Shown piece by piece: positions 1 through 64,000 of a stretch of 64,000 nt of DNA. How positions within the stretch are numbered: position 1 is the stretch's first letter; each line of letters opens with the position of its first letter. The stretch comes from a virus (lineage: Duplodnaviria; Caudoviricetes): positions 3,692-67,691 of IMG/VR virus record IMGVR_UViG_3300042975_000105; one strand, given 5' to 3'. The notes under the pieces are model-generated. The model worked only from the letters and a program-made list of their open reading frames with translations, searched no databases and was not told the origin of the DNA. A program made the position numbers and the translations under genes.

Positions 1-1025
1 ATCTGCTCGTTCGTCAGTTCCACGTTGGCCGCTTTTCCATTAAGCTTCAAATCCTTATAATCTGTAATGCCGCTGATGGAAAGGAGGAGTTTCCCCATCT
101 GGGCCAGGCTGACATAAGAAAGCGTGAAGCCCGTCTGCTTGAGATAGGCTGTCATGGCTGCCTTTACGGCATCGGGGCTGGCTGTGCCATAGACATCTGC
201 CGTCAAATCAATGGATAATGGCGCCGGCGAAACGACGGTCACGGTCGCACCGATAGGCCGCTGGCTTTCGATGTAGTCATAGACCTCCTGGATCAGTTCA
301 GCCGATGCCGATTCATTCTCTGCCGTGACGATGATGACCTTCACCGTGCCATTGCCCTGCCAGAGCGGGATGACTTTGCAGTTCCCGACGCCATCGACAG
401 ACATGGCCCAGTCACGATAATGATTGGCATTGCCCGAGGTGATAGGCTGGCGCACCCGGAACAGGAGCCGGGCAAGGAGTGCGTCATCCGTTTCTTCATC
501 CGCCCCATCGGTGCATTTCTTATGGTTAACGACTGCCGAGATATTCGGGATGGAATAGGGGATTTCTGTAATCGTTCCTTCGGCCACATTGCCACTCGCC
601 CCGGCATCGGCAGCTTCCACGGGAATCGTAACCTCAGCGGCATCAGCAGGAATGGTGGCCGACTCCAGGGTATAAAATCGCTGGCCGTCTTTTGTCTGGA
701 AGAGACTGCTGCGAATGATGTAGGCTCCTGCCATCCCCGTCACCGTAACTTCTCCTTTGGCCTTGACGGCTTTCTTGCGATCGACGCCAAATTCCGCTGC
801 CCGCAGCGTCAGGTAGTCGCCCCAGGACGTTTCGGCAAAGGCCGCGTCGCGCAACATGGCCATCTCGGCATAGCTGCTCTCAAATTCCACAGCATTGGCG
901 TCGATCAGGTCGCGGGCAAAGGTGCCTTCCATGGTACTTTGCTCTTTTTCCGTAATGGTGTGCAGGGTCTGGGCCATGCGGCTCTCAATCACATCTTTGG
1001 TCTGTGCATCAAATAAATTGCTCAT
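1..1025 (-). CDS. Baseplate J-like protein (partial, runs off the window)
   Basis: Hand translation from ATG at 1025 (MSNLFDAQTKDVIESRM...GADEETDDALLARLL...SGNANHYRDWAMSVDGV...WQGNGTVKV...RPIGA) is open to the window edge; absent from the ORF track because there is no stop. Confidence 0.88.
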   Translation of the reverse strand, partial: MSNLFDAQTKDVIESRMAQTLHTITEKEQSTMEGTFARDLIDANAVEFESSYAEMAMLRDAAFAETSWGDYLTLRAAEFGVDRKKAVKAKGEVTVTGMAGAYIIRSSLFQTKDGQRFYTLESATIPADAAEVTIPVEAADAGASGNVAEGTITEIPYSIPNISAVVNHKKCTDGADEETDDALLARLLFRVRQPITSGNANHYRDWAMSVDGVGNCKVIPLWQGNGTVKVIIVTAENESASAELIQEVYDYIESQRPIGATVTVVSPAPLSIDLTADVYGTASPDAVKAAMTAYLKQTGFTLSYVSLAQMGKLLLSISGITDYKDLKLNGKAANVELTNEQ

Positions 1026-1480
1026 GCCTCGCTCCTTCCTGCCGTCACGGTCAATGATTCGTCACTGTAAATGGAAGTGACGTCAACCGTAATGGCCAAA
1101 TCATCCCGTTCCCGCTTCTCCACCTCGATATGGTTAATGCGGGCAATGTACGGATTCACCATCAATCCCTCACGGATATTCTGGCAAATCCTGTCTGCCG
1201 TATACTGGCTGTTTGGCGCTCTCCCCTGATACGGCTCGATGGTAATGCCATAGCTGTCATCATAGGCCAAGTAGCGATACCGCTCGGTGAGGATTGCCTT
1301 ATAAATCCAGACCTTGAGGGCTTCATTTTCTGTCACCATCAGGTTCTGGCCTTTTTCATCGTAGCGGAAGCACTGCTTATCAAAGTCATAGCCGTATTCT
1401 ACGAAAAGAGGCAGCGACTCATTCCGGTGCGCTGCCTGGATGCTGTTCATTGCTACAAAAGGATCAGCCATGGCCATCAA
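1022..1480 (-). CDS. XkdS/DUF2634-like baseplate wedge protein
   Basis: EYGYDF...EALKVWIYKAILTERYRYLAY..YG motif; lies just upstream of baseplate J. Confidence 0.75.
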   Translation of the reverse strand: MMAMADPFVAMNSIQAAHRNESLPLFVEYGYDFDKQCFRYDEKGQNLMVTENEALKVWIYKAILTERYRYLAYDDSYGITIEPYQGRAPNSQYTADRICQNIREGLMVNPYIARINHIEVEKRERDDLAITVDVTSIYSDESLTVTAGRSEA

Positions 1481-1883
1481 TCCTCACAATCTCATCCAAA
1501 ATAATGTACTGCTGAATCCGGTCGTTGATGAGCATGGGCATGATGGCCACGTACATGCCGGGCTTTAGTGTATCCGTATAGATGACGGAATCGGTGTAGT
1601 CATTATCGATATCATGATTATGGGACTGGTAAGCCGCATCACCGCTGCCGCCGGCACGATTCTGTGTCGCCGATACCAGATGCCCTTTAGCTGTGCGGCC
1701 ATAACCTGCCAGGAGATAATGGGAAATCCACAGCTCCTCTTTGGTCAAAATGATGCCATTGTAGCGGACCTTGATATCTGGCGGCGAAGCCAGGATCTGC
1801 CCGATTTGAATGTCCGGGCTGTTGCTGCTGCGGCTGACCTGCTCCATCAGATTCAGCAGGCTGATATACGGATTTTTCTGCAC
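1464..1883 (-). CDS. XkdR/DUF2577-like baseplate spike protein
   Basis: Likely GTG start at 1883 (MQKNPYISLL...IGQILASPPDIKV...LKPGMYVA); position between hub and wedge genes. Confidence 0.65.
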   Translation of the reverse strand: MQKNPYISLLNLMEQVSRSSNSPDIQIGQILASPPDIKVRYNGIILTKEELWISHYLLAGYGRTAKGHLVSATQNRAGGSGDAAYQSHNHDIDNDYTDSVIYTDTLKPGMYVAIMPMLINDRIQQYIILDEIVRIDGHG

Positions 1884-1887
1884 ACGC

Positions 1888-3417
1888 TCACCCCCTTGAG
1901 GTCTTGATAATCGTTGCCGGATAATAGTCGCTCCCCATATCGATGCTGCCTTCGTAGTGATGAAAACAGCCATAGACATTGGAGCTGTTGCCCCAGCAGC
2001 CGCCGCTCCCGTCATAGATGACGACATGCCAGTTCGGATCCGGCTTGCTGTAGCGGTTGTACATGATGATGTCGCCCTTTTCGAGCTGCGACGGGTCATA
2101 AGGGATAGCCAGACCCTGCGCTTCGGCATCGGCCCGCAGCTGATCGCAGCCTTTCACGCCATTGTTATATTCCTGCGCTGCAAAAGGTGAATAGCCCGCC
2201 GCAGCGATGGTCGCCCGGTCGACACAGCCTTCTGAGCCATAGGGAGAAACGGTACCCTCGAAATTGGCCATACACGCATCGACCACACTGCTGCCAGCCA
2301 CAGCGCCACCTGTAGAAACAGAAGATGTCGATTCCGTTTCCGCTGGCGGCACATAATCCGGGTTGGCATTGTACGATGTACTGTCCAGTTCCTGTTTCTG
2401 CTCATCCAGCAGTTTGTTGAACACCAGATGCAGCTCCATCAGGTGCTTGTTGCCTTCGATTTTATGGCTGTCTGACTTGATGAAGAACTGGCCCTTGAGC
2501 TGTTCTTCCTGGATTGAGACAGAAAACCCGGCGATACACTGGATATGACCGATGGCCCGGATGGACATGTCATGGGCGACGGTCTTCAGCATGGCCCTTG
2601 CCTGCGAGGCATCGTCCTGCTTGGGGTCGGCCTTGCAAATGGCCTGGATGAGACCGAATCGGTCGATATCCGTCTGATTGGGCAGTTCGCCTTTCGTCTG
2701 CCCGGCACTGTCGACGACGATGACCTTAGAAACCATGTCTTCGACCGACTCCGACACGGAAGCGCCGGTCAGGTTTGTCACATCGCTGATCAGGAAATCT
2801 TCCACCACCTGGTCGTTCATGCAGACCACGTTGAGCTTCCCTTCGGTCATGTAGATATGGTATCCCTTGCCATCTTGTGCGGATTGATAGGATAATGCCT
2901 GCTTGATAGCCTCCGTAGCCGAGATATCATCGGCAATGAAATTGCAGGTGACGGACAGGTCGGGAATAGTCCCGGCCGGAATAGAAAAGTCATTGATGGT
3001 CTGGCGGATGGCGTCGGCCACTGTGACGTTCGTGTACTTCTTGGTTATGCGGGACTTGGCCAGATAGACGATATTGTCAAAGGCTGTAAAATGCATCACG
3101 GAAGAGCCGCTCTCCCGGCTGCGGCCAAAAATACGTCCCTGGAACAGGTGGACAGTCTGCTGCGTCTTATCGTCAATGTGGATAAACAGCACCTCGTCCC
3201 CCAGTTCCAGTTCCGGATTCTGCCAAGATTTATCCCGCGTCGTATAGGCCAGGTCGAATTCCAGCCTGCGTCCGGCCTGCTCGACGTCCCCGGACCAAGT
3301 TGCACAAATCAGCCAGCCCGTAAGGTCTGCGTTCTCGGGCTTTTTCTGGCCTTCCGTCTGAGCATCCTCGGTATTGGTTTTCTTATTGATTCTTTGCAAC
3401 TGGAACATTTTCATCAT
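1888..3417 (-). CDS. XkdQ-like baseplate hub with a C-terminal NlpC/P60-like cell-wall hydrolase domain
   Basis: N-terminal WSGD..QAGRRLEF / F.GRIF hub motifs; Ser/Thr linker; C-terminal GCVD...KGDIIMY...WHVVIYDG (Cys/His dyad). Confidence 0.75.
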   Translation of the reverse strand: MMKMFQLQRINKKTNTEDAQTEGQKKPENADLTGWLICATWSGDVEQAGRRLEFDLAYTTRDKSWQNPELELGDEVLFIHIDDKTQQTVHLFQGRIFGRSRESGSSVMHFTAFDNIVYLAKSRITKKYTNVTVADAIRQTINDFSIPAGTIPDLSVTCNFIADDISATEAIKQALSYQSAQDGKGYHIYMTEGKLNVVCMNDQVVEDFLISDVTNLTGASVSESVEDMVSKVIVVDSAGQTKGELPNQTDIDRFGLIQAICKADPKQDDASQARAMLKTVAHDMSIRAIGHIQCIAGFSVSIQEEQLKGQFFIKSDSHKIEGNKHLMELHLVFNKLLDEQKQELDSTSYNANPDYVPPAETESTSSVSTGGAVAGSSVVDACMANFEGTVSPYGSEGCVDRATIAAAGYSPFAAQEYNNGVKGCDQLRADAEAQGLAIPYDPSQLEKGDIIMYNRYSKPDPNWHVVIYDGSGGCWGNSSNVYGCFHHYEGSIDMGSDYYPATIIKTSRG

Positions 3418-4117
3418 TCCTTTTGAGGTTCATCGTCGTCAGGCGGATGATATCCCCGGGCGAAAGACCGCCGTTACGGACGATGCTACGATAGATCTGG
3501 AACTTCGAGAACTGCTCATTGTTGAGCGTCACCGATTTCCCCACGGCCCGGCCGATGACGTTCCCAATACTGTCACCGGGATAATAGGTGATGTTCTTCT
3601 TCATCTTCGACCAGAACGATTCCGGCCGCTTCTTCAGCCCTGTCGCAGCATCGGTCTTTCCCGTCTCCGGTGCTGTGACGTAGCGGTACTCTGTCAGGCC
3701 CAGCTCGTAATAGACATCGCCGCTGCCGTCCTTTTCACCAAACTTGAAGGACGAAATCAGGCAGGGCATGGAAAGCGGCGTATCCGACACCGTCAGCTGA
3801 CAGACGCTGTCACCGGTACGCATCGTTTCCAGTTGGGCGATGTATGTATAAGGCGCAAGGCCCATCATGGCAAAGGGATAATCCTGTGCTGGGAAAAATC
3901 CGGAAAGGGTCAGTGTCCTGAGTCCCGTCTTTCCCATCATGAGGTAGTCGCCGAAGTTATTGATGTTCACCGTGCCATGATTCGTATTGACAGATACCAT
4001 CAGCTCCGAAGGCAGGACGGGAAAGACCACCGCTGCCGATTCAGAAGAGAGAGAAATTGTGAGGGAAGATGCAGCCTGGCCGATGGCGTTCAACAGGGAT
4101 GCTAAGAAAGGACTCAT
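3383..4117 (-). CDS. XkdP-like tail tube initiator protein
   Basis: FPVLPSEL, GL..LTLSGFFP, GDVYYELGLTEY motifs; directly after the tape measure gene. Confidence 0.7.
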   Translation of the reverse strand: MSPFLASLLNAIGQAASSLTISLSSESAAVVFPVLPSELMVSVNTNHGTVNINNFGDYLMMGKTGLRTLTLSGFFPAQDYPFAMMGLAPYTYIAQLETMRTGDSVCQLTVSDTPLSMPCLISSFKFGEKDGSGDVYYELGLTEYRYVTAPETGKTDAATGLKKRPESFWSKMKKNITYYPGDSIGNVIGRAVGKSVTLNNEQFSKFQIYRSIVRNGGLSPGDIIRLTTMNLKRNDENVPVAKNQ

Positions 4118-6238
4118 CAGAGGGTCGCTCCTTTCATGCGGTTCATGCCGTACAGTCTCATTTTTTCGACGAGTTTTTCAGCGACGGCGTCGATGTCCTG
4201 CTCGCTGCGGACGTTCATCGTATCAATGCAGATGGTGATGCCGCCGCTGCCGGCGTTCATGGCCTGGCGGATGCTTTCATCATGAGGTATGACCGTACTG
4301 CCATTGGGCAGGTGTACCAGCTCGCCCCGGCGGTCTTCATTGATGACGGCAAAGCCGCCACGAAAGTTCTCGACACCGCTTTCAAAGTGGCTGATGCTTG
4401 GGATATCAAAGCCCACATGGGTCGGCGCCCCTCCCGTCAGGGACGGAATGTCGATAGACAGGCCGTTGATGCTGGAAATCAGGCCGTTCACCTGGTCGAT
4501 GACCCAGTTCACACCGCTACGGAAGGTGTCCTTGATACTCTCCCAGATACTGGAGGCCGTCTCGCTGATACCGTTCATGGCTCCGTCCCAGGCAGAACTG
4601 ATCCAGTTCATCCCCGCATCGACGGCGTCCGATACAGCCTGTATAGCCTGTTCGATATAATGCGACACGGTATCCCAGTTCCTCCACAGAAGGTACAAGG
4701 CAGCAATAATCGCGGCAATGATGATAATGATGGGATTGGCCATGGCTGCGGCGCCTACGGCACGGATGATGGTGATCATCATGCGTCCGGCAGTCAGAAA
4801 GGTACTGCCCATGCCCCTGGCCACGATGGCAATGCCCCGGCAGACCGGAATGAGTCCTTTGAACTGAGTCGAGAGATACTTCGAGACACTGCCGGCTTTG
4901 CTGATGCCCGTGGCAATAGAGTTGAAAGTACCAAAAGCCCTGCCGCCGACCGTCAGGATACGGCCCAGGGTCGAACCGAAGAGCTGGAAGGTCACGATGC
5001 CGAAAGCCACCTGGCCGATCAGCGTTTTCTGTTCCGGTGTCAGTGTCCGGAACCAGGCAGCCAGTTCCTTGACGCGCATCGACATGACCTTGAAGTACGG
5101 CGTAAACGACACCGCTAAATCCATGCCGGCATTCTTCAGCTGGTTCATGGCAATCTGCATCTGCTCCGACGGGGTCAGCATCTTCTCATAAGCTTCCCGG
5201 GTCATACCGGCAGACTGGGCCATCTGGTCCATGACCTTATCGAAGTCCCCGGCTCCCTTGCCCGTCAGGACCAGGATGCTGTTCAGGCCCTCGACAGAGC
5301 CAAAGAGCTGGGCCATCTGTTCGGCATCGCCGCCTGTCGACCGCTTCACTTCGTCCAAGGAACTTCACCCAGCCCACGCTCTGCAGATGAGCCGCATTGA
5401 ACTCAAGGCCAAGGGACTGAGCCAGTTTCGCCGCTTCGGCAGACGGCTTCAGGATGTTGCTGTAAGCCGCCTTGAGTCCGGTAATGGCCTCGCTGGTCCG
5501 GATACCGTTCTTGGTCAGGACGGCGATGGAACCGAACAGTTCCTGGGTACTGACATTGAGCTGTGCCGCAATGGGAATGACATTGCCCATGGACTGGGCC
5601 ATCTCGCCAAAGGATGTCTTGCCGAAGTTCTGTGCCAGGAGCATCTGGTCCGTCACCGCCGTGGCTTCTTCTGCCGATTTTCCATAGGCATTGAGGACCG
5701 TGGTCACACCGTTAACGGCAGTCGTCGTGTCGGTGAAGCCGGCTTTCGCAGCAATTGTCATGTCTTTGACAAAGCCCACGGCATGGGCCGCATCGACACC
5801 AGCGGAAATGGCCTGGTAGACCGATTCCGAAAGATCAGCGACACCTGCGCCCGTTTCATCGCTGACAGCACGAATCTCATCACTGACCTTCTGCATGGAA
5901 ACGACCGTCGTGTCGACCAAAGTCGAAATCTTGGCGATACCGTTGGCAAAGTCGCTGTGCAGCTTGAAGCCTGCCGTTGCGGCTGCCAGGATGGGGGCTG
6001 ACAGCAGGGCCATCTTGTCTGATAAGCCGGAAATCTTGCTTCCCGTCTGCTCGATGCTCTTCGCCGTCCGTTTCTGAATGCGCTCATGCTCCGTCAGCTT
6101 GTCCGACAGTCCGCTGACCGACTGTTTCGCCGCCGCCATCTGGGTCTTCATGGTCCCCAGGCTGGCATTGACGCTACGCACGGTCGGCGTGAACAAATCC
6201 CGCAGCCGGATGGCGGCATCGATGACATTATTGGCCAT
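4117..6238 (-). pseudogene. Tape measure protein split by a +1 frameshift near 5357
   Basis: ORFs 5237-6238 and 4117-5358 join (GWVKFL-DEVKRSTGGD) if one base is removed from TTCCTTGGAC; TP901-type TMP core followed by Ala/Ile-rich and W-repeat segments. Confidence 0.85.
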
Positions 6239-6318
6239 GCTGTTTCACCTCTCAATGTTGTTACAGATATTAAAAATATAGTAAGATAAAAGAAATCTAT
6301 CGTTACGGAGGAATTCCA

Positions 6319-7014
6319 ATGCGCTATTTCAATGAAACAGAAAAAAGATTAGCTGAACGATATCACCATATGGAGCTTGGTACTTGCAAAATCTGTGAAG
6401 AATGTCACAAGAAAGAACATTTATCCTTACCGATTGGCTGCTGGTGCGTAGGTTCCGATTTTAATAAAACTTCCAAGAGAATTCTATTTGTCGGTAAAAA
6501 TGCCAGAAACAATCCCGGCACGATTGAAGACGGCTTCCGCAATCCCTTTCAATATACCCGTGAATCTCTGTGGAACAAAAGCTGGCCATATTGGAGCTAT
6601 ACTCGTGCTATCACTCAGAGAATATTCGGTGACGATTCTATAGAACACATCGCATTTACCAATATTGTCAAATGCAACAATTCCGGAGGAAAGGATACTA
6701 CCTCAGATTTTGTAAAATCCAACTGTATCCTAAACCTAAAAGTCCTTCAGCAGGAATTAAAGGTAATACATCCTACTCATATCATTTTTTATACATCTTG
6801 GTATTATGACGATTACATCCCTAACGTTTTTGACCGTTATAATATTCATTACAACGGTTCTAAAGACATTGGGAAAAGAAAAATGCCCTGGCAGGAAGCC
6901 ATTTCCACTCTGGGCAATCAAACCTTTCATGTACTACGTGTCGGCCACCCACAATGCAAGAAAAAAAGCGACTTCGTCTATGAAATATCTAAGTGGCTTG
7001 AGCCTGCCTTATGA
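6319..7014 (+). CDS. Uracil-DNA-glycosylase-superfamily protein (AT-rich moron)
   Basis: ILFVGKN, FTNIVKCN and LRVGHP match UDG-fold motifs; RBS GGAGG; opposite strand to and lower GC than the tail genes. Confidence 0.7.
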   Translation: MRYFNETEKRLAERYHHMELGTCKICEECHKKEHLSLPIGCWCVGSDFNKTSKRILFVGKNARNNPGTIEDGFRNPFQYTRESLWNKSWPYWSYTRAITQRIFGDDSIEHIAFTNIVKCNNSGGKDTTSDFVKSNCILNLKVLQQELKVIHPTHIIFYTSWYYDDYIPNVFDRYNIHYNGSKDIGKRKMPWQEAISTLGNQTFHVLRVGHPQCKKKSDFVYEISKWLEPAL

Positions 7015-7044
7015 CTTTATGGCAGATAGCCGTATTTTCAGCAG

Positions 7045-7188
7045 TTAATCCGATAATGCTGAAGATACTTTTTTATCGCGTTCTTCCATCTCATAGCGGA
7101 TAAAAGCATACAGCACCTGCCGTTCGCCGTATCCCAGTTTCATGACCGCTGACGGCAGCAGGTGATGCTCCCGGAACAATAGATACAT
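7045..7188 (-). CDS. Tail assembly chaperone, downstream (T-like) segment
   Basis: MYLLFREHHLLPSAVMKLGYGERQVLYAFIRYEMEER; lies in the -1 frame after the slippery site at 7218-7224. Confidence 0.65.
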   Translation of the reverse strand: MYLLFREHHLLPSAVMKLGYGERQVLYAFIRYEMEERDKKVSSALSD

Positions 7189-7214
7189 CGCCTGCACCTC
7201 GCCATCGGTCCGAA

Positions 7215-7632
7215 TCAGTTTTTTACGGCTTTGTCCGCCTTTTCCTGGGTCGTATAGCCGTTAAGTTCTGTAATCTGTGCCGTAAGGTCAGGCAATCTCT
7301 CCGGCCAGGAAGAGCTTGCGGATGATATCACCAGGGAGTACGGCCCCGAATTTTTCCAGCAGGTCCTTATTCTTGAGGTCCGGGTCTGCAATCCCTGCCA
7401 GGAGCGTCTGGGTCTGCATCTGATAAATATCGATGTTATCGGCGCTGCCATTAGTGAAGTCCACGGCCATCTTCTGGATATCCGCATAGCGTTCCGGGTC
7501 GATGGCCCGGAGCGTGATGACAAAATCGAACCCGAACAGCTTCGAGAGCCGTTCCATCTTCACTTTCTTTTCAGGCCGTTCGGCCAGCTTGTTCACTACA
7601 TCTGCTTTCAACAGTCGGTCTACCATATTCAT
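7215..7632 (-). pseudogene. XkdN-like tail assembly chaperone with an apparent +1 frameshift near 7290
   Basis: ORF stops at LAGEIA*; removing one base from ATTGCCTGACC gives LAGEIADLTAQITELNGY...KAVKN, ending on the slippery site. Confidence 0.72.
7218..7224 (-). other. Programmed -1 ribosomal frameshift heptamer A AAA AAC
   Basis: GTA AAA AAC TGA ends the chaperone ORF; the -1 frame continues KKLIRTDGEVQAMYLLF; canonical position between tail tube and tape measure genes. Confidence 0.7.
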
Positions 7633-7645
7633 GTGCTTGTTCTCC

Positions 7646-8074
7646 TTATGCTAAATCCAAGAGGTCCCAGTCCGAGAAGGTGAAGCTGTAGCTTTCCTCA
7701 CCCATCTTGTCCACTTCCCAGTCGGCCAGAATCAGGCTGTCAAAGGTCGCATCCTTGATGACGATGCGTTCGCTGCCAATGGCATCCTTGTCATCCAGGA
7801 CGGAAACGATAGTCACCACGGTCTGTTTGCCCGCCTTGATGTTGTCGTTCATCTTCCTGATCATGTAGCTGGACACTTTGTGGAGCTTCAGTTCCCCTTT
7901 GCAGTCATACCCCGTGACCTTGTAGCCCTTGCCCACATGGCGGAGCATCTTCACTTCCTCCTTGGTCAGCGTGACCTCGGCCTTAAAGGCGGTGGCTTCG
8001 GCCATCAGGTCGCCATCGATATAGAGGTCGGCGTACTTACCGTTCATGACCCGTTTGGCTTCCATACTGTTCAT
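7646..8074 (-). CDS. Tail tube protein (XkdM family)
   Basis: NGKYADLYIDG, GYDCKGELKLHKV, GEESYSFTFSDW motifs. Confidence 0.9.
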   Translation of the reverse strand: MNSMEAKRVMNGKYADLYIDGDLMAEATAFKAEVTLTKEEVKMLRHVGKGYKVTGYDCKGELKLHKVSSYMIRKMNDNIKAGKQTVVTIVSVLDDKDAIGSERIVIKDATFDSLILADWEVDKMGEESYSFTFSDWDLLDLA

Positions 8075-8087
8075 ACTGCCTCACCTC

Positions 8088-9170
8088 CTAGATATGAATG
8101 GTTACCGTCACGTCTTCCATGGCATCCAGGAGCGACGCCTTGACGGCGATGAATACGTTACTTCCGATATTGGCCAGCTTGATGTCCATTTCAGACATAT
8201 CCGCCAGTTCTGCTTTAGTATATTTGCCGTTGAATTCCAGCCAGATTTTGGTGGATTCCACATCGATATAGGCTGTGTTCTGGTCCTGTTCCAGCAGCCC
8301 TTCCTGGGCCAGCTGGTCAAGATATCCCTGGATGGCCGTCACCAAGAGGCAGCGGTTCGCATAGCTGTTGGCGTACTTCCCGAGGTAATGGTCCTGGGCC
8401 GTCGTGCGGATATCATCGTGCATCATATCCATCAGGTCCACGAGCTTGATTTTCTGGAAACTCATCCCCTTGTCCTGGACGGTGGTCACCAGAGAGTTGA
8501 TGCCCCGGGCCAGTTTCACCTTTTCGCCGTCAAAGAAGAAGAACAGCTTCCCTGCCCCGGCCATGGTGTCCATTTCCTCTTTCGTCCACACATCGCAGCC
8601 GATGACTTCCGGCAGCGGTGCGTAGGTGCAGGAAATCGTCATGGGCGTCCCGGCGATGATGCCGGCAATGCGGCTGCAGTACTGGGCCGTCGTATAGGTC
8701 TTGCTCTTCGTGCGGATGGTCTTGTTGACGAAGTTGATGACGCCTTCCGTGTCGGCGGTGCAGTCCGGCAGCACGGCTTTAATCATCTTGTCTTTATTGG
8801 TACGCATCCCTTTGACCCAGGTGGCGATAGTATCAATATGCGCCGTTTCAATATCCGGGATAACCAGATAATCGAAGCGTTTATTTTCAATAACCTTCAG
8901 AATATCTGTATAGTCTTCCGTCTCACTGCTGATGATTTCAGCAATGACCTTCTTCGGACTGTTTACATAACCCCGGAGCGCCAGCTCCATCTGTTCCCGG
9001 TTGCTGTCCGACAGTTCCTTGGGAATATCATCTGCCGTGTACAGGTTCACTTCCGTTTCTGAAGGCAACGTCTCTTCCTTCAGAATCATCAGGACAATGC
9101 CTCGTTCACTTCGCTCAATGGCACTAATGCCTTTTTCCTTGAACACGACGTTAATGGATGGCATTTTCAT
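8088..9170 (-). CDS. Tail sheath protein (XkdK-like)
   Basis: MPSINVVF..., RIAGIIAGTP...S.TYAPL, RGINSL, GKYANSYAN motifs. Confidence 0.9.
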   Translation of the reverse strand: MKMPSINVVFKEKGISAIERSERGIVLMILKEETLPSETEVNLYTADDIPKELSDSNREQMELALRGYVNSPKKVIAEIISSETEDYTDILKVIENKRFDYLVIPDIETAHIDTIATWVKGMRTNKDKMIKAVLPDCTADTEGVINFVNKTIRTKSKTYTTAQYCSRIAGIIAGTPMTISCTYAPLPEVIGCDVWTKEEMDTMAGAGKLFFFFDGEKVKLARGINSLVTTVQDKGMSFQKIKLVDLMDMMHDDIRTTAQDHYLGKYANSYANRCLLVTAIQGYLDQLAQEGLLEQDQNTAYIDVESTKIWLEFNGKYTKAELADMSEMDIKLANIGSNVFIAVKASLLDAMEDVTVTIHI

Positions 9171-9615
9171 GTTTCGTTGTCTCCTTTCCCCGATACCGCT
9201 GATGCAATACCTTCATCAGTTCAGCGGTTTCCGTTTCATCGGCGGAATCATAATATTGGATAGTCATCGTCACCCGTCCGCCGTCATTGTCCTGCCCCAT
9301 AAGTTCTTCACTCAGACTCAGGACAGCAAAAAACCTGTCCTGGACGGCAATTCCGTCACGGAACAGGTCTTCAGCGGCAGCCAGCACTTCATATATGGAT
9401 GTGCTGGCTGCCTGTTTCTGCGGTATATAGGTGATGTAAATATCCGTATCCCGGTATACTTCCTTATCGCCCTGCGGCGAAGTTATTGTCATAGACTTCA
9501 GAAAAAATGCGGGTGGCCAGAATCCTTCTTTCACGTCCTGTAAGTACACGGGATACGGGAACTGTTCTTTCAGTTTTTGTTGCACAGCCTGCAGGATGTC
9601 GATGTCGTGAATCAT
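9151..9615 (-). CDS. Tail completion/terminator protein
   Basis: Position upstream of sheath; VKEGFWPPAFF motif. Confidence 0.6.
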   Translation of the reverse strand: MIHDIDILQAVQQKLKEQFPYPVYLQDVKEGFWPPAFFLKSMTITSPQGDKEVYRDTDIYITYIPQKQAASTSIYEVLAAAEDLFRDGIAVQDRFFAVLSLSEELMGQDNDGGRVTMTIQYYDSADETETAELMKVLHQRYRGKETTKHENAIH

Positions 9616-10031
9616 AGGCCGCCTGCTTTCTTGATGAGTTTCTTTGTGAGTTTTTCCAGGCCGGGCTGCAAGTCCTGGGCTTCGAACATCTTCACGGCTT
9701 TTTCCGTGTAATGCTGGCCTTCGTAATAGCCTACGGTTCTGCCGCCAGGCGTTTTCTTGACATGCCCGTTATTCAGCAGGTGATGCACCGGGTGCTTGTT
9801 CGTCAGCTCATAGGTCAGCTCTGAACCGTTATAGCCTTTTACCTTGTGCTTCCATCCCTTCTTCAATTTGCCCGTACTGCCTTCCGGGGTCTGGTTTACA
9901 CATTCCTTCTTGAGCTTGTTGCCAACCGTCACCAGCCCCTTTTCGGCGGTTCCTGGAAATTCCTCGATAGCAGAGAGCAGTTTGCCGGACAATTCGTCTA
10001 TCCCCTTAATATCAAAATCACTGTTGCTCAT
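9612..10031 (-). CDS. HK97 gp10-like neck protein
   Basis: TPEGSTGKLKKGW, HLLNNGH motifs. Confidence 0.75.
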   Translation of the reverse strand: MSNSDFDIKGIDELSGKLLSAIEEFPGTAEKGLVTVGNKLKKECVNQTPEGSTGKLKKGWKHKVKGYNGSELTYELTNKHPVHHLLNNGHVKKTPGGRTVGYYEGQHYTEKAVKMFEAQDLQPGLEKLTKKLIKKAGGL

Positions 10032-10359
10032 TGTCCTGCCCCCTGATTTCTTCCGTACAGTACAGTTCTAGGGATTCGTGGCGCATATACGGATCTACTA
10101 TCGTATCGATGTCATACAGATGATCCTGATATTTCACCTTCATGTCGTGGGTAATGCCAGGCCGCCAGCGGATGGTGATTTTGCTGTATTCCGTATCCGC
10201 CTTGCGCTCCATTTCATAGAACACCTTGCCCCTGGCAGGCTCGATGGATGCCCAGCAGGTACAATGAACCACATCTTGTAACGTATCGAATCCCAAATCG
10301 TCAGTCTGCGCTTTCCGGCTGATAATCTGCACTCTCTTGTTAAGTTTTCCCATCTGCAT
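10018..10359 (-). CDS. Head closure (head-tail joining) protein
   Basis: MQMGKLNKRVQI...WASI...ITIRWRPGITHDMKV...YDIDTI. Confidence 0.85.
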   Translation of the reverse strand: MQMGKLNKRVQIISRKAQTDDLGFDTLQDVVHCTCWASIEPARGKVFYEMERKADTEYSKITIRWRPGITHDMKVKYQDHLYDIDTIVDPYMRHESLELYCTEEIRGQDNEQQ

Positions 10360-10373
10360 TGCGCTCTCCCCTT

Positions 10374-10655
10374 TCAAAAGCGGCTGCGCCGCACACCGAA
10401 CAATAACCACCGCAGCATCTTCAGCAGTCCGGAATAATCCGCTTCTTCCCGGTGCTCATACAAAAAGGCGGCGGCATACAGAATGGCTTCATGGAATACG
10501 ACCGGGTTTTCTTCGGCATCCGCTTCCTCGCAGCGGGCCAGGTCCAAGCACAACGCCTGGGCCGTTTCCAGGGATGACAGGATGACGTCATCATTCGACG
10601 TGTCATCCTCATCAATCCGCAGATATTCCCTGGCTTCTTCCAGGCTGACCAACAT
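10374..10655 (-). CDS. Head-tail connector (gp6-like)
   Basis: VSLEEAREYLRID...AILYAAAFLYEHRE. Confidence 0.85.
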   Translation of the reverse strand: MLVSLEEAREYLRIDEDDTSNDDVILSSLETAQALCLDLARCEEADAEENPVVFHEAILYAAAFLYEHREEADYSGLLKMLRWLLFGVRRSRF

Positions 10656-10658
10656 GGC

Positions 10659-11849
10659 TTATGCCTTCGCTTTCACATCGAGAGCCCTGACCGCTTCCGG
10701 GAGCATCAGCATACCATCGACGCGCTGGCTGGCGAGGAAGCCAATCTGGCCGTTGGCTGCATACAGTTCATTGAGGCGCTTGAAGGAGCGGGATTCCCTA
10801 TCGGCAATCCAGTAATAGCTGAAGTCGCCAAAGAGGACCGGACGATTGCCGGCAGCCAGTTCCGGCGCAAAAGAGGTGCTGTAACAGGGGCGGTTCAGGA
10901 TGGTATCCGGAGTCCCCGCCGTAATGGACGGCTGCCAGATGTAGTTGCCGTTGTTGTCCTTGACCTTGCGCAGAGCCTTGATGGTAGAATCGTTCAGGAG
11001 CCATACGGCCTTGCGACGATACGGGATGCGCAGGGAATGGTACAAATCGATGACATCATCGAAGGTGATAGAAGCCCCATTGGCAGTGACGCCCAATTCC
11101 GCAGACGGGAATACGCCGGTCGGCTTGCTCTTGCCATCACCGACGAGGAAGGCTTCTTCTTCCTTCGTGCCGATACGGCGGGCAAATTCACTGGAGATAT
11201 AGCTTTCCAAGTCGAAAGCGTTATCGTTCAGGAGTTCTTCCGAAACGCGGATGGCCGTCCCCAGTTTATAGGCCCCGATGGACTGCTGGCCGAAGGTATC
11301 CTGACTGTCCGGATACAGGCCGTTTTCTTCCATCCAGGCGGCTTCGCCATGCCCCGTTACGATGGGGATCTTACGGTCGCCGCTGGTATGGATAATCGTC
11401 GCCAGGCTGCGGAAGAAGTTCTCTTCCTGGAGTTTGTCGATGAGCTGATGCTCAAATTCATCCGGCACCAGATAGCCGCCATCGGCATCGGTACCTACGC
11501 TCAAGGCATTCTGCACATCAACGAAATTTTTATGCCGGATGCTGTCCCAGAAGGCCTTCTTGTAAGCGTTGGATGCACGGCCTTTCTTCTCACCTTCCGG
11601 ATTCGGTTTGCCCGGCTGTTCTACAATAGGTGCCGAAGTCGGCTGAGCCATCATGGCATCCATACGCTGCTGGCGTTCCAAGCGGTCGATTTCCTTGCCC
11701 AGATTCACCACATCCGCTTCCATCTTGTCGTAACGGGCGGCGTCTTCGGCGGACACCATGCCGTTTTCATCACGCACCGTATCCAGGAAAGTCTTGGCGG
11801 ATTCCCAGAGGTTCTTTCTCTTTTCACGCAGTGCTAAAATCGTATCCAT
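10659..11849 (-). CDS. Major capsid protein, HK97 fold
   Basis: N-terminal coiled-coil delta domain, GGYLVPDEF, SEELLND, GDGKSKPTG, FGDFSYY motifs. Confidence 0.95.
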   Translation of the reverse strand: MDTILALREKRKNLWESAKTFLDTVRDENGMVSAEDAARYDKMEADVVNLGKEIDRLERQQRMDAMMAQPTSAPIVEQPGKPNPEGEKKGRASNAYKKAFWDSIRHKNFVDVQNALSVGTDADGGYLVPDEFEHQLIDKLQEENFFRSLATIIHTSGDRKIPIVTGHGEAAWMEENGLYPDSQDTFGQQSIGAYKLGTAIRVSEELLNDNAFDLESYISSEFARRIGTKEEEAFLVGDGKSKPTGVFPSAELGVTANGASITFDDVIDLYHSLRIPYRRKAVWLLNDSTIKALRKVKDNNGNYIWQPSITAGTPDTILNRPCYSTSFAPELAAGNRPVLFGDFSYYWIADRESRSFKRLNELYAANGQIGFLASQRVDGMLMLPEAVRALDVKAKA

Positions 11850-11864
11850 TATGTTTTCCTCCTA

Positions 11865-12569
11865 TCAATGAATAAGTAATGCCAGCCGCTTTTCCAAATC
11901 AGCGGCTGGCACGTTCTGTAAGGGTTTCTTCGGTTTTAATTTCTGTACAAAGGAATTCGTCACCGTGACCGGGCTGTACAGCATAGCCTCCGGCTGTTCC
12001 TCTCCTTCTTTCTGGTCAAAGAGAATTTCATCGGCAAAGCCCAGTTCTACAGCTTTGCGGGCATTGAGCCAGGTTTCATTGTCCATCATGTGGGCAATCT
12101 TCGTGCGGGCCAGGCCGCTCTTGATTTCATAGGCATTGATGATGCTTTCCTTGACCTCGCTCAACATGCCGATGGTCTTTTCCATCTCGGCTTTGTCCCC
12201 GTATGCCATGGTAGCTGGATTATGAATCATCAGGATAGCCACCGGCGACATGCAGACTTTTGTGCCGGCCATAGCAATGACCGAGGCCGCTGAAGCTGCC
12301 AGGCCATCAATTTTCACGGTGACATTTCCCGGATACTCCATGAGCATGTTATAAATCTGAGCAGCCGCAAAGCAGTCACCGCCCGGACTGTTGATCCAGA
12401 GGGTAATATCGCCGCTGCCTGCGTTCAGTTCATCCTTGAAAGCCTTCGGCGTCACCTCGTCACCCCACCAGGTTTCATCTGAAATCTGGCCATCCAGGTA
12501 CAATGTCCGTTCACTGCCAAAGGCATCGGGTGCTTCATTGGTCACCCACCGCCAAAATTTATGTTTCAT
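11865..12569 (-). CDS. ClpP-like prohead protease
   Basis: WINSPGGD, GLAASAAS, MIHNP, ETWLNA..AVELGFAD. Confidence 0.92.
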   Translation of the reverse strand: MKHKFWRWVTNEAPDAFGSERTLYLDGQISDETWWGDEVTPKAFKDELNAGSGDITLWINSPGGDCFAAAQIYNMLMEYPGNVTVKIDGLAASAASVIAMAGTKVCMSPVAILMIHNPATMAYGDKAEMEKTIGMLSEVKESIINAYEIKSGLARTKIAHMMDNETWLNARKAVELGFADEILFDQKEGEEQPEAMLYSPVTVTNSFVQKLKPKKPLQNVPAADLEKRLALLIH

Positions 12570-13816
12570 TCGTTTCTCCCTTCTGCGCAAAAGCTCCGGC
12601 ATCCTTAAGCTTGGTCATACTGCCGTTCACCAGGTACAGGTTGCCGCCTTCCTCATCGGGTACGGGATTCATGTCTTCCATCTCCCGGATATCGTTGGCG
12701 GACAGCCAGCCGTTCTGTCGGCCGATGCTGTAGCCGGTCATGCGGCTCTCGTAGTCGCCGCGCATGAGACCGTTCACATTGAATTTCAGGAAATACTGCT
12801 TCTTCTCTTCCGGCAGGAACAGAGCTTTCTGCATGGCCTGCTCCCAGCGGATGACCCAGGGGTCCAGGGTATATTTCACGAACTCCATGGACTGCTGCTC
12901 GATATTATTGAAGGAACTTTTCTCCAGGTCGCCAATCATATGCGGCGGGATACGGTACAATCTGGCAATCTCATCGAGCTGGAACTTCCGTGTTTCCAGG
13001 AACTGTGCTTCTTCCGGCGGGATGCCGATCTGCTGGTACTTCATGCCTTCTTCCAGCACCGCCACCTTATGGGCGTTTCCCGTCCCCCGGTAGACAGCGT
13101 TCCAAGAATCCCGGACTTTGGCCGGGTCTTTCAAAACTCCCGGATGCTCCAGCACCCCGCTGGGACTGGCCCCATTGGCAAAGAAAGACGCGCCGTATTC
13201 CTCACAGGCCATGGTCATGCCCACGGCATTGCGGGCCATGGCAATCGGTGAATAGCCAACCAGGCCATCAAAGCCAAGGCCGGGGATATGCAGCACTTCT
13301 TCCTTCTGTCAGGGCCACCTGCCCATACGGTTTGATATTCGGATTCTCATCACTGGTCTTGGTGTACAGATAGAAAATCCGGCCCCGGTCGTCCCGGCAC
13401 ACACTCATCTTGTCCGGCCGCAGAGGATAAAGTCCTTGCACCCGGCCCAGGCGGTCCCTGATAATCTGCGCATAGGCATTCCCCCAGATGAGCAGATGAC
13501 TCATGAGCGTTTCCCGGAAGATGAACGACGTCATCTCCGGATTCGGCTCATCATGGAGCAGATGATAGAGCGGATGATTATAGACCCGTTCCTTGCCGGT
13601 TGCAGTATAGCAGTACATCTGGAGCGGCAAAGCCGCCAGTGTTTCCGCAAGGATGCGGACGCAGGCATAAACCGCCGTTGTCTGCATGGCCGTGAACTCA
13701 TTCACCAGCTTTCCACTTGTGGAAGGCCCGAACAGATAGCGGAAGTCCGTGCCGATGTAATAGTTCTGAGGCTTATCCCTTGACTTGAAAAGCTTGGATA
13801 AAAATGGAATCTTCAT
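12559..13816 (-). pseudogene. HK97-family portal protein split by a +1 frameshift near 13309
   Basis: ORFs 13268-13816 and 12559-13296 join (GQVALQKEEVLHIPGLGFDG) when one base is removed from CTGACAGAAG. Confidence 0.9.
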
Positions 13817-13905
13817 GGAAAACCTCCAAATCTTGATATTGAAGAATCAAAATAGTATAATTAATTCTATAGATTAGATTTTATGGGGAAAGGCGGTGGT
13901 TCTAA

Positions 13906-14121
13906 ATGGTGTCAGAAGAAAAAAAGAAGCATATGATGACCTTGATCAAGCGATATAGGTCAACTGCTATTACGCATAAGAAAAAAGCAGATAGATTATG
14001 GGCCTATGCTAAAAATGATAAAGGAGATTACAATTACGGTTTGGCAAAAGAATTCTACAGACGAGCCAAAGAATGTGAAGAAAAAGCGGATTCTTTAGAA
14101 GAAGAACTCAAAAGCTTATAA
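13906..14121 (+). CDS. Small basic helical protein (moron)
   Basis: AT-rich ORF on the opposite strand between terL and portal, upstream GGCGGTGG/AAGG RBS-like sequence. Confidence 0.6.
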   Translation: MVSEEKKKHMMTLIKRYRSTAITHKKKADRLWAYAKNDKGDYNYGLAKEFYRRAKECEEKADSLEEELKSL

Positions 14122-14165
14122 AAACATAAGTAATTTTTTAGTTTGCACAATATAGGAGGATTCTT

Positions 14166-14378
14166 ATGGAATTTGGAAAAATTTTGGGTAATATTGCACG
14201 AGCTGGATTAGATGACCTAAGAAAAAAACAGGCACAAATGGACGAGGGATACGAAGAAAGTTTTGGCTTTTCAGATGAAGAGCTATTACGCCGTGCCAGA
14301 AGCCATGGTTACGGTTATAGAAGATTAGGTTACATAAAGGCAGCAGAAGAGAGAGGGTTGATTAGAAGGAAAGATTAA
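14166..14378 (+). CDS. Small hypothetical protein (moron)
   Basis: Strong RBS AGGAGGA before ATG 14166; AT-rich. Confidence 0.65.
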   Translation: MEFGKILGNIARAGLDDLRKKQAQMDEGYEESFGFSDEELLRRARSHGYGYRRLGYIKAAEERGLIRRKD

Positions 14379-14427
14379 AGCATCCAATGGCCTAAAATAA
14401 AACATATTTAAATTCCAGTTCTTTTTA

Positions 14428-17109
14428 TTAAAACGAAAGTACGCCCCGTTCATCATAGACGCTGCCGCCGCCTGTCCCGTTGCGGATGCAGCGATCCAGC
14501 GCCATGATGGACGCCACGATTCCGTCGATTTTTTCGACGGATTTTTCTTTATCCGGCTTAATGTTTCCCGCAGGGTCCTGCCTCATGACAACATTGCCCG
14601 CCATCCATTTGAGAACAGGATTTCCGCCATGGATGATATTCCCTTCCATCAGGAGCTTGAACAGCTCCTTCGAAGGCGGCGACATGTCTTTGAATCCTTG
14701 GCCAAAAGGCACCATGGTAAGGCCCATGTCTTCCAGATTTTGCACCATCTGGGTGGCGTTCCAGCGGTCATAGGCGATTTCCCGTATGTTGTAGGTTTCG
14801 CCCAGACGTTCGATGAATTTCTCAATAAATCCGTAGTGGATGACGTTCCCTTCAGTTGTCTGGATGAAGCCCTGCTTCTGCCAGACATCATAAAACACAT
14901 GGTCGCGCCGGCAGCGCAGTTCCAGCGTGTCTTTTGGCAGCCAGAAGAACGGCAGCAGGATATATTTCTCATCCTCCGTCCGTGGCGGGAAAGCCAGGAC
15001 CAGGGCCGTGATATCTGAAGTGCTGGATAAGTCCAGGCCGGCATAACACATCCTCCCCCGAAGGGCATCCCGGTCGATGGGAAGATTCCCCTTGTCGTAG
15101 ACCTGCTCCGGAATCCAGCGGATGCTGGCACTGGTCCAGATGTTCAGACGGAGCTGCTTGAACACATTTTCTTCAGCAGGATTCTCGATGGCGTTCTGAT
15201 ATGCTTCCCGGACGCGGTCGATCTGGATGGTGTGGCCAAGGGAGGGATTCGCTTTGTACCAGTTGGCTTCATCCGTCCAGTCATCCTCTTCTGTAAGTCC
15301 ATAGACAACAGGATAAAAGGCAGGGTCCTTCTTCCGCCCGGCCATGAGGTCGAGGGCTTTCGTGTGCAGTTCATAACAGATACTGTTCTTATCGTTGCCC
15401 GCCGTGGTGATGATGAAGAAGAGCGGCTGCTCCCGGGCATCACCGGACCCTTTCGTCAGGACATCATAAAGATGACGGTTCGGCTGGGCATGGATTTCGT
15501 CAAAGACCAGTCCCGAAACATTCAGACCATGCTTGGTATTATGCGTAATAAACCCATTCGTCACATGGGTCTGATAGTGTTCCATCTCAATAGAAATTGT
15601 CTTTTGCGGTGAAAGTTCACTAATTTCAGAAATCACTTCAGATTCACACGCTCTTTGATGATGGTGAATACCCCGTTCAATTATGTTTTGAAATCGTTCT
15701 CTCTTTCTAGGATGCACCATATATGGACAAACAAGATTCCATAATTTTTCCAGCTGTCCATACGTCGATACCGTGATGTTGAATCGTGTCTCGATAGAAG
15801 CGTTGATGCCCAGGCGAGCCAATAAGGTCTGGCACTCCTGACGCATCCTTCGGCTGACCGAGGAGATAAACATATTTCCCCGGCATTTTGGATCCGCTAC
15901 ACAGCCATCTGTATCAATCAAGCCAGCCAAAAAGGCAGCCCACACGTCAGGACTGCCTTTCCATATTACATCGGGTATGTGTTTGGTATCAGCTTTTGCT
16001 TTCTGTCCGAAATGAGTACGAATCCACTCACGCCCGGGGCTTTTCCTTCGCTTCCCAAGGCCGATAATATGATGCTCAATAGGGCCCTGATAACGGTCTT
16101 TTCCTTCTTGTTTTTGCCGTGTTGAATACTCGGAACGCAGGGTAGAGCCAATCGATTCCATAAATCGCCTCATCTTTTGTATTACCGGCGGGTCTGGGTT
16201 GATGAAGCGAAAATGCGAACAGTCTCCATCTCCTGCCCAGGCGCCAAGCGCCCATGCTTCCAGTTCCGATATGCTATGCTCCCCACTATATTCATACGGC
16301 CATCCCAATGCTGGGGCAACCCGGTCTTTCAAAACCAGTGAGTCCGCTTGCTGCCAATCGTACCGGTGCGTCAGATCCTGCCGTCTTCGCCCTGCAAGCA
16401 TATAGTAAAATGGGTGCTTTTCTGTAACTGTGATTTCCCGATTCTTTGTAGTCCGTATTCGAAGAACCGGGGCCGGTGCTTCTACTCGTACCGACTTCAC
16501 TTTATCAAACACCATCGTCAGTCCATCAGCAGCAAGAATTTCATCGCCCGCCTTCACATGATCAGCGCGGGTCAGCGTACCATCTTTTCGCTGTAAAATA
16601 GTATTGGGAGACAGGCATCCAGTTTCTGCAGACAGTACCTGATAAAAACCCGCATTGCGGTAATTGATGATGCGCTTCCCTGCCGTACGTATCTTGGAGC
16701 GGCGCATGAGCGCAGGACTCATTTCGACCATCTGGCGGGCCACATCAAAGACGATGGACGCCTGATTGCGGTCACAAGCGGCGCCATAGACTTCGGCACT
16801 TGGCTCATTATCAGCATAAAGAAGATACAGGGCAATGGCTGCTGCCAGCTCCGACTTCCCTTGCTTTTTTGGAATCTCTATATAAGCCGTCAGGAACTGC
16901 CGCTTCCCGTTCTCCTTGACGATGCCGAAGAGATCACGCACAATCTGTTCCTGCCACGGCAGGAGCAGGAACGGCTGCCCGGCCCATTTGCCTTTTGTAT
17001 GACAGAGATTTTCGATGAAGGCAACCGCCCTGTCGGCCTTGTCCTTGTCGTAATGGGAATCCGGCAGCATGAACGCTGACGGCCTATATACAAATGCCAA
17101 ACCACTCAC
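14428..17109 (-). CDS. terL: Terminase large subunit containing an intein
   Basis: Walker A EIPKKQGKS, Walker B LVFDEIH, nuclease GLDLSSTSD and KIDG motifs; 360-aa insert leaves a 533-aa mature protein. Confidence 0.95.
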   Translation of the reverse strand: MSGLAFVYRPSAFMLPDSHYDKDKADRAVAFIENLCHTKGKWAGQPFLLLPWQEQIVRDLFGIVKENGKRQFLTAYIEIPKKQGKSELAAAIALYLLYADNEPSAEVYGAACDRNQASIVFDVARQMVEMSPALMRRSKIRTAGKRIINYRNAGFYQVLSAETGCLSPNTILQRKDGTLTRADHVKAGDEILAADGLTMVFDKVKSVRVEAPAPVLRIRTTKNREITVTEKHPFYYMLAGRRRQDLTHRYDWQQADSLVLKDRVAPALGWPYEYSGEHSISELEAWALGAWAGDGDCSHFRFINPDPPVIQKMRRFMESIGSTLRSEYSTRQKQEGKDRYQGPIEHHIIGLGKRRKSPGREWIRTHFGQKAKADTKHIPDVIWKGSPDVWAAFLAGLIDTDGCVADPKCRGNMFISSVSRRMRQECQTLLARLGINASIETRFNITVSTYGQLEKLWNLVCPYMVHPRKRERFQNIIERGIHHHQRACESEVISEISELSPQKTISIEMEHYQTHVTNGFITHNTKHGLNVSGLVFDEIHAQPNRHLYDVLTKGSGDAREQPLFFIITTAGNDKNSICYELHTKALDLMAGRKKDPAFYPVVYGLTEEDDWTDEANWYKANPSLGHTIQIDRVREAYQNAIENPAEENVFKQLRLNIWTSASIRWIPEQVYDKGNLPIDRDALRGRMCYAGLDLSSTSDITALVLAFPPRTEDEKYILLPFFWLPKDTLELRCRRDHVFYDVWQKQGFIQTTEGNVIHYGFIEKFIERLGETYNIREIAYDRWNATQMVQNLEDMGLTMVPFGQGFKDMSPPSKELFKLLMEGNIIHGGNPVLKWMAGNVVMRQDPAGNIKPDKEKSVEKIDGIVASIMALDRCIRNGTGGGSVYDERGVLSF
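15538..16617 (-). mobile_element. Intein with in-frame LAGLIDADG homing endonuclease (360 aa)
   Basis: Starts CLSPNT after SAETG; block B ITVTEKHPF; LGAWAGDG and FLAGLIDTDG motifs; ends GFITHN followed by Thr. Confidence 0.93.
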
Positions 17110-17576
17110 CCCCTTAGAATCAATTCCATTTCATCGACATCTTTGTCGCCACTTGTTTCTTCCCCAATCATGCGGCTCCGGGCAGATGGCGTCAGGCCGA
17201 ACTGCTCGCAGAATTTCAGCATGATTTTGAGATTGGTCTGGGCGATAGACACCTGCGGCACCTGCTGCAGGTAACCATTCGGCGTCCGCACCATATCCCC
17301 ATGCCGGGTAATGAATTCTTCCGCCCCTTTCCAGCGGGCGTATGCCTGGCAGTAGCCGGCAAAGGCCATCATATCCAGATTGGTCAGCATGCCCATCTCA
17401 GCAAGGATTTTCCCCAGCCGCTTCCATTCTTTCTTGGCATCGTATTCCAGCCAGTCCGGGCAGCGAGGGAGCCGTCCCTTTGGCATGGGTTCCTTCTTAT
17501 TGAGGGGACGATGGCCGGGATTGCCTTCCAGCACCTTGAGTGCCGTCGGCTTCGGTTTTCTTCCTCGTACAGCCAA
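17106..17576 (-). CDS. terS: Terminase small subunit, P27 family
   Basis: GRKPKPTALKVLEGNPG, KKEWKRL, FGLTPSARSR. Confidence 0.92.
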   Translation of the reverse strand: MAVRGRKPKPTALKVLEGNPGHRPLNKKEPMPKGRLPRCPDWLEYDAKKEWKRLGKILAEMGMLTNLDMMAFAGYCQAYARWKGAEEFITRHGDMVRTPNGYLQQVPQVSIAQTNLKIMLKFCEQFGLTPSARSRMIGEETSGDKDVDEMELILRG

Positions 17577-17594
17577 TGGCGCTCACCTCCCAAT

Positions 17595-17613
17595 AAAAAA
17601 GCCCTTGCGGGCT
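17595..17613 (-). terminator. Rho-independent terminator upstream of terS
   Basis: Minus strand AGCCC-GCAA-GGGCT followed by a T-run. Confidence 0.55.
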
Positions 17614-17742
17614 GTACGACAGAGGGGACCGCATCTGCGTTCCCCTCGGGTTCTCTTTTTTAATTCTTCATGACCCATTCGATGGCGTGGCCATTGTCTT
17701 CGAACAGTTCGACGCTGACTGCCTATCCGATATTTATGCATC

Positions 17743-18354
17743 TTATTTGATGACTTCCCATTCGTCGGTTCCGGGTATCAGCCCAAGACTGCTGCCTGTA
17801 TCCCACTGTACATGGATGGTCCCAGCATCATCGACGAACTGGACGGTGCCTTCCGTTCCCTTAGGCGGAGCTTGCCTGTCATCCATGGCGATAAGCCGGA
17901 CCCGCGTTCCTTCCATCCGTTCCCGACTGTGCCGTAGGCCGGCCCGCAGGATGGACAGGTCGAAACCGAACCTGCGGTAATCCCGCTCCATGTTCTGATA
18001 ATACCAGTCCTCTGGACTACCGAACCGCCGGTCTTCGTGCATGATGTACACAAGACCGCTGATGATGCCGTCATCTGTTTCCACATCCACTTCTTTTTTA
18101 TAATAGAACCGCGGGAAGCCTTCATAGGCATCGAGCCGCCGTTCATCCGCCGGAGAAATGCGCCAGAAAACAACCGGCACGAAGGCACCCGCCTTCTTCT
18201 CGATCGTGGCGTAACATCCTGTCAGGGAACCTTTGAAGAGGAGTTCATAGCCCCGGATTCGGCCCGTCCCTGAAAGAACGGCGTCAGGACACCGTCTTGC
18301 CATCTGTACTTCACTCATGTTGCTGCCGTAGGCAATGTAGATTCTTTGTTTCAT
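17743..18354 (-). CDS. Gamma-glutamylcyclotransferase fused to a DUF4314-like domain
   Basis: YIAYGSNM and LDAYEG GGCT motifs; C-terminal GTRVRL..MDD..APPKGTEGTV..VDD.GTIHVQWD.GSSL. Confidence 0.8.
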   Translation of the reverse strand: MKQRIYIAYGSNMSEVQMARRCPDAVLSGTGRIRGYELLFKGSLTGCYATIEKKAGAFVPVVFWRISPADERRLDAYEGFPRFYYKKEVDVETDDGIISGLVYIMHEDRRFGSPEDWYYQNMERDYRRFGFDLSILRAGLRHSRERMEGTRVRLIAMDDRQAPPKGTEGTVQFVDDAGTIHVQWDTGSSLGLIPGTDEWEVIK

Positions 18355-18430
18355 CGCTCTCATCCTTTCTGAAGGGATTGCCCTTCTACCACCCCAAGGG
18401 CAGCCAAAGCTGCCCGTAAGGCTATCCCCT

Positions 18431-19330
18431 TCAAGCGGCGGCATTGCGCCATGCGGAATTGCCTGTGAGGTGTTTCAGGAAGTGGAGCCGGCAGGTCTTG
18501 AATTCGTCGCCGATAAGTCCCAGCCGGAGCATCCAGCACCGGAAGGCATATTTTTCATTGTCTGTTTCGGTCTTCCGTGCCGAGGCTTTCTTCTGCGTAA
18601 GAGCCTGATGGGCAACCGCAAGGCAGAACTGGATGTAGGCCTTGATTTCGCCGGCGTGTAAGGTGCCGTTGAAAAGGCGGAACTCGACGGTTCCTTTGGT
18701 GAAGGTGGCATGCAGGTTCAGCCCGTGATAGCGGGTGCTGTTGTAATGATGGTCCCGTCCGTAAGGCGCTTCCTGATACCAGAGATCGGCGATGCCGTCC
18801 AGTGTGTCCGGCTTTTTCCGGTTGAGATCCTTCAGGAACGTGGTATTCGTCTTCCGGCAGTACCGCCTTTCCCGCGAGGGGTTGATCTGGAGAGCGCGGT
18901 AAATCATGTCTTCCTTGCTCGCCATGATGTTCACCAGATTCCGCAGGGTCTTCGGCGTGAACCGTTCCGCACCCACATGGATGTGGATGCCGCAAGAGCT
19001 GTTGGCGAAGGCGCCAGCCTTGCGCAAGGTGCGGATGAGTTCCTGCAGGCTCGGGATGTCGTCGTAGGAAAGGATGGGGCTGACCACTTCGGTGCGGTAG
19101 TTCGTCGAAGCTTCAACGGTGCGTCCGCCGACCTTCTTTTCGGGATACAGGCTGGAGTCGTTCATGGCTTTCCATTTCCGTCCCTGTCCGTCTTCTGCAA
19201 TGTAGGTATCGTAAGCTCCGCCTGCGTGGTATTTGCTCCCGGTCCCGAAGAAGGTGGCCATCAGACTGGCCGCCTTGCTGCGGGTAATCCCTGTCATTTC
19301 GATTTCGATGCCAAAGTGCTGTGTTTTCAT
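18431..19330 (-). CDS. Phage amidoligase (COOH-NH2 ligase family)
   Basis: FGIEIE, TEVVSP, SCGIHIHVG, RYHGLNL, TVEFRLFNGT. Confidence 0.87.
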   Translation of the reverse strand: MKTQHFGIEIEMTGITRSKAASLMATFFGTGSKYHAGGAYDTYIAEDGQGRKWKAMNDSSLYPEKKVGGRTVEASTNYRTEVVSPILSYDDIPSLQELIRTLRKAGAFANSSCGIHIHVGAERFTPKTLRNLVNIMASKEDMIYRALQINPSRERRYCRKTNTTFLKDLNRKKPDTLDGIADLWYQEAPYGRDHHYNSTRYHGLNLHATFTKGTVEFRLFNGTLHAGEIKAYIQFCLAVAHQALTQKKASARKTETDNEKYAFRCWMLRLGLIGDEFKTCRLHFLKHLTGNSAWRNAAA

Positions 19331-19374
19331 AATTATCTCTGTCCTTTCTATGTGTGCGTGTGTTCTTTCGGTAC

Positions 19375-19408
19375 ACTATATATCACTCTAAAGGCACACA
19401 ATAGCAAG
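19375..19408 (-). promoter_or_regulatory. Conserved promoter-like motif CTTGCTA-N12-AGAGTGATATA, copy upstream of the amidoligase
   Basis: Same motif and 12-nt spacing at 20258-20287, 47945-47974 and 53232-53261. Confidence 0.65.
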
Positions 19409-19430
19409 TCATTTTGAGAATAATTATGGA

Positions 19431-20225
19431 TTAATTTTCCGGATTCTGTGCTTTACGCTGACGGCGTGCCCGAATCCGCTCACTATGCTGTTTCGCTTCT
19501 TCTTCCGTGCGGAAGGCACTCCAGCCGTTGAGGTCTTTCATCAAGGCCATGCGGGATTCATGGCTGGCTTTGGTTCCCATGCCGATGCGCAGGAGCCAGC
19601 TCCTGAAGTAGTACTTTTCGTTCTCCGGTTTCTTCACCGCAGGCTGTACCCGCTTTGCCTTGCGGGCCGCGATGATCAGGAAGGCGAAGAGTTCCACCAT
19701 GGCCCGGTTCTTTACGGTGTTCCCCGTGTCGGCAAAGCAGAAGGTCGCCGATTCTTCATTCAGGCGGATGCCCTTATTGCCGTTCTGGCAGACACCGTAC
19801 ACCTTAAAGAAGGAAGCGGCGTCGGTCAGGGCGGCTTCTTTCAGGGCCGTTACGCAGTCTTCTGTAATACGGAAGTTCTCGGAGCCTGCAGCGCGGTTCA
19901 GCAGGTACTGCTGGGCGCTTAGGGTGAAGATCAGGCTGCGGAGGTGGATGCCGTCCATCCCGTCAATGGGAACACCGACTTCGATGGTTTCCGTTTCGGT
20001 GTCTGCTTCCGGTTCCACCAGCCCTTCCTCTTCGAGGAAGCGACGCAGGGCCTGCTGTGTCTTTTCGTCATCGCATTCGATTTCCCCGCTACGGAGGATG
20101 CGGAAGCCGTGGCCTTCAAAGGCGAAGGTCGGGGTCCCTGCGTAGTGAAGCTTTTCGTTATGGTTGAAGGGAATCAGGCGTTTCGCCAGTTCCTTGCGGT
20201 CGTCCAGATTGGTTTTGATGGTCAT
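19431..20225 (-). CDS. Conserved phage protein sharing the amidoligase C-terminal motif
   Basis: ENEKYYFRSWLLRIG...R..LMKDLNGWSAFR resembles the amidoligase tail DNEKYAFRCWMLRLG; homolog at 52515-53198. Confidence 0.65.
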   Translation of the reverse strand: MTIKTNLDDRKELAKRLIPFNHNEKLHYAGTPTFAFEGHGFRILRSGEIECDDEKTQQALRRFLEEEGLVEPEADTETETIEVGVPIDGMDGIHLRSLIFTLSAQQYLLNRAAGSENFRITEDCVTALKEAALTDAASFFKVYGVCQNGNKGIRLNEESATFCFADTGNTVKNRAMVELFAFLIIAARKAKRVQPAVKKPENEKYYFRSWLLRIGMGTKASHESRMALMKDLNGWSAFRTEEEAKQHSERIRARRQRKAQNPEN

Positions 20226-20257
20226 AAGTATGTACCTCCTTTTTTTTTGTTAGTACA

Positions 20258-20287
20258 TATATCACTCTGAACGCCGATAATAGCAAG
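20258..20287 (-). promoter_or_regulatory. CTTGCTA-N12-AGAGTGATATA motif copy
   Basis: Forward TATATCACTCT 20258-20268, TAGCAAG 20281-20287; upstream of gene 20225. Confidence 0.65.
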
Positions 20288-21811
20288 TCATTCTGGCGAT
20301 TTAGTTCCTGTATCCTGAAAGAAATATGCAATCCCTGAAAGCACGAACCAGACGCAGGGAAGCGCCACGCCGTTGCCCCACATCTTGTACTCTGCAGAGT
20401 CCCGGTACGGTTTTTTCAGCCATTTAACAATCTGGTTCCTTGTCTTAGGCTTCGTCGTTTTGCCCAGCGCTCTGCGGTGGGTATCGAACACATCCTGCCA
20501 GAAGCGGATATCCTCTTCCGTCGGATTCTCCGTTGCAAGGCCGCTGCACCACCAGTCCGGGAATCCCTGGAGCCTTGCACACTCTGCCGGCATCAGGCGG
20601 CGGACACGGGCATGGCTGTTGATGAGCGGCGGGTCCTTATAATCTGTAGCCACCAGGGAACTGGCCACTTCTTTTGCCGCCCGGGTGAAATGGGAATTCT
20701 TGCTGGCACTGTAGGTCAGCTCCACCACAGCAATGCCGCCCTGGTTGCTCCCCGGTACATTCCCCGAACGGTCGACGGTCCGGCATGTATCGCTTTCATA
20801 GACATGGTTGCGCATATTGCGGGTGCCGTCTGATGTCTGCCGCACATCGTAGGTCTTCTTCTCCTCGTCACCCCCGCCCTGCAGGACCAGCGGCTGGTTG
20901 TTGCCGCCCGTCCCGTACTGCGCCGTGAGTGACGGATTTACAGAGAGCGGTCCTTTGTACCTGGCATCGGCGCCGTGGTTCTCGAAGACGCTTCCCGGAA
21001 CTTCCGCAATGACTGGCGGATGATGGGCTTCTGCCCGCAGGGTGTTCGTGTACTCTTCGGTGACATCCATCCGGATACCGCCCTGATCATTCAGGCAGAC
21101 TGTGCCTGCCGCTCCAGTGCCAGACGCAGGATGCATGGCAGCACTCTGCCATGCTCGGAAGCTCTGCGCAGAATACCCTGACAGGCCCTCGGACTCAAAT
21201 AGAACCTTTCCGGCACTTTGTCCATCAAAATCTGCGACAAGGTAGATGCGCTTTCTTCGCTGGGGGACGCCCCAGTATTGGGCATCGAGGACACGCCAGG
21301 CCACAGAGTACCCGTTTCCCAGGATGCATCCCGCAGGCTGCCATCTGGCACAGCCAGCCACTGAAACCGCAGGGTCTTTGATGCGGCAGATTTCTTCAAG
21401 GACCGTCCGGAAGTCCTCTCCCTTGTTGCTGGAGAAAGCCCCAGGGACATTCTCCCACACGATATATCTTGGATATTGTCCATTCGTTTCTTCCCTCATT
21501 TCCTTTACGATGCGCACTGCCTGATAGAACAGCGAGGACTGTGAACCGCCAAGGCCGTCCCTTTTCCCGGCAATCGACATATCCTGGCAGGGACTGCCAA
21601 AGGTAATGATGTCTACCGGCTCGATTTGTGCGCCGTTTACGGCACTCACATCGCCGTAATGCTTCACAGATGGCAGCCGTCTCGTCGTCACGCGGATGGG
21701 GAACGGCTCGATTTCCGAGTTCCATACGGGACGGATGCCCGCCAGGATGGCGCCCAGTTCGAAGCCGCCGCTCCCGGAGAACAGGCTTCCCAGCTTAATC
21801 TGTTCCATCAT
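20288..21811 (-). CDS. DNA cytosine-C5 methyltransferase
   Basis: LFSGSGG (I), FGSPCQD (IV), ENVPG (VI), QRRKRIY (VIII), RRLMPAECARLQGFP (IX), GNGV (X). Confidence 0.92.
   Translation of the reverse strand: MMEQIKLGSLFSGSGGFELGAILAGIRPVWNSEIEPFPIRVTTRRLPSVKHYGDVSAVNGAQIEPVDIITFGSPCQDMSIAGKRDGLGGSQSSLFYQAVRIVKEMREETNGQYPRYIVWENVPGAFSSNKGEDFRTVLEEICRIKDPAVSVAGCARWQPAGCILGNGYSVAWRVLDAQYWGVPQRRKRIYLVADFDGQSAGKVLFESEGLSGYSAQSFRAWQSAAMHPASGTGAAGTVCLNDQGGIRMDVTEEYTNTLRAEAHHPPVIAEVPGSVFENHGADARYKGPLSVNPSLTAQYGTGGNNQPLVLQGGGDEEKKTYDVRQTSDGTRNMRNHVYESDTCRTVDRSGNVPGSNQGGIAVVELTYSASKNSHFTRAAKEVASSLVATDYKDPPLINSHARVRRLMPAECARLQGFPDWWCSGLATENPTEEDIRFWQDVFDTHRRALGKTTKPKTRNQIVKWLKKPYRDSAEYKMWGNGVALPCVWFVLSGIAYFFQDTGTKSPE
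21091..21483 (-). CDS. Nested alternative-frame ORF inside the C5-MTase (130 aa)
   Basis: SD-like GAGGGA before ATG; STLSQIL..VPERFYLSPRAC.GILRRA motif reads as real protein; frame differs from the MTase. Confidence 0.55.
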   Translation of the reverse strand: MDNIQDISCGRMSLGLSPATRERTSGRSLKKSAASKTLRFQWLAVPDGSLRDASWETGTLWPGVSSMPNTGASPSEESASTLSQILMDKVPERFYLSPRACQGILRRASEHGRVLPCILRLALERQAQSA

Positions 21812-23045
21812 CTGCCACCTCCGCATACGGGATTTTCTCATCCCCGCGCAGGACAAACACACCCGCGTCCCCATATTCACTGATGTAGCGCCTGACGATG
21901 ACGTCGACGAACTTCTCGTCCAGCTCGATGCTGTAACAAATGCGGCCCGTCTGCTGGCAGGCCATGAGTGTGGAACCGGAACCGAGGAACGGATCCAGGA
22001 CGATACAGTGGCTCATAGACGAATTCTGTATTGGGTACGCCATCAGGGCTATAGGCTTCATGGTGGGATGCTCTTTGCTGGCTTTTGGCCTGTCGTATTC
22101 CCAGATGGTCGTCTGCTTGCGGTCGGAATACCATTGGTGCCTGCCGTTCAGCTTCCAGCCAAAAAGACACGGTTCATGCTGCCATTGGTACGGGCTGCGG
22201 CCCAGCACCAGGGCGTTCTTCTTCCAGATGCAGCAGCCGGACAGGTAAAAGCCAGCGTCTTTGAATGCCTTACGGAAGTTCAGTCCCTGGGTGTCGGCGT
22301 GGAATACATAGATGGAAGCATCCTGCTCCATGTTCTGCTCCATGTTGACGAAGGCCGCGAAAAGGAACTGGTAGAACTTGTCATCCGGCATATTGTCGTT
22401 CTTAATCTTGCCGGCCGTTTCTTCGACATCGACGTTATACGGCGGATCCGTCAGCACCATGTTGGCCTTCTTCCCCACCATCAGCCGTTCATAGGTTTCC
22501 GGCAGCGTCGCATCGCCACAGATGACGCGGTGGTCACCCAGGAACCAGATATCTCCCGCCCGGGCGACGGTCGGCTTTGCCAGTTCGCCATCGACATCAA
22601 AGTCATCGTCCTTGATTTTCTTGTTGTACACTTTCGAGAAGAGCTGCTCGACTTCCGGTGCTTCAAAGCCCGTCAGGTCGACGTTGAAGTCGACGCTCTG
22701 CAAATCGACGATGAGGTCGGCCAGGAGCTGTTCGTTCCAAGCACCCGTGATTTTATTGAGTGCGATGTTGAGCGCCTTGACCTTATGCTCATCCTCGATA
22801 TGGACAACGACACACTGGACTTCTTCGTAGCCCAGATTCTTCAGTACAGTCAGGCGCTGATGCCCGCCGATGACCGTCATGTCGTAATTGACGATGATGG
22901 GTTCCACATAGCCAAACTCCTGAATGGACTTCTTGATTTTCTCGTATTCCTTGTCGCCAGGCTTCAGCTGCTTCCTGGGGTTATATGCCGCAGGCTTCAG
23001 CTGGCCGATGGGCAGCATCTTCCATTCCATATCCGATGTCTTCAC
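21795..23045 (-). CDS. ParB-domain N4/N6 DNA methyltransferase
   Basis: N-terminal LKPAAYNPRK ParB-like domain; TDPPYNV and DPFLGSGST. Confidence 0.9.
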   Translation of the reverse strand: MKTSDMEWKMLPIGQLKPAAYNPRKQLKPGDKEYEKIKKSIQEFGYVEPIIVNYDMTVIGGHQRLTVLKNLGYEEVQCVVVHIEDEHKVKALNIALNKITGAWNEQLLADLIVDLQSVDFNVDLTGFEAPEVEQLFSKVYNKKIKDDDFDVDGELAKPTVARAGDIWFLGDHRVICGDATLPETYERLMVGKKANMVLTDPPYNVDVEETAGKIKNDNMPDDKFYQFLFAAFVNMEQNMEQDASIYVFHADTQGLNFRKAFKDAGFYLSGCCIWKKNALVLGRSPYQWQHEPCLFGWKLNGRHQWYSDRKQTTIWEYDRPKASKEHPTMKPIALMAYPIQNSSMSHCIVLDPFLGSGSTLMACQQTGRICYSIELDEKFVDVIVRRYISEYGDAGVFVLRGDEKIPYAEVADDGTD

Positions 23046-23220
23046 ACGCTTGCTCCTCTCTGAAGGCAGCCGCCACCGCTCTGCCGTAACCGGCGAGGTG
23101 GTGCCACCTGCAATAATTCCGTACGCTGTCCCGTGACAGCTTGGTCTTCCTGGCGATGGCTTTGTAGCCCATCCCCTGCTTCCGCATGGCTTCTATCTGC
23201 CGACGCTGGCAGTCGTTCAT
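22981..23220 (-). CDS. Small helix-turn-helix protein
   Basis: QIEAMRKQGMGYKAIARKTKLSRDSVRNYC; similar to the N-terminus of 48124-48516. Confidence 0.62.
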   Translation of the reverse strand: MNDCQRRQIEAMRKQGMGYKAIARKTKLSRDSVRNYCRWHHLAGYGRAVAAAFREEQACEDIGYGMEDAAHRPAEACGI

Positions 23221-23289
23221 GACAGGCTCCTTTCACACAACAAAAAAGCCCCGGGCCAGTCGGCCTGGAGCAGATGATTCGATTTTAGA

Positions 23290-23395
23290 TGCCGGGTATC
23301 CCCCCTTATGAATTTCGCGTTTTTTCACGTTTGAGGGGGCGGCGGTCATGGCCGGAAGGGCTGCAGAGATTGACATCCCCCGCCCCTAGCCTGAA
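23290..23395 (-). other. Putative cos/packaging-site region of element 1
   Basis: GC-rich non-coding tract directly downstream of the HNH gene; shares GGGG...AATC.CT...GACCG...TCA.ACG...TTCA.A.GGGGG layout with 55930-56035. Confidence 0.45.
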
Positions 23396-23398
23396 TCA

Positions 23399-23758
23399 TC
23401 AGTACTTGTACTCGATGTTCCGGTCTTCCGTCATCGTCTTATGGTCATGGCAGCTCTTGCAGAGGGGCTGCCAGTTCTTTTCGTCCCAGAACAGCTCCGG
23501 GTCGCCGCGATGCGGTTTGATGTGATCTACAACGGTCGCTGGTACCAGCCGACCTTCCGCCTTGCATCGGACGCACCATGGATGGCGCTTCAGGAAGAAC
23601 TTCCTGACTTTCTGCCACCGCCTGTCGTACCCACGAAGTTCAGCGTTCTTCCGTTCGCCCTGGCATTTCTGTTCGTGTTCCTCACAGTACTTCCTTCCAT
23701 ACGGCACGAGCCTTGAGCAGCCCGGATACCTGCATGGCGTTTTTGGCCTTCGTGGCAT
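23399..23758 (-). CDS. Packaging-associated HNH endonuclease
   Basis: PCRYPGC, CVRC...VVDHIKPH.G...NWQPLCKSCHDHKT. Confidence 0.92.
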   Translation of the reverse strand: MPRRPKTPCRYPGCSRLVPYGRKYCEEHEQKCQGERKNAELRGYDRRWQKVRKFFLKRHPWCVRCKAEGRLVPATVVDHIKPHRGDPELFWDEKNWQPLCKSCHDHKTMTEDRNIEYKY

Positions 23759-23777
23759 AGCCTCTCATCTCCCCATC

Positions 23778-23833
23778 AAAAAAGGACCGATGGCTTTCAA
23801 CCATGGTCCTTTATCCTTTTCTTGCTGATTATA
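23778..23833. repeat. 56-bp imperfect direct repeat, copy 1 (TATAAT plus terminator hairpin on minus strand)
   Basis: 50 of 56 positions identical to 24821-24876 by hand alignment. Confidence 0.9.
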
Positions 23834-23835
23834 AG

Positions 23836-24666
23836 TCAATAAAACATCATGTCCATAGAAGCTCTATCCAGGACGCATTCCGTTACCTTTACTGATATGA
23901 ATTCATAACATCGGGGTATATAACGCACCAAGGCATAATTGTCGCTCAAATCCATGATATACAATCTCCTTGCCAGGCTGTTCCCTAACTTTTTTGTATA
24001 CTCACCGCCCGCTTCAAATTTTTCAACTACCACAGGGTAACAGAACTCTTTTCTTATCCATTCCGCGATACGTGGTACATCATACTCATGCCCAAGCTGC
24101 ATCTGGAAACACAGCGCTTCCCACCAGTTATGTATTTCAAAAGGTGGTTCATAACATATTATGTCGGTTCGCTGCATGATACGCTCGATGCTTTGGGAAA
24201 CGAACTGGTCAAGCATCCTGGTTGCCAGGGAACTGGATACCGTCCTGAACAGGTTCCGCTGCATTGCCAGGTTATGAAGAATCCGCAGCGCCAGCAGGCC
24301 GCATGCGTCCATCCGCTTCAGTTCTGTTGCCAGTCTGTTTGGAGGAGCCAGATGATTCTTCATAAATACCTGCTGTATAATATCGGCTTTTTCTGGTATG
24401 TCAACTTTGTCCTTGATATACTCCCGGAGCTGTTGCCGGTATAGTTGGTCATTCTCAAGCCATTCTTTCCGGTTGCGTTCTCTTTCCCAAGCATCCGTTT
24501 TATCGGCAGGTGGTTGTTCCAGGTAGCAATAGCAATCCCAGTCGTTCCGGAGCCGTACATATTCGCTTTGCAGCAGAGGTATGGTCTTGGTATGATACAT
24601 CTGGCTCTTCATTGTTTTTGCACATGCCTTCAATTGGCGGGCCAGATGTGCTTGCTCTTTTTTCAA
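23836..24666 (-). CDS. AT-rich hypothetical protein (moron) between the repeats
   Basis: 276-aa ORF with RBS AGAAGGTG, no recognisable motif. Confidence 0.7.
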   Translation of the reverse strand: MKKEQAHLARQLKACAKTMKSQMYHTKTIPLLQSEYVRLRNDWDCYCYLEQPPADKTDAWERERNRKEWLENDQLYRQQLREYIKDKVDIPEKADIIQQVFMKNHLAPPNRLATELKRMDACGLLALRILHNLAMQRNLFRTVSSSLATRMLDQFVSQSIERIMQRTDIICYEPPFEIHNWWEALCFQMQLGHEYDVPRIAEWIRKEFCYPVVVEKFEAGGEYTKKLGNSLARRLYIMDLSDNYALVRYIPRCYEFISVKVTECVLDRASMDMMFY

Positions 24667-24820
24667 AGATAAACACCTTCTTTAGTCCGTTTTTCTATGG
24701 CTCCATTATATCATACCTTTATCCTTTACTTTATATTTTATTGAATATTCAAAATATTTTAAAGTATTCTCTCTGCGAATCGCACCAACAATATTGGCAT
24801 TTCTTTCATTTTTCTCACAC

Positions 24821-24876
24821 AAAAAAGGACCGATGGTTTTTGACCACGATCCTTCATCCTTTTCTTGCTGATTATA
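24821..24876. repeat. 56-bp imperfect direct repeat, copy 2
   Basis: See copy 1. Confidence 0.9.
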
Positions 24877-24923
24877 GTATATCCTGCCGACCCCTATGAC
24901 ATCAAGTGCTGTTCGAGTGACAT

Positions 24924-25373
24924 TTAGTGACATTCGCCAGGAATTTCAATTTTTTTTAGTGCTTCATCATGCAGGCGGTACGCCTGCCGGATATGGATTC
25001 CAAGCGTTTCGGCAATCGACGCCCAGTCCTTGAACGCCAGATAGCGGAGTTCCAGGACAACCCGTTCCCGGTCGTCCGGCACCCGGCTGATAGCCTTCAT
25101 GATGTCTGCCTTGAGTTCCACCAGACGGTCGATGTCCTCATCCACTTCATGCTCCATGTCCATCATGCGTGTGATGGTCTCTTCCAGCCGATGCGGGTCT
25201 GGCGTCCCGCTCGGCGGCACCGGGCTGAGTGTCGATGACGCCTTGATAGCCAGCTGCCTCAAGGCGGATACCTGCTCCAGTTTGCTGTCTATCTGGATAT
25301 TGATATTCCGTGCCTGTTCCAGGTACGCTTTTGCTTCCATACGCTTCTCTTCTCCTTCTGTTTCCCGCTTCAT
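24924..25373 (-). CDS. ArpU/DUF1492-like late transcriptional regulator
   Basis: AKAYLEQARNI...ERVVLELRYL..KDW..IA..L....AYRLHDEAL; position between helicase and HNH. Confidence 0.75.
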   Translation of the reverse strand: MKRETEGEEKRMEAKAYLEQARNINIQIDSKLEQVSALRQLAIKASSTLSPVPPSGTPDPHRLEETITRMMDMEHEVDEDIDRLVELKADIMKAISRVPDDRERVVLELRYLAFKDWASIAETLGIHIRQAYRLHDEALKKIEIPGECH

Positions 25374-26740
25374 AGTATACCCCCGTTTCCTGGTTCCGTC
25401 ATCCCCAGGTCAGCTTTCACCGCGTCAATCAGTGCGGCCTGGGTTCCGTCTTTGTGTTCCAATACTTTCAGGATGCGCTCATCAATCGTACCTTTGGCCA
25501 CGATGTGCTGTATGATGACCGTGCAGCTCTGCTGTCCCTGTCTCCAGAGGCGGGCGTTGGTCTGCTTATAGAGTTCCAGACTCCATGTCAGTCCGAACCA
25601 TATCAGGATGGATCCGCCCTGCTGCAGGTTCAGCCCATGTCCGGCAGAGGCTGGATGAATCAGAGCCACAGGTATCTTCCCGGCATTCCAGTCGGCAAAG
25701 TCCTGCGGTTCTTTCAACTCCCTGGCTTCCATCCGCTTCTGGATGCGGTCTTTGTCGTGCTTGAACCAGTAGGCCACCAGAACCGGCTGACCGTTGGCAC
25801 TTTCCACTAAGTCTTCCAGGGCATCGAGCTTCCGGTCATGAATATTCACAACTTTCTTGTCATCCGTATAAATGGCCCCGTTTGCCATCTGCGAAAGCTT
25901 CAGGGTAAGCGATGCGGCATTGGCGGCTGTGACTTCGCCACCAGGAAGTTCCAGTACCAGTGACTTTTTCAGTTCATCATAACGTTTCCTTTCCTTTTCG
26001 CTCAATGTGACTTCTTTCGCCACGCTCACCAATTCCGGCATCTTCAGATAGTCTGCAGCTTTCATGGACACGGTGATGTCGGCAATCTGATGATAGATGA
26101 CTGCTTCCGCTCCCGGCAGTGGCTTATAGGAAAACACCACCATGCCGTTGCGTTTGTCCGGCGTAAAGTACAGATTACGATACTGGCTGATATACTTTCC
26201 CAGCCGTTCGCCCATGTCCAGGAGCCGGAACTCGGCCCAGAGATCCATCAATCCGTTGCCGCTGGGCGTTCCCGTAAGGCCGACGATGCGCTTCACTTTA
26301 GGGCGCATAGCTTTCATGGCCTTGAACCGTTTGGACTGGGCGTTCTTGAAACTCGACAGCTCGTCCAGGACGACCATATCAAAATCCAGGCGACTGTTCT
26401 GGTACAGCCATGCCAGGTTCTCCCGGTTCACGATATAGATATCGGCTTCCTGCTGCAAGGCCCGCCGCCGTTCTGCCACGGTTCCCACAACCACACTGAA
26501 GGTAAGTTCTTTCAGGTGATCCCATTTCCGGATTTCTTCCGGCCAAGTATCCCGAGCGACCCGCAATGGCGCTACGACCAGTACATGTTTGATTTCGAAG
26601 GAATCGTACATCAAATCGCGGATGGCCGTCAACGTCGTCACTGTCTTGCCAAGTCCCATGTCCAGGAACAGAGCCGTAACCGGATGGGTCTTGATGTAGT
26701 CGATGGCATATTTCTGATAATCATGTGGCACGAACTTCAT
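25370..26740 (-). CDS. SNF2-family helicase
   Basis: DMGLGKT, VVLDELSSFK, GLTGTP, GHGLNLQ, RLWRQGQ. Confidence 0.92.
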   Translation of the reverse strand: MKFVPHDYQKYAIDYIKTHPVTALFLDMGLGKTVTTLTAIRDLMYDSFEIKHVLVVAPLRVARDTWPEEIRKWDHLKELTFSVVVGTVAERRRALQQEADIYIVNRENLAWLYQNSRLDFDMVVLDELSSFKNAQSKRFKAMKAMRPKVKRIVGLTGTPSGNGLMDLWAEFRLLDMGERLGKYISQYRNLYFTPDKRNGMVVFSYKPLPGAEAVIYHQIADITVSMKAADYLKMPELVSVAKEVTLSEKERKRYDELKKSLVLELPGGEVTAANAASLTLKLSQMANGAIYTDDKKVVNIHDRKLDALEDLVESANGQPVLVAYWFKHDKDRIQKRMEARELKEPQDFADWNAGKIPVALIHPASAGHGLNLQQGGSILIWFGLTWSLELYKQTNARLWRQGQQSCTVIIQHIVAKGTIDERILKVLEHKDGTQAALIDAVKADLGMTEPGNGGIL

Positions 26741-27030
26741 CCGGCACTGCCTCCTTCCATAATGTTACCCAGCATCCCGGAAATATCTTCAACAGCATCC
26801 AGGACAAACACACGGAACCCGAGTTTCCTTAGCAGCTTATGCCGTTTCTCCTGAAGCAGTCTGGGCTTTCTGCCTCGGGCCTTCACTTCTACAAATGCCA
26901 TTTTTCCATCAGGGAAAAGGAGCAGACGGTCCGGCATGCCGCTATAGGATGGCGATACGAATTTCAGTGCCATCCCGCCGCACCGTCTGACTTCCATCAT
27001 CAGTTTCTGTTCGATTCTTTTTTCACGCAT
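26737..27030 (-). CDS. VRR-NUC nuclease
   Basis: KFVSP...GMPDRL...FVEVK..G.KPR.LQ. Confidence 0.92.
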   Translation of the reverse strand: MREKRIEQKLMMEVRRCGGMALKFVSPSYSGMPDRLLLFPDGKMAFVEVKARGRKPRLLQEKRHKLLRKLGFRVFVLDAVEDISGMLGNIMEGGSAG

Positions 27031-27051
27031 TGCTGTCTCCTTATTTAAAAG

Positions 27052-27149
27052 GGTGCAGGTCTCGAAAGTCTTTACCTAAACCTCTTATATAGGTATATAT
27101 TTTTTATCCCTTATAGGACTTTTTATAGAGAGGTACACCGACCTGCACC
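27052..27149. other. Putative replication origin of element 1
   Basis: Perfect 10-bp inverted repeat GGTGCAGGTC (27052-27061, 27140-27149) flanking an AT-rich core, directly after the primase gene. Confidence 0.5.
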
Positions 27150-27157
27150 TTTATGTT

Positions 27158-29450
27158 TCAGTCTAAGAAATCCTGTCCTTCTTTCAGTCTCAAACCATAG
27201 ACAAGGATTCCTTTTTTCGTCTTCCGGCGGGTATACCCGGCTTTTTCCAGATTTCCATAGAAGTCCGATGTACTTCTGATGTATTCGCCGCTTTGCATAC
27301 AGATGACCCGGTACTGCTGATACAGTTTCCCGGACTTTTCTGTGAATGACGGGTCAATGTCGCAATGGTCTTCAAGGAACTGTCCCAGCCAGTCATTGTC
27401 CTCACGGTATTTCTCCACAGCATCCCGCACGGCTTGGGGTTCATCGATTTTGAACCCTTTCCGGATGGCCGATTCAGCCCCTTCGATAATCCATTTCATG
27501 ATGGCAGGCCCCGCATGCTCGAACAGGTAATCCGAGTAGTTCTTGATATCGCTTTTCCCGGTAATTTTGGCATTAAACGGGATGACAATCAGTCTGCGCC
27601 ACGTCCCGTCATCATTGGCGGAAACCTTGGGCAGGTAATTGGTGTACAGAACCAGGGTATGGGATGGGACGAAATGGAACGGGTCCTTGTATTTTCTTCT
27701 CCGCCTCGATGGGGTCAACCGAACAAATCTGTTTGACCATGCCTGTATTCAGCCGCTGCCCTTCTTCCAGCTCTGATGCGATGATGAGTCGCTTACCCTT
27801 GAGTTCCGCCATTTCCGGCTTCACATTCCGCTTGCAGCTCATGGTCAGGGCATCCGCAGAAATCTTCCCGGAGTAAGTGCCAAGGACCCTGGCGACGGTA
27901 TTCCAGAAAGTGGATTTGCCGTTCGCCCCGCCGCCATAGGCAATAATCATCTGTTCTGCATAGACCCTTCCGACAGCTGCCATCCCGACAATGTCCTTCA
28001 CATAGCTGACAAGTTCCCTGTCATGGCAAAAGAAAAGGTCCAGGCTCTCCTGCCAGAGTTCTTCTCCTTTATCGCCCGGCGAGCAGGCCGTGATTTTCGT
28101 GATGAGGTCGTCCGGGTCATGGGGATGGCCGCCTTTCGTTCCCTGGGTAAGGTCATACGTCGCTTCCGGCGTATTCAGCAGTTCCGGGTCATAGTCCAGT
28201 TCGGTGACATCAAGGGCGAGCATCGGCCTAGCTGCATTCTGGGTGTTGACGATGTACCTGTAATTGCGGTATTTCATGACAAATTTTTTGTAGGCATCCG
28301 CCCCCAGCAGTGCATAGAGCAGGTCGAGTTTTTTCTCTGGCACCTGGTTTGCCAGGGCCTTTCCCCTGTCTCTGACATCGGTTTCCGAAATGCCTATAGC
28401 CACCAGCGCTTCTTCCGCCATGCGGATCTTATCTTCTGCGTCTATCAGCTGGTCATCCATGAAATCTTCAATGATGCCGAGGGCTTTCGGCCTGTCTTCA
28501 TACCAATGGTCGCCGATGAATGCGATATAGTCCGTCGCGCTCGTATAACGAAGTCTTCCCATGCATGCCTTGGCCAGCACTTTTGCCTCGCCGATATCCG
28601 AGTAATCGTCCGGCTTCAAATTATTGCCAAACGGGTTGTCATATTCATCCGGCGGGACATAGCCTTCGCTGCCTTCGATTTTGTTCCTGAAAAACTTCAG
28701 AGCACTTTTCCAGATTGTCCCCAGTTCCTTATCCGGAAGCGGCGGGTTGCATTGGGCAGCCCGTTCCAGATAGGCTTCATACGCCCTGTCCGTATCGCCG
28801 AAACGCTTCAGCACCCGGCTTGCGAAATGGGACATCGTATTGTTGCGGCTGCCTTCAGGAATGGATCCGCCTGTATATAGAGGCGGATCTGCCTGGTTTC
28901 CGTTATCGCCTGATTCAAGATTCCCCAGGACTTCATCAATCCGAAGCCGCCCTTCATGCCAGAATATGTCCTCCGGCTTCACTTCTGTCCCGTAAAGGAA
29001 CCGTGCTGCATCCAGGGCTTTCTGGTCAAAGAAGGCATACTGTTCCATGCCGGCGTTCTTGAGTGCGGCGTAAGTTTCCCTGTCCGTGCATTCCGAAACA
29101 GGGGCTATCAGATGAAACCGCGGCCTAGCGGGATAATTCCCTTTCGGCAGCATATGATGTCGGCTCGGTGAGGCGGCAAAAGCAATATCGGCAAGGACAC
29201 TGGCTGCCAGCTTTTCCGGCGTCACCCATTCGTCAGGGTTCTCCGTATGGTCGTTATCGCAGTCCCACACGACTGCATCCGCTGAGATGAAATTATCATT
29301 CGACCGATAATCGTTCCGATAAGCGGCCGCAACATGGTCATGCGATACTGCCCTGGCCAGTTCTGCCGGACTGCTGATGACGGCCTTGTGCGGGTACAGG
29401 CAGTTCGTTTCATTGCCTGTGCAGTCTGCTGTGTATAAAGTGAATTTCAT
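27158..29450 (-). pseudogene. Primase-helicase (AEP/PriCT-1 plus D5-like SF3 helicase) split by a +1 frameshift near 27693
   Basis: EGSRNNTM PriCT-1, GGGANGKST Walker A; removing one A from GAGAAGAAAATACAAG joins EAEKK-YKDPF. Confidence 0.9.
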
Positions 29451-29860
29451 GTATGTTCCTCCCTGCAGTTTTCCGTAAAATAACGAATAAGCTTTCTCTT
29501 ACGCCTGGCATATTCGATTTCTTTCTGCATCCCGCTGGAAATGACATTACCGAACACCCAGAGTTCCGCGCACTTGGACAAAAGGGCGATATCCATGAAC
29601 AGAGCCAGATCCCGTTCCGTCCTTTCATCCATGAACTGCGGCAGGAACAGGTGGGGCGCCAGCGGGATGCATCCCTGGTCCTTGGCATAGCGGCAGTATT
29701 CCCTGGCCTTCTGTACGTTGGCCTCAACATCCCCGGCATAGGGCGAACACACGTATACCAATGGCCGGAACGGGAACCTTGCAGGTTCCGCATTCCGGAT
29801 AGCTTCGTATGCTGTAGGGTCAGGGTAATGTTCGGCGTTACGCTTCGAATCCATCTTCAT
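29447..29860 (-). CDS. DUF4406-like nucleoside deoxyribosyltransferase-fold protein
   Basis: VYVCSPYAGD, PLAPHL, C.ELWVFG..IS.GM..EI; homolog at 61049-61477. Confidence 0.7.
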   Translation of the reverse strand: MKMDSKRNAEHYPDPTAYEAIRNAEPARFPFRPLVYVCSPYAGDVEANVQKAREYCRYAKDQGCIPLAPHLFLPQFMDERTERDLALFMDIALLSKCAELWVFGNVISSGMQKEIEYARRKRKLIRYFTENCREEHT

Positions 29861-30062
29861 CGCCCGCCTCCATCAGTTCCCGTGAGCAATCTTCACACAT
29901 CACGGATGTGCCAAACAGGTCGCCATGCCCATCACCCAATATGTCTTCCAGATTCACGCTGACTTCCTTACCGCAGACCGGGCAGCGGCAGAACACATTC
30001 TCATCATTGATTTCAATCGTAACTTCCATGGCATCGTTAATCGGTTCCTTAACATAAAACAT
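29838..30062 (-). CDS. Small zinc-finger protein
   Basis: CRCPVCG...CEDC; homolog at 61455-61679. Confidence 0.7.
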   Translation of the reverse strand: MFYVKEPINDAMEVTIEINDENVFCRCPVCGKEVSVNLEDILGDGHGDLFGTSVMCEDCSRELMEAGDEDGFEA

Positions 30063-30065
30063 GAT

Positions 30066-30728
30066 TCATTCCTCCAGTTCCGTCTTATAGTAAGTCATGA
30101 GCAGCTGTTTGCGCTGCTGGAAATCCGGGCAGGAATACAGCAGGCCGTAATCCAGGTGCTGCAGCCGATCCAGAGCATGAATCTGCTGCGCGGTCAGATA
30201 AGGCCGGATGCTCTGCCCTTTTTCGATGCCGTTGGCCAACCGGAACTGCTTGGCAGACATGCCGAGAACAATGCGGTTCAACATGTCGCATTCGTTGCTG
30301 AAGTGGTACGACTTCGGACTTTCATACAGGCGGCAGATCATGTCCGTGAGCATCGGGAATTCCTGCCGGGCAGACAGGAGCGACCGGACGCATTGCTCCA
30401 TCTCGTTGAAACGCTGGATGTAGAGTTCCTTGAAGTGCATCGCCTTCTGACCTGTGTAGCCCATGACCAGCATGGTAAAGCCATCGCGGGTCATCAGGTA
30501 TCGTGGCAGTTTGCGTCCTGTAGCATCACGGTAAGTACTGAACTCAAAATTGAGTTCAGTGAATTCTTCACTTAAGCCAGATTTGGATTCAGTGATTCTG
30601 GCGATGTCGCGGAGTACATTGTAATGTTTCTTTCCAAAAACCTCGGCTACAAACAGGCTATCCACCAACGCAATGCCTTGCTGGCTCGCCAGCATGCCGT
30701 ACTCGTCCTGCGGAATTAAAAATTTCAT
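30066..30728 (-). CDS. rha: Rha-family phage regulator
   Basis: VDSLFVAEVFGKKHYNVLRDI, YLMTRDGFTMLVMGYTG.KA..FKE.YI..FNEME. Confidence 0.87.
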   Translation of the reverse strand: MKFLIPQDEYGMLASQQGIALVDSLFVAEVFGKKHYNVLRDIARITESKSGLSEEFTELNFEFSTYRDATGRKLPRYLMTRDGFTMLVMGYTGQKAMHFKELYIQRFNEMEQCVRSLLSARQEFPMLTDMICRLYESPKSYHFSNECDMLNRIVLGMSAKQFRLANGIEKGQSIRPYLTAQQIHALDRLQHLDYGLLYSCPDFQQRKQLLMTYYKTELEE

Positions 30729-30781
30729 AGCAAATTCCTCCCTTGTAAAAAATTAACCCGAGAGATTTCTTCCTCTCTATA

Positions 30782-30813
30782 AGTAACAGGACAAAAACCG
30801 TTATTTTAAGTAC
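30782..30813 (-). promoter_or_regulatory. Bipartite motif GTACTTAA-N12-TGTCCTGTTACT upstream of rha
   Basis: Exact copies with the same spacing at 35865-35896 and 48549-48580; variant at 62390-62421. Confidence 0.8.
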
Positions 30814-30920
30814 CATTAAATGAAATTTTTTATTTATAGCAGGATTTTCAATTTCTATATAGAATTAATAAAATAAAGAATATATGCCGAATCCAAAAAT
30901 CGTGTAAAGAAGGAGAGGGA

Positions 30921-31562
30921 TTGCTCATGCATTTTAGACCAAAAATAATTTCTTATTTATCTGTATTTATTTTGTGCCTAGCTTTTTTTCTAATTGATTC
31001 TTCCCAAGCGCAAGCTACAGAATTTATGACTCCAGACCAAGGAACCTTCCTATATCTGGATACCCGTCAGCTAAATGTTCGTTATGATAATGAACGATTA
31101 AAATTTGTTCTTCAAAGGGATGGTACCTTACGGTTGATGAGCCGTGACGGAAAACATGATTATATGTCTTTCATCAACTATGTCGGTGCCAGAGGCGGTG
31201 TAGGCTATAAAATCCGCACCATTCGCACCACCGACCCTGACATGACTTTCTTTGAAATCAATGCGGATGTTGGCGCACATGCGATGAACTGTGGCTATTG
31301 GATTATTGGCAAACATGATGGCCAATGGGTTACGTATGTATCGTTAGACAGCCTGGCTTCCATGGGATATACCATTGGCAACTGGCATCAAATCAAAACA
31401 AAAATAAACGAAGATGGAACCGGCCGTTTCATTCTTATCAGTTCTCATGAATATATGCCGCCGGGAGCTCAATATCAGTATCAACGGAAACATGCTGTAG
31501 ATTTACAACTAGAATTGTTCTGGGATCAAAATGCACAATGGTTTGGCATGCGTAGTTTATAA
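30921..31562 (+). CDS. Secreted/periplasmic hypothetical protein (moron)
   Basis: Hydrophobic signal peptide ending AQA; AT-rich; convergent with the polymerase gene. Confidence 0.7.
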   Translation: MLMHFRPKIISYLSVFILCLAFFLIDSSQAQATEFMTPDQGTFLYLDTRQLNVRYDNERLKFVLQRDGTLRLMSRDGKHDYMSFINYVGARGGVGYKIRTIRTTDPDMTFFEINADVGAHAMNCGYWIIGKHDGQWVTYVSLDSLASMGYTIGNWHQIKTKINEDGTGRFILISSHEYMPPGAQYQYQRKHAVDLQLELFWDQNAQWFGMRSL

Positions 31563-31574
31563 GAAAATACAAGG

Positions 31575-31606
31575 AAAGCAGGCAGTCTCACGCTGCCTGC
31601 TTTTTT
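31575..31606 (+). terminator. Bidirectional intrinsic terminator
   Basis: AAAGCAGGCAG-N7-CTGCCTGCTTT plus T-run between convergent genes. Confidence 0.75.
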
Positions 31607-33593
31607 AGTCCTTCTGATAAAATTCACATTCATACCCATCAGCCCGCAGAATAAGCCCTTCAGCCCATGGCGGTGTCCGACCCATCTGTTCGCAAATAGC
31701 ATCGACACTGACATCCCTGTCACACTCAATGATCAGTTCATCATGTACATGGCCGACAATGGCACAGCACCGTAACGTCTGCATGGCATAGCAAAGGATG
31801 TCCCGACTTATGCCCTGAACAATATTTTCCACGAACTTCGGGCCATAGCTCTCCAGCCGTTCCCATTTTCTGGTAGCGCCAACGCCTTCATAGGTGACGG
31901 ATTCCCCACCGAAGCGGTTCTCGCCTATCCGGGGTTTCACATAAGAAAGCCGCCGTCCGCTGGGAAGCTGGATGAACAGCATGCCGCTCTGATAAAGGGA
32001 TCGGATGCATCCAGCCCGCATAGGGACATGCTTTTTTACGGTCGTCTTCACGGCGGCATCCACTTGCCACCAGAAATCGACGATATGCGGATTGGCAGAG
32101 CGCCAGGACTGCACCAGCGGATACAGCTCGTCTTCCGAAAGTCCCATATCCAGTGCGCCCATCGCCTTCAGCGCCCCGACAGACCCGCCATAGCCACAGG
32201 CCAATTCTGCGATTTTGCCTTTCTGCCTCAGGTGGCCATTTATCCCATGCTTCACCACGGGTACGCCAAACATCTGACTGGCTGTTGTGCAATAGATGTC
32301 CTGGCCGGCCGCAAAGGCTTCTGATTTCCACTTCTCCCCGGCAAGCCACGAAATGACCCGTGCCTCGATGGCGGAGAAATCTGATACCACGAACTTCATG
32401 CCTTGCCGTGGCACAAAGGCGGTGCGGATGAGCTGGGACAGGACATCGGGAACAGAGTCATACAGGAGTTCCAAAGCTTCATAATTTCCCTGGCGCACCA
32501 GTCCCCTAGCCTCCGCTAAATCGGGCAGATGATTCTGTGGCAGGTTCTGCAATTGGATGTGCCGTCCGGCGAATCGCCCGGTCCGGTTGGCACCATAAAA
32601 CTGGAACATGCCTCTGGCCCGATTGTCATCACAGGCCGTCATTTCCATAGCTTGGTATTTCTTGACAGATGACTTGGCCAGCTTCAGCCGGAGAAGCAGT
32701 ACACTGCGCAACGGTTCTTCTGCAGTCTTCAGCAGTTCCTGTACCTGCTTCTTGCCCAAAGAATCAATCTTCATCCCGTGCTGTTCCAGCCAGGCAATCA
32801 TCTGGATGACAGAATTCGGATTTTCCAATCCCGTCTTTTTCTTTAACTCACTCATCAAGGATTCCCGGCACCGGGCATCCATAGCCACGGCCTGGCTGAC
32901 CAGCGTCTGGTCGATGGCGATGCCCCGGTCGTTGATTTCCTGGTCGAGATGATATTCGTCCCACACTTGTTCGGGTACCGGATAGTGCTTCAACCGCTCC
33001 TGGATGGCCATTTCCACTTCCACATCCCGTTTGTTATATGACTTGAACAACTTCCATTTATCCGGGGCATGATGAGGAAGATTTCTCGTTCTCCTACCAT
33101 TTGACTTGGTTTCCTTGCAAGGGACACAGAAATAACGAATCAAATCCTTACCTTCTTTCATCTTCTGGTTATCCAAATTCAAGACGGCGCCGACGCTCTC
33201 CAAAGAAAGAGGCAGGCCCATATAGGCTGACCAGACCATAGAACATTTCCAGCCCGCCGGATTGAGAAACCTGGCACACTCCTGGGACAAGGGATGGTGG
33301 TCATGGAACGAATCCATGCTCATCCCCAGATTACTCAGGTGCCGTGACAGGCAGATCCGTTCGAAGCTGGCATTGAAGGCCCACTTGGTAACCGATTCAT
33401 CGGTTAAGGCATCCAGGATATCATCCGGAATAATTTCCCCCTGTGCCAGGTCAACGACCTGCACTTCACCGCCATCCACGGCGTAACCAAAGAGAAGGAT
33501 TTCAAAGGCCGGAGATTCAGCGTATTTGTACACGCCGCACTTGGCTAGGTTGACGTCGCTGAACGTTTCAATATCAATGCTGATGGTTTTCAT
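31605..33593 (-). CDS. Phage DNA polymerase, family A (intein-free allele)
   Basis: SIDIET exonuclease motif, DFSAIEAR (A), RQKGKIAELACGYGG (B), HVHDE (C). Confidence 0.95.
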   Translation of the reverse strand: MKTISIDIETFSDVNLAKCGVYKYAESPAFEILLFGYAVDGGEVQVVDLAQGEIIPDDILDALTDESVTKWAFNASFERICLSRHLSNLGMSMDSFHDHHPLSQECARFLNPAGWKCSMVWSAYMGLPLSLESVGAVLNLDNQKMKEGKDLIRYFCVPCKETKSNGRRTRNLPHHAPDKWKLFKSYNKRDVEVEMAIQERLKHYPVPEQVWDEYHLDQEINDRGIAIDQTLVSQAVAMDARCRESLMSELKKKTGLENPNSVIQMIAWLEQHGMKIDSLGKKQVQELLKTAEEPLRSVLLLRLKLAKSSVKKYQAMEMTACDDNRARGMFQFYGANRTGRFAGRHIQLQNLPQNHLPDLAEARGLVRQGNYEALELLYDSVPDVLSQLIRTAFVPRQGMKFVVSDFSAIEARVISWLAGEKWKSEAFAAGQDIYCTTASQMFGVPVVKHGINGHLRQKGKIAELACGYGGSVGALKAMGALDMGLSEDELYPLVQSWRSANPHIVDFWWQVDAAVKTTVKKHVPMRAGCIRSLYQSGMLFIQLPSGRRLSYVKPRIGENRFGGESVTYEGVGATRKWERLESYGPKFVENIVQGISRDILCYAMQTLRCCAIVGHVHDELIIECDRDVSVDAICEQMGRTPPWAEGLILRADGYECEFYQKD

Positions 33594-33659
33594 ATGTTTC
33601 ACCTCAAGAAAAGCGGCGAGACACAAGGTCCCGCCACCCTAATACATTCACATTGTTCT

Positions 33660-34226
33660 TTATGCCAGGAAATCATCATCGTCAATTATAGCGAAATCGT
33701 CTTTTGCTCGGGGTCTGCCACCCAGAGGTTCACCGTCACGAACTTTCTGAAGATTGTTCAGGCCACAAGCAATGCCTTTGTTGCCATTGCGATTAAAGGC
33801 ATAGAAGTTGATAGAAGCACGGCCGTAGACGCCAGAATAGACTTCAGAGCGTTCAAAGAGGGGTTTGCATTTAGTATCAACGATATCAGGCTTTGTGGTA
33901 GAATTGGCATTGATGAAGAAGCTGTCTTTATAAGCATCATCACCAGGGCGTTCCAAGTCGCCGTCACGGAGCGGGGTCTTGATAGCTTCGAGAGCCGGTA
34001 CCACCCGACCATTACCTTTGAGTTTGCCCTGGCCTTCATCATAGGCAGCCTTGATAGCAGCTCGGACGCTTTCGACCGTTTCCGTATCGGACTTCGGAAT
34101 GATGAGAGATACACTATACTTCGGCGTACCACCATTGATAGACTTCGGGTCCCAAACATTTGCATAAGACCAGCGGGTATTGACTCCTGTGATTACCTTA
34201 CAAGGATTAGTAAATTTTTTTGTCAT
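33660..34226 (-). CDS. DUF2815 ssDNA-binding protein
   Basis: RWSYANVW.P.S..GG.PKYS, PLRDGD, YSGVY, IACGLNNLQK, acidic tail DDDDFLA. Confidence 0.85.
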   Translation of the reverse strand: MTKKFTNPCKVITGVNTRWSYANVWDPKSINGGTPKYSVSLIIPKSDTETVESVRAAIKAAYDEGQGKLKGNGRVVPALEAIKTPLRDGDLERPGDDAYKDSFFINANSTTKPDIVDTKCKPLFERSEVYSGVYGRASINFYAFNRNGNKGIACGLNNLQKVRDGEPLGGRPRAKDDFAIIDDDDFLA

Positions 34227-34238
34227 GATAAATTCCTC

Positions 34239-35367
34239 CTAATTTTCAATATTGAAATCGTCTGCCGCGGTGTGCATGGCCGGGCGTTTATCCGATTCCG
34301 GCACCAAGACTGGCTTGCCCTGCGGCTTTTCAACTAAATCTGACAACAATTCTTCGAACCGCTTCTTGCCAAGCTGTTTCGTCATCGCCGTAATGCCGAG
34401 CAGCTTTTTTTCATACGGGTCGAAGCCTGCTTCTTCTACTTTGGCGGCAACGGCGTCTTCGCTGACGTACCGACGGTTCGACCGGCCTTCGACCAATTTC
34501 CAACCGGCCCACTGCTTGCCGGAAAGGGCCTGCTGCAGGGCGTAATCTTTGACATCGCCGGCCCAGTTCACCAAGTCATCGGCCTTGGCCAGGACGGCTT
34601 CGATTTCTTCATCCTGAAGCGTGGACGGGACGGCGAAATCATACTGAGCCAGTTCCAGGTTATATTCAGCCCTCTTGCGGCATGTCGCCTTGATTTTGCA
34701 GAAACGGCAATGGTCGCCAGCCTTGTACTCCCCTTCGCCTTTGGCCGCCAGTTCCGCGGCGGGCTTCAACACCGTTTCGGCCCACTGGAGCAGCTTTTCT
34801 TTGCTCATGGTGCAGGTACTGACGTTGTCCCGGCGGGGCTGGAAGATGGTCATGGACACCTGGTGGATATCATAGATGCCATCGAACAAGTTCAGTGCGC
34901 CGAGGGCATAGCACATCATTTGCGGATTCTTCTCGGCATCCACCAGGACTCCCAGGCCGTTCTTGTAATCGATGACCGTCAGGGTATCGTCGGCCACGAT
35001 GAGGCAGTCGCCTGTTCCGAACCCGCCAGGAACCCACTTGGAAAAGTCCAGCTGCTGTTCAATCATAATCAGCGGGTCCTTGCAGGATGCTTTGGCCGCT
35101 GCCAGACATTCCATAACGAACTGCGCATATTCATCAGTGCATTCCGCCATCTCCTCATCAAAGTACGTCAGGGATTTCGTCGGGTCTTCCATCTTCTGCC
35201 CCAGAGCTGTCTTCACCTTGAATTCGCAGAGCGTATGGGCATCTGTTCCCTGGCGGGCGAATTCACTGGAGGTATCCGGCAAATTGGCACATTCCTGGGC
35301 GGACGGCGGGCAGGCCAGCCATCGGTAGCAGGAAGATGCGGACAGCACCGCGTGTTTATCCCGGCAT
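34239..35367 (-). CDS. DUF2800 Cas4/RecB-like exonuclease; probable +1 frameshift right after the start codon
   Basis: GTDAH, FGTGDC, IDYKNG, QMMCYALG; ATGCCGGGATAAACAC gives MPDKHAVLSAS if one G is removed. Confidence 0.85.
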
Positions 35368-35668
35368 GACCGATCACCTCCAATTCTTTCAAGAGGGTGC
35401 TGTACTGTGCCGCATCAACACTGGACAGATTGTTGGCGCCGTGTTTCTGAATGAGGCTGCGGACTTCGTCCGTAAATCCCTGGCGTGACTTGTCGGCGGC
35501 GACTTTGCGGACATCTTCCAGTGCCAGCGGCTGTTTGGCATATTCTTTCTTTTCCGATTCAGCCGGCTGTTCGTCCTGCGGTGCCTGCATTGCTGACGCA
35601 ATGCGGAGTAGCGCCTTTCCACAGTTTTCCAATTCTGATGCCAGTTCAGTAAGTTTTTCGTTTGTCAT
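35356..35668 (-). CDS. Conserved small early phage protein
   Basis: LEDVRKVAADKSRQGFTDEVRSLIQKHGA..LS.V; natural stop (HAG*) is restored by the same 1-bp correction at ~35361. Confidence 0.65.
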
Positions 35669-35819
35669 ATGCTTTGACTCCTTTCGATTTTCTCTGTGCT
35701 CTCAGTATCATAAGATGTCTTGCGGTCTGCTCTGCGGTGCCGCTGATTTCCGTCAGAACCTCTGCCAGTTCTCTGTCTAGGTCACTGCATCGGCAGCTTT
35801 GTGTTTGTCTGTTGTCCAT
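35646..35819 (-). CDS. Small early protein (57 aa)
   Basis: RBS AAAGGAGG; MDNRQTQSCRCSDLDRELAEVLTEISG; first gene after motif 35865-35896. Confidence 0.5.
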   Translation of the reverse strand: MDNRQTQSCRCSDLDRELAEVLTEISGTAEQTARHLMILRAQRKSKGVKAYDKRKTY

Positions 35820-35864
35820 CGGTTTATCCTCCTTTCTAGGACTTCTTTTTTTTTGCCCTTCACT

Positions 35865-35896
35865 AGTAACAGGACAAAACAGTGTTGATTAAGTAC
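35865..35896 (-). promoter_or_regulatory. GTACTTAA-N12-TGTCCTGTTACT motif at the head of the replication operon
   Basis: Exact match to the 30782 and 48549 copies. Confidence 0.8.
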
Positions 35897-35941
35897 CATT
35901 TTTTTTAATTTATCCATAAAATTTTTCTGGACAGACTTAGC

Positions 35942-36523
35942 TCAGTAGTTACGGTAATCCTTAAGATGATTCCGGAGGAACTCGTAAATTTTTTTCTTGC
36001 GATTGTTCACGGCCTTCTGCGACCGTCCAACTTTTTTGCCAATAGCAGCTTCGCTGTATCCATCAAGTATCAAATCAACGATTTGCCGATTAACACCTTG
36101 CAATAAAGATAATGCCTGATGTAAATCATTTATAAATTCCTCTTTTACAACAATTTCTTCTGGGGAATCTTCTCCATATTCATCTGCGAATCCATATGCC
36201 ATCTCGGCGAGTTGTTCGTATGAAACCGGCGTATCCCATCCTTGGACAGATTTGTCGCCTCGGTGTTCTTCTTGATCTTTTTCTCGTTTCTTTCTTTTTT
36301 CAGCTAGCCGCTGCTGTCGTTTATCCTCCTTCCACTCTGGCTGCATATATGCCCTATACTGTTCCTTGGTAGCCGGGATGAGGATAGTGCGAACCATCCG
36401 ATTGCCAATTTTCGACCACTGCCGTGGCGCACTTTCATATTCTGGCGTAATGATGGTATCCTTCTTCACTTCCATGGGAATATAATACTTCTGTTTGTCT
36501 TCGTTTTTTCGTTGATTGGCCAT
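35942..36523 (-). CDS. Sigma-70 region-4 / ECF-like phage sigma factor
   Basis: RBS AAGGAG before ATG 36523; C-terminal HTH LHQALSLL...GYSEAAIGKKVGRSQKAVNNRKKKI. Confidence 0.75.
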   Translation of the reverse strand: MANQRKNEDKQKYYIPMEVKKDTIITPEYESAPRQWSKIGNRMVRTILIPATKEQYRAYMQPEWKEDKRQQRLAEKRKKREKDQEEHRGDKSVQGWDTPVSYEQLAEMAYGFADEYGEDSPEEIVVKEEFINDLHQALSLLQGVNRQIVDLILDGYSEAAIGKKVGRSQKAVNNRKKKIYEFLRNHLKDYRNY

Positions 36524-36822
36524 GCGCGTGCTCCTTCGCATAATGCGAAGCAAAGACGCACATAGGCTGCCTGTCGTAACCGACCATGAGATGCATCCTC
36601 GCTTCCATGGCCAGCCACCCCAGTAGGCTGACGTGGTTAACTTTTCAGACCGTCTCTCGGCTCTGGGCACACCCGCGTCCGGGAGTGAACGTTGAGACAG
36701 GTTCTCTTTGCCCCAAAATATTAGTAATCTTCAATATATTTTCAGGAGCCAAAAGAAATGATAAAATGAAGTTAACTTACATCCCTACTATACAAAACGC
36801 CCCCCTCTCAAATTAGATGTTT

Positions 36823-36848
36823 TAGGAAACCGTAGGAAAAATAGGAAA
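36823..36848 (+). repeat. Three TAGGAAA direct repeats (starts 36823, 36833, 36842)
   Basis: About one helical turn apart, just upstream of the RBS of 36864. Confidence 0.65.
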
Positions 36849-36863
36849 ACAAGGAGACCTACC

Positions 36864-38012
36864 ATGCTGTTCAAAGAGGTCATACACGCTATTCGCCCTC
36901 ATCTCATGAAAGATGCAGACGTTCCTGGTTTCATGCGTAATCTTATCCAGATGCTCTGCGACATTCCTGAAGATGAATGGTATACAAAAAGAGACCCTTC
37001 CTCAGAAGAAAGCTATAAGGATGGATCTCTCAGAAAATTCTATACAAATAAACTCAGCAAAAAATTAGCGGAAAAAATATTATCACGTTTAACTCGCGAT
37101 AATTTTTTAGAATCTATTTATGATTCAAATCGTTCAGATGTTGTGTTAGACGGTTTAGCCGAAGATATAACACCATTTGCCAATGGCGTAACCAAAAATA
37201 ATGTTGGTGAAAAGTTATTTGATTTGCTAAAACGAGGACTCGAAGAGCTTATTGATCCGGCGTTGGAAAACACACGACATCAACAAGAAGCGCAACATAA
37301 ATCAAATCAATTAAAAGGACGATATGGTAGTGGTTTATTGGATGATTGTAACAACACTTGCTCTATGCCAGGCTGTTCGCATCATCTTCAAAAACTTGCT
37401 GATGACGGAACAAGTACTCCTGATTATGAAATTCTTATCATCAATGAAAAGAAATCACCTTCTTTTTCCAATATTTGTGCTGTCTGCCATGATTGTTTTG
37501 AAAAATATATATTGAAGCATACAGCGAGCGAACGTAAAGAACTTGAAGCAGTAAAAAAACTACAGACTGACGCCAGAAATGCAAGAAGCACAATATCTGA
37601 AGTACATATTGATAAAGGAATTAAAATGGTTGTCGAAAGCCTGGTCAACTTAAAACCTAGCACTTTGACTTCATTGAATTACGAGCCGACATTCATCGCA
37701 AATAAAATTGATGAAAATGAAAATCTTCTTCTGGCGGAAACTGTAAAAAATTATGTTACAAAATATTATTTCTACATCAATCAAATTATGCAGAACCTAT
37801 CACGCCAGAAACAATATTCAGATGAATTAATACGTATTGAAATAAAGACTATTTGCCAACGTCTAGAAGATAAAGGTTTTTCACAAGTTGAAATATATGA
37901 AAGTATATCCAAACAAATCCATCGTATAACAAAACAAAATACCATTTATTGTAATATTGTTGTCTGTTATTTTATTCAATCCTGTGAGGTATTTCATGAT
38001 ATTACCAAATAA
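36864..38012 (+). CDS. ABC-three-component (Lamassu-like) effector: N-terminal domain, HNH-like Zn module, C-terminal domain
   Basis: CSMPGC...NICAVCHDC; C-terminal YFIQSCEVF typical of ABC-3C CTDs; operon context. Confidence 0.7.
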   Translation: MLFKEVIHAIRPHLMKDADVPGFMRNLIQMLCDIPEDEWYTKRDPSSEESYKDGSLRKFYTNKLSKKLAEKILSRLTRDNFLESIYDSNRSDVVLDGLAEDITPFANGVTKNNVGEKLFDLLKRGLEELIDPALENTRHQQEAQHKSNQLKGRYGSGLLDDCNNTCSMPGCSHHLQKLADDGTSTPDYEILIINEKKSPSFSNICAVCHDCFEKYILKHTASERKELEAVKKLQTDARNARSTISEVHIDKGIKMVVESLVNLKPSTLTSLNYEPTFIANKIDENENLLLAETVKNYVTKYYFYINQIMQNLSRQKQYSDELIRIEIKTICQRLEDKGFSQVEIYESISKQIHRITKQNTIYCNIVVCYFIQSCEVFHDITK

Positions 38013-38211
38013 ATTATTTTCATATAATGACAGTATCTTGTCTAAGCTACCTTGCGTTCTATACAATCTGAATACCCCTAAGACCCCTGTCGAACTTTTA
38101 CACCTATGCAGAAATATCAAGGGGCCTGTTGAACTCATTGATGTCCTTGATTGTCTATATGCCCTCAAAAAAATTACATTAAATGACAAGGGAGAAATCG
38201 AAAAATGCTGA
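37996..38211 (+). CDS. ABC-3C middle component
   Basis: MILPNKLFSYNDSILSKLP...LIDVLDCLYALKKI; overlaps both neighbours. Confidence 0.72.
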   Translation: MILPNKLFSYNDSILSKLPCVLYNLNTPKTPVELLHLCRNIKGPVELIDVLDCLYALKKITLNDKGEIEKC

Positions 38212-39839
38212 TAGAGATATCCTGTTCTAAATTTAAAACGCCAAAGCATCCAACAGAAGTAATAAGTTTCCACCCAGGCTTAAATGTCGTATTAGGGAAC
38301 AAAAATGGAGCGAATTCTATTGGAAAATCCACCATGCTTATGATAATTGATTTCGCATTTGGTGGTTCGTCTTATGTAAAAAGCGATGCTGTGATTGAAT
38401 TGGGAAACCATGAAATATTTTTCACCTTTCGTTTTTCAAATCAAGATTACAGATTTTCGCGAGATACAGCAAATCCTGATGTAATTCATGAACATCTGTC
38501 AAAAGATATCTTCAAAGAGATACACCTGCCTGAATACACCCAATGGCTTTGTCATCAATACAAAATGGATTATCCCGGAGTTTCATTTAGGAATACAATC
38601 AGTCGCTTTTTCCGTATCTATAAGAAAAGCAAAATCGATGAAATGCAGCCATTAAAAATCAGAGAGTCAGAAAACAATACGGCTGCAATCAATGTCTTGC
38701 TCTGTCTTTTCAACCACCATAATGAAATTTCATATTTCCAGAACCAGTTAAAATCCGCTAAAGACAAGCACTCCGCCTTTCGTACAGCACAGAAATACAA
38801 CTTTATCGCCTCTGCTATTACACGACAAAAAGAGTATGAGGAGGCACAATCAAAGTTAGCCGAATTACGTCAAGAAAAAGAAGACCTGGCTTTTTCCAAT
38901 AATTCCTCTGTTGATAGAAAAGAAGTGAAAAAGGCCAATCAAATAAACGAATTGAAACGATATCTTCGTGATGCCAGAAAAAAGCTTGAGCAGAAGAAAA
39001 ATGATATTCATCTCGTTGATTTAAATCTTCAACTTGGGGTTCAACCAACGGAAGCAGATTTGAATAATCTCTTGACCTTCTTCCCCCATGCCAATATTGA
39101 AAAACTAGCTAAAATTGAAAAATTCCACCACAAGATACAATCTATACTCAAAGATGAATTGCTTGAAACAAAGAGAAGAATGGAACAAGAGCTACTACCT
39201 CTCCAAAACCAAGTGGATAAAATCCAAAATTATATCGAACAACTAAAACCATCGATGGCATTTAGTGACGAATTTCTTACCGCTTATACTAAGCTCGATC
39301 ATGAGATAACTACTTTAGAAAATGAATGCGATAATTTTATCAATCTGCAAAATTTAAATGAAATCGAAAAGCAAGCAAAGAAAGCACTTGAAGAACGAAC
39401 CACGTTGCTTTTGCATCAGATGGAAAAAAGTATTAATGCTGAAATGGAGAAAATCAGCGACTTCATATCTCATGGTGAAGACAACGCGCCCATTCTCAGA
39501 TTGCTAAAAAGCAACAGCTATACCTTTGAAACACCGAGAGATTCAGGCACCGCCACTAATTACAAGGGAATGCTTATTTATGATTTAAGTATTTTAGAAT
39601 TGACACCCTTGCCAGCTCTTGCTCACGATTCATTACTATTCCCGAACATTTCCGATGAAAAATTACGACAACTATTACGACTGTATGCATCCATCGAAGA
39701 AAAGCAAGTCTTCATAGCATTTGACCGACAAGATAATTTAGGACCAGATATTTCTTCCTTGCTTAACAAACATGCAGTTATAAAGTTAGGGCCAAACGAT
39801 GAAGCTCTGTTTGGCATTCAATGGGGAAAGAAAAAGTAA
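38205..39839 (+). CDS. ABC-3C SMC-like ABC ATPase (DUF2326-like)
   Basis: FHPGLNVVLG...NSIGKST Walker A, long coiled coil, DSGTATNYK signature, LAHDS Walker B, QVFIAFD. Confidence 0.82.
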   Translation: MLIEISCSKFKTPKHPTEVISFHPGLNVVLGNKNGANSIGKSTMLMIIDFAFGGSSYVKSDAVIELGNHEIFFTFRFSNQDYRFSRDTANPDVIHEHLSKDIFKEIHLPEYTQWLCHQYKMDYPGVSFRNTISRFFRIYKKSKIDEMQPLKIRESENNTAAINVLLCLFNHHNEISYFQNQLKSAKDKHSAFRTAQKYNFIASAITRQKEYEEAQSKLAELRQEKEDLAFSNNSSVDRKEVKKANQINELKRYLRDARKKLEQKKNDIHLVDLNLQLGVQPTEADLNNLLTFFPHANIEKLAKIEKFHHKIQSILKDELLETKRRMEQELLPLQNQVDKIQNYIEQLKPSMAFSDEFLTAYTKLDHEITTLENECDNFINLQNLNEIEKQAKKALEERTTLLLHQMEKSINAEMEKISDFISHGEDNAPILRLLKSNSYTFETPRDSGTATNYKGMLIYDLSILELTPLPALAHDSLLFPNISDEKLRQLLRLYASIEEKQVFIAFDRQDNLGPDISSLLNKHAVIKLGPNDEALFGIQWGKKK

Positions 39840-39842
39840 AAA

Positions 39843-39880
39843 TACGGCAGTAACGATAAAAAGCTATCGTTACTACCGTA
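39843..39880 (+). terminator. Terminator hairpin after the ABC-3C operon
   Basis: TACGGCAGTAACGATA-N6-TATCGTTACTACCGTA, 15 of 16 complementary. Confidence 0.7.
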
Positions 39881-40086
39881 TCCATTTTACTGACTTTCTT
39901 CTTCTCTTCGCCCTGAGTTTCTCCCTAATTTTAGGCATAAAAAAAAGGCCGGCATTTTGCCGACCTGAACGAAACCATTGCTATATAGGCTTTTCTTCTA
40001 CGCGCACCCTTTAAAATATTGTATCAATCTCAGGCATCTTTGCTCCAATCCTACCATGTAATTGATACAATGCAACGATAGTCCGA

Positions 40087-40112
40087 ATTTTGCACACCCC
40101 CGTGTGCAAAAT
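40087..40112. repeat. Perfect 11-bp inverted repeat ATTTTGCACAC-CCCC-GTGTGCAAAAT
   Basis: Direct reading; lies where the recombinase relic breaks off. Confidence 0.85.
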
Positions 40113-40129
40113 AGGATATTGTGGGAAAT

Positions 40130-40360
40130 ATGTTGAAATTCGAGTCATTTCTTCATGGATGTACCTGGCACTCCTTCATCCGAATATACATTAACAAACT
40201 GCCAATCTTTTTTGTTATCGATTCTTTAAAATGCTGAATCTGTAATTCAAAGCTCCCCCCTCTGTGCATCCTCATATGTACTAACTCGGCAATATGCCAC
40301 AACACGAAGATTCCGATGTGCAGTCGCACTTCTCTTATATTAGCAGGAATAGGGTAGTTT
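40130..40360 (-). pseudogene. Large serine recombinase N-terminal relic
   Basis: LRVVAYCRVSTYEDAQRGSFELQIQHF.../WQFVNVYSDEGVPGTSMKK*; frameshifts and a stop. Confidence 0.8.
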
Positions 40361-40435
40361 GCTCTTTGTATATTGAGGATACACAGACTATTGCTATCTG
40401 AATTTTAATTATCTCAGTATAAACATACTACGAAG

Positions 40436-41188
40436 TTAAACTTTGTTTTCTTCACGGATGTCCGTAGGTATTCTCTCACATACTTCGATTAAGGTTTTCG
40501 CATAATCAAATCCTTTTTGCGTAACTGTTTTTTTGTTGACAAAAAGCATAATGGAAACAATACAAAGGACCATAATAATCAGAACAATGTAATCTGGGTA
40601 TGGGTGTAAGAATGCCTGGTTTAGAGAAATTATTCCCTTGAGTATAATTTCTCTAATAGCAATGACTAAGTAAAGAAATAGTGCAATTCTTTTTGTTCCA
40701 TACAGATTTCTCCAAAAATTGTACTCTTTTAATTCTTGATATATCCTTGGTTCTTTATCACGATTTGAATTTGCATAATTTCTAAGAATATTTGTTGCAG
40801 AAATATATTGTTGGTCATCATCTGCATTTTCATTTGATTGGTCCAGTGGAAGATTCAGTCCCCTGAATCTGTTCAATTTTCTATGATAACGTTCTTTTGT
40901 GATGTCATCAAATGTATTATCGGAAAAACGTAGCACAATTGTAGTTGGCATCCCACCTAATTTTGCATACATCTTTTTCTCGTAATCTTTTCCAATGTTC
41001 CTTGCTATTTTGCTGAAAATGGTAAGGAACACAAGACTCAAAAAAATTAGAGTGCCGTTTTCAATCCAACTATACTGTATTATACCTTTGATCAATCCGA
41101 TCATAATAATAGGTGCTAATAACACTATTACTGGCATAACACGAGCGTGAAACGTAAAATCATCAAAAAAGCTCTTAAATTTATCCAT
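40436..41188 (-). CDS. Multi-pass membrane protein, candidate defence effector
   Basis: HARVMP plus two hydrophobic segments, GGMPTTIVLR, YNFWRNL plus two more hydrophobic segments. Confidence 0.75.
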   Translation of the reverse strand: MDKFKSFFDDFTFHARVMPVIVLLAPIIMIGLIKGIIQYSWIENGTLIFLSLVFLTIFSKIARNIGKDYEKKMYAKLGGMPTTIVLRFSDNTFDDITKERYHRKLNRFRGLNLPLDQSNENADDDQQYISATNILRNYANSNRDKEPRIYQELKEYNFWRNLYGTKRIALFLYLVIAIREIILKGIISLNQAFLHPYPDYIVLIIMVLCIVSIMLFVNKKTVTQKGFDYAKTLIEVCERIPTDIREENKV

Positions 41189-41301
41189 TTTTAATCCCGC
41201 ACCTCGACTTGCGATATTTACTTCTTTTTCGCTCCAGTAGATCGTTCTTTTTGATTGTAACTCATTTTATTGATAATATATGGTTCTAAAAACATCTACC
41301 C

Positions 41302-42222
41302 CTATTCATTGTGTGTATTGAAAGATCCAATATAGAACTCACTATCTCTATCACAAAGCCGTTCGTCGGATAAAAAATCTACTGAATAATTAGAATTTGA
41401 TACATATATATGTACTTTCCCTGAACAGCAATCAAAAACAATATCTTTTGCCGAATTCTGAGTGATTGTATTATATCCTTCATAATAGTTCAGATTCTCT
41501 GCTGGCGCTTCGCCGATTACAATTACGCTCGGGTTTAATTTTTTCAAAACATCATTTGGCACTTTGCCTGAATCTCTGCCGTGGTGTGGTGCAAAAAGGA
41601 TATCGATCTCAGGCCATTTTACATGATCCTTAATCTTATTGACGAAATCTTCTTCTATATCCCCCATCCAGATTGCTTTCACTCCTTTTTCAAGAGAATA
41701 AGTAAAGATTGGAGAGATGTTATTAAAGGCGGAACCGTCTTTCGCTTTTTGTAACGCATCTTTATAATCTGAATTCGATGTGATTGGCCATAGAAAATTT
41801 ATTCCAGATGAACCATAGTTTTTTCCTTGAGAGCTGTTATTTTCATTCATCCAACAACGTGAACAACCTTCTTCTACGTAATAGTGATATTCGCCGTCTC
41901 TCAATTTACAGTAATAATTGAAACTTTCACTTGGATCAGATTTTGTGGCCTTATTTTCAACACAATAAAAGTTTACAATTCTGATTTTTTCATCTAAGAA
42001 TTTTAACTCGCAAATATGGTCTTCATCAGGATGAGTAGAAATCACTCGTGTGATATCCTTGTTTTTCTTTTCCGTTACTATTTCATCAACAATATCTTTT
42101 TTATCATTATCATCCAGGCAACAGTCAATAATTGTAAAATTACTTGAATCATGTTTTATATAAAACATGTCTCCTTGTTCTCCGTTAATGTCAGAAACTG
42201 AAAAAGATTTAATCACACTCAT
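41302..42222 (-). CDS. ComEC-like metallo-beta-lactamase-fold hydrolase
   Basis: GDMFYIKH, IIDC, STHPDEDH, WMGD, APHHG; RBS GGAGG before MSVIKSF. Confidence 0.85.
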   Translation of the reverse strand: MSVIKSFSVSDINGEQGDMFYIKHDSSNFTIIDCCLDDNDKKDIVDEIVTEKKNKDITRVISTHPDEDHICELKFLDEKIRIVNFYCVENKATKSDPSESFNYYCKLRDGEYHYYVEEGCSRCWMNENNSSQGKNYGSSGINFLWPITSNSDYKDALQKAKDGSAFNNISPIFTYSLEKGVKAIWMGDIEEDFVNKIKDHVKWPEIDILFAPHHGRDSGKVPNDVLKKLNPSVIVIGEAPAENLNYYEGYNTITQNSAKDIVFDCCSGKVHIYVSNSNYSVDFLSDERLCDRDSEFYIGSFNTHNE

Positions 42223-42326
42223 TTTTATCCCTCCAATTTTTTTAATAGAATCCACTTTTACACTATCTCATGTACTTTTCCCGCTAATGGCAATAAGTCA
42301 ATTACAGTAAACCCCATATCATTTGA

Positions 42327-43490
42327 TCACTTGATCAACTGGTCATTATAATCACCAAATCTCCTTTTATATTCGCTATTTGGATCTCCGTATAATATTC
42401 TATCGTACTCACCAAAGATAAATTCCTGTTTGATTTTCTTTATTTTTTCACTATCATGTAATAATCGCCAAATAGTGACAGTTAATCCACCCAAATCAAT
42501 CTTAGAGAATTTTTTTGTTATAGCAACATAAATTAGGTTTGAACTACTAGCAATTACATTTGAATAATTAACAATCTTAAGTGTCCGAACATGATATATT
42601 CTTCTATCCAAATCTGTTCCGCCCTCAAAAAACATACTATGCAACAATTCAATCATTGAATTAATCAATATAGCATAACCAGCTTGTTTTCCAACTGTAG
42701 CAACATTTGAGACATCTAAGCCAAACTTTGCAAGCTTTGATGCCCATGCAGGATCAATAGATGTTATAATTGGCAATGGCAAACTAGCCTTCGAATCGAC
42801 ATCAGACCTTAAATGAATTATTTCCTTACCTAAAGCTGCGACCACCTTTCTTTTTCCAGCTTGTCCTTCATGAAGTAACTTATTCGTAGTTTTGGTCACA
42901 ACCATATAAGTACTTGCATTTTGGTCAAAAAAATCTTTTTTGCTTTCATTTGTATGAACATGAAAAGATTCATAATCTGTTGTAGTAACAGTTGCCGTTG
43001 CAATATTAGCTGTTCCAAATATCAATCCTAATAATGGATCATGTCCCAGAGTCTTCCCTCTATGCCCAAACTTGCCACCACCTGCTAATACACCATCAGA
43101 ACCAATAATAGCATCAAAAGGTACTGGATTTTTAATAATTTCTTCCAAGCTTGGTTCATAATATCTGTGTTCCCGATTAGAATGCTCCGTTTCATGACCA
43201 AACGTATTACTTGCAGCTTCATCATCTTTAAGCCTAATCGGAAACTTCGTTAGCAAGTATTGCCTTGCAATCTGTAAACCAATTGCAAGAAATAAAAACG
43301 TTACATCTTGACTCGTCAAACCGGTCTTCTTTTCAAACTCATAATCTAAGTCTGACAATAGGTTTTCAGTATTAGACATAACATTATGAACACGCTCGGT
43401 TTCATTATAAAGTATCTCAAAATTCTTATTGTTTTCAGCTGAAATTTTTTTGATTTCTGCTAATCGTGCCATTATTTTCTCACTACTCAT
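42327..43490 (-). CDS. Uncharacterised protein (HRxxTLGHDP motif)
   Basis: 387-aa AT-rich ORF; coiled-coil N-terminus; ATG abuts the upstream stop. Confidence 0.75.
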   Translation of the reverse strand: MSSEKIMARLAEIKKISAENNKNFEILYNETERVHNVMSNTENLLSDLDYEFEKKTGLTSQDVTFLFLAIGLQIARQYLLTKFPIRLKDDEAASNTFGHETEHSNREHRYYEPSLEEIIKNPVPFDAIIGSDGVLAGGGKFGHRGKTLGHDPLLGLIFGTANIATATVTTTDYESFHVHTNESKKDFFDQNASTYMVVTKTTNKLLHEGQAGKRKVVAALGKEIIHLRSDVDSKASLPLPIITSIDPAWASKLAKFGLDVSNVATVGKQAGYAILINSMIELLHSMFFEGGTDLDRRIYHVRTLKIVNYSNVIASSSNLIYVAITKKFSKIDLGGLTVTIWRLLHDSEKIKKIKQEFIFGEYDRILYGDPNSEYKRRFGDYNDQLIK

Positions 43491-44186
43491 CTACTTCCCC
43501 CCTCTAATTGTACAAATATTTAAAAGAAGGCGTTTCTCTAACACTCGAGTTTCAAGTTCTACATTTTCTAGAACAGCTTTATTATAAAGAGCACTATACA
43601 TTTTTTCTTCTTGACCTGCTTTTTTACACATCTTTCCCATATTTTCACTAAGAGGTTGTATCACTTTTAAAAATTTTTCCTTAGCTTTTATGTATCCTTC
43701 TAATTCAGATTTTTTTATCTTATTGCTTCTGTGATTCTCAAATAAGGAAAATAAGCCAAGCACTCCACAAACAGGGAAAAGGGGAATTCCGGCAAACGTT
43801 GTAGCAGACAATGCTCCTATGCCAATACTACTTAACCCAGTATTTGCACTTACTCCGGATGCAAGTGATGCCCATGTAATATCAATCCCCACGATATCAC
43901 TCTCATTAAGTTTTTTTGTTAATAAGTTATCTTCTTTTTCCAATTCATTTAGATGATTGTCTAGCTCGGTAATTCTTTTAGTATAATCTTCTTCTGTTTC
44001 TAACTTGCCATTTTTTTCATATTTAATATTATCTTGTAGTTTAGCAATTATCGGTTCATATTTTTTTGAAGCTCTAGCGTATCCGCTTTCCTTCGCGGGC
44101 GTTTCAACATCTTCAATAAACCCTCTGTATACTTTGTAAGCTACTGAACCAACAATAGTTGCAGCAATAATAAATGGCAATGGCAT
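43491..44186 (-). CDS. Uncharacterised coiled-coil protein with a Gly/Ala-rich hydrophobic hairpin
   Basis: MPLPFIIAATIVG N-terminus; LASGVSANTGLSSIGIGALSATTFAGIPLFPVCGVLGLFSLF. Confidence 0.72.
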   Translation of the reverse strand: MPLPFIIAATIVGSVAYKVYRGFIEDVETPAKESGYARASKKYEPIIAKLQDNIKYEKNGKLETEEDYTKRITELDNHLNELEKEDNLLTKKLNESDIVGIDITWASLASGVSANTGLSSIGIGALSATTFAGIPLFPVCGVLGLFSLFENHRSNKIKKSELEGYIKAKEKFLKVIQPLSENMGKMCKKAGQEEKMYSALYNKAVLENVELETRVLEKRLLLNICTIRGGK

Positions 44187-44324
44187 AAACTGTTCCCCCT
44201 TTAACTTTTTGCACCATTCATAATTTAGCGCATAGTATTTATCTATAGAAATTATTATTTATTGTTTCTATCAATATTGCATATATCAAGTCTATTATTT
44301 ATATGTACATTATTAAAGCTTATG

Positions 44325-44420
44325 TCACAGTACTTTGCGAAGAATAATTTCAAATTTTGTGTTAGCCCCATGTATATGCAACATGATTTTATGATGCTGT
44401 TCTTGAGTAATATTATCCAT
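44325..44420 (-). pseudogene. vsr: Very-short-patch repair endonuclease relic
   Basis: RBS GGGGAG then MDNITQEQHHKIMLHIHGANTKFEIILRKVL*, matching the Vsr N-terminus with TGA where Trp is expected. Confidence 0.7.
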
Positions 44421-44678
44421 TGATTTTCTCCCCAAATACTTTCCATGTATTGGTATTAATATAAATATAATGTTCCTCATTACACATTTTGTCAATCATA
44501 TCGCATTATTTTCCCATAGTTATATACAATAGGCACTCTGCAACGTATGCAAAGCACCTATTGGTTTACATCTGTATTTTTATTTCAACATCAGCCCTGA
44601 ACGTTTCTACATAATGTATTATAAAGAACCGTTGCAATAACTTCCAGTCCATTTATTTTAGAAAACCATCATCTTGAC

Positions 44679-46256
44679 TTATATTTTTATTTCCGTTCCA
44701 TCCTTAAATGCCACCCGAATATCATTTTTACTGTAAACTGTAATGTAATCGACCAAGCTGCACCACAGACGTTTATCAAATTCTCCTATCAGGTTCTGGC
44801 CCTTAAGATTATCGATAAAAACTCCCAATTGCTCATTTCGTAACCGGCGATCTTGGATTTTTGCAGTAACCGCTTCGTATTGTTCCTTTGTCTTGTCATA
44901 TCGACTGACGAGACTATCGTAACGTTCCTGGTATTCCGTTTGGTCTTGGGAAACCCGTGCATTTTCAGCGATACAATTTTCCGTCATATTAGTAAGTGCA
45001 ATCAGATCCTGATTCAGCCGTTCTTGTTCGCTTTCAAGATTTGCCGTATCACACAGTTGTTCCCGTATCAGTTGTATATTGGAAATGATTTCCTTCTTAT
45101 TCCCCACCAATTTATTCACGGCTTTTACAAAAATAGCTTTGATATCTTCTTCGGTAAGATGCGGCGTTTTGCAGTGATGCTTGAATTTATTATTGCAGCG
45201 GTAGATAGTCCTGCGATATTTATCGTTGGAATGCCAGACTTTAGCTCCGTACCAGCTGCCGCAGTCGCCACATTTTATCTTCGACGAAAAAATACTGACA
45301 CCGCTGTGCCGCTTGCCGCCACGTCTTTTTACTTCTTCCTGTGCTAAGTCAAATACCTGCGGACTGATGATGGCTTCATGATCATTTTCCACATAGTACT
45401 GCGGCACCTCGCCATGATTTGCTTTTGTTTTCTTGGTCAGGAAATCTACCGTATAGCGTTTCTGGAGAAGCGCATCGCCTTTATATTTCTCATTTGTAAG
45501 AATACTTCTGACAGTGCTTGGACTCCATACATCGCACCCTGCCGGAGTTTTAATACCCTGTTCCGTCAAATCACTGGCAATGGAATGAAACGTATAGCCG
45601 CTAAGATACAGCCTGTAAATCAGCTTCACGATCTTTGCCTGTTCCTTGTTGACAACCAAATTGCCGTCCGGCCCTTTGTCATACCCAAGAAACTGTTTGA
45701 ACGGTACGCTGACCTTACCATCGGCAAAACGTTTCCGTTGGCCCCATGTCGTGTTCTCGGAAATGCTCCGGCTTTCTTCCTGGGCAAGCGAGGACATGAT
45801 GGTGATGAGCAGTTCGCCCTTGGCATCAAGCGTCCAGATATTTTCCTTCTCGAAATAAACCTCAATCCCCTTATCCTTAAGTTTTCGCACCGTTGTCAGG
45901 CTATCCACGGTATTTCTGGCAAACCGGCTGACAGATTTTGTGATAATAAGATCAATCTTATTATCCAGTGCATCCCTTACCATCGTATTGAACCCGTCAC
46001 GATGACGGGTATTGGTTGCCGAGATTCCTTCATCCGTGTATATACCAACAAACTCCCAGTCGTTCCTGCCCTTAATATATGAGGTGTAATAATCAACCTG
46101 TGCTTCATAGCTCGTCACCTGATCTTCATGGTCTGTCGATACACGGGCATACCCCGCCACTCTTCGTTTCCGGTGACTATTGATGGGTTCTGCCGTGTAG
46201 CGGCTGATGACTGCCGGAATGGTATGTACTCTTCGCGCTTCCACTATTTTTTCCAT
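44679..46256 (-). CDS. Large serine recombinase
   Basis: VAGYARVST, KSVSRFARN, NEKYKGD, Zn ribbon CGDCG...YRC. Confidence 0.95.
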   Translation of the reverse strand: MEKIVEARRVHTIPAVISRYTAEPINSHRKRRVAGYARVSTDHEDQVTSYEAQVDYYTSYIKGRNDWEFVGIYTDEGISATNTRHRDGFNTMVRDALDNKIDLIITKSVSRFARNTVDSLTTVRKLKDKGIEVYFEKENIWTLDAKGELLITIMSSLAQEESRSISENTTWGQRKRFADGKVSVPFKQFLGYDKGPDGNLVVNKEQAKIVKLIYRLYLSGYTFHSIASDLTEQGIKTPAGCDVWSPSTVRSILTNEKYKGDALLQKRYTVDFLTKKTKANHGEVPQYYVENDHEAIISPQVFDLAQEEVKRRGGKRHSGVSIFSSKIKCGDCGSWYGAKVWHSNDKYRRTIYRCNNKFKHHCKTPHLTEEDIKAIFVKAVNKLVGNKKEIISNIQLIREQLCDTANLESEQERLNQDLIALTNMTENCIAENARVSQDQTEYQERYDSLVSRYDKTKEQYEAVTAKIQDRRLRNEQLGVFIDNLKGQNLIGEFDKRLWCSLVDYITVYSKNDIRVAFKDGTEIKI

Positions 46257-46270
46257 CTCCCTTCATGTGT

Positions 46271-47920
46271 TCAGCAATTTTCCGTTTTAACCGGTGGCCA
46301 GCGGCAGCTTTTTCTTCTGCCATCGGTAAAACAAAATGTCAGCTCATCAGCTTTTCCAGTTTCAATATGGTCTATCTGTTTTCGGAATTCGGCATCATCA
46401 AATGCTGGCAGTCCGAGTACCGTTGCTGCCATCTGCTTCAATGGATCTTCCCGTATACCCGGAATCTTGCAGGATTTTCCCGAGAGCTTACATCGCCAGT
46501 AAGCGACGCTTCCGTTTTTCCGCTTATCCAGACAGCGTTTGAAACATATATGGCATTGAACGCATAGAATCCGATCTGTAAAGACAGAATATCGTTCCGA
46601 TTTCCCACTCATCCGGTACTGCGTCGTCCATGCCTGCTGTCTGTCCTTGAGTTCTTTCGTCCAGCATTCCTTGCTTGCAGTTGATACCCAGTGCCGGACA
46701 ATTCTCCGGTCATCTTTCATGTTAAATATCATGACATGATATTCCGGTACGGTAATTGTATCGACTTTTTCAAGAAATATGTTTTTATCAAAGTTCTGCA
46801 ATCCAAGAACAGCCGCGCATTCCCGTTCCAGTACGATTTGCGGGATAGTTCCTTTTGCGCCACAGTTTTTCCCTTTATATTTATGGGATGTACATCCCCA
46901 GTACCCGATATGCCGCCCTTTATATTTCCGTTTGCTACTGACGTAACTTTTTCCACAAATACCGCATTTTATTTTTCCCGTAAAGCATGTCGTATGTAGT
47001 GATTTGTTAGCAAATGGCCCTAATTGGCACCGACGTGCCATTTCCTTCTGTATATAATCGAACGTTTCCTTATCAATGATAGCTTCATGAGTATTTTCGA
47101 CAAAATACTGTGGTTTTTCGCCACGGTTTTTCCGTTCTTTTTTAGTAATAGGATCTTCTATATATGTTTTCTGAAGCAGGAGATTACCGGTATAGGTAAT
47201 ATTGGTAAGTACCTGCTTGATGCTGGGATCACCCCAGTTATTACCATGCCTAGTTTTGATGCCCTTCGCCGCAAGCTCCCGTCTTGTCTCAACCCGTGAT
47301 TTTCCGTCAAGAAAATTTTGATATATTCGCTTTACAACAGCTGCTTCTTCAGAAACAATTACGAGTTTATCCCCTTCCCATCGATAGCCATATATAAAGA
47401 ACTTTGCAGGCGGCATGCCCTGTTGAAACCGTTTATGCACCCGCCATTTGATATTCTCGCTGATGGATCGGCTTTCTTCCTGGGCAAAGGATGCAAGGAT
47501 TGTCAGCATCAACTCACCTTCGCCACTCAGAGTATGAATGTTTTCCTTTTCAAACCATACTTCGACACCGATATCCTTTAAATGGCGTACCGTGTTCAAA
47601 AGGTCAACCGTATTTCTTGCAAAACGCTGAATGGCTTTTGTAAGGATAATATCGATTTTTCCTGCTTCTGAAGCAGCAATCATTTCGTTGAATGCATCCC
47701 GTTTCGCCATTCCTGTACCGGAAATGCCATAGTCTGCATAGACACCGGCATATTCCCATTCAGGATTCTTCTGGATAAGGCCGCTATAATAGCTGACCTG
47801 TGCAGAAAGTGAATGCTGCATCCGTTCCGATTCTACGGAAACACGGGCATAGGCTGCTACTTTCTTTTGCTTTCTGAACGGCGATACCTGATGCTCGACT
47901 TTGAGGATTGTCTTTCGCAT
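46271..47920 (-). CDS. Large serine recombinase with extended Zn-ribbon C-terminus
   Basis: VAAYARVS, KAIQRFARN, NITYTG, CGICG and CVQC motifs. Confidence 0.95.
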   Translation of the reverse strand: MRKTILKVEHQVSPFRKQKKVAAYARVSVESERMQHSLSAQVSYYSGLIQKNPEWEYAGVYADYGISGTGMAKRDAFNEMIAASEAGKIDIILTKAIQRFARNTVDLLNTVRHLKDIGVEVWFEKENIHTLSGEGELMLTILASFAQEESRSISENIKWRVHKRFQQGMPPAKFFIYGYRWEGDKLVIVSEEAAVVKRIYQNFLDGKSRVETRRELAAKGIKTRHGNNWGDPSIKQVLTNITYTGNLLLQKTYIEDPITKKERKNRGEKPQYFVENTHEAIIDKETFDYIQKEMARRCQLGPFANKSLHTTCFTGKIKCGICGKSYVSSKRKYKGRHIGYWGCTSHKYKGKNCGAKGTIPQIVLERECAAVLGLQNFDKNIFLEKVDTITVPEYHVMIFNMKDDRRIVRHWVSTASKECWTKELKDRQQAWTTQYRMSGKSERYSVFTDRILCVQCHICFKRCLDKRKNGSVAYWRCKLSGKSCKIPGIREDPLKQMAATVLGLPAFDDAEFRKQIDHIETGKADELTFCFTDGRRKSCRWPPVKTENC

Positions 47921-47944
47921 AGAATTCACTCCTTTCCAACACTA

Positions 47945-47974
47945 TATATCACTCTGTTTGATACAATTATCAAG
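47945..47974 (-). promoter_or_regulatory. CTTGATA-N12-AGAGTGATATA motif upstream of the recombinases
   Basis: One-mismatch copy of the motif at 19375, 20258 and 53232. Confidence 0.62.
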
Positions 47975-48131
47975 TGTATAAAGAGCCGGAAAAAGGATGA
48001 TATTTTTCGAGCATCTGGCGCTCTGCCATATGATATTCGCTCTCCGTGATAAGTTTTTCATCGCGCATCAACTGCATCAGATGCAATGTCATCAGGAACA
48101 GCGCTTCATTTTGAAATGTTTTCTTATCCAT
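47970..48131 (-). CDS. SHOCT-like small protein of the recombinase cassette
   Basis: LMRDEKLITESEYHMAERQMLEKYHP. Confidence 0.7.
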   Translation of the reverse strand: MDKKTFQNEALFLMTLHLMQLMRDEKLITESEYHMAERQMLEKYHPFSGSLYT

Positions 48132-48516
48132 GACGGTCTCCGCCGAAACGGTATTCAATATAACACGCATGGGAGCAGAACTTCCGATGGCTGTTGCCGT
48201 AGACCATGAATCCCTTCCCGCAAGCCGGACAGGTATAGGTGTAGACTGCCTTCCGCTTCACCAGCTCCAGATGTGCGTTCCACCACTTGTTCCGGCAGGC
48301 ATCGCAGCAGAACCGTTTCCGCTTCCGCCCCGGATTCTGGGCAATGGGCTTTCCGCACTGCTCGCAGACCGCCCCATTTGTTCTGGTTGCCAGACTGTGC
48401 CGCCGGCAGAACGACTTCACCGTATTGATGGAAATTTGGAGCTGCGCCGCTATCCTGCCATACCCTGCCCCATCCCGGCGCAAGGCAATGATCTGTTGTT
48501 TCTGTTCGTCCGTCAT
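48124..48516 (-). CDS. HTH plus zinc-finger protein (candidate recombination directionality factor)
   Basis: N-terminal HTH, CEQCG...FCCDAC...CPACG...FCSHAC. Confidence 0.75.
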   Translation of the reverse strand: MTDEQKQQIIALRRDGAGYGRIAAQLQISINTVKSFCRRHSLATRTNGAVCEQCGKPIAQNPGRKRKRFCCDACRNKWWNAHLELVKRKAVYTYTCPACGKGFMVYGNSHRKFCSHACYIEYRFGGDRHG

Positions 48517-48548
48517 GATGGACACCTCCTGAAAATTTGGTCTTCAGG

Positions 48549-48580
48549 AGTAACAGGACAGAACAGCTATCGTTAAGTAC
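48549..48580 (-). promoter_or_regulatory. GTACTTAA-N12-TGTCCTGTTACT motif heading the recombinase cassette
   Basis: Exact match to the element-1 copies. Confidence 0.8.
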
Positions 48581-48704
48581 TTCGATGTAAAATTTAATAG
48601 AAATCTTAGTTATTTCAAAATGAAATATTTTTCTTTGTCCTGTTCAATCTTGACTTTATAGTCATATGATGACTATAATAAACATACTACACTGGTTTTT
48701 ATAA

Positions 48705-49535
48705 TTTAAGTGCAATAGATCCTAGACAACAAAATAAAAATGACACATAGACTTCTTTGTTAGCACGGTGTTTGAAAAAACTACCCTATAGCAAAGAAGA
48801 ACCTATGTGTCACTACACACATCTGATGCCAATTGAGTACGGAAAGGTACTCTTTGTTCTTGCAGGCGGTAAATCTATTACGAAAACTGCCCATCTGTTG
48901 AAGCTGAGCAAGGATACTGTCTCGCGGAAACTTTGTCTCAATGCGGTATCCACTGACCAGTCCATGCCATACTGCCCATGCAATACACAAGCTCTCTACG
49001 AGTAGCATAGAACGGTCTATCACCCACATAAGTACCTGAAAATGCGGCACTGCATTCTTGGGCTTATGCTCATTCTGGAGTACCACTGGTTACTTGAGGA
49101 AATTGTTGAAGGTATCCAACTAGAACATGGCTACCGTCCTGTCAGTGTCCCAACCATCCACTGCTCTATCTACGCAGGCCTGCTGAATCCATACGGACTT
49201 TCAGCGAAATTCATGTTCTGGAAACTGCATCATCACGGAAAGCGGCATCGCAAAAAGAAAGAAATTCTCGAAACATGCTCAGCTCAGAAAGAACCTAAAA
49301 TTTGTGACGTTCTACTTTATTGCCCCACGTCCTCAATCAATGGAAGCGCAGAACCAATGAAAACACCAATAAGCCTCTATAGGAGTTCTTCCCCAAAGGC
49401 AAGGATGTCACGGACACGCCGAGGGATCACATCTAACGGAAGTACCATAAGCTGAACCTAAGCCCTAGGAAGTGCCTTTGCTACAAAACACCATATGAGG
49501 TCTATGTCTCAAAGGTGTTGCACTTACCTTGATAA
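48705..49535 (+). pseudogene. Degenerate, internally deleted IS30-family element
   Basis: HYTHL...HTH...VS..TI..IY.G and QWKRRTNENTNKPL*EFFPKG fragments; end remnants TAAGTGCAA (~48717) and TTGCACTTA (~49518). Confidence 0.75.
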
Positions 49536-49567
49536 TTCACCCCGTAAAAGAAGGAGGGGATAACATT

Positions 49568-49783
49568 ATGCCATATAATCGATACAAAAATACTCAAAAA
49601 AGAAAAAATTATCTATTAGCGCATAATAAGAAGAAATATGACAGGGTATCTATAATACTGCCGAAAGGAACAAAAGAAAAAATAAAAAGGCTAGCTAATA
49701 AATCTAGCTTAAATCATTTTATAAATACGGCCATATATGAAAAAATAAAACTTATGGAACAGGATGGTACAAATGACTTATAA
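49568..49783 (+). CDS. Ribbon-helix-helix protein upstream of the methylase
   Basis: KKYDRVSIILPKGTKEKIK..A...SLNHFINTAI; RBS AAGGAGG; overlaps the MTase start. Confidence 0.75.
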   Translation: MPYNRYKNTQKRKNYLLAHNKKKYDRVSIILPKGTKEKIKRLANKSSLNHFINTAIYEKIKLMEQDGTNDL

Positions 49784-50663
49784 ATTAATCAATGATAATT
49801 GTTTCTCTTGGATGAACAATCGAGAAGAGAATTCGATTACTGCAATAGTTACAGATCCACCATATGGGGTGAAAGAGTATACGAAAGAAGAATTGGAAAA
49901 AAAGAGGAATGCATCTGGAGGTATATGGCGAATTCCGCCAGCCTTTGATGGCCGAAAAAGGAATCCACTGCCAAGGTTTTCTGTCATTAATGATAGTCCA
50001 TTAGAAAGGGAAAATGTATATAATTTCTTTTTCACATGGGGGCAACTTGCCTTGAAAATTCTCGTTCCCGGGGGACATATATTTATTGCATCTACACCTT
50101 TATTATCCGACATAGTTAGTCAGGCTTTACGAAATGCTGGTTTAGAACGACGTGGAGAAATTGTTAGAGTCGTAAAAACTTTTAGAGGTGGAGATCGCCC
50201 CAAAGGCGCAGAAAAAGAGTTTTCCATGACAACAGTTATCCCTCGTGGATGTTGGGAACCCTGGGGACTTTACAGAAAGCCACTTTCTGAAAGAACTGTT
50301 GCTAAAAACTTAAACCATTGGAAGGCTGGTGCCTTACGTCGGAAATCGATTGACACACCTTTTTGTGATTTAATCGAGAGTGGAAAAACGCCACAGTGTG
50401 AACGTAAAATTTCAAATCATCCTAGTTTAAAGCCTCAAGATTTTATGAGAGCTCTTGTATCTGCAGCATTACCCTTACAAGAAGGAATTATCTTAGACCC
50501 ATTCTGCGGAGGAGGCTCCACTATTGCGGCGGCAGAAGCTCTTGGTTTTAATAGTATAGGTATTGAGCAAGATAAAAATTTCTATCAAATAGCCCAAAAT
50601 GCAGTTCCCCGCTTATCCAGACTTTATCCCAAAAACGAACAATTATTATTTGAAAAAAGGTGA
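49764..50663 (+). CDS. N4/N6 DNA methyltransferase, beta class (type II R-M)
   Basis: TDPPY precedes HPSLKP and DPFCGGGST. Confidence 0.9.
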   Translation: MVQMTYKLINDNCFSWMNNREENSITAIVTDPPYGVKEYTKEELEKKRNASGGIWRIPPAFDGRKRNPLPRFSVINDSPLERENVYNFFFTWGQLALKILVPGGHIFIASTPLLSDIVSQALRNAGLERRGEIVRVVKTFRGGDRPKGAEKEFSMTTVIPRGCWEPWGLYRKPLSERTVAKNLNHWKAGALRRKSIDTPFCDLIESGKTPQCERKISNHPSLKPQDFMRALVSAALPLQEGIILDPFCGGGSTIAAAEALGFNSIGIEQDKNFYQIAQNAVPRLSRLYPKNEQLLFEKR

Positions 50664-51290
50664 ATACGGAGGTATTGGTAAAATATTTTTAAGTTTATTG
50701 CGTGTACTCTTAAGTTGCTTACTATATTTAATTATATTGGTATTTATATATACTGCTCCGTCGCGTAATTTATTAGTTCCAATCGAATTAGTAACGTAGG
50801 TTTCGGTACGCTGACTATTATTGCTATTTCTTTTACTCTTACAATATACCCAATCTGATATGCCTTCGCCTAATTCATATCCATTAATATTTGCAATTAA
50901 AGCTTGTATAAATTCAATGTTTCCATCATTCAGAATGGTATAACAAACTATGATATGCCATCCTGTATGACCGTTATGACTTTCACCACCTTTTTTATAG
51001 TTAATACATGCTTTTACTTCAAGCCCTATGTTTTTTTCTGCATACATTAAATCGGGGTATTCTTGGTCACTATATGGCTTATAGAGGCTATGTTCTCCCA
51101 TATAATGAGTAAATAAATTCGAAACTACACCACTAAAATTATTTTTTTGTATTAGTTGGGATAGCTTTATCCCGGTCTTACTATTTATCGTCTTGAAGAA
51201 ATTTTGGGTATCTTCCATAGCTAAAAAGATACTTTCTTTTGTTAAATCTTCTGGCAATAAAACATCTCTTAAATATTTTCTTTCAAGCAT
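50646..51290 (-). CDS. Putative type II restriction endonuclease, PD-(D/E)xK fold
   Basis: YPDL...GLEVKA; convergent with and overlapping the MTase by 18 bp. Confidence 0.7.
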   Translation of the reverse strand: MLERKYLRDVLLPEDLTKESIFLAMEDTQNFFKTINSKTGIKLSQLIQKNNFSGVVSNLFTHYMGEHSLYKPYSDQEYPDLMYAEKNIGLEVKACINYKKGGESHNGHTGWHIIVCYTILNDGNIEFIQALIANINGYELGEGISDWVYCKSKRNSNNSQRTETYVTNSIGTNKLRDGAVYINTNIIKYSKQLKSTRNKLKNILPIPPYSPFFK

Positions 51291-51343
51291 ATACTAATCT
51301 CCTATCTAACGCATCTTACGATAATATATTTTTAGTATAACAC

Positions 51344-51389
51344 AAAAATCCGGTACGGAACATCCTTCCCGATGCCCCGTACCGGATTT
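51344..51389 (-). terminator. Long hairpin terminator closing the late operon
   Basis: AAATCCGGTACGG / CCGTACCGGATTT perfect 13-bp stem plus T-run on the minus strand. Confidence 0.8.
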
Positions 51390-51391
51390 GC

Positions 51392-51514
51392 TCATGCAAT
51401 CTTCTGTTTTACATCAGCCACAATGGCTTTGACTGCCTGCTGCATCAGGGTAATGTAGAGGCGGTTGCGGATTTTGACCCACCAACTGGTGGTGGTCTTG
51501 ATTTCGGCATCCAG
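51392..51514 (-). pseudogene. 3' remnant of a terminal late (lysis-region) gene
   Basis: LDAEIKTTTSWWVKIRNRLYITLMQQAVKAIVADVKQKIA* with no start codon, ending just before the terminator. Confidence 0.6.
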
Positions 51515-52422
51515 CGGATTGCCTGCTTGACCCATTGGTTCAGGCGCAATTGTCTAAATGCATTCTCCTCGGCGGGGTTCTGTCTGGCGGATTCACAGGC
51601 CGCCTCGACCTTGTCCATGCCGACCGTAATGCCGAGCGAGGGATTGGCTTTCTTCCACACCTTGACATCCGTCCAGTCGTCGGTATCCTTGGCCCCGTAT
51701 ATCACCGGATAGAAGGTGGCATCAATCTTCCGGCCTGCGATAATATCCAGTGCCTTTTGATGGGTTTCATAGCAAATGGAATGGGTGTCCGTTCCGGCGG
51801 TCGTAATAAGGAAATACAACGGCTGCGTCCGGGCATCGCCGGAGCCTTTAGTCATGACATCAAACAGTTTTCGGTTCGGCTGCGTGTGCAGCTCATCGAA
51901 AATCACGCCGCTTACGTTAAAACCGTGCTTGCTGTAGGCATCGGCGGATAATACCTGATAAAAACTGTGCGTGGGAAGGTAGATGATCCGCTTCTGCGAA
52001 GCCAAGAGCTTTACGCGCTTGGATAAGGCCGGACACATCCGCACCATATCCGCCGCCACTTCAAACACAATGGATGCCTGCTGGCGGTCGGCGGCGCAGC
52101 CATACACTTCGGCGCGTTGCTCCCCGTCACCGCAGCATAAGAGGAGTGCTACCGCTGCCGCCAGTTCCGACTTGCCCTGCTTCTTGGGAATCTCAATGTA
52201 GGCGGTATTGAACTGCCGGTAGCCGTTCGGCTTTAAAATGCCGAACACATCACGGATGATCTGTTCCTGCCAGTCGATCAGTTCGAACGGCTTCCCGGCC
52301 CAGGTGCCCTTGGTATGGCAGAGACATTCGATAAAGGACACGGCATAGTCCGCCATGGTCTTGTTGTATTTGGAATCCTTGGCCCTGAACTTCGTAGATC
52401 GATAGCGTTTCAACTTCCGCAA
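51445..52422 (-). pseudogene. terL: Truncated terminase large subunit (ATPase only, no intein)
   Basis: EIPKKQGKS and VIFDELH present; terminase sequence ends at IRWMP (~51505); nuclease domain missing. Confidence 0.92.
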
Positions 52423-52514
52423 GCAGCGTCACCTCCTTTGCGGCAACAAAAAAGACCGCCGAAGTGGGCAGTCTTGATATACATATGATATTGTGTGATT
52501 ATTTCTTCCTGATT

Positions 52515-53198
52515 TTACCCGGATATTTCATCATGAGGTTGTTCTTTTTTGCCATTTTTAAAGGCTGAAGAACCGGAAAGGTGCTGCAGGAGCAGCTTCC
52601 GTTCGTCCTTGTATTCTTTGCCGATAAAGCCAAGCCGGAGCAGAAAGCAGCGGAAATCGTATTTCTCGTTGGTGGATGGGTGCTCCGTTGCCAATACGCG
52701 TTTCTGCTTTTTAGCCAGATGGCAGAGCGCCGTAATGAAATGGGTGCAGGCTTTGACCGTATCGGCATCCGGGCAGCCGGTAAACCAGGGGAATAACACT
52801 TTATCCTCTGTTACCTGCATACGCAGCACATCAGTTTGGAAAACTTTTAACATGAGGTTGCTCTTGGCCTGAATCAGCTTCTTCAGGTTTTCCAGTGCCG
52901 TATCGGTGAAGAAAGAGCGCGGCATGGCAATCACCAAGTCGTCAGGTTCTTTGGTAAGATTATTTGATTCCTCGGCGGTAAATCCTGCTTTTTCCAAACC
53001 GGCCAGCACCGTTTGGACAATCTTGCTATCAGTATCTGCTTCGTAGAGTAGGTTTCCGTCCTTGTCGACGGTGAAAGCGCCGATAGCATAGGCGCAGGTT
53101 GGCATGAATTGGTAGACCGCCTTTTCTCTGGTAATAGTGCTGACGGCATTGGCCAGTTCCTTACGTGTTTTTCCTTGTGCATGGTACAAAATTTTCAT
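52515..53198 (-). CDS. Conserved phage protein, homolog of 19431-20225
   Basis: NEKYDFRCFLLRLGFIG..YK..RK.LL..LSGSSAFK. Confidence 0.7.
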   Translation of the reverse strand: MKILYHAQGKTRKELANAVSTITREKAVYQFMPTCAYAIGAFTVDKDGNLLYEADTDSKIVQTVLAGLEKAGFTAEESNNLTKEPDDLVIAMPRSFFTDTALENLKKLIQAKSNLMLKVFQTDVLRMQVTEDKVLFPWFTGCPDADTVKACTHFITALCHLAKKQKRVLATEHPSTNEKYDFRCFLLRLGFIGKEYKDERKLLLQHLSGSSAFKNGKKEQPHDEISG

Positions 53199-53231
53199 AG
53201 TAGTAAACCCCTTTCGTTTTTGTCATGTACA

Positions 53232-53261
53232 TATATCACTCTAACCGGCAATTATAGCAAG
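53232..53261 (-). promoter_or_regulatory. CTTGCTA-N12-AGAGTGATATA motif copy
   Basis: Same position (upstream of the homologous gene) as the 20258 copy. Confidence 0.65.
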
Positions 53262-53286
53262 GGGTTTGTACCATAATTTGTACAGA

Positions 53287-53562
53287 TTATTCTTGTACTG
53301 CCGCCATTTTACCGAGCAGTTTTCCAGTCAGCCACAAGCCGCCATCAATCAGCGTCGGCAGGAAGCATTGATCGCGGAACTTGCTCCAACCGGTTTCCTT
53401 GCCAGCAGATTCCTGCAACGCGGCTGTGTAGGCATCCGCTACTTCTTTGGCTGCCGGAAGCACCGTTGTATTCAGCCAGGAAATGGTGGCGTTCTTGGCA
53501 TCTTCCTGTACTGAATCCAGAACGTGTTCCTTGAGTTCGTTCTTAATTGTTTCGATATCCAT
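53287..53562 (-). CDS. Small protein following the amidase
   Basis: RBS GAAGGGAG; ETGWSKFRDQCFL resembles the TTSWWVKIRNRLY remnant at 51392. Confidence 0.65.
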   Translation of the reverse strand: MDIETIKNELKEHVLDSVQEDAKNATISWLNTTVLPAAKEVADAYTAALQESAGKETGWSKFRDQCFLPTLIDGGLWLTGKLLGKMAAVQE

Positions 53563-53563
53563 A

Positions 53564-54112
53564 TTAGCATCTCCCTTCAAAATCTGTTATGCCGCGGGCA
53601 ATCGCCCGGGCGAAATCATCCGTGTTATTCGTGAGCAGCACGGCATCATCGTCGTTATCAATAAAAGCTGTTTCTACTAAGACAGCGGTCATCGTGGTGT
53701 CCTTCAGCACGATGAGGTTGGGCCGTTCCTTCAGGCCGCGATCCACCGTGTCAAGACTTTGCACGATCTGCGACTGGATGCAGGCGGCAAGCTGTGGGGA
53801 CGAGCCGCTGTCGTTAGTATAGACCAGCGTTTCCGTACCGCGGGCGCAGCCGCTGTCGGCATTGCAATGCAAACTGACGAATACATCGGCAGGCCAGGTG
53901 TTTGCCGTATCCACCACGCAGGGCAGATCCGGTGTCTCTCCAGCCAAATTATCGCTTTGCAATAATTTTACCTCGCAGCCTGCCGTCTCCAAGTACCCTT
54001 TCACTAATTCCCCAATCGTAGCAACCACATCACATTCCCGCAGTCCGGTGTCGGGATTCACAGCGCCGCTGTCCCGTTCCCGGTCATGCCCGGGGTTGAT
54101 ACATACACGCAT
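53564..54112 (-). CDS. N-acetylmuramoyl-L-alanine amidase (Amidase_3)
   Basis: INPGH, GLRE, FVSLHCNA, AVLVETAFIDN. Confidence 0.92.
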   Translation of the reverse strand: MRVCINPGHDRERDSGAVNPDTGLRECDVVATIGELVKGYLETAGCEVKLLQSDNLAGETPDLPCVVDTANTWPADVFVSLHCNADSGCARGTETLVYTNDSGSSPQLAACIQSQIVQSLDTVDRGLKERPNLIVLKDTTMTAVLVETAFIDNDDDAVLLTNNTDDFARAIARGITDFEGRC

Positions 54113-55341
54113 TATGTTGCCTCCACTTCAGTATAGGTATAGGTCTTTCCATTCCGTGTCACGGTTACCTGCTCGCTTGAGCCGACCTGCTCGATATACC
54201 GTTTCACAATGACGTCGCAGAATTTTTCATCGAGCTCCACCATGTAGCAGCGTCGTTTCGTCTGTTCGCAGGCCAACAGCGTCGAACCGCTGCCGCCGAA
54301 TGGATCCAGCACGGTGCAGCCGGTCATGCTGGAATTTAGGATGGGATAGGCCAACAGCGGGATCGGTTTCATCGTGGGATGGTCCGTATTCTTTTTCGGC
54401 TTATCAAACTCCCAGATAGTGGATTCCTTCCGTCCGGTGTACCATTCATGCTTTCCTTTCTTCTTCCAGCCGTAAAGCACTGGTTCATGCTGCCATTGGT
54501 AAGGCGAGCGTCCCAGCACCAGCGACTGCTTCTTCCAGATGCAGCAGCCGGATAAATAAAAACCGGCATCCGAGAAGGCTTTCCTAAAGTTAAGTCCCTC
54601 GGTGTCGGCGTGGAATACATAGATGCTGGCATCCTCTGCCATGACGGTGTGCATGCAGGAAAACGCATCATATAAGAATTGGTAGAACTTGTCGTCCTGC
54701 AGGTGATCGTTCTTGATTTTTCCGGCCCGGCCTTCGTAGTTGACATTATATGGCGGATCAGTGACCACCAGATTGACCGGTGTTCCCTGCAGTAATCGCT
54801 GGTATGTTTCCGGCTGGGTGCTGTCGCCGCAGAGCAGGCGATGGATTCCCAACTGCCACACATCACCGGCCTTGGAGAATACCGGTTTCTTAAGCTCGGC
54901 ATCCACATCAAAATCATCATCATGTACACCATCCTTTATATCGGCCTTGAACAGGTCGTCCAATTCTGCCGGATCAAACCCGGTAAGCGACACATCAAAG
55001 TCGCTGCCCTGTAGATCGGTAATGAGCAGCGCTAATTTATCCGTATCCCAATCGCCGCTGATTTTATTAAGGGCGATGTTTAGGGCTTTTTCCTTTTCGG
55101 TGTCCATGTCGATTACAACGCAGTCGATTTCCGAGATGCCTTCCTGCTGGAGCACCTTTAGGCGCTGGTGGCCGCCGACCACGTTGCCGGTACGCTTGTT
55201 CCAAATGACCGGCTCGACGTAACCGAACTCGTCCAGCGAGCGTTTCAGCTTTTCGTACTCCGGGTCGCCCGGCTGCAAATCCTTTCTCGGATTATAGGCT
55301 GCCGGGATGAGGTCTTGTATGTTCTTTTTAATCAGTTCCAT
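54112..55341 (-). CDS. ParB-domain N4/N6 DNA methyltransferase
   Basis: LIPAAYNPRKDL, TDPPYNV, DPFGGSGST; closely similar to 21795-23045. Confidence 0.92.
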   Translation of the reverse strand: MELIKKNIQDLIPAAYNPRKDLQPGDPEYEKLKRSLDEFGYVEPVIWNKRTGNVVGGHQRLKVLQQEGISEIDCVVIDMDTEKEKALNIALNKISGDWDTDKLALLITDLQGSDFDVSLTGFDPAELDDLFKADIKDGVHDDDFDVDAELKKPVFSKAGDVWQLGIHRLLCGDSTQPETYQRLLQGTPVNLVVTDPPYNVNYEGRAGKIKNDHLQDDKFYQFLYDAFSCMHTVMAEDASIYVFHADTEGLNFRKAFSDAGFYLSGCCIWKKQSLVLGRSPYQWQHEPVLYGWKKKGKHEWYTGRKESTIWEFDKPKKNTDHPTMKPIPLLAYPILNSSMTGCTVLDPFGGSGSTLLACEQTKRRCYMVELDEKFCDVIVKRYIEQVGSSEQVTVTRNGKTYTYTEVEAT

Positions 55342-55343
55342 AG

Positions 55344-55910
55344 TTATTTTCCTTTCCGTGACTGCAGCAGGTGTTCCATTAGGTTATCCTGTGGGGTACC
55401 TACGAAAGTCGCCGTACAGTTTTGCTTGACGATATCGAAAATCTCGTACCAGAGCAGGTTCGCCTGTTTTTGAAATGATTGGCTCATCTGCACAAACGGA
55501 CTGGTAATGGCACCGCCGGTCGTGGGGTGCTTGCCAAGCAGTCCATAGGTGCTGATGGCTTCCTCGCACTGGATATACCGGGCGAATGCCTGGGCATAGG
55601 CTTCCAGCAGTCGGGGATTGACGAGTCGTTCGCAGCCGCGGTCCTTCAGCCATTTCCAGGTCTGGCGGAACAAGTCGTCGGCACCAAGCGGCTTGCCGTC
55701 CCGCTGCCGGGCAGACAAATAGTCGCTGGGATTCGGTATGTCCTCGCCGGTGAGATCTGCGGCATCATTTAAATCGGCGCCTTCTAAGATGGGCGTCGGC
55801 AGGTCGATAATGGTGGCTGTCTTTCCCTTGGCGATTTTATCGGCCAGCGCCTCCGGCTTGTCCCCGGCGCGGATCCGTCTGCCGCCGCGATTGGTTCCGT
55901 CCTTGGCCAT
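55344..55910 (-). CDS. terS: Terminase small subunit, P27-like
   Basis: DGTNRGGRRIRAG.K, GLLGKHPTTGGAITSPFVQMS; follows the HNH/cos region. Confidence 0.75.
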   Translation of the reverse strand: MAKDGTNRGGRRIRAGDKPEALADKIAKGKTATIIDLPTPILEGADLNDAADLTGEDIPNPSDYLSARQRDGKPLGADDLFRQTWKWLKDRGCERLVNPRLLEAYAQAFARYIQCEEAISTYGLLGKHPTTGGAITSPFVQMSQSFQKQANLLWYEIFDIVKQNCTATFVGTPQDNLMEHLLQSRKGK

Positions 55911-55929
55911 GGCTGTTCAACTCCTTTCC

Positions 55930-56035
55930 CATGCGGTAAATCCCCCGTTTGAACCGCAATTTTTGTGCGCGTGACCCCAGCACCGGTCTAGCATTTCGGC
56001 GCGCCAGCGATTTTGACCGCCCCTCCTGGCGAAGC
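55930..56035 (-). other. Putative cos/packaging-site region of element 2
   Basis: Non-coding tract between HNH and terS with the same layout as 23290-23395. Confidence 0.45.
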
Positions 56036-56039
56036 GTAG

Positions 56040-56420
56040 TCACTCATAGCGGTATTCCTTTTTGGCATGATGCCAGCGGTCGTCCATCTCGGCGGTTATC
56101 TTCGAGTGGCACGGCTTGCATAATGCCATAAGGTTATCCTCGTCATGGGTGCCGCCGCGGGAGAGGGGACGGATATGGTGCACCTCCGTTGCCGGAGTGG
56201 TCTTGTGGTTCTTCAGACACATCTCGCATAAGGGGTGTTTTCCGATGTACCGGTCCCGGATGCGCTTCCATGCTCTGCCGTATCGTTTCTTGACGACAGG
56301 GTTGCGCTCGTACGTGTCATAACGTTTGTCCATTAATTTTTGGTGCTGCTCGCAGTACCGGTTCACGGTCAGCTCCTTGCAGCCGGGGTAGGCACACGGT
56401 TTCTTTGGTTTCCAAGGCAC
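56040..56420 (-). CDS. Packaging-associated HNH endonuclease
   Basis: PCAYPGC, LCEMC...EVHHIRPLS.GG....NLMALCKPCH. Confidence 0.92.
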   Translation of the reverse strand: MPWKPKKPCAYPGCKELTVNRYCEQHQKLMDKRYDTYERNPVVKKRYGRAWKRIRDRYIGKHPLCEMCLKNHKTTPATEVHHIRPLSRGGTHDEDNLMALCKPCHSKITAEMDDRWHHAKKEYRYE

Positions 56421-56541
56421 AATGTTCATCTCCAGACATAGCAAAAGCCTCCAAAGGATTGCTCCCTCGAAGGCTTCTCTCACACTTTCATGCTATTAGT
56501 ATACCACGCAAAACAGGCAAATGCGTCCGCGATTTTGGACA

Positions 56542-57000
56542 TCATGTCTTTCCAAACAAAAGGATGGCAAACTTATCCAATGCACGATTCTTCCTTTTGT
56601 AGGCAGACGATCGTTCGATGTGAAAATGATCGGCTATGGCATAGACGGCACCCGTTTGTGCATCCTCATCGGCATAAAAGGTTTCCAGTACATACTGCTC
56701 GTCACTGCTTAACTTCTCCCATGCAGGACGGAACCACGCCATGTATTCGATAGCCTGCCGGTACCGTTCCTTTAAGATGTCAATGTCTGCCAAGCCGGAG
56801 ATGATATGTTCTTCTGCTGCATGCGGGTTGCAGGAGTGCGGCATCCCATCGAAGCCGGACGGGTGCAGGCTGGTCATGGCAGCATATGCCTGTTTGATAT
56901 CCTCACTGGTGTTTTCGATAATAAAGTTCATGCTGTCGTAATCCCGGATGGCATCAATAGCACCGCTTCGTTTATTCAGATACTTCCAGATAACACTCAT
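56542..57000 (-). CDS. ArpU/DUF1492-like late regulator
   Basis: W..LS.DEQYVL..FY...IA....IERSSAYKRKNRAL HTH. Confidence 0.72.
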   Translation of the reverse strand: MSVIWKYLNKRSGAIDAIRDYDSMNFIIENTSEDIKQAYAAMTSLHPSGFDGMPHSCNPHAAEEHIISGLADIDILKERYRQAIEYMAWFRPAWEKLSSDEQYVLETFYADEDAQTGAVYAIADHFHIERSSAYKRKNRALDKFAILLFGKT

Positions 57001-58352
57001 AGGCTTCCTCCTCGTAAGCTAGCCCGGACTGCATCAATCAGTGCAGCCTGGGTCTTGTTTTTTTCTTTCAGGGCCTTTAGGATGCGTCCATCGATGGTCC
57101 CTTTCGTGATGATATGCTGAATGACGACGGTTCCAGATGTCTGCCCCTGCCGCCAGAGCCTGGCATTGGTCTGCTGGTACAACTCCAGACTCCATGTTAG
57201 TCCGAACCAAACAAGCGTGGAGCCGCCCTGCTGCAGGTTGAGTCCATGTCCGGCGGATGCCGGATGAATAACCGCAACAGGAATCGTCCCTGCATTCCAA
57301 TCCGCTATATCCTGCGAAGTCTTGATTTCCCGCACGGTAAATCGCTGCCGGATCCGTGTCAGGTCATGCCTGAACCAATAGGCCACCAGCACCGGCTTGC
57401 CGTTGGCGCTTTCGAGGATATCCTCCAACGCATCCAGTTTACGGTCATGAATGGGAATCACCGTCCCGTCATCAGAATAGATCGCACCGTTTGCCATCTG
57501 GGAAAGTTTCATCGTGAGGGATGCCGCATTGGCGACGGTAACATCGCCGTCCGGCAGCTGCAGCACCAGATCCTTCTTCAGTTCTTCGTACCGTTTACGT
57601 TCCGCATCAGATAACTGCACTTCATACTGGCTGCTAATGAGTTCCGGCATAGACAGGTGATCCGTGGATTTCATGGAAATAGAAATATCCGATATTTTTC
57701 TGTATATCTCGTTCTCAGCTCCCGGCAGCGGTCTGTAGCTGAAAACGACCTGCCCGTTCCGCTTGTCCGGAGTAAAGTAGGTGCTGCGGTACTGCCCGAT
57801 GAATCTGCCAAGCCGCTTCCCCATATCCAACAACTTGAACTCGGCAAATAAATCTATCAGACCGTTGCTGGAAGGAGTACCTGTCAGTCCCACCATCCTT
57901 TTTACCTTCGGTCTTGCCTTCATCAGTGCCTTGAACCGCTTGGACTGGTAATTCTTGAAGGACGACAACTCATCCACAACCACCATGTCAAAATCAAAGG
58001 GGATCCCGCTTTTCTCAATCAGCCACTGCACGTTCTCACGGTTGATGATATAAATATCCGCCTGTGCTTTCAGTGCCGACAGTCGTTCCGTCTCTGTACC
58101 CACTGCCACGGTATATTGCAATCGATGTAGATGATCCCAATGCTGTATTTCATTTGCCCATACGGCTCCCACACGCAGCGGGCATATTACTAAAACGCGA
58201 TGAACCTCAAAGCTGTCAAATAAAAGGTCTTGGATTGCCGTCAGCGCGATACTTGTTTTGCCAAGACCCATATCCAACAGGACCGCTGCCGTCGGATGGC
58301 TTTCGATATAAGAAATGGCATATTGTTGGTACTCATGAGGCTTGTATTGCAT
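56997..58352 (-). CDS. SNF2-family helicase
   Basis: DMGLGKT, DELSSFK, GHGLNLQ; homolog of 25370-26740. Confidence 0.92.
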   Translation of the reverse strand: MQYKPHEYQQYAISYIESHPTAAVLLDMGLGKTSIALTAIQDLLFDSFEVHRVLVICPLRVGAVWANEIQHWDHLHRLQYTVAVGTETERLSALKAQADIYIINRENVQWLIEKSGIPFDFDMVVVDELSSFKNYQSKRFKALMKARPKVKRMVGLTGTPSSNGLIDLFAEFKLLDMGKRLGRFIGQYRSTYFTPDKRNGQVVFSYRPLPGAENEIYRKISDISISMKSTDHLSMPELISSQYEVQLSDAERKRYEELKKDLVLQLPDGDVTVANAASLTMKLSQMANGAIYSDDGTVIPIHDRKLDALEDILESANGKPVLVAYWFRHDLTRIRQRFTVREIKTSQDIADWNAGTIPVAVIHPASAGHGLNLQQGGSTLVWFGLTWSLELYQQTNARLWRQGQTSGTVVIQHIITKGTIDGRILKALKEKNKTQAALIDAVRASLRGGSL

Positions 58353-58614
58353 CCAGCATCCCCCCAATCTGGTCTGCATTGTCAATAATATAAACTTGAA
58401 ATCCTAACTTCCGCAGCAGACGATGCCTCGCCAGTTGAAGAGGACGCGGCTTCTTTCCCGGCGCTTTTACTTCCACAAAGGCTATCCTGCCACCCGGCAA
58501 TAATACCAACCGGTCCGGCATCCCATCAAGGCCTGGACTGACAAATTTCAGTGCCACGCCGCCTGTTTTCTTTACTGCTGCTGCGAGTTTCCGTTCAATG
58601 ATTTTTTCTCGCAT
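58333..58614 (-). CDS. VRR-NUC nuclease
   Basis: KFVSPG..GMPDRL...FVEVKAPGKKPRPLQ. Confidence 0.92.
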   Translation of the reverse strand: MREKIIERKLAAAVKKTGGVALKFVSPGLDGMPDRLVLLPGGRIAFVEVKAPGKKPRPLQLARHRLLRKLGFQVYIIDNADQIGGMLDAIQAS

Positions 58615-58656
58615 TTCATATACTCCTTCTCCTGTCATCATTGAAAGTCTTCCTAT

Positions 58657-58816
58657 TTTTGTCCTTTTTGTCACACTGTCCTATAGCGTGTACGAATGAA
58701 AATATAAATATAAATATAAGTAAAAATATGTATCTATATGTATCTGTTACTATAAGGACACATATACCCATATATTTACATACGGTATAGGGACAGAAAG
58801 GACAAAAAGGACAAAA
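58657..58816. other. Putative replication origin of element 2
   Basis: Perfect 16-bp inverted repeat TTTTGTCCTTTTTGTC (58657-58672) / GACAAAAAGGACAAAA (58801-58816) around a very AT-rich core, directly after the primase gene. Confidence 0.6.
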
Positions 58817-58817
58817 G

Positions 58818-61052
58818 TCACTGCTCATACATATGTGGATTGACGAGATATGTCTGTGCAGGCGGCCTTCCTTTTCCCGAATAGTTTTTATTTTCCTTCG
58901 GGGCAATATAGCCGTAATCCACCAGTTGGGTTAAGACCGGCTGTACATCCTCTGCTTTCTTGAAATTGCGGCAGAGCCTCATAAGGTCCCTGCGTGTAAA
59001 TTCCGTCATCCCATTTTTCATTACCACATCCATCACCTTCTTGCTCTGGCTGATAACCGGGTCAGCTCCCATCAGCATAAAAGCCGCCCTTGCATGTTCT
59101 ATAAAATATTCTCCAATCCGGATACTGTTTTTCATGGTTTCCCCATCCACCACAAACGGATCCGATGTAACTAAAAAGTCATGGCTTCGATGTATGGATG
59201 CCCGACACAACAGGGCTGCAATACGCTGAATGTTGCCTACCAGCTTTCCTGCCCAGTCCACAATGTCTGCGTAGGTTCTGTTTAACTCAGGCTCCAGCCT
59301 TTCGGCAAAAGCTTCTATCAGCGCATCTGCCTCCTGCGATAAGGTGATGATTTCTTCCCCGTTTTCACATTCATCCTCCAACAGGTTCCGGATGCACTGC
59401 TCATATTCCCGGTACACGCCATCAGGAACAGATGCTGAACGGTATTTCCGTTTCCCCACAAAAGATGCCGGAATACAGTACAAAAACCGTGCTGTCAGTC
59501 CCCGCCCCCGAAAGATGCCGTTCTGCATCAGGCCGGAAAGAACGCTTGGCTGTACCATAAGCAGCACCGTCAGTGCCGGGTTCATAATGCTTTCACTGTT
59601 CCTGCCGATACGGTCCACCCGGATGCTGTCCCCGGAGTAGCCTTTCAGCATAACGTCAATATTGACGGTTTTGGAATATGCACCTGCCAGCGTATCAAAA
59701 ATCCCGCCTTCCGTGGATAGGATGGCGGCCCGCCCGTTATTATCCGCAAGCACAGACGTCAGCTTTTCTGTGGTAATATCATCCACATACAGCTTCATCG
59801 GCTTCATTTCCTTATATCCAGCAATCTCCTCTGCCATTCTCCGGACCGCTTGTGCATCCGCCTTGCCCTTGGATGCCTGATCTTCCAGCACTTTCTGCCT
59901 GCGTTCCAGTATCCGTTTCTGCATTTTGCTGGTTTCGATTGCCGCTGCATTCTGCACATTCCGCTCTGACTCATATACATTTAAGGGCCGTATCATGGCA
60001 TTTTCGACCGCGGATTTACGTTCGGACGGATTCATGACATTCAGCACAAAAATATTGACAGGCTCTATCCAGTCCGGCTTTGCCCTGATTTTGAATTTTC
60101 CCTGCATGCATACGGACAAGATTGCAATGGCTGCGGTAGCCGCCATATCAACCGGTGTCTGTGTGCTTTCCGAGAGTGCTGCTACATAATCACCGATCGC
60201 CTTTGGCAGAGCATCCAGCGGAAAAGGCGGCAGATGGTATTCATCAAAGGGAATGGGCATCTCCCACTCCGGTTCCTTGTTATATTCCTCTGGTACAATA
60301 TATCCATCCTGCCTTGCCAGATCCCTGCCAAATTTCAAGGCACTGTCCCAGATGATATCCAGTTCTTCCTGTGCTAACGGCGGCATACATCTTTTTGATT
60401 TCTCGATGAAAATATGATGGGCTTCTTCCGTACAGCCATACCGTTTGACGACTTTTCCTGCAAACCGGCTCATGCTTTTATTACGGGAACCCTCTGTGAT
60501 AGTTTCCCTATCCAAATTAGAAAAGGCTTTTTCATTTAAAAATTCATCTATGGTTTGGCTTCCTTCATGCCATATTATGTTCTCTGACTGACAGCCATAC
60601 ATAAACCGTGCCGCATCTGTCGCCCCATTATCAAAGAAGGGTGCCGCCGCATATATACGCTTTTTTAAGTTCGCACAATCTTCTGCACTTACAGTCGGTT
60701 GATGGGGGAAATACACATGATGCCGCGGTCTGGCTGACTTTTTCCCTTTCACTTTTCCGTCATGACGGCTCGGGACAACAACAAAAGAAACATCCGGGAA
60801 AATATTTTGATACATGTCTGGATATATCCAGTCTTTGGGATGATCCGAGTGATCATTGTCACAGTCCATGACATCCACGTTCCCTGCAATATAATCGGCA
60901 TTCGAGCGATGGAAATTTTTATATTCTGCGCTGACATGGTCCCGGCAGATGACAGCCTTAAAATCTTCTTCATTTGTAATATCAGCCTGATTCGGGTAGA
61001 TGCTGTTCTTGGCATTTCCCGTACAATTTGCCGTATATAAAGTGAATTTCAT
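58818..61052 (-). CDS. Primase (AEP/PriCT-1) fused to a DUF3987/YfjI-like ATPase
   Basis: MKFTLYTA N-terminus, EGSRNKSM, PSERKS, DDITTEKL, STEGG, RGRGL.ARFL. Confidence 0.85.
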   Translation of the reverse strand: MKFTLYTANCTGNAKNSIYPNQADITNEEDFKAVICRDHVSAEYKNFHRSNADYIAGNVDVMDCDNDHSDHPKDWIYPDMYQNIFPDVSFVVVPSRHDGKVKGKKSARPRHHVYFPHQPTVSAEDCANLKKRIYAAAPFFDNGATDAARFMYGCQSENIIWHEGSQTIDEFLNEKAFSNLDRETITEGSRNKSMSRFAGKVVKRYGCTEEAHHIFIEKSKRCMPPLAQEELDIIWDSALKFGRDLARQDGYIVPEEYNKEPEWEMPIPFDEYHLPPFPLDALPKAIGDYVAALSESTQTPVDMAATAAIAILSVCMQGKFKIRAKPDWIEPVNIFVLNVMNPSERKSAVENAMIRPLNVYESERNVQNAAAIETSKMQKRILERRQKVLEDQASKGKADAQAVRRMAEEIAGYKEMKPMKLYVDDITTEKLTSVLADNNGRAAILSTEGGIFDTLAGAYSKTVNIDVMLKGYSGDSIRVDRIGRNSESIMNPALTVLLMVQPSVLSGLMQNGIFRGRGLTARFLYCIPASFVGKRKYRSASVPDGVYREYEQCIRNLLEDECENGEEIITLSQEADALIEAFAERLEPELNRTYADIVDWAGKLVGNIQRIAALLCRASIHRSHDFLVTSDPFVVDGETMKNSIRIGEYFIEHARAAFMLMGADPVISQSKKVMDVVMKNGMTEFTRRDLMRLCRNFKKAEDVQPVLTQLVDYGYIAPKENKNYSGKGRPPAQTYLVNPHMYEQ

Positions 61053-61477
61053 CGGACCGTCTCCTTTAAATCGCTGCCAAAGTAACGCAGTTTGTAATTC
61101 TTCCTTTTGGCTCTCCTGATTTCGGCATCCATTCCCGCCGATATGATATCTCCAAATACCCACACCTCACTGCATTGGCTCATCAGTACATTGCCAAAGT
61201 GTAGTCCCAGTTCACGTTCCGTTATGTCGGTATCATCAAGGAACTGCGGAAACAGCAAATGTGGGGCAATAGGGATATACCCCTGCTCCACCGCAAAGCG
61301 ACTATATCGTCTTGCATTGGCAATGTTTCCGGGCATATCCCCTGAAAACGGGGAGCATACATATACCAGAGGTCTGTATGCTCTTGCCGCCTTCGCTTCC
61401 TGTTCGATATGGGATAAGGCTTCGTATGGGGTCGGATCCGGATATCCTTCACTGTTACGTCTGCTCACACCCACCAT
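61049..61477 (-). CDS. DUF4406-like protein
   Basis: Homolog of 29447-29860. Confidence 0.7.
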   Translation of the reverse strand: MVGVSRRNSEGYPDPTPYEALSHIEQEAKAARAYRPLVYVCSPFSGDMPGNIANARRYSRFAVEQGYIPIAPHLLFPQFLDDTDITERELGLHFGNVLMSQCSEVWVFGDIISAGMDAEIRRAKRKNYKLRYFGSDLKETVR

Positions 61478-61679
61478 GTTTACCTCCCGCCAGCTTTTTG
61501 CCGCAGCTGTCACACAACACCGATGTACCGAAAAGATCAACCTTGCCATCGGCAAATACCTCTGCCAAGTCAACCTGCACTTCTGAGCCACAATGTGGGC
61601 AGCGGCAGAATACATTCTCGTCATTGATTTCAATGGAAATCCCTACCGTATCATTCAATTTCTCTTTTACATAAAACAT
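61455..61679 (-). CDS. Small zinc-finger protein
   Basis: Homolog of 29838-30062. Confidence 0.7.
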   Translation of the reverse strand: MFYVKEKLNDTVGISIEINDENVFCRCPHCGSEVQVDLAEVFADGKVDLFGTSVLCDSCGKKLAGGKHGGCEQT

Positions 61680-61681
61680 AC

Positions 61682-62347
61682 TTATCGGTCCTCCTCTAAT
61701 TTTGCTTTGTACCATTCCAAATGTCGTTTACGGTCTTCATAATTGGGAAAAGCTACGAGCAGTCCCACATCAACCTTCTGCAGGGTTTCCAACATATCAA
61801 TTTGATCTTTAGCCAGATAGGGCCTGATACTCGTTCCCTTTTCGATCCCATTGGCAAGCCTGAACTGCTTGGCTGTCATACCCAGCACGATACGGTTTAA
61901 CATATTGCATTCATTGCTGAAGTGATACGGCTTCGGGTTCTCATGGAGCAGCTTGATGTTTTCTGTAAGAAGCGGAAACTCCTGTCTCGCCGATACCAGT
62001 GTCTGAATGAATTTTTCCATTTCGTTGAAACGCCTGATATACAGTTCCTTGAAATGTGCTGCTTTTTTCCCTGTAAATCCCATGCCAAGTGCTGTGAATC
62101 CATCCCGCGTAATTGCATACCGGCGCTGCTTTCTATTCCACTGATCGGTGTACGTGGTTGGCACAAAATTGTGCCGACCAAATTCTGCACTAAATCCGGA
62201 ATCAGGCGAAAGGATCGCGTCAATGTTACGCAGTACCGTTTTGTGCTTCTTCTCAAAAAATTCAGAAACATATAGGCTGTCCACCCTTGCTGTATCATGG
62301 GTGTCGGCAAAAATGCCGTATTGGTCTTTCGGTATTAATTCCTTCAT
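61682..62347 (-). CDS. rha: Rha-family phage regulator
   Basis: Homolog of 30066-30728. Confidence 0.87.
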   Translation of the reverse strand: MKELIPKDQYGIFADTHDTARVDSLYVSEFFEKKHKTVLRNIDAILSPDSGFSAEFGRHNFVPTTYTDQWNRKQRRYAITRDGFTALGMGFTGKKAAHFKELYIRRFNEMEKFIQTLVSARQEFPLLTENIKLLHENPKPYHFSNECNMLNRIVLGMTAKQFRLANGIEKGTSIRPYLAKDQIDMLETLQKVDVGLLVAFPNYEDRKRHLEWYKAKLEEDR

Positions 62348-62389
62348 AAAAATACCGCCTTTCCTAAAAGTAGGGTTTTGCCCTCTGTT

Positions 62390-62421
62390 AGTGAAAGGAC
62401 AAAACCCTACTTTTTAAGAAC
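62390..62421 (-). promoter_or_regulatory. Variant motif GTTCTTAA-N12-TGTCCTTTCACT upstream of rha-2
   Basis: Same 12-nt spacing and same position as the 30782 copy. Confidence 0.72.
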
Positions 62422-62428
62422 CATATGT

Positions 62429-63022
62429 TTAATCTTTTTTATAGAAACTGCATTCGTATCCGTCTGCACGAAGGAGAAGTCCGCTGATCCAAGGTGGCGT
62501 CCTGCCCATTTGCTCACAGATGGAATCAAGAGATACATCCATGCTGCACTCCATGATCAGCTCATCATGGACATGTCCACAGATAAAATAATGGGATAAT
62601 GTCCGCATGGCATAGGCGAGAATATCCCGGCTGATGGCCTGGACAATGTTTTCCACGAACTTTGGGCCGTAGCTTTCAATCCGTTCCCATTTTTTGGTGC
62701 CGCCAACGCCCTCATAGGTAACGGCTTCACCACCGAAACGGTTCTCTCCTATTCGTGGCTTCACGTAGGACAGATGCCTGCCGCTTGGCAACTGGATAAA
62801 CAACATCCCACTCTGATAAACAAACCGAATGCCATGCGTTTCAGTCAGCATATGCCGCTGGACCGTATTCCTAACGCACCTGTCCACATCCCACCAAAAC
62901 CGCACGATATTCGGATTGGCTGACCGCCATGAATCCACCAGTGGCTGTAGTTCTTCTTCTGCAAGTCCCATATCGAGCGCACCCATTGCTTTCAAGGCAC
63001 CGACCGAGCCGCCGTATCCACA
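62429..63022 (-). pseudogene. Family A DNA polymerase C-extein (gene interrupted by IS30 further upstream)
   Basis: CGYGGSVGALKAMG...HVHDE...GYECSFYKKD, nearly identical in protein to the end of 31605-33593. Confidence 0.92.
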
Positions 63023-63412
63023 GTTGTGGACGAGTTTCCCCGATACGGTAAAACGATGATGCTTTCCGGCATTTCGTATGTCATAAAGTCGAGCCGTGCG
63101 CGTATTAGATGCCAGTTCTTTCTCTTTTCGAACACTGCAAGTTCTGCTGACGCAATAATCTCGTCCCGGCTCATCCCCTGAGTCAGCTTTTTTGTGACTA
63201 CACTTCTTGCATATGGCCAATATTGCTGCTCGAATTTTGTCAACACCGTTCTCCGTTGATTTATACAATTTTCTTGATGTGTCGCAAACCTCAGATTCCC
63301 CGGTTGATAGTGGCTGTTCGTATCGATTCGGTCTATCTCCATTTCTCGCCCCGGGAGTCCAAAATTCTTTATCATATACAGACCTGCTTCTGTTACACTT
63401 ACAAAATTGAAA
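62992..63412 (-). CDS. HNH homing endonuclease in the +1 frame of the intein (5' end cut by IS30)
   Basis: EIDRIDTNSHYQPGNLRFATHQENCINQRR; stop at 62992-62994 lies inside the C-extein. Confidence 0.78.
63023..63412 (-). mobile_element. Intein, C-terminal 130 codons, in the polymerase frame
   Basis: Ends RLYDIRNAGKHHRFTVSGKLVHN followed by Cys, at the site that reads AELA|CGYGG in the element-1 polymerase. Confidence 0.9.
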
Positions 63413-64000
63413 CGTAAATTGTAGAATGAAATTGAACACTAAAACTAAATAAAAAGATCCATAGGATTGCATCAATGGTAAAATTAAGTTACGACACAAA
63501 ATTAACCGGAGGCAATCACTATGGACTACCTAAATAATACCATTAATACCCTACCTCGCGAAAGAGGACAACACTTAAGATTTGAAGATCGATGCGAAAT
63601 CAAAGCGCTCCATAAGCAAGGTTACTCTTATCGCCAGATTGCAAAAGCACTTAATTGCTCACCTAGTACTGTGGGCTACGAATTAAAACGTGGCACTGCA
63701 ACTAAGACGACACATCGAGGCAGACCAACAGAGTATGTACCTAGTCGAGGTCAAGCCGTTTACTATGAAAACAGAAAACGTTCTGGTCGTAAACAGCGCA
63801 TTACGTCTGAAAGTCCATTTGCTATTTGGGTTGCAGAGCAAGTTAAAAAAGCTAACTGGTCATTAGACGTATGTGCTGGCTATGCTAAGAAGCATAATCT
63901 GTTTACTGAAGAGGAACTTGTATGTGCTAAAACGCTGTATAACGCCCTTAATCAATCACGCCTACCATTATCCCTATTCGATGTACCAGAAACTGCTTAG
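63413..64000 (+). mobile_element. IS30-family element (left end plus transposase 5' part, CDS from 63521)
   Basis: IR-like CGTAAATTGTAGAATGAAATTGAAC at ~63413; HTH LRFEDRCEI..L..GYSYRQIA..L..SPSTV.YELKRG, WSLD, TLYN. Confidence 0.88.

Follow-up and report, generated by a model that had tools for sequence, protein, structure and literature searches.

The window analysed here is a stretch of 64,000 nucleotides corresponding to bases 3692–67691 of a single 67.7 kb contig, the end of which lies inside an insertion sequence. Close to this end, the minus strand of the window encodes the C-extein of a phage-type family A DNA polymerase (62429..63022), with 197 codons counted from the +1 Cys (63020–63022) and a stop at 62429–62431. 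[quoted passage not shown] It is preceded in the polymerase frame by the 3′ remnant of an intein (63023..63416, minus strand), covering codons 179–309 of a 309-codon class-1 intein. Over the same DNA, the +1 frame contains the 3′ remnant of an HNH-like endonuclease gene (62992..63416, minus strand; 140 codons plus TGA at 62992–62994). The intein is cut off by the left end of an IS30-family insertion sequence (63417..64000, plus strand), the transposase gene of which extends on the plus strand from 63521 to the contig end (HTH_38, E 1.5e-17); its match to NF033563 (IS30 transposase, E 4e-12) is below the cutoff because just 159 amino acids are present.

Downstream of the polymerase, the minus strand carries a phage replication module (window 56997–62347) consisting of a Rha regulator (61682–62347), a DUF7768 protein (61049–61633), a DUF3987 primase/helicase-like protein (58818–61163), VRR-NUC (58333–58674) and an SNF2 helicase (56997–58385). 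This gene order is typical of Streptococcus Javan or ‘Heliusvirales’-type prophages, the source of the homologues described below.

The polymerase frame on the minus strand (frame A) extends uninterrupted from within the insertion sequence to the stop at 62429–62431 (ORF 62429–63499). From the IS junction to the last intein codon, AAC (63023–63025), we counted 131 stop-free codons, in agreement with an earlier sequence-only reading of this DNA, which had described 130 open codons up to a canonical intein end. The intein C-terminus reads ...RLYDIRNAGKHHRFTVSGKLVHN, followed by Cys (63020–63022) and GYGG, and thus has the canonical ...VHN/C end. Blocks F/G (ARLYDIRNAGKHHRFTVSGKLVHN, 63023–63094, minus strand) read ...YDIRNAGKHHRFTVSGKLVHN/CGYGG, showing the His-Asn end and the +1 Cys that characterise class-1 inteins; codons 179 to ~282 of the remnant form its stop-free ‘linker’ part on the same strand and in the same frame. 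The +1 frame (frame B) is open from 63416 through the splice blocks to its TGA inside the C-extein, just as the sequence-only reading had it; the stop lies 28 nt into the C-extein. The extent of 62992–63412 given there is correct at the stop, but the IS junction lies four bases away, at 63416/63417, according to the alignment with the uninterrupted alleles L005 and L028, to which homology begins at window position 63416. The nuclease remnant corresponds to residues ~94–233 numbered from an internal Met85, and the full gene has lost ~130 codons at its N-terminal end. It retains the core motif E-I-D-R-I-D...Y...G-N...N..N.R (63250..63339, minus strand, +1 frame; EIDRIDTNSHYQPGNLRFATHQEN) and matches the PHROG HNH families phrog_374 (E 1e-10) and phrog_3377 (E 8e-9).

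Homologues were collected by tblastn of the +1 peptide, which gave matches at 55–65% identity beneath single CDSs of 960–968 amino acids annotated as ‘DNA polymerase’. These matches were found in Streptococcus phages (Javan255 and others, PhiSdyV1524) and in the Gardnerella phage vB_Gva_AB1, and each of them lies +1 relative to the annotated, uninterrupted polymerase CDS. Scans of IMG/VR and GTDB genomes yielded 68 more loci, with hosts including Megasphaera, Allobaculum, Acidaminococcus, Selenomonas, Eubacterium, Lachnospiraceae, Ruminococcus and some Spirochaete MAGs. A full-length intein at the same site was present in 51 loci from Bacillota, Gardnerella and Spirochaete prophages, and in nearly all of them it comprises 309 codons. 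In all 51, the polymerase frame is free of stops and the nuclease lies in the +1 frame, the +2 frame containing 10–31 stops; the +1 ORF is intact in 48 and broken in three. Another 13 loci carry mini-inteins of 120–146 codons at this site, from which the nuclease is deleted.

The ends of the polymerase-frame insert show the sequence features of a splicing domain. Across 36 homologues, Cys1 (block A) directly follows the N-extein and is invariant, block B has the form TxxH (T-P/A-D-H) with a nearly invariant T55 and an invariant H58, and D290, H298, H308 and N309 of blocks F/G are invariant. Block B is absent from the window, as is Cys1, which was removed with the IS insertion. AlphaFold2 models were built with 36-sequence alignments, using the L028 homologue, from a Megasphaera sueciensis prophage, for the polymerase-frame product. 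Here, residues 1–85 and 283–309 reached a pLDDT of ~90, and residues 86–282 stayed below 35 with no secondary structure. Searches against Pfam and NCBIfam gave no match for either frame. In agreement with the earlier observation, the middle of the polymerase frame has no recognisable domain. All listed Foldseek matches of the polymerase-frame model are inteins or Hint-fold autoprocessing domains (probability ~1.0), led by gp41-1, Npu DnaE, Ssp DnaB and a DnaX mini-intein and also including bacterial intein-like, BIL2 and hedgehog C-terminal domains; the match to Npu DnaE had a TM(target) of 0.53 over 99 columns with an rmsd of 2.6. A profile search of the intein against PDB sequences returned only non-significant matches, to the Neq Pol and DnaE inteins. 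With Cys1, TxxH, blocks F/G and a predicted Hint fold, the insert has the hallmarks of a class-1 intein, and its precursor may splice. An indirect sign of splicing is that read-through is preserved in 51/51 sequences although the interrupted gene is essential for replication.

Phage DNA polymerase genes often hold group I introns with HNH genes, for example in SPO1 and T7-like phages, and by this precedent the insert might act at the RNA level, as a group I intron or similar element that harbours an independent endonuclease gene. We give such a reading next to no weight, as no polymerase-frame stop occurs in any of the 51 full-length inserts, Cys1, TxxH, block F and the HN/C end are invariant, and the modelled fold is of the Hint type with Foldseek matches to inteins or related Hint-fold domains throughout. 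Furthermore, an Rfam search of L028 and L009 found no family and hence no group I intron.

The selection acting on the two frames was analysed in a stack of 44 unique gap-free sequences. In the exteins and intein codons 1–60, the most variable codon position is the wobble position of the polymerase frame; over codons ~61–290 the variability moves to the wobble position of the +1 frame and then reverts. All three codon positions are constrained at codons ~71–95 and ~281–300. For codons 96–285, Nei–Gojobori pN/pS was 1.44 in the polymerase frame, 0.29 in the +1 frame and 1.16 in the +2 frame, with median amino acid identities of 31%, 67% and 32%, respectively. The middle of the polymerase frame thus evolves like non-coding sequence, yet without stops. 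When synonymous +1 codons were reshuffled, 9.3 polymerase-frame stops were expected per sequence and none was observed (P(none) ~7e-5), although the sequences are phylogenetically related, so that such shuffle probabilities overstate independence. T-ending +1 codons were never found before codons starting with AA, AG or GA (0/2513), compared with 1664/5803 (28.7%) elsewhere.

The same bias is visible in the window alone, where T-ending +1 codons precede AA, AG or GA in 0/32 cases versus 24/73 elsewhere, and where the synonymous +1 shuffle produced a mean of 5.3 frame-A stops with P(0) = 1.5e-4. The odds of roughly 0.002 that had been quoted for a stop-free shadow, (61/64)^130, are arithmetically right and, if anything, conservative. 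These patterns indicate selection on the encoded protein in the nuclease frame, and in the polymerase-frame middle only on its staying open. Purifying selection, which the sequence-only reading had proposed to test on both frames, is therefore found for the +1 frame but not for the polymerase-frame middle, which is kept stop-free only.

This has consequences for the idea that the out-of-frame arrangement is a private or lineage-specific frameshift, in which an ordinary intein with its HNH domain in frame would have been the ancestor and the present state would reflect decay. [quoted passage not shown] Decay would, however, lead to stops in both frames, and what we observe is a +1 frame under purifying selection next to a polymerase frame that is actively kept free of stops. 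The sequence-only reading had proposed searching homologues for an in-frame HNH and for stops in the +1 frame: none of the 51 full-length inteins has the nuclease in frame with the intein, the +1 position being shared across very diverged hosts, and the high proportion of intact +1 ORFs (48/51) goes along with the low pN/pS and high amino acid identity given above. In addition, the +1 layout recurs in a paralogous intein that occupies a different site (L057, L068, APSE-1). We therefore regard decay from an in-frame ancestor as having a negligible probability.

The signals that could start translation of the nuclease lie within the splicing domain. All 44 sequences have an open +1 frame from codon 47 on, compared with ~11 expected. 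Glu45 is encoded by GAG in 40/42 (background 0.41) and Tyr49 by TAT in 41/44 (background 0.53), and together these two codon choices build GAGG-9 nt-ATG in the +1 frame. TAC is used at Tyr49 in three sequences, in two of which (L005 and L028) an ATG one codon further on compensates. Overall, GAGG and ATG are both present in 40/44 sequences and the pair is missing in 4/44, and the conserved internal start and ribosome binding site suggested earlier for the nuclease were thus found. We take this ATG (ATG48) as the start of the predicted nuclease, giving a product of ~270 residues, the first ~37 codons of which overprint intein block B.

A start at ATG85, which would give the N-terminus typical of the family (MVGxQYGW), was considered and rejected: the sole SD-like sequence, GGAG, abuts the ATG, the codon is ATG in 40/51 and non-ATG in 11/51, and constraint on the +1 frame starts upstream of it. 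A stretch of ~40 nt in this region (intein codons ~73–87, e.g. L028:2643–2690) is almost invariant at all codon positions among the 44 diverged sequences and reads GCCGCC.CC.GCGGCGCACATCTC.TACAAACCGGA.ATGGT. Dual coding explains much of this conservation, and a GCCGC/GCGGC hairpin or a translation signal is possible there. A -35/-10 promoter in this stretch before ATG85 was discarded since the spacing is unfit.

Alternatively, the nuclease might not be translated alone, but arise by programmed +1 ribosomal frameshifting as a fusion of the N-extein, the intein N-domain and HNH. The +1 frame is open and constrained for 37 codons before Met85, within the splicing domain, and the GGAG directly before ATG85 is too close to act as a Shine-Dalgarno sequence; both would fit such a fusion. 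On the other hand, the well-spaced GAGG-9 nt-ATG is kept by synonymous choice in 40/44 sequences, with the shifted ATG compensating in L005 and L028. Moreover, a +1-frame stop is present two to three codons upstream of the GAGG-linked ATG in most sequences, which confines any shift to a tiny window, and a conserved slippery or stall motif was not seen in that tiny window. Frameshifting is therefore improbable in our view. The proposal of a dual-coded element with a separately made nuclease is supported at the level of the family, the conserved internal Shine-Dalgarno sequence and ATG favouring independent translation.

The +1 product was modelled with a mean pLDDT of 76 and has two CxxC pairs in an N-terminal beta-barrel, followed by a beta-beta-alpha unit (strands 119–122 and 134–137, helix 139–145) and a helical C-terminal domain. 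E119, D121, R122, Y129, N133, N142, N145 and R147 are invariant among the 36 aligned sequences. They include the structural and metal-ligand Asn residues (N133, N142, N145) and Tyr129, which lies in the loop between the two strands. The general-base His expected at the end of strand 1 is missing, the position being occupied by Arg122 in 36/36 sequences, and the motif contains no invariant His. The description of the +1 frame as an HNH nuclease in the sequence-only reading stands as far as the PHROG HNH matches go and has to be qualified with respect to the missing Pfam match and the replacement of the first His by Arg. Using VIA-align, residues 63–147 had the HNH enzyme PacI as their best solved match (Z 5.2, which is weak; rmsd 2.9, 72 aligned, 17% identity), and residues 1–49 matched SH3/Tudor-like structures. 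No meaningful match was returned by Foldseek for the complete nuclease model, and a profile search of the nuclease against PDB sequences found nothing.

PacI (PDB 3m7k; His-Me group 20, PMC5714182) has a small beta-beta-alpha-metal core with Cys-bound zinc, a putative counterpart of which is modelled in the +1 protein, and like the latter it lacks the general-base His, with a Tyr in the omega loop. By analogy, the invariant Tyr129 could replace the general-base His as Tyr does in PacI, and the mechanism may be PacI-like. In contrast to the +1 protein, PacI is a dimeric restriction enzyme and not a homing enzyme, and with 17% identity and a weak Z score homology between the two is not established.

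The +1 protein might also be conserved for another purpose, as a DNA-binding, maturase-like or phage-domesticated factor without nuclease activity. Such a role would agree with the Arg found in place of the first His in 36/36 sequences and with the lack of a Pfam HNH match, and some His-Me groups without the His are inactive (PMC5714182). However, the loop residue Tyr129 is invariant, and PacI uses such a Tyr instead of His; the metal and structural Asn residues as well as the Zn-ribbon are invariant, too. In addition, the DR(I)(D/N) motif is shared by many free-standing phage genes annotated as HNH endonuclease, and the coexistence of full, mini and empty alleles described below is the pattern expected from an active homing enzyme. 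We thus consider a non-nuclease function unlikely, though less so than ribosomal frameshifting, and presume nuclease chemistry for this protein despite the absent canonical first His.

The distribution of the intein is sporadic. The best 80 IMG/VR polymerases nearest to the window C-extein comprise 75 with an empty site and five with an intein. Of the empty sites, 67 have Leu and eight have Cys at the +1 position, and all intein-bearing alleles with the junction read have Cys at +1. With Leu in most empty alleles and Cys in the intein alleles, homing would need co-conversion or selection of this codon. The closest relative of the window copy (97% amino acid identity) carries a mini-intein, and metagenome 3300042975 holds full, mini and IS-cut alleles. 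As judged from these sequences, the spread of full, mini and empty alleles is the pattern of a homing cycle. In a crude comparison, the identity of the inteins and that of the flanking exteins showed co-divergence (r = 0.70), with no clear incongruent pair or recent lateral transfer; with no clear recent transfer, mobility is proposed from the patchy distribution only.

A paralogous intein occupies a second site of the same polymerase family (L057:3720–4610, L068:1474–2361 and APSE-1, NC_000935, 28827–31808). Its host frame is likewise free of stops, its +1 frame contains an HNH-like gene of the DR(I)(D/N) type, and its junctions read ...GGK(L/F)VEN/C in L057 and L068 and ...TYGGKS/C in APSE-1. 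A third intein site (NRTGRW/C...) was observed in the N-extein of L005 (L005:1075–1954), where an ordinary in-frame LAGLIDADG-like intein is found, with zero stops in frame and 13 and 34 in the other frames.

In the window, the IS30 element is inserted at intein codon 178/179, and intein codons 1–178 together with everything upstream have been removed. The window copy thereby lost the N-extein, the N-terminal splicing domain and, from the nuclease gene, the Shine-Dalgarno sequence, the ATG and ~130 codons including both CxxC pairs. An independent sister contig, L004 (94% identical), has the same IS30 insertion, which indicates that the broken allele was inherited and is not an assembly artefact. 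The N-terminal half of the polymerase was sought and is not adjacent in L004, and the window contig ends inside the insertion sequence. In L004 (683–2720), the IS30 copy is itself cut after ~240 bp by an IS66-family element with TnpB-like and transposase-like ORFs, followed by an EAL-domain gene. Both remnant frames in the window are intact and 97–99% identical to the working copies in L028 and L005, so the insertion is recent. The window copy is an inactive, IS-truncated relic of recent origin in which neither frame has decayed yet. Since both genes are without their 5′ parts, neither a complete polymerase nor a complete nuclease can be produced from this locus. A functional split intein created by the insertion sequence was also considered, as ORF 62429–63499 begins at a TTG inside the IS; this is unsupported, and the N-part is not on the record.

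Taken together, we assign a probability of roughly 85% to the reading that the window contains the 3′ stump of a mobile class-1 intein that is dual-coded with a separate, nuclease-like gene in the +1 frame and was cut here by an IS30 element. The site of the intein is motif B of the prophage polymerase, a family A enzyme, with ...AELA on one side and (C)GYGG on the other. In intact relatives, the polymerase frame supplies the Hint splicing domain (codons 1–~85 and ~283–309) with a linker of ~200 residues, which has no conserved sequence or fold and is selected just against stops, which would allow the precursor to be made and spliced. The +1 frame (codons ~48–318) encodes a separate nuclease-like protein of ~230–270 residues, its HNH-like beta-beta-alpha core flanked by a Zn-ribbon (2 x CxxC) and a helical C-terminal domain. 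This protein would be translated from its own GAGG Shine-Dalgarno sequence and ATG, built by synonymous codons within the splicing domain, and would cut intein-less alleles, the repair of which would copy the intein in (homing). In the window, insertion of the IS30-family element at codon 178/179 has left a dead remnant.

Several known systems resemble this arrangement in part. Endonucleases in a frame other than that of the intein were noted by Gorbalenya in 1998, as cited in bioRxiv 10.1101/2025.01.02.630785 and 10.64898/2026.09.14.751524. A cyanobacterial dnaX intein with an out-of-frame LAGLIDADG endonuclease was described by Phillips, DeSimone & Gogarten (bioRxiv 10.64898/2026.09.14.751524). 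It likewise has a Hint domain in the host frame, a disordered and fast-evolving host-frame middle, an overlapping-frame endonuclease under purifying selection with an upstream Shine-Dalgarno sequence, and coexisting mini-intein and empty alleles. The dnaX case involves LAGLIDADG, the +2 frame and a cellular dnaX gene, whereas here the nuclease is HNH-like and His-less, lies in the +1 frame and belongs to a prophage family A polymerase; in the polymerase intein, the two ends of the nuclease ORF also overlap the splicing blocks themselves. Non-canonical inteins of actinobacteriophages contain an endonuclease VII-like HEN in frame 3 and share the in-frame middle without recognisable structure, but differ in nuclease family, host clade and host genes, and the HNH inteins of that survey are in frame (bioRxiv 10.1101/2025.01.02.630785).

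The insertion in ShiLan carries an out-of-frame HNH without splicing domains (PMC11855218). As in the polymerase intein, a different frame of the insertion conceals an HNH gene, which has zinc fingers, the host gene gains no stop, and the stop of the HNH gene is located right where the insertion ends. In contrast, no splicing domain is detectable and the insertion is thought to remain as a protein loop, while the flanks of the polymerase insert are those of a class-1 intein. Fractured genes (Dassa et al. 2009, PMC2677866) also have a separate nuclease gene at the endonuclease-insertion point of an intein, and short coding overlaps with the intein part occur. There, however, the host gene is physically divided, trans-splicing joins its products, and the nucleases belong to the GIY-YIG or Vsr-like kinds, whereas the polymerase intein keeps read-through and is contiguous.

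A further known example is found in the same polymerase family, in APSE-1 (NC_000935), where P45 contains a nested ORF, P46, annotated as ‘HNH endonuclease’. P46 starts 2254 nt into P45, which places it in the +1 frame, and is homologous to the +1 nuclease (34% identity over the core, E 2e-10). The paralogous intein of APSE-1 (CLAKGTLVLT...LIVHN/C) contains a 222-codon +1 ORF of the DR(I)N-type family; unlike in the window, the insertion is located at site c, in the C-terminal part of the polymerase, and site b is empty (ELGLGYGG). The statement of the sequence-only reading that no such intein was well described is therefore out of date, considering bioRxiv 10.1101/2025.01.02.630785 and 10.64898/2026.09.14.751524 and the APSE-1 annotation. 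The out-of-frame-nuclease architecture itself is already known from the dnaX intein, the actinophage inteins and the P45/P46 annotation.

Our literature search found no paper on the polymerase intein family described here. We tentatively propose, at slightly less than even odds, that these elements form a large, old and unpublished intein clade at no fewer than two sites of phage family A polymerases, including that of APSE-1. Its out-of-frame nuclease would be obligate and ancestral, with translation signals placed at synonymous positions within the splicing domain, and would itself be a His-less, PacI-like and tyrosine-dependent His-Me finger.

The usual textbook picture of an intein is a splicing domain fused in frame to a homing endonuclease. 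With ~50 diverged sequences and almost no indels, the family described here offers a clean case of two separate genes on shared DNA. Because splicing domain and nuclease are encoded apart, the constraints on each of them show up directly in the sequences, with a ‘no stop’ requirement only on the linker, ordinary purifying selection on the nuclease and start signals at synonymous sites. The linker would represent a natural segment of ~200 residues that tolerates any stop-free sequence inside an intein predicted to be working. The nested nuclease gene is uncalled in most records, which points to a systematic gap in annotation. The window itself adds only a decayed example, illustrating IS insertion as one way in which such elements die. 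At the level of the family, our results support the view that inteins gain endonucleases through the invasion of free-standing genes.
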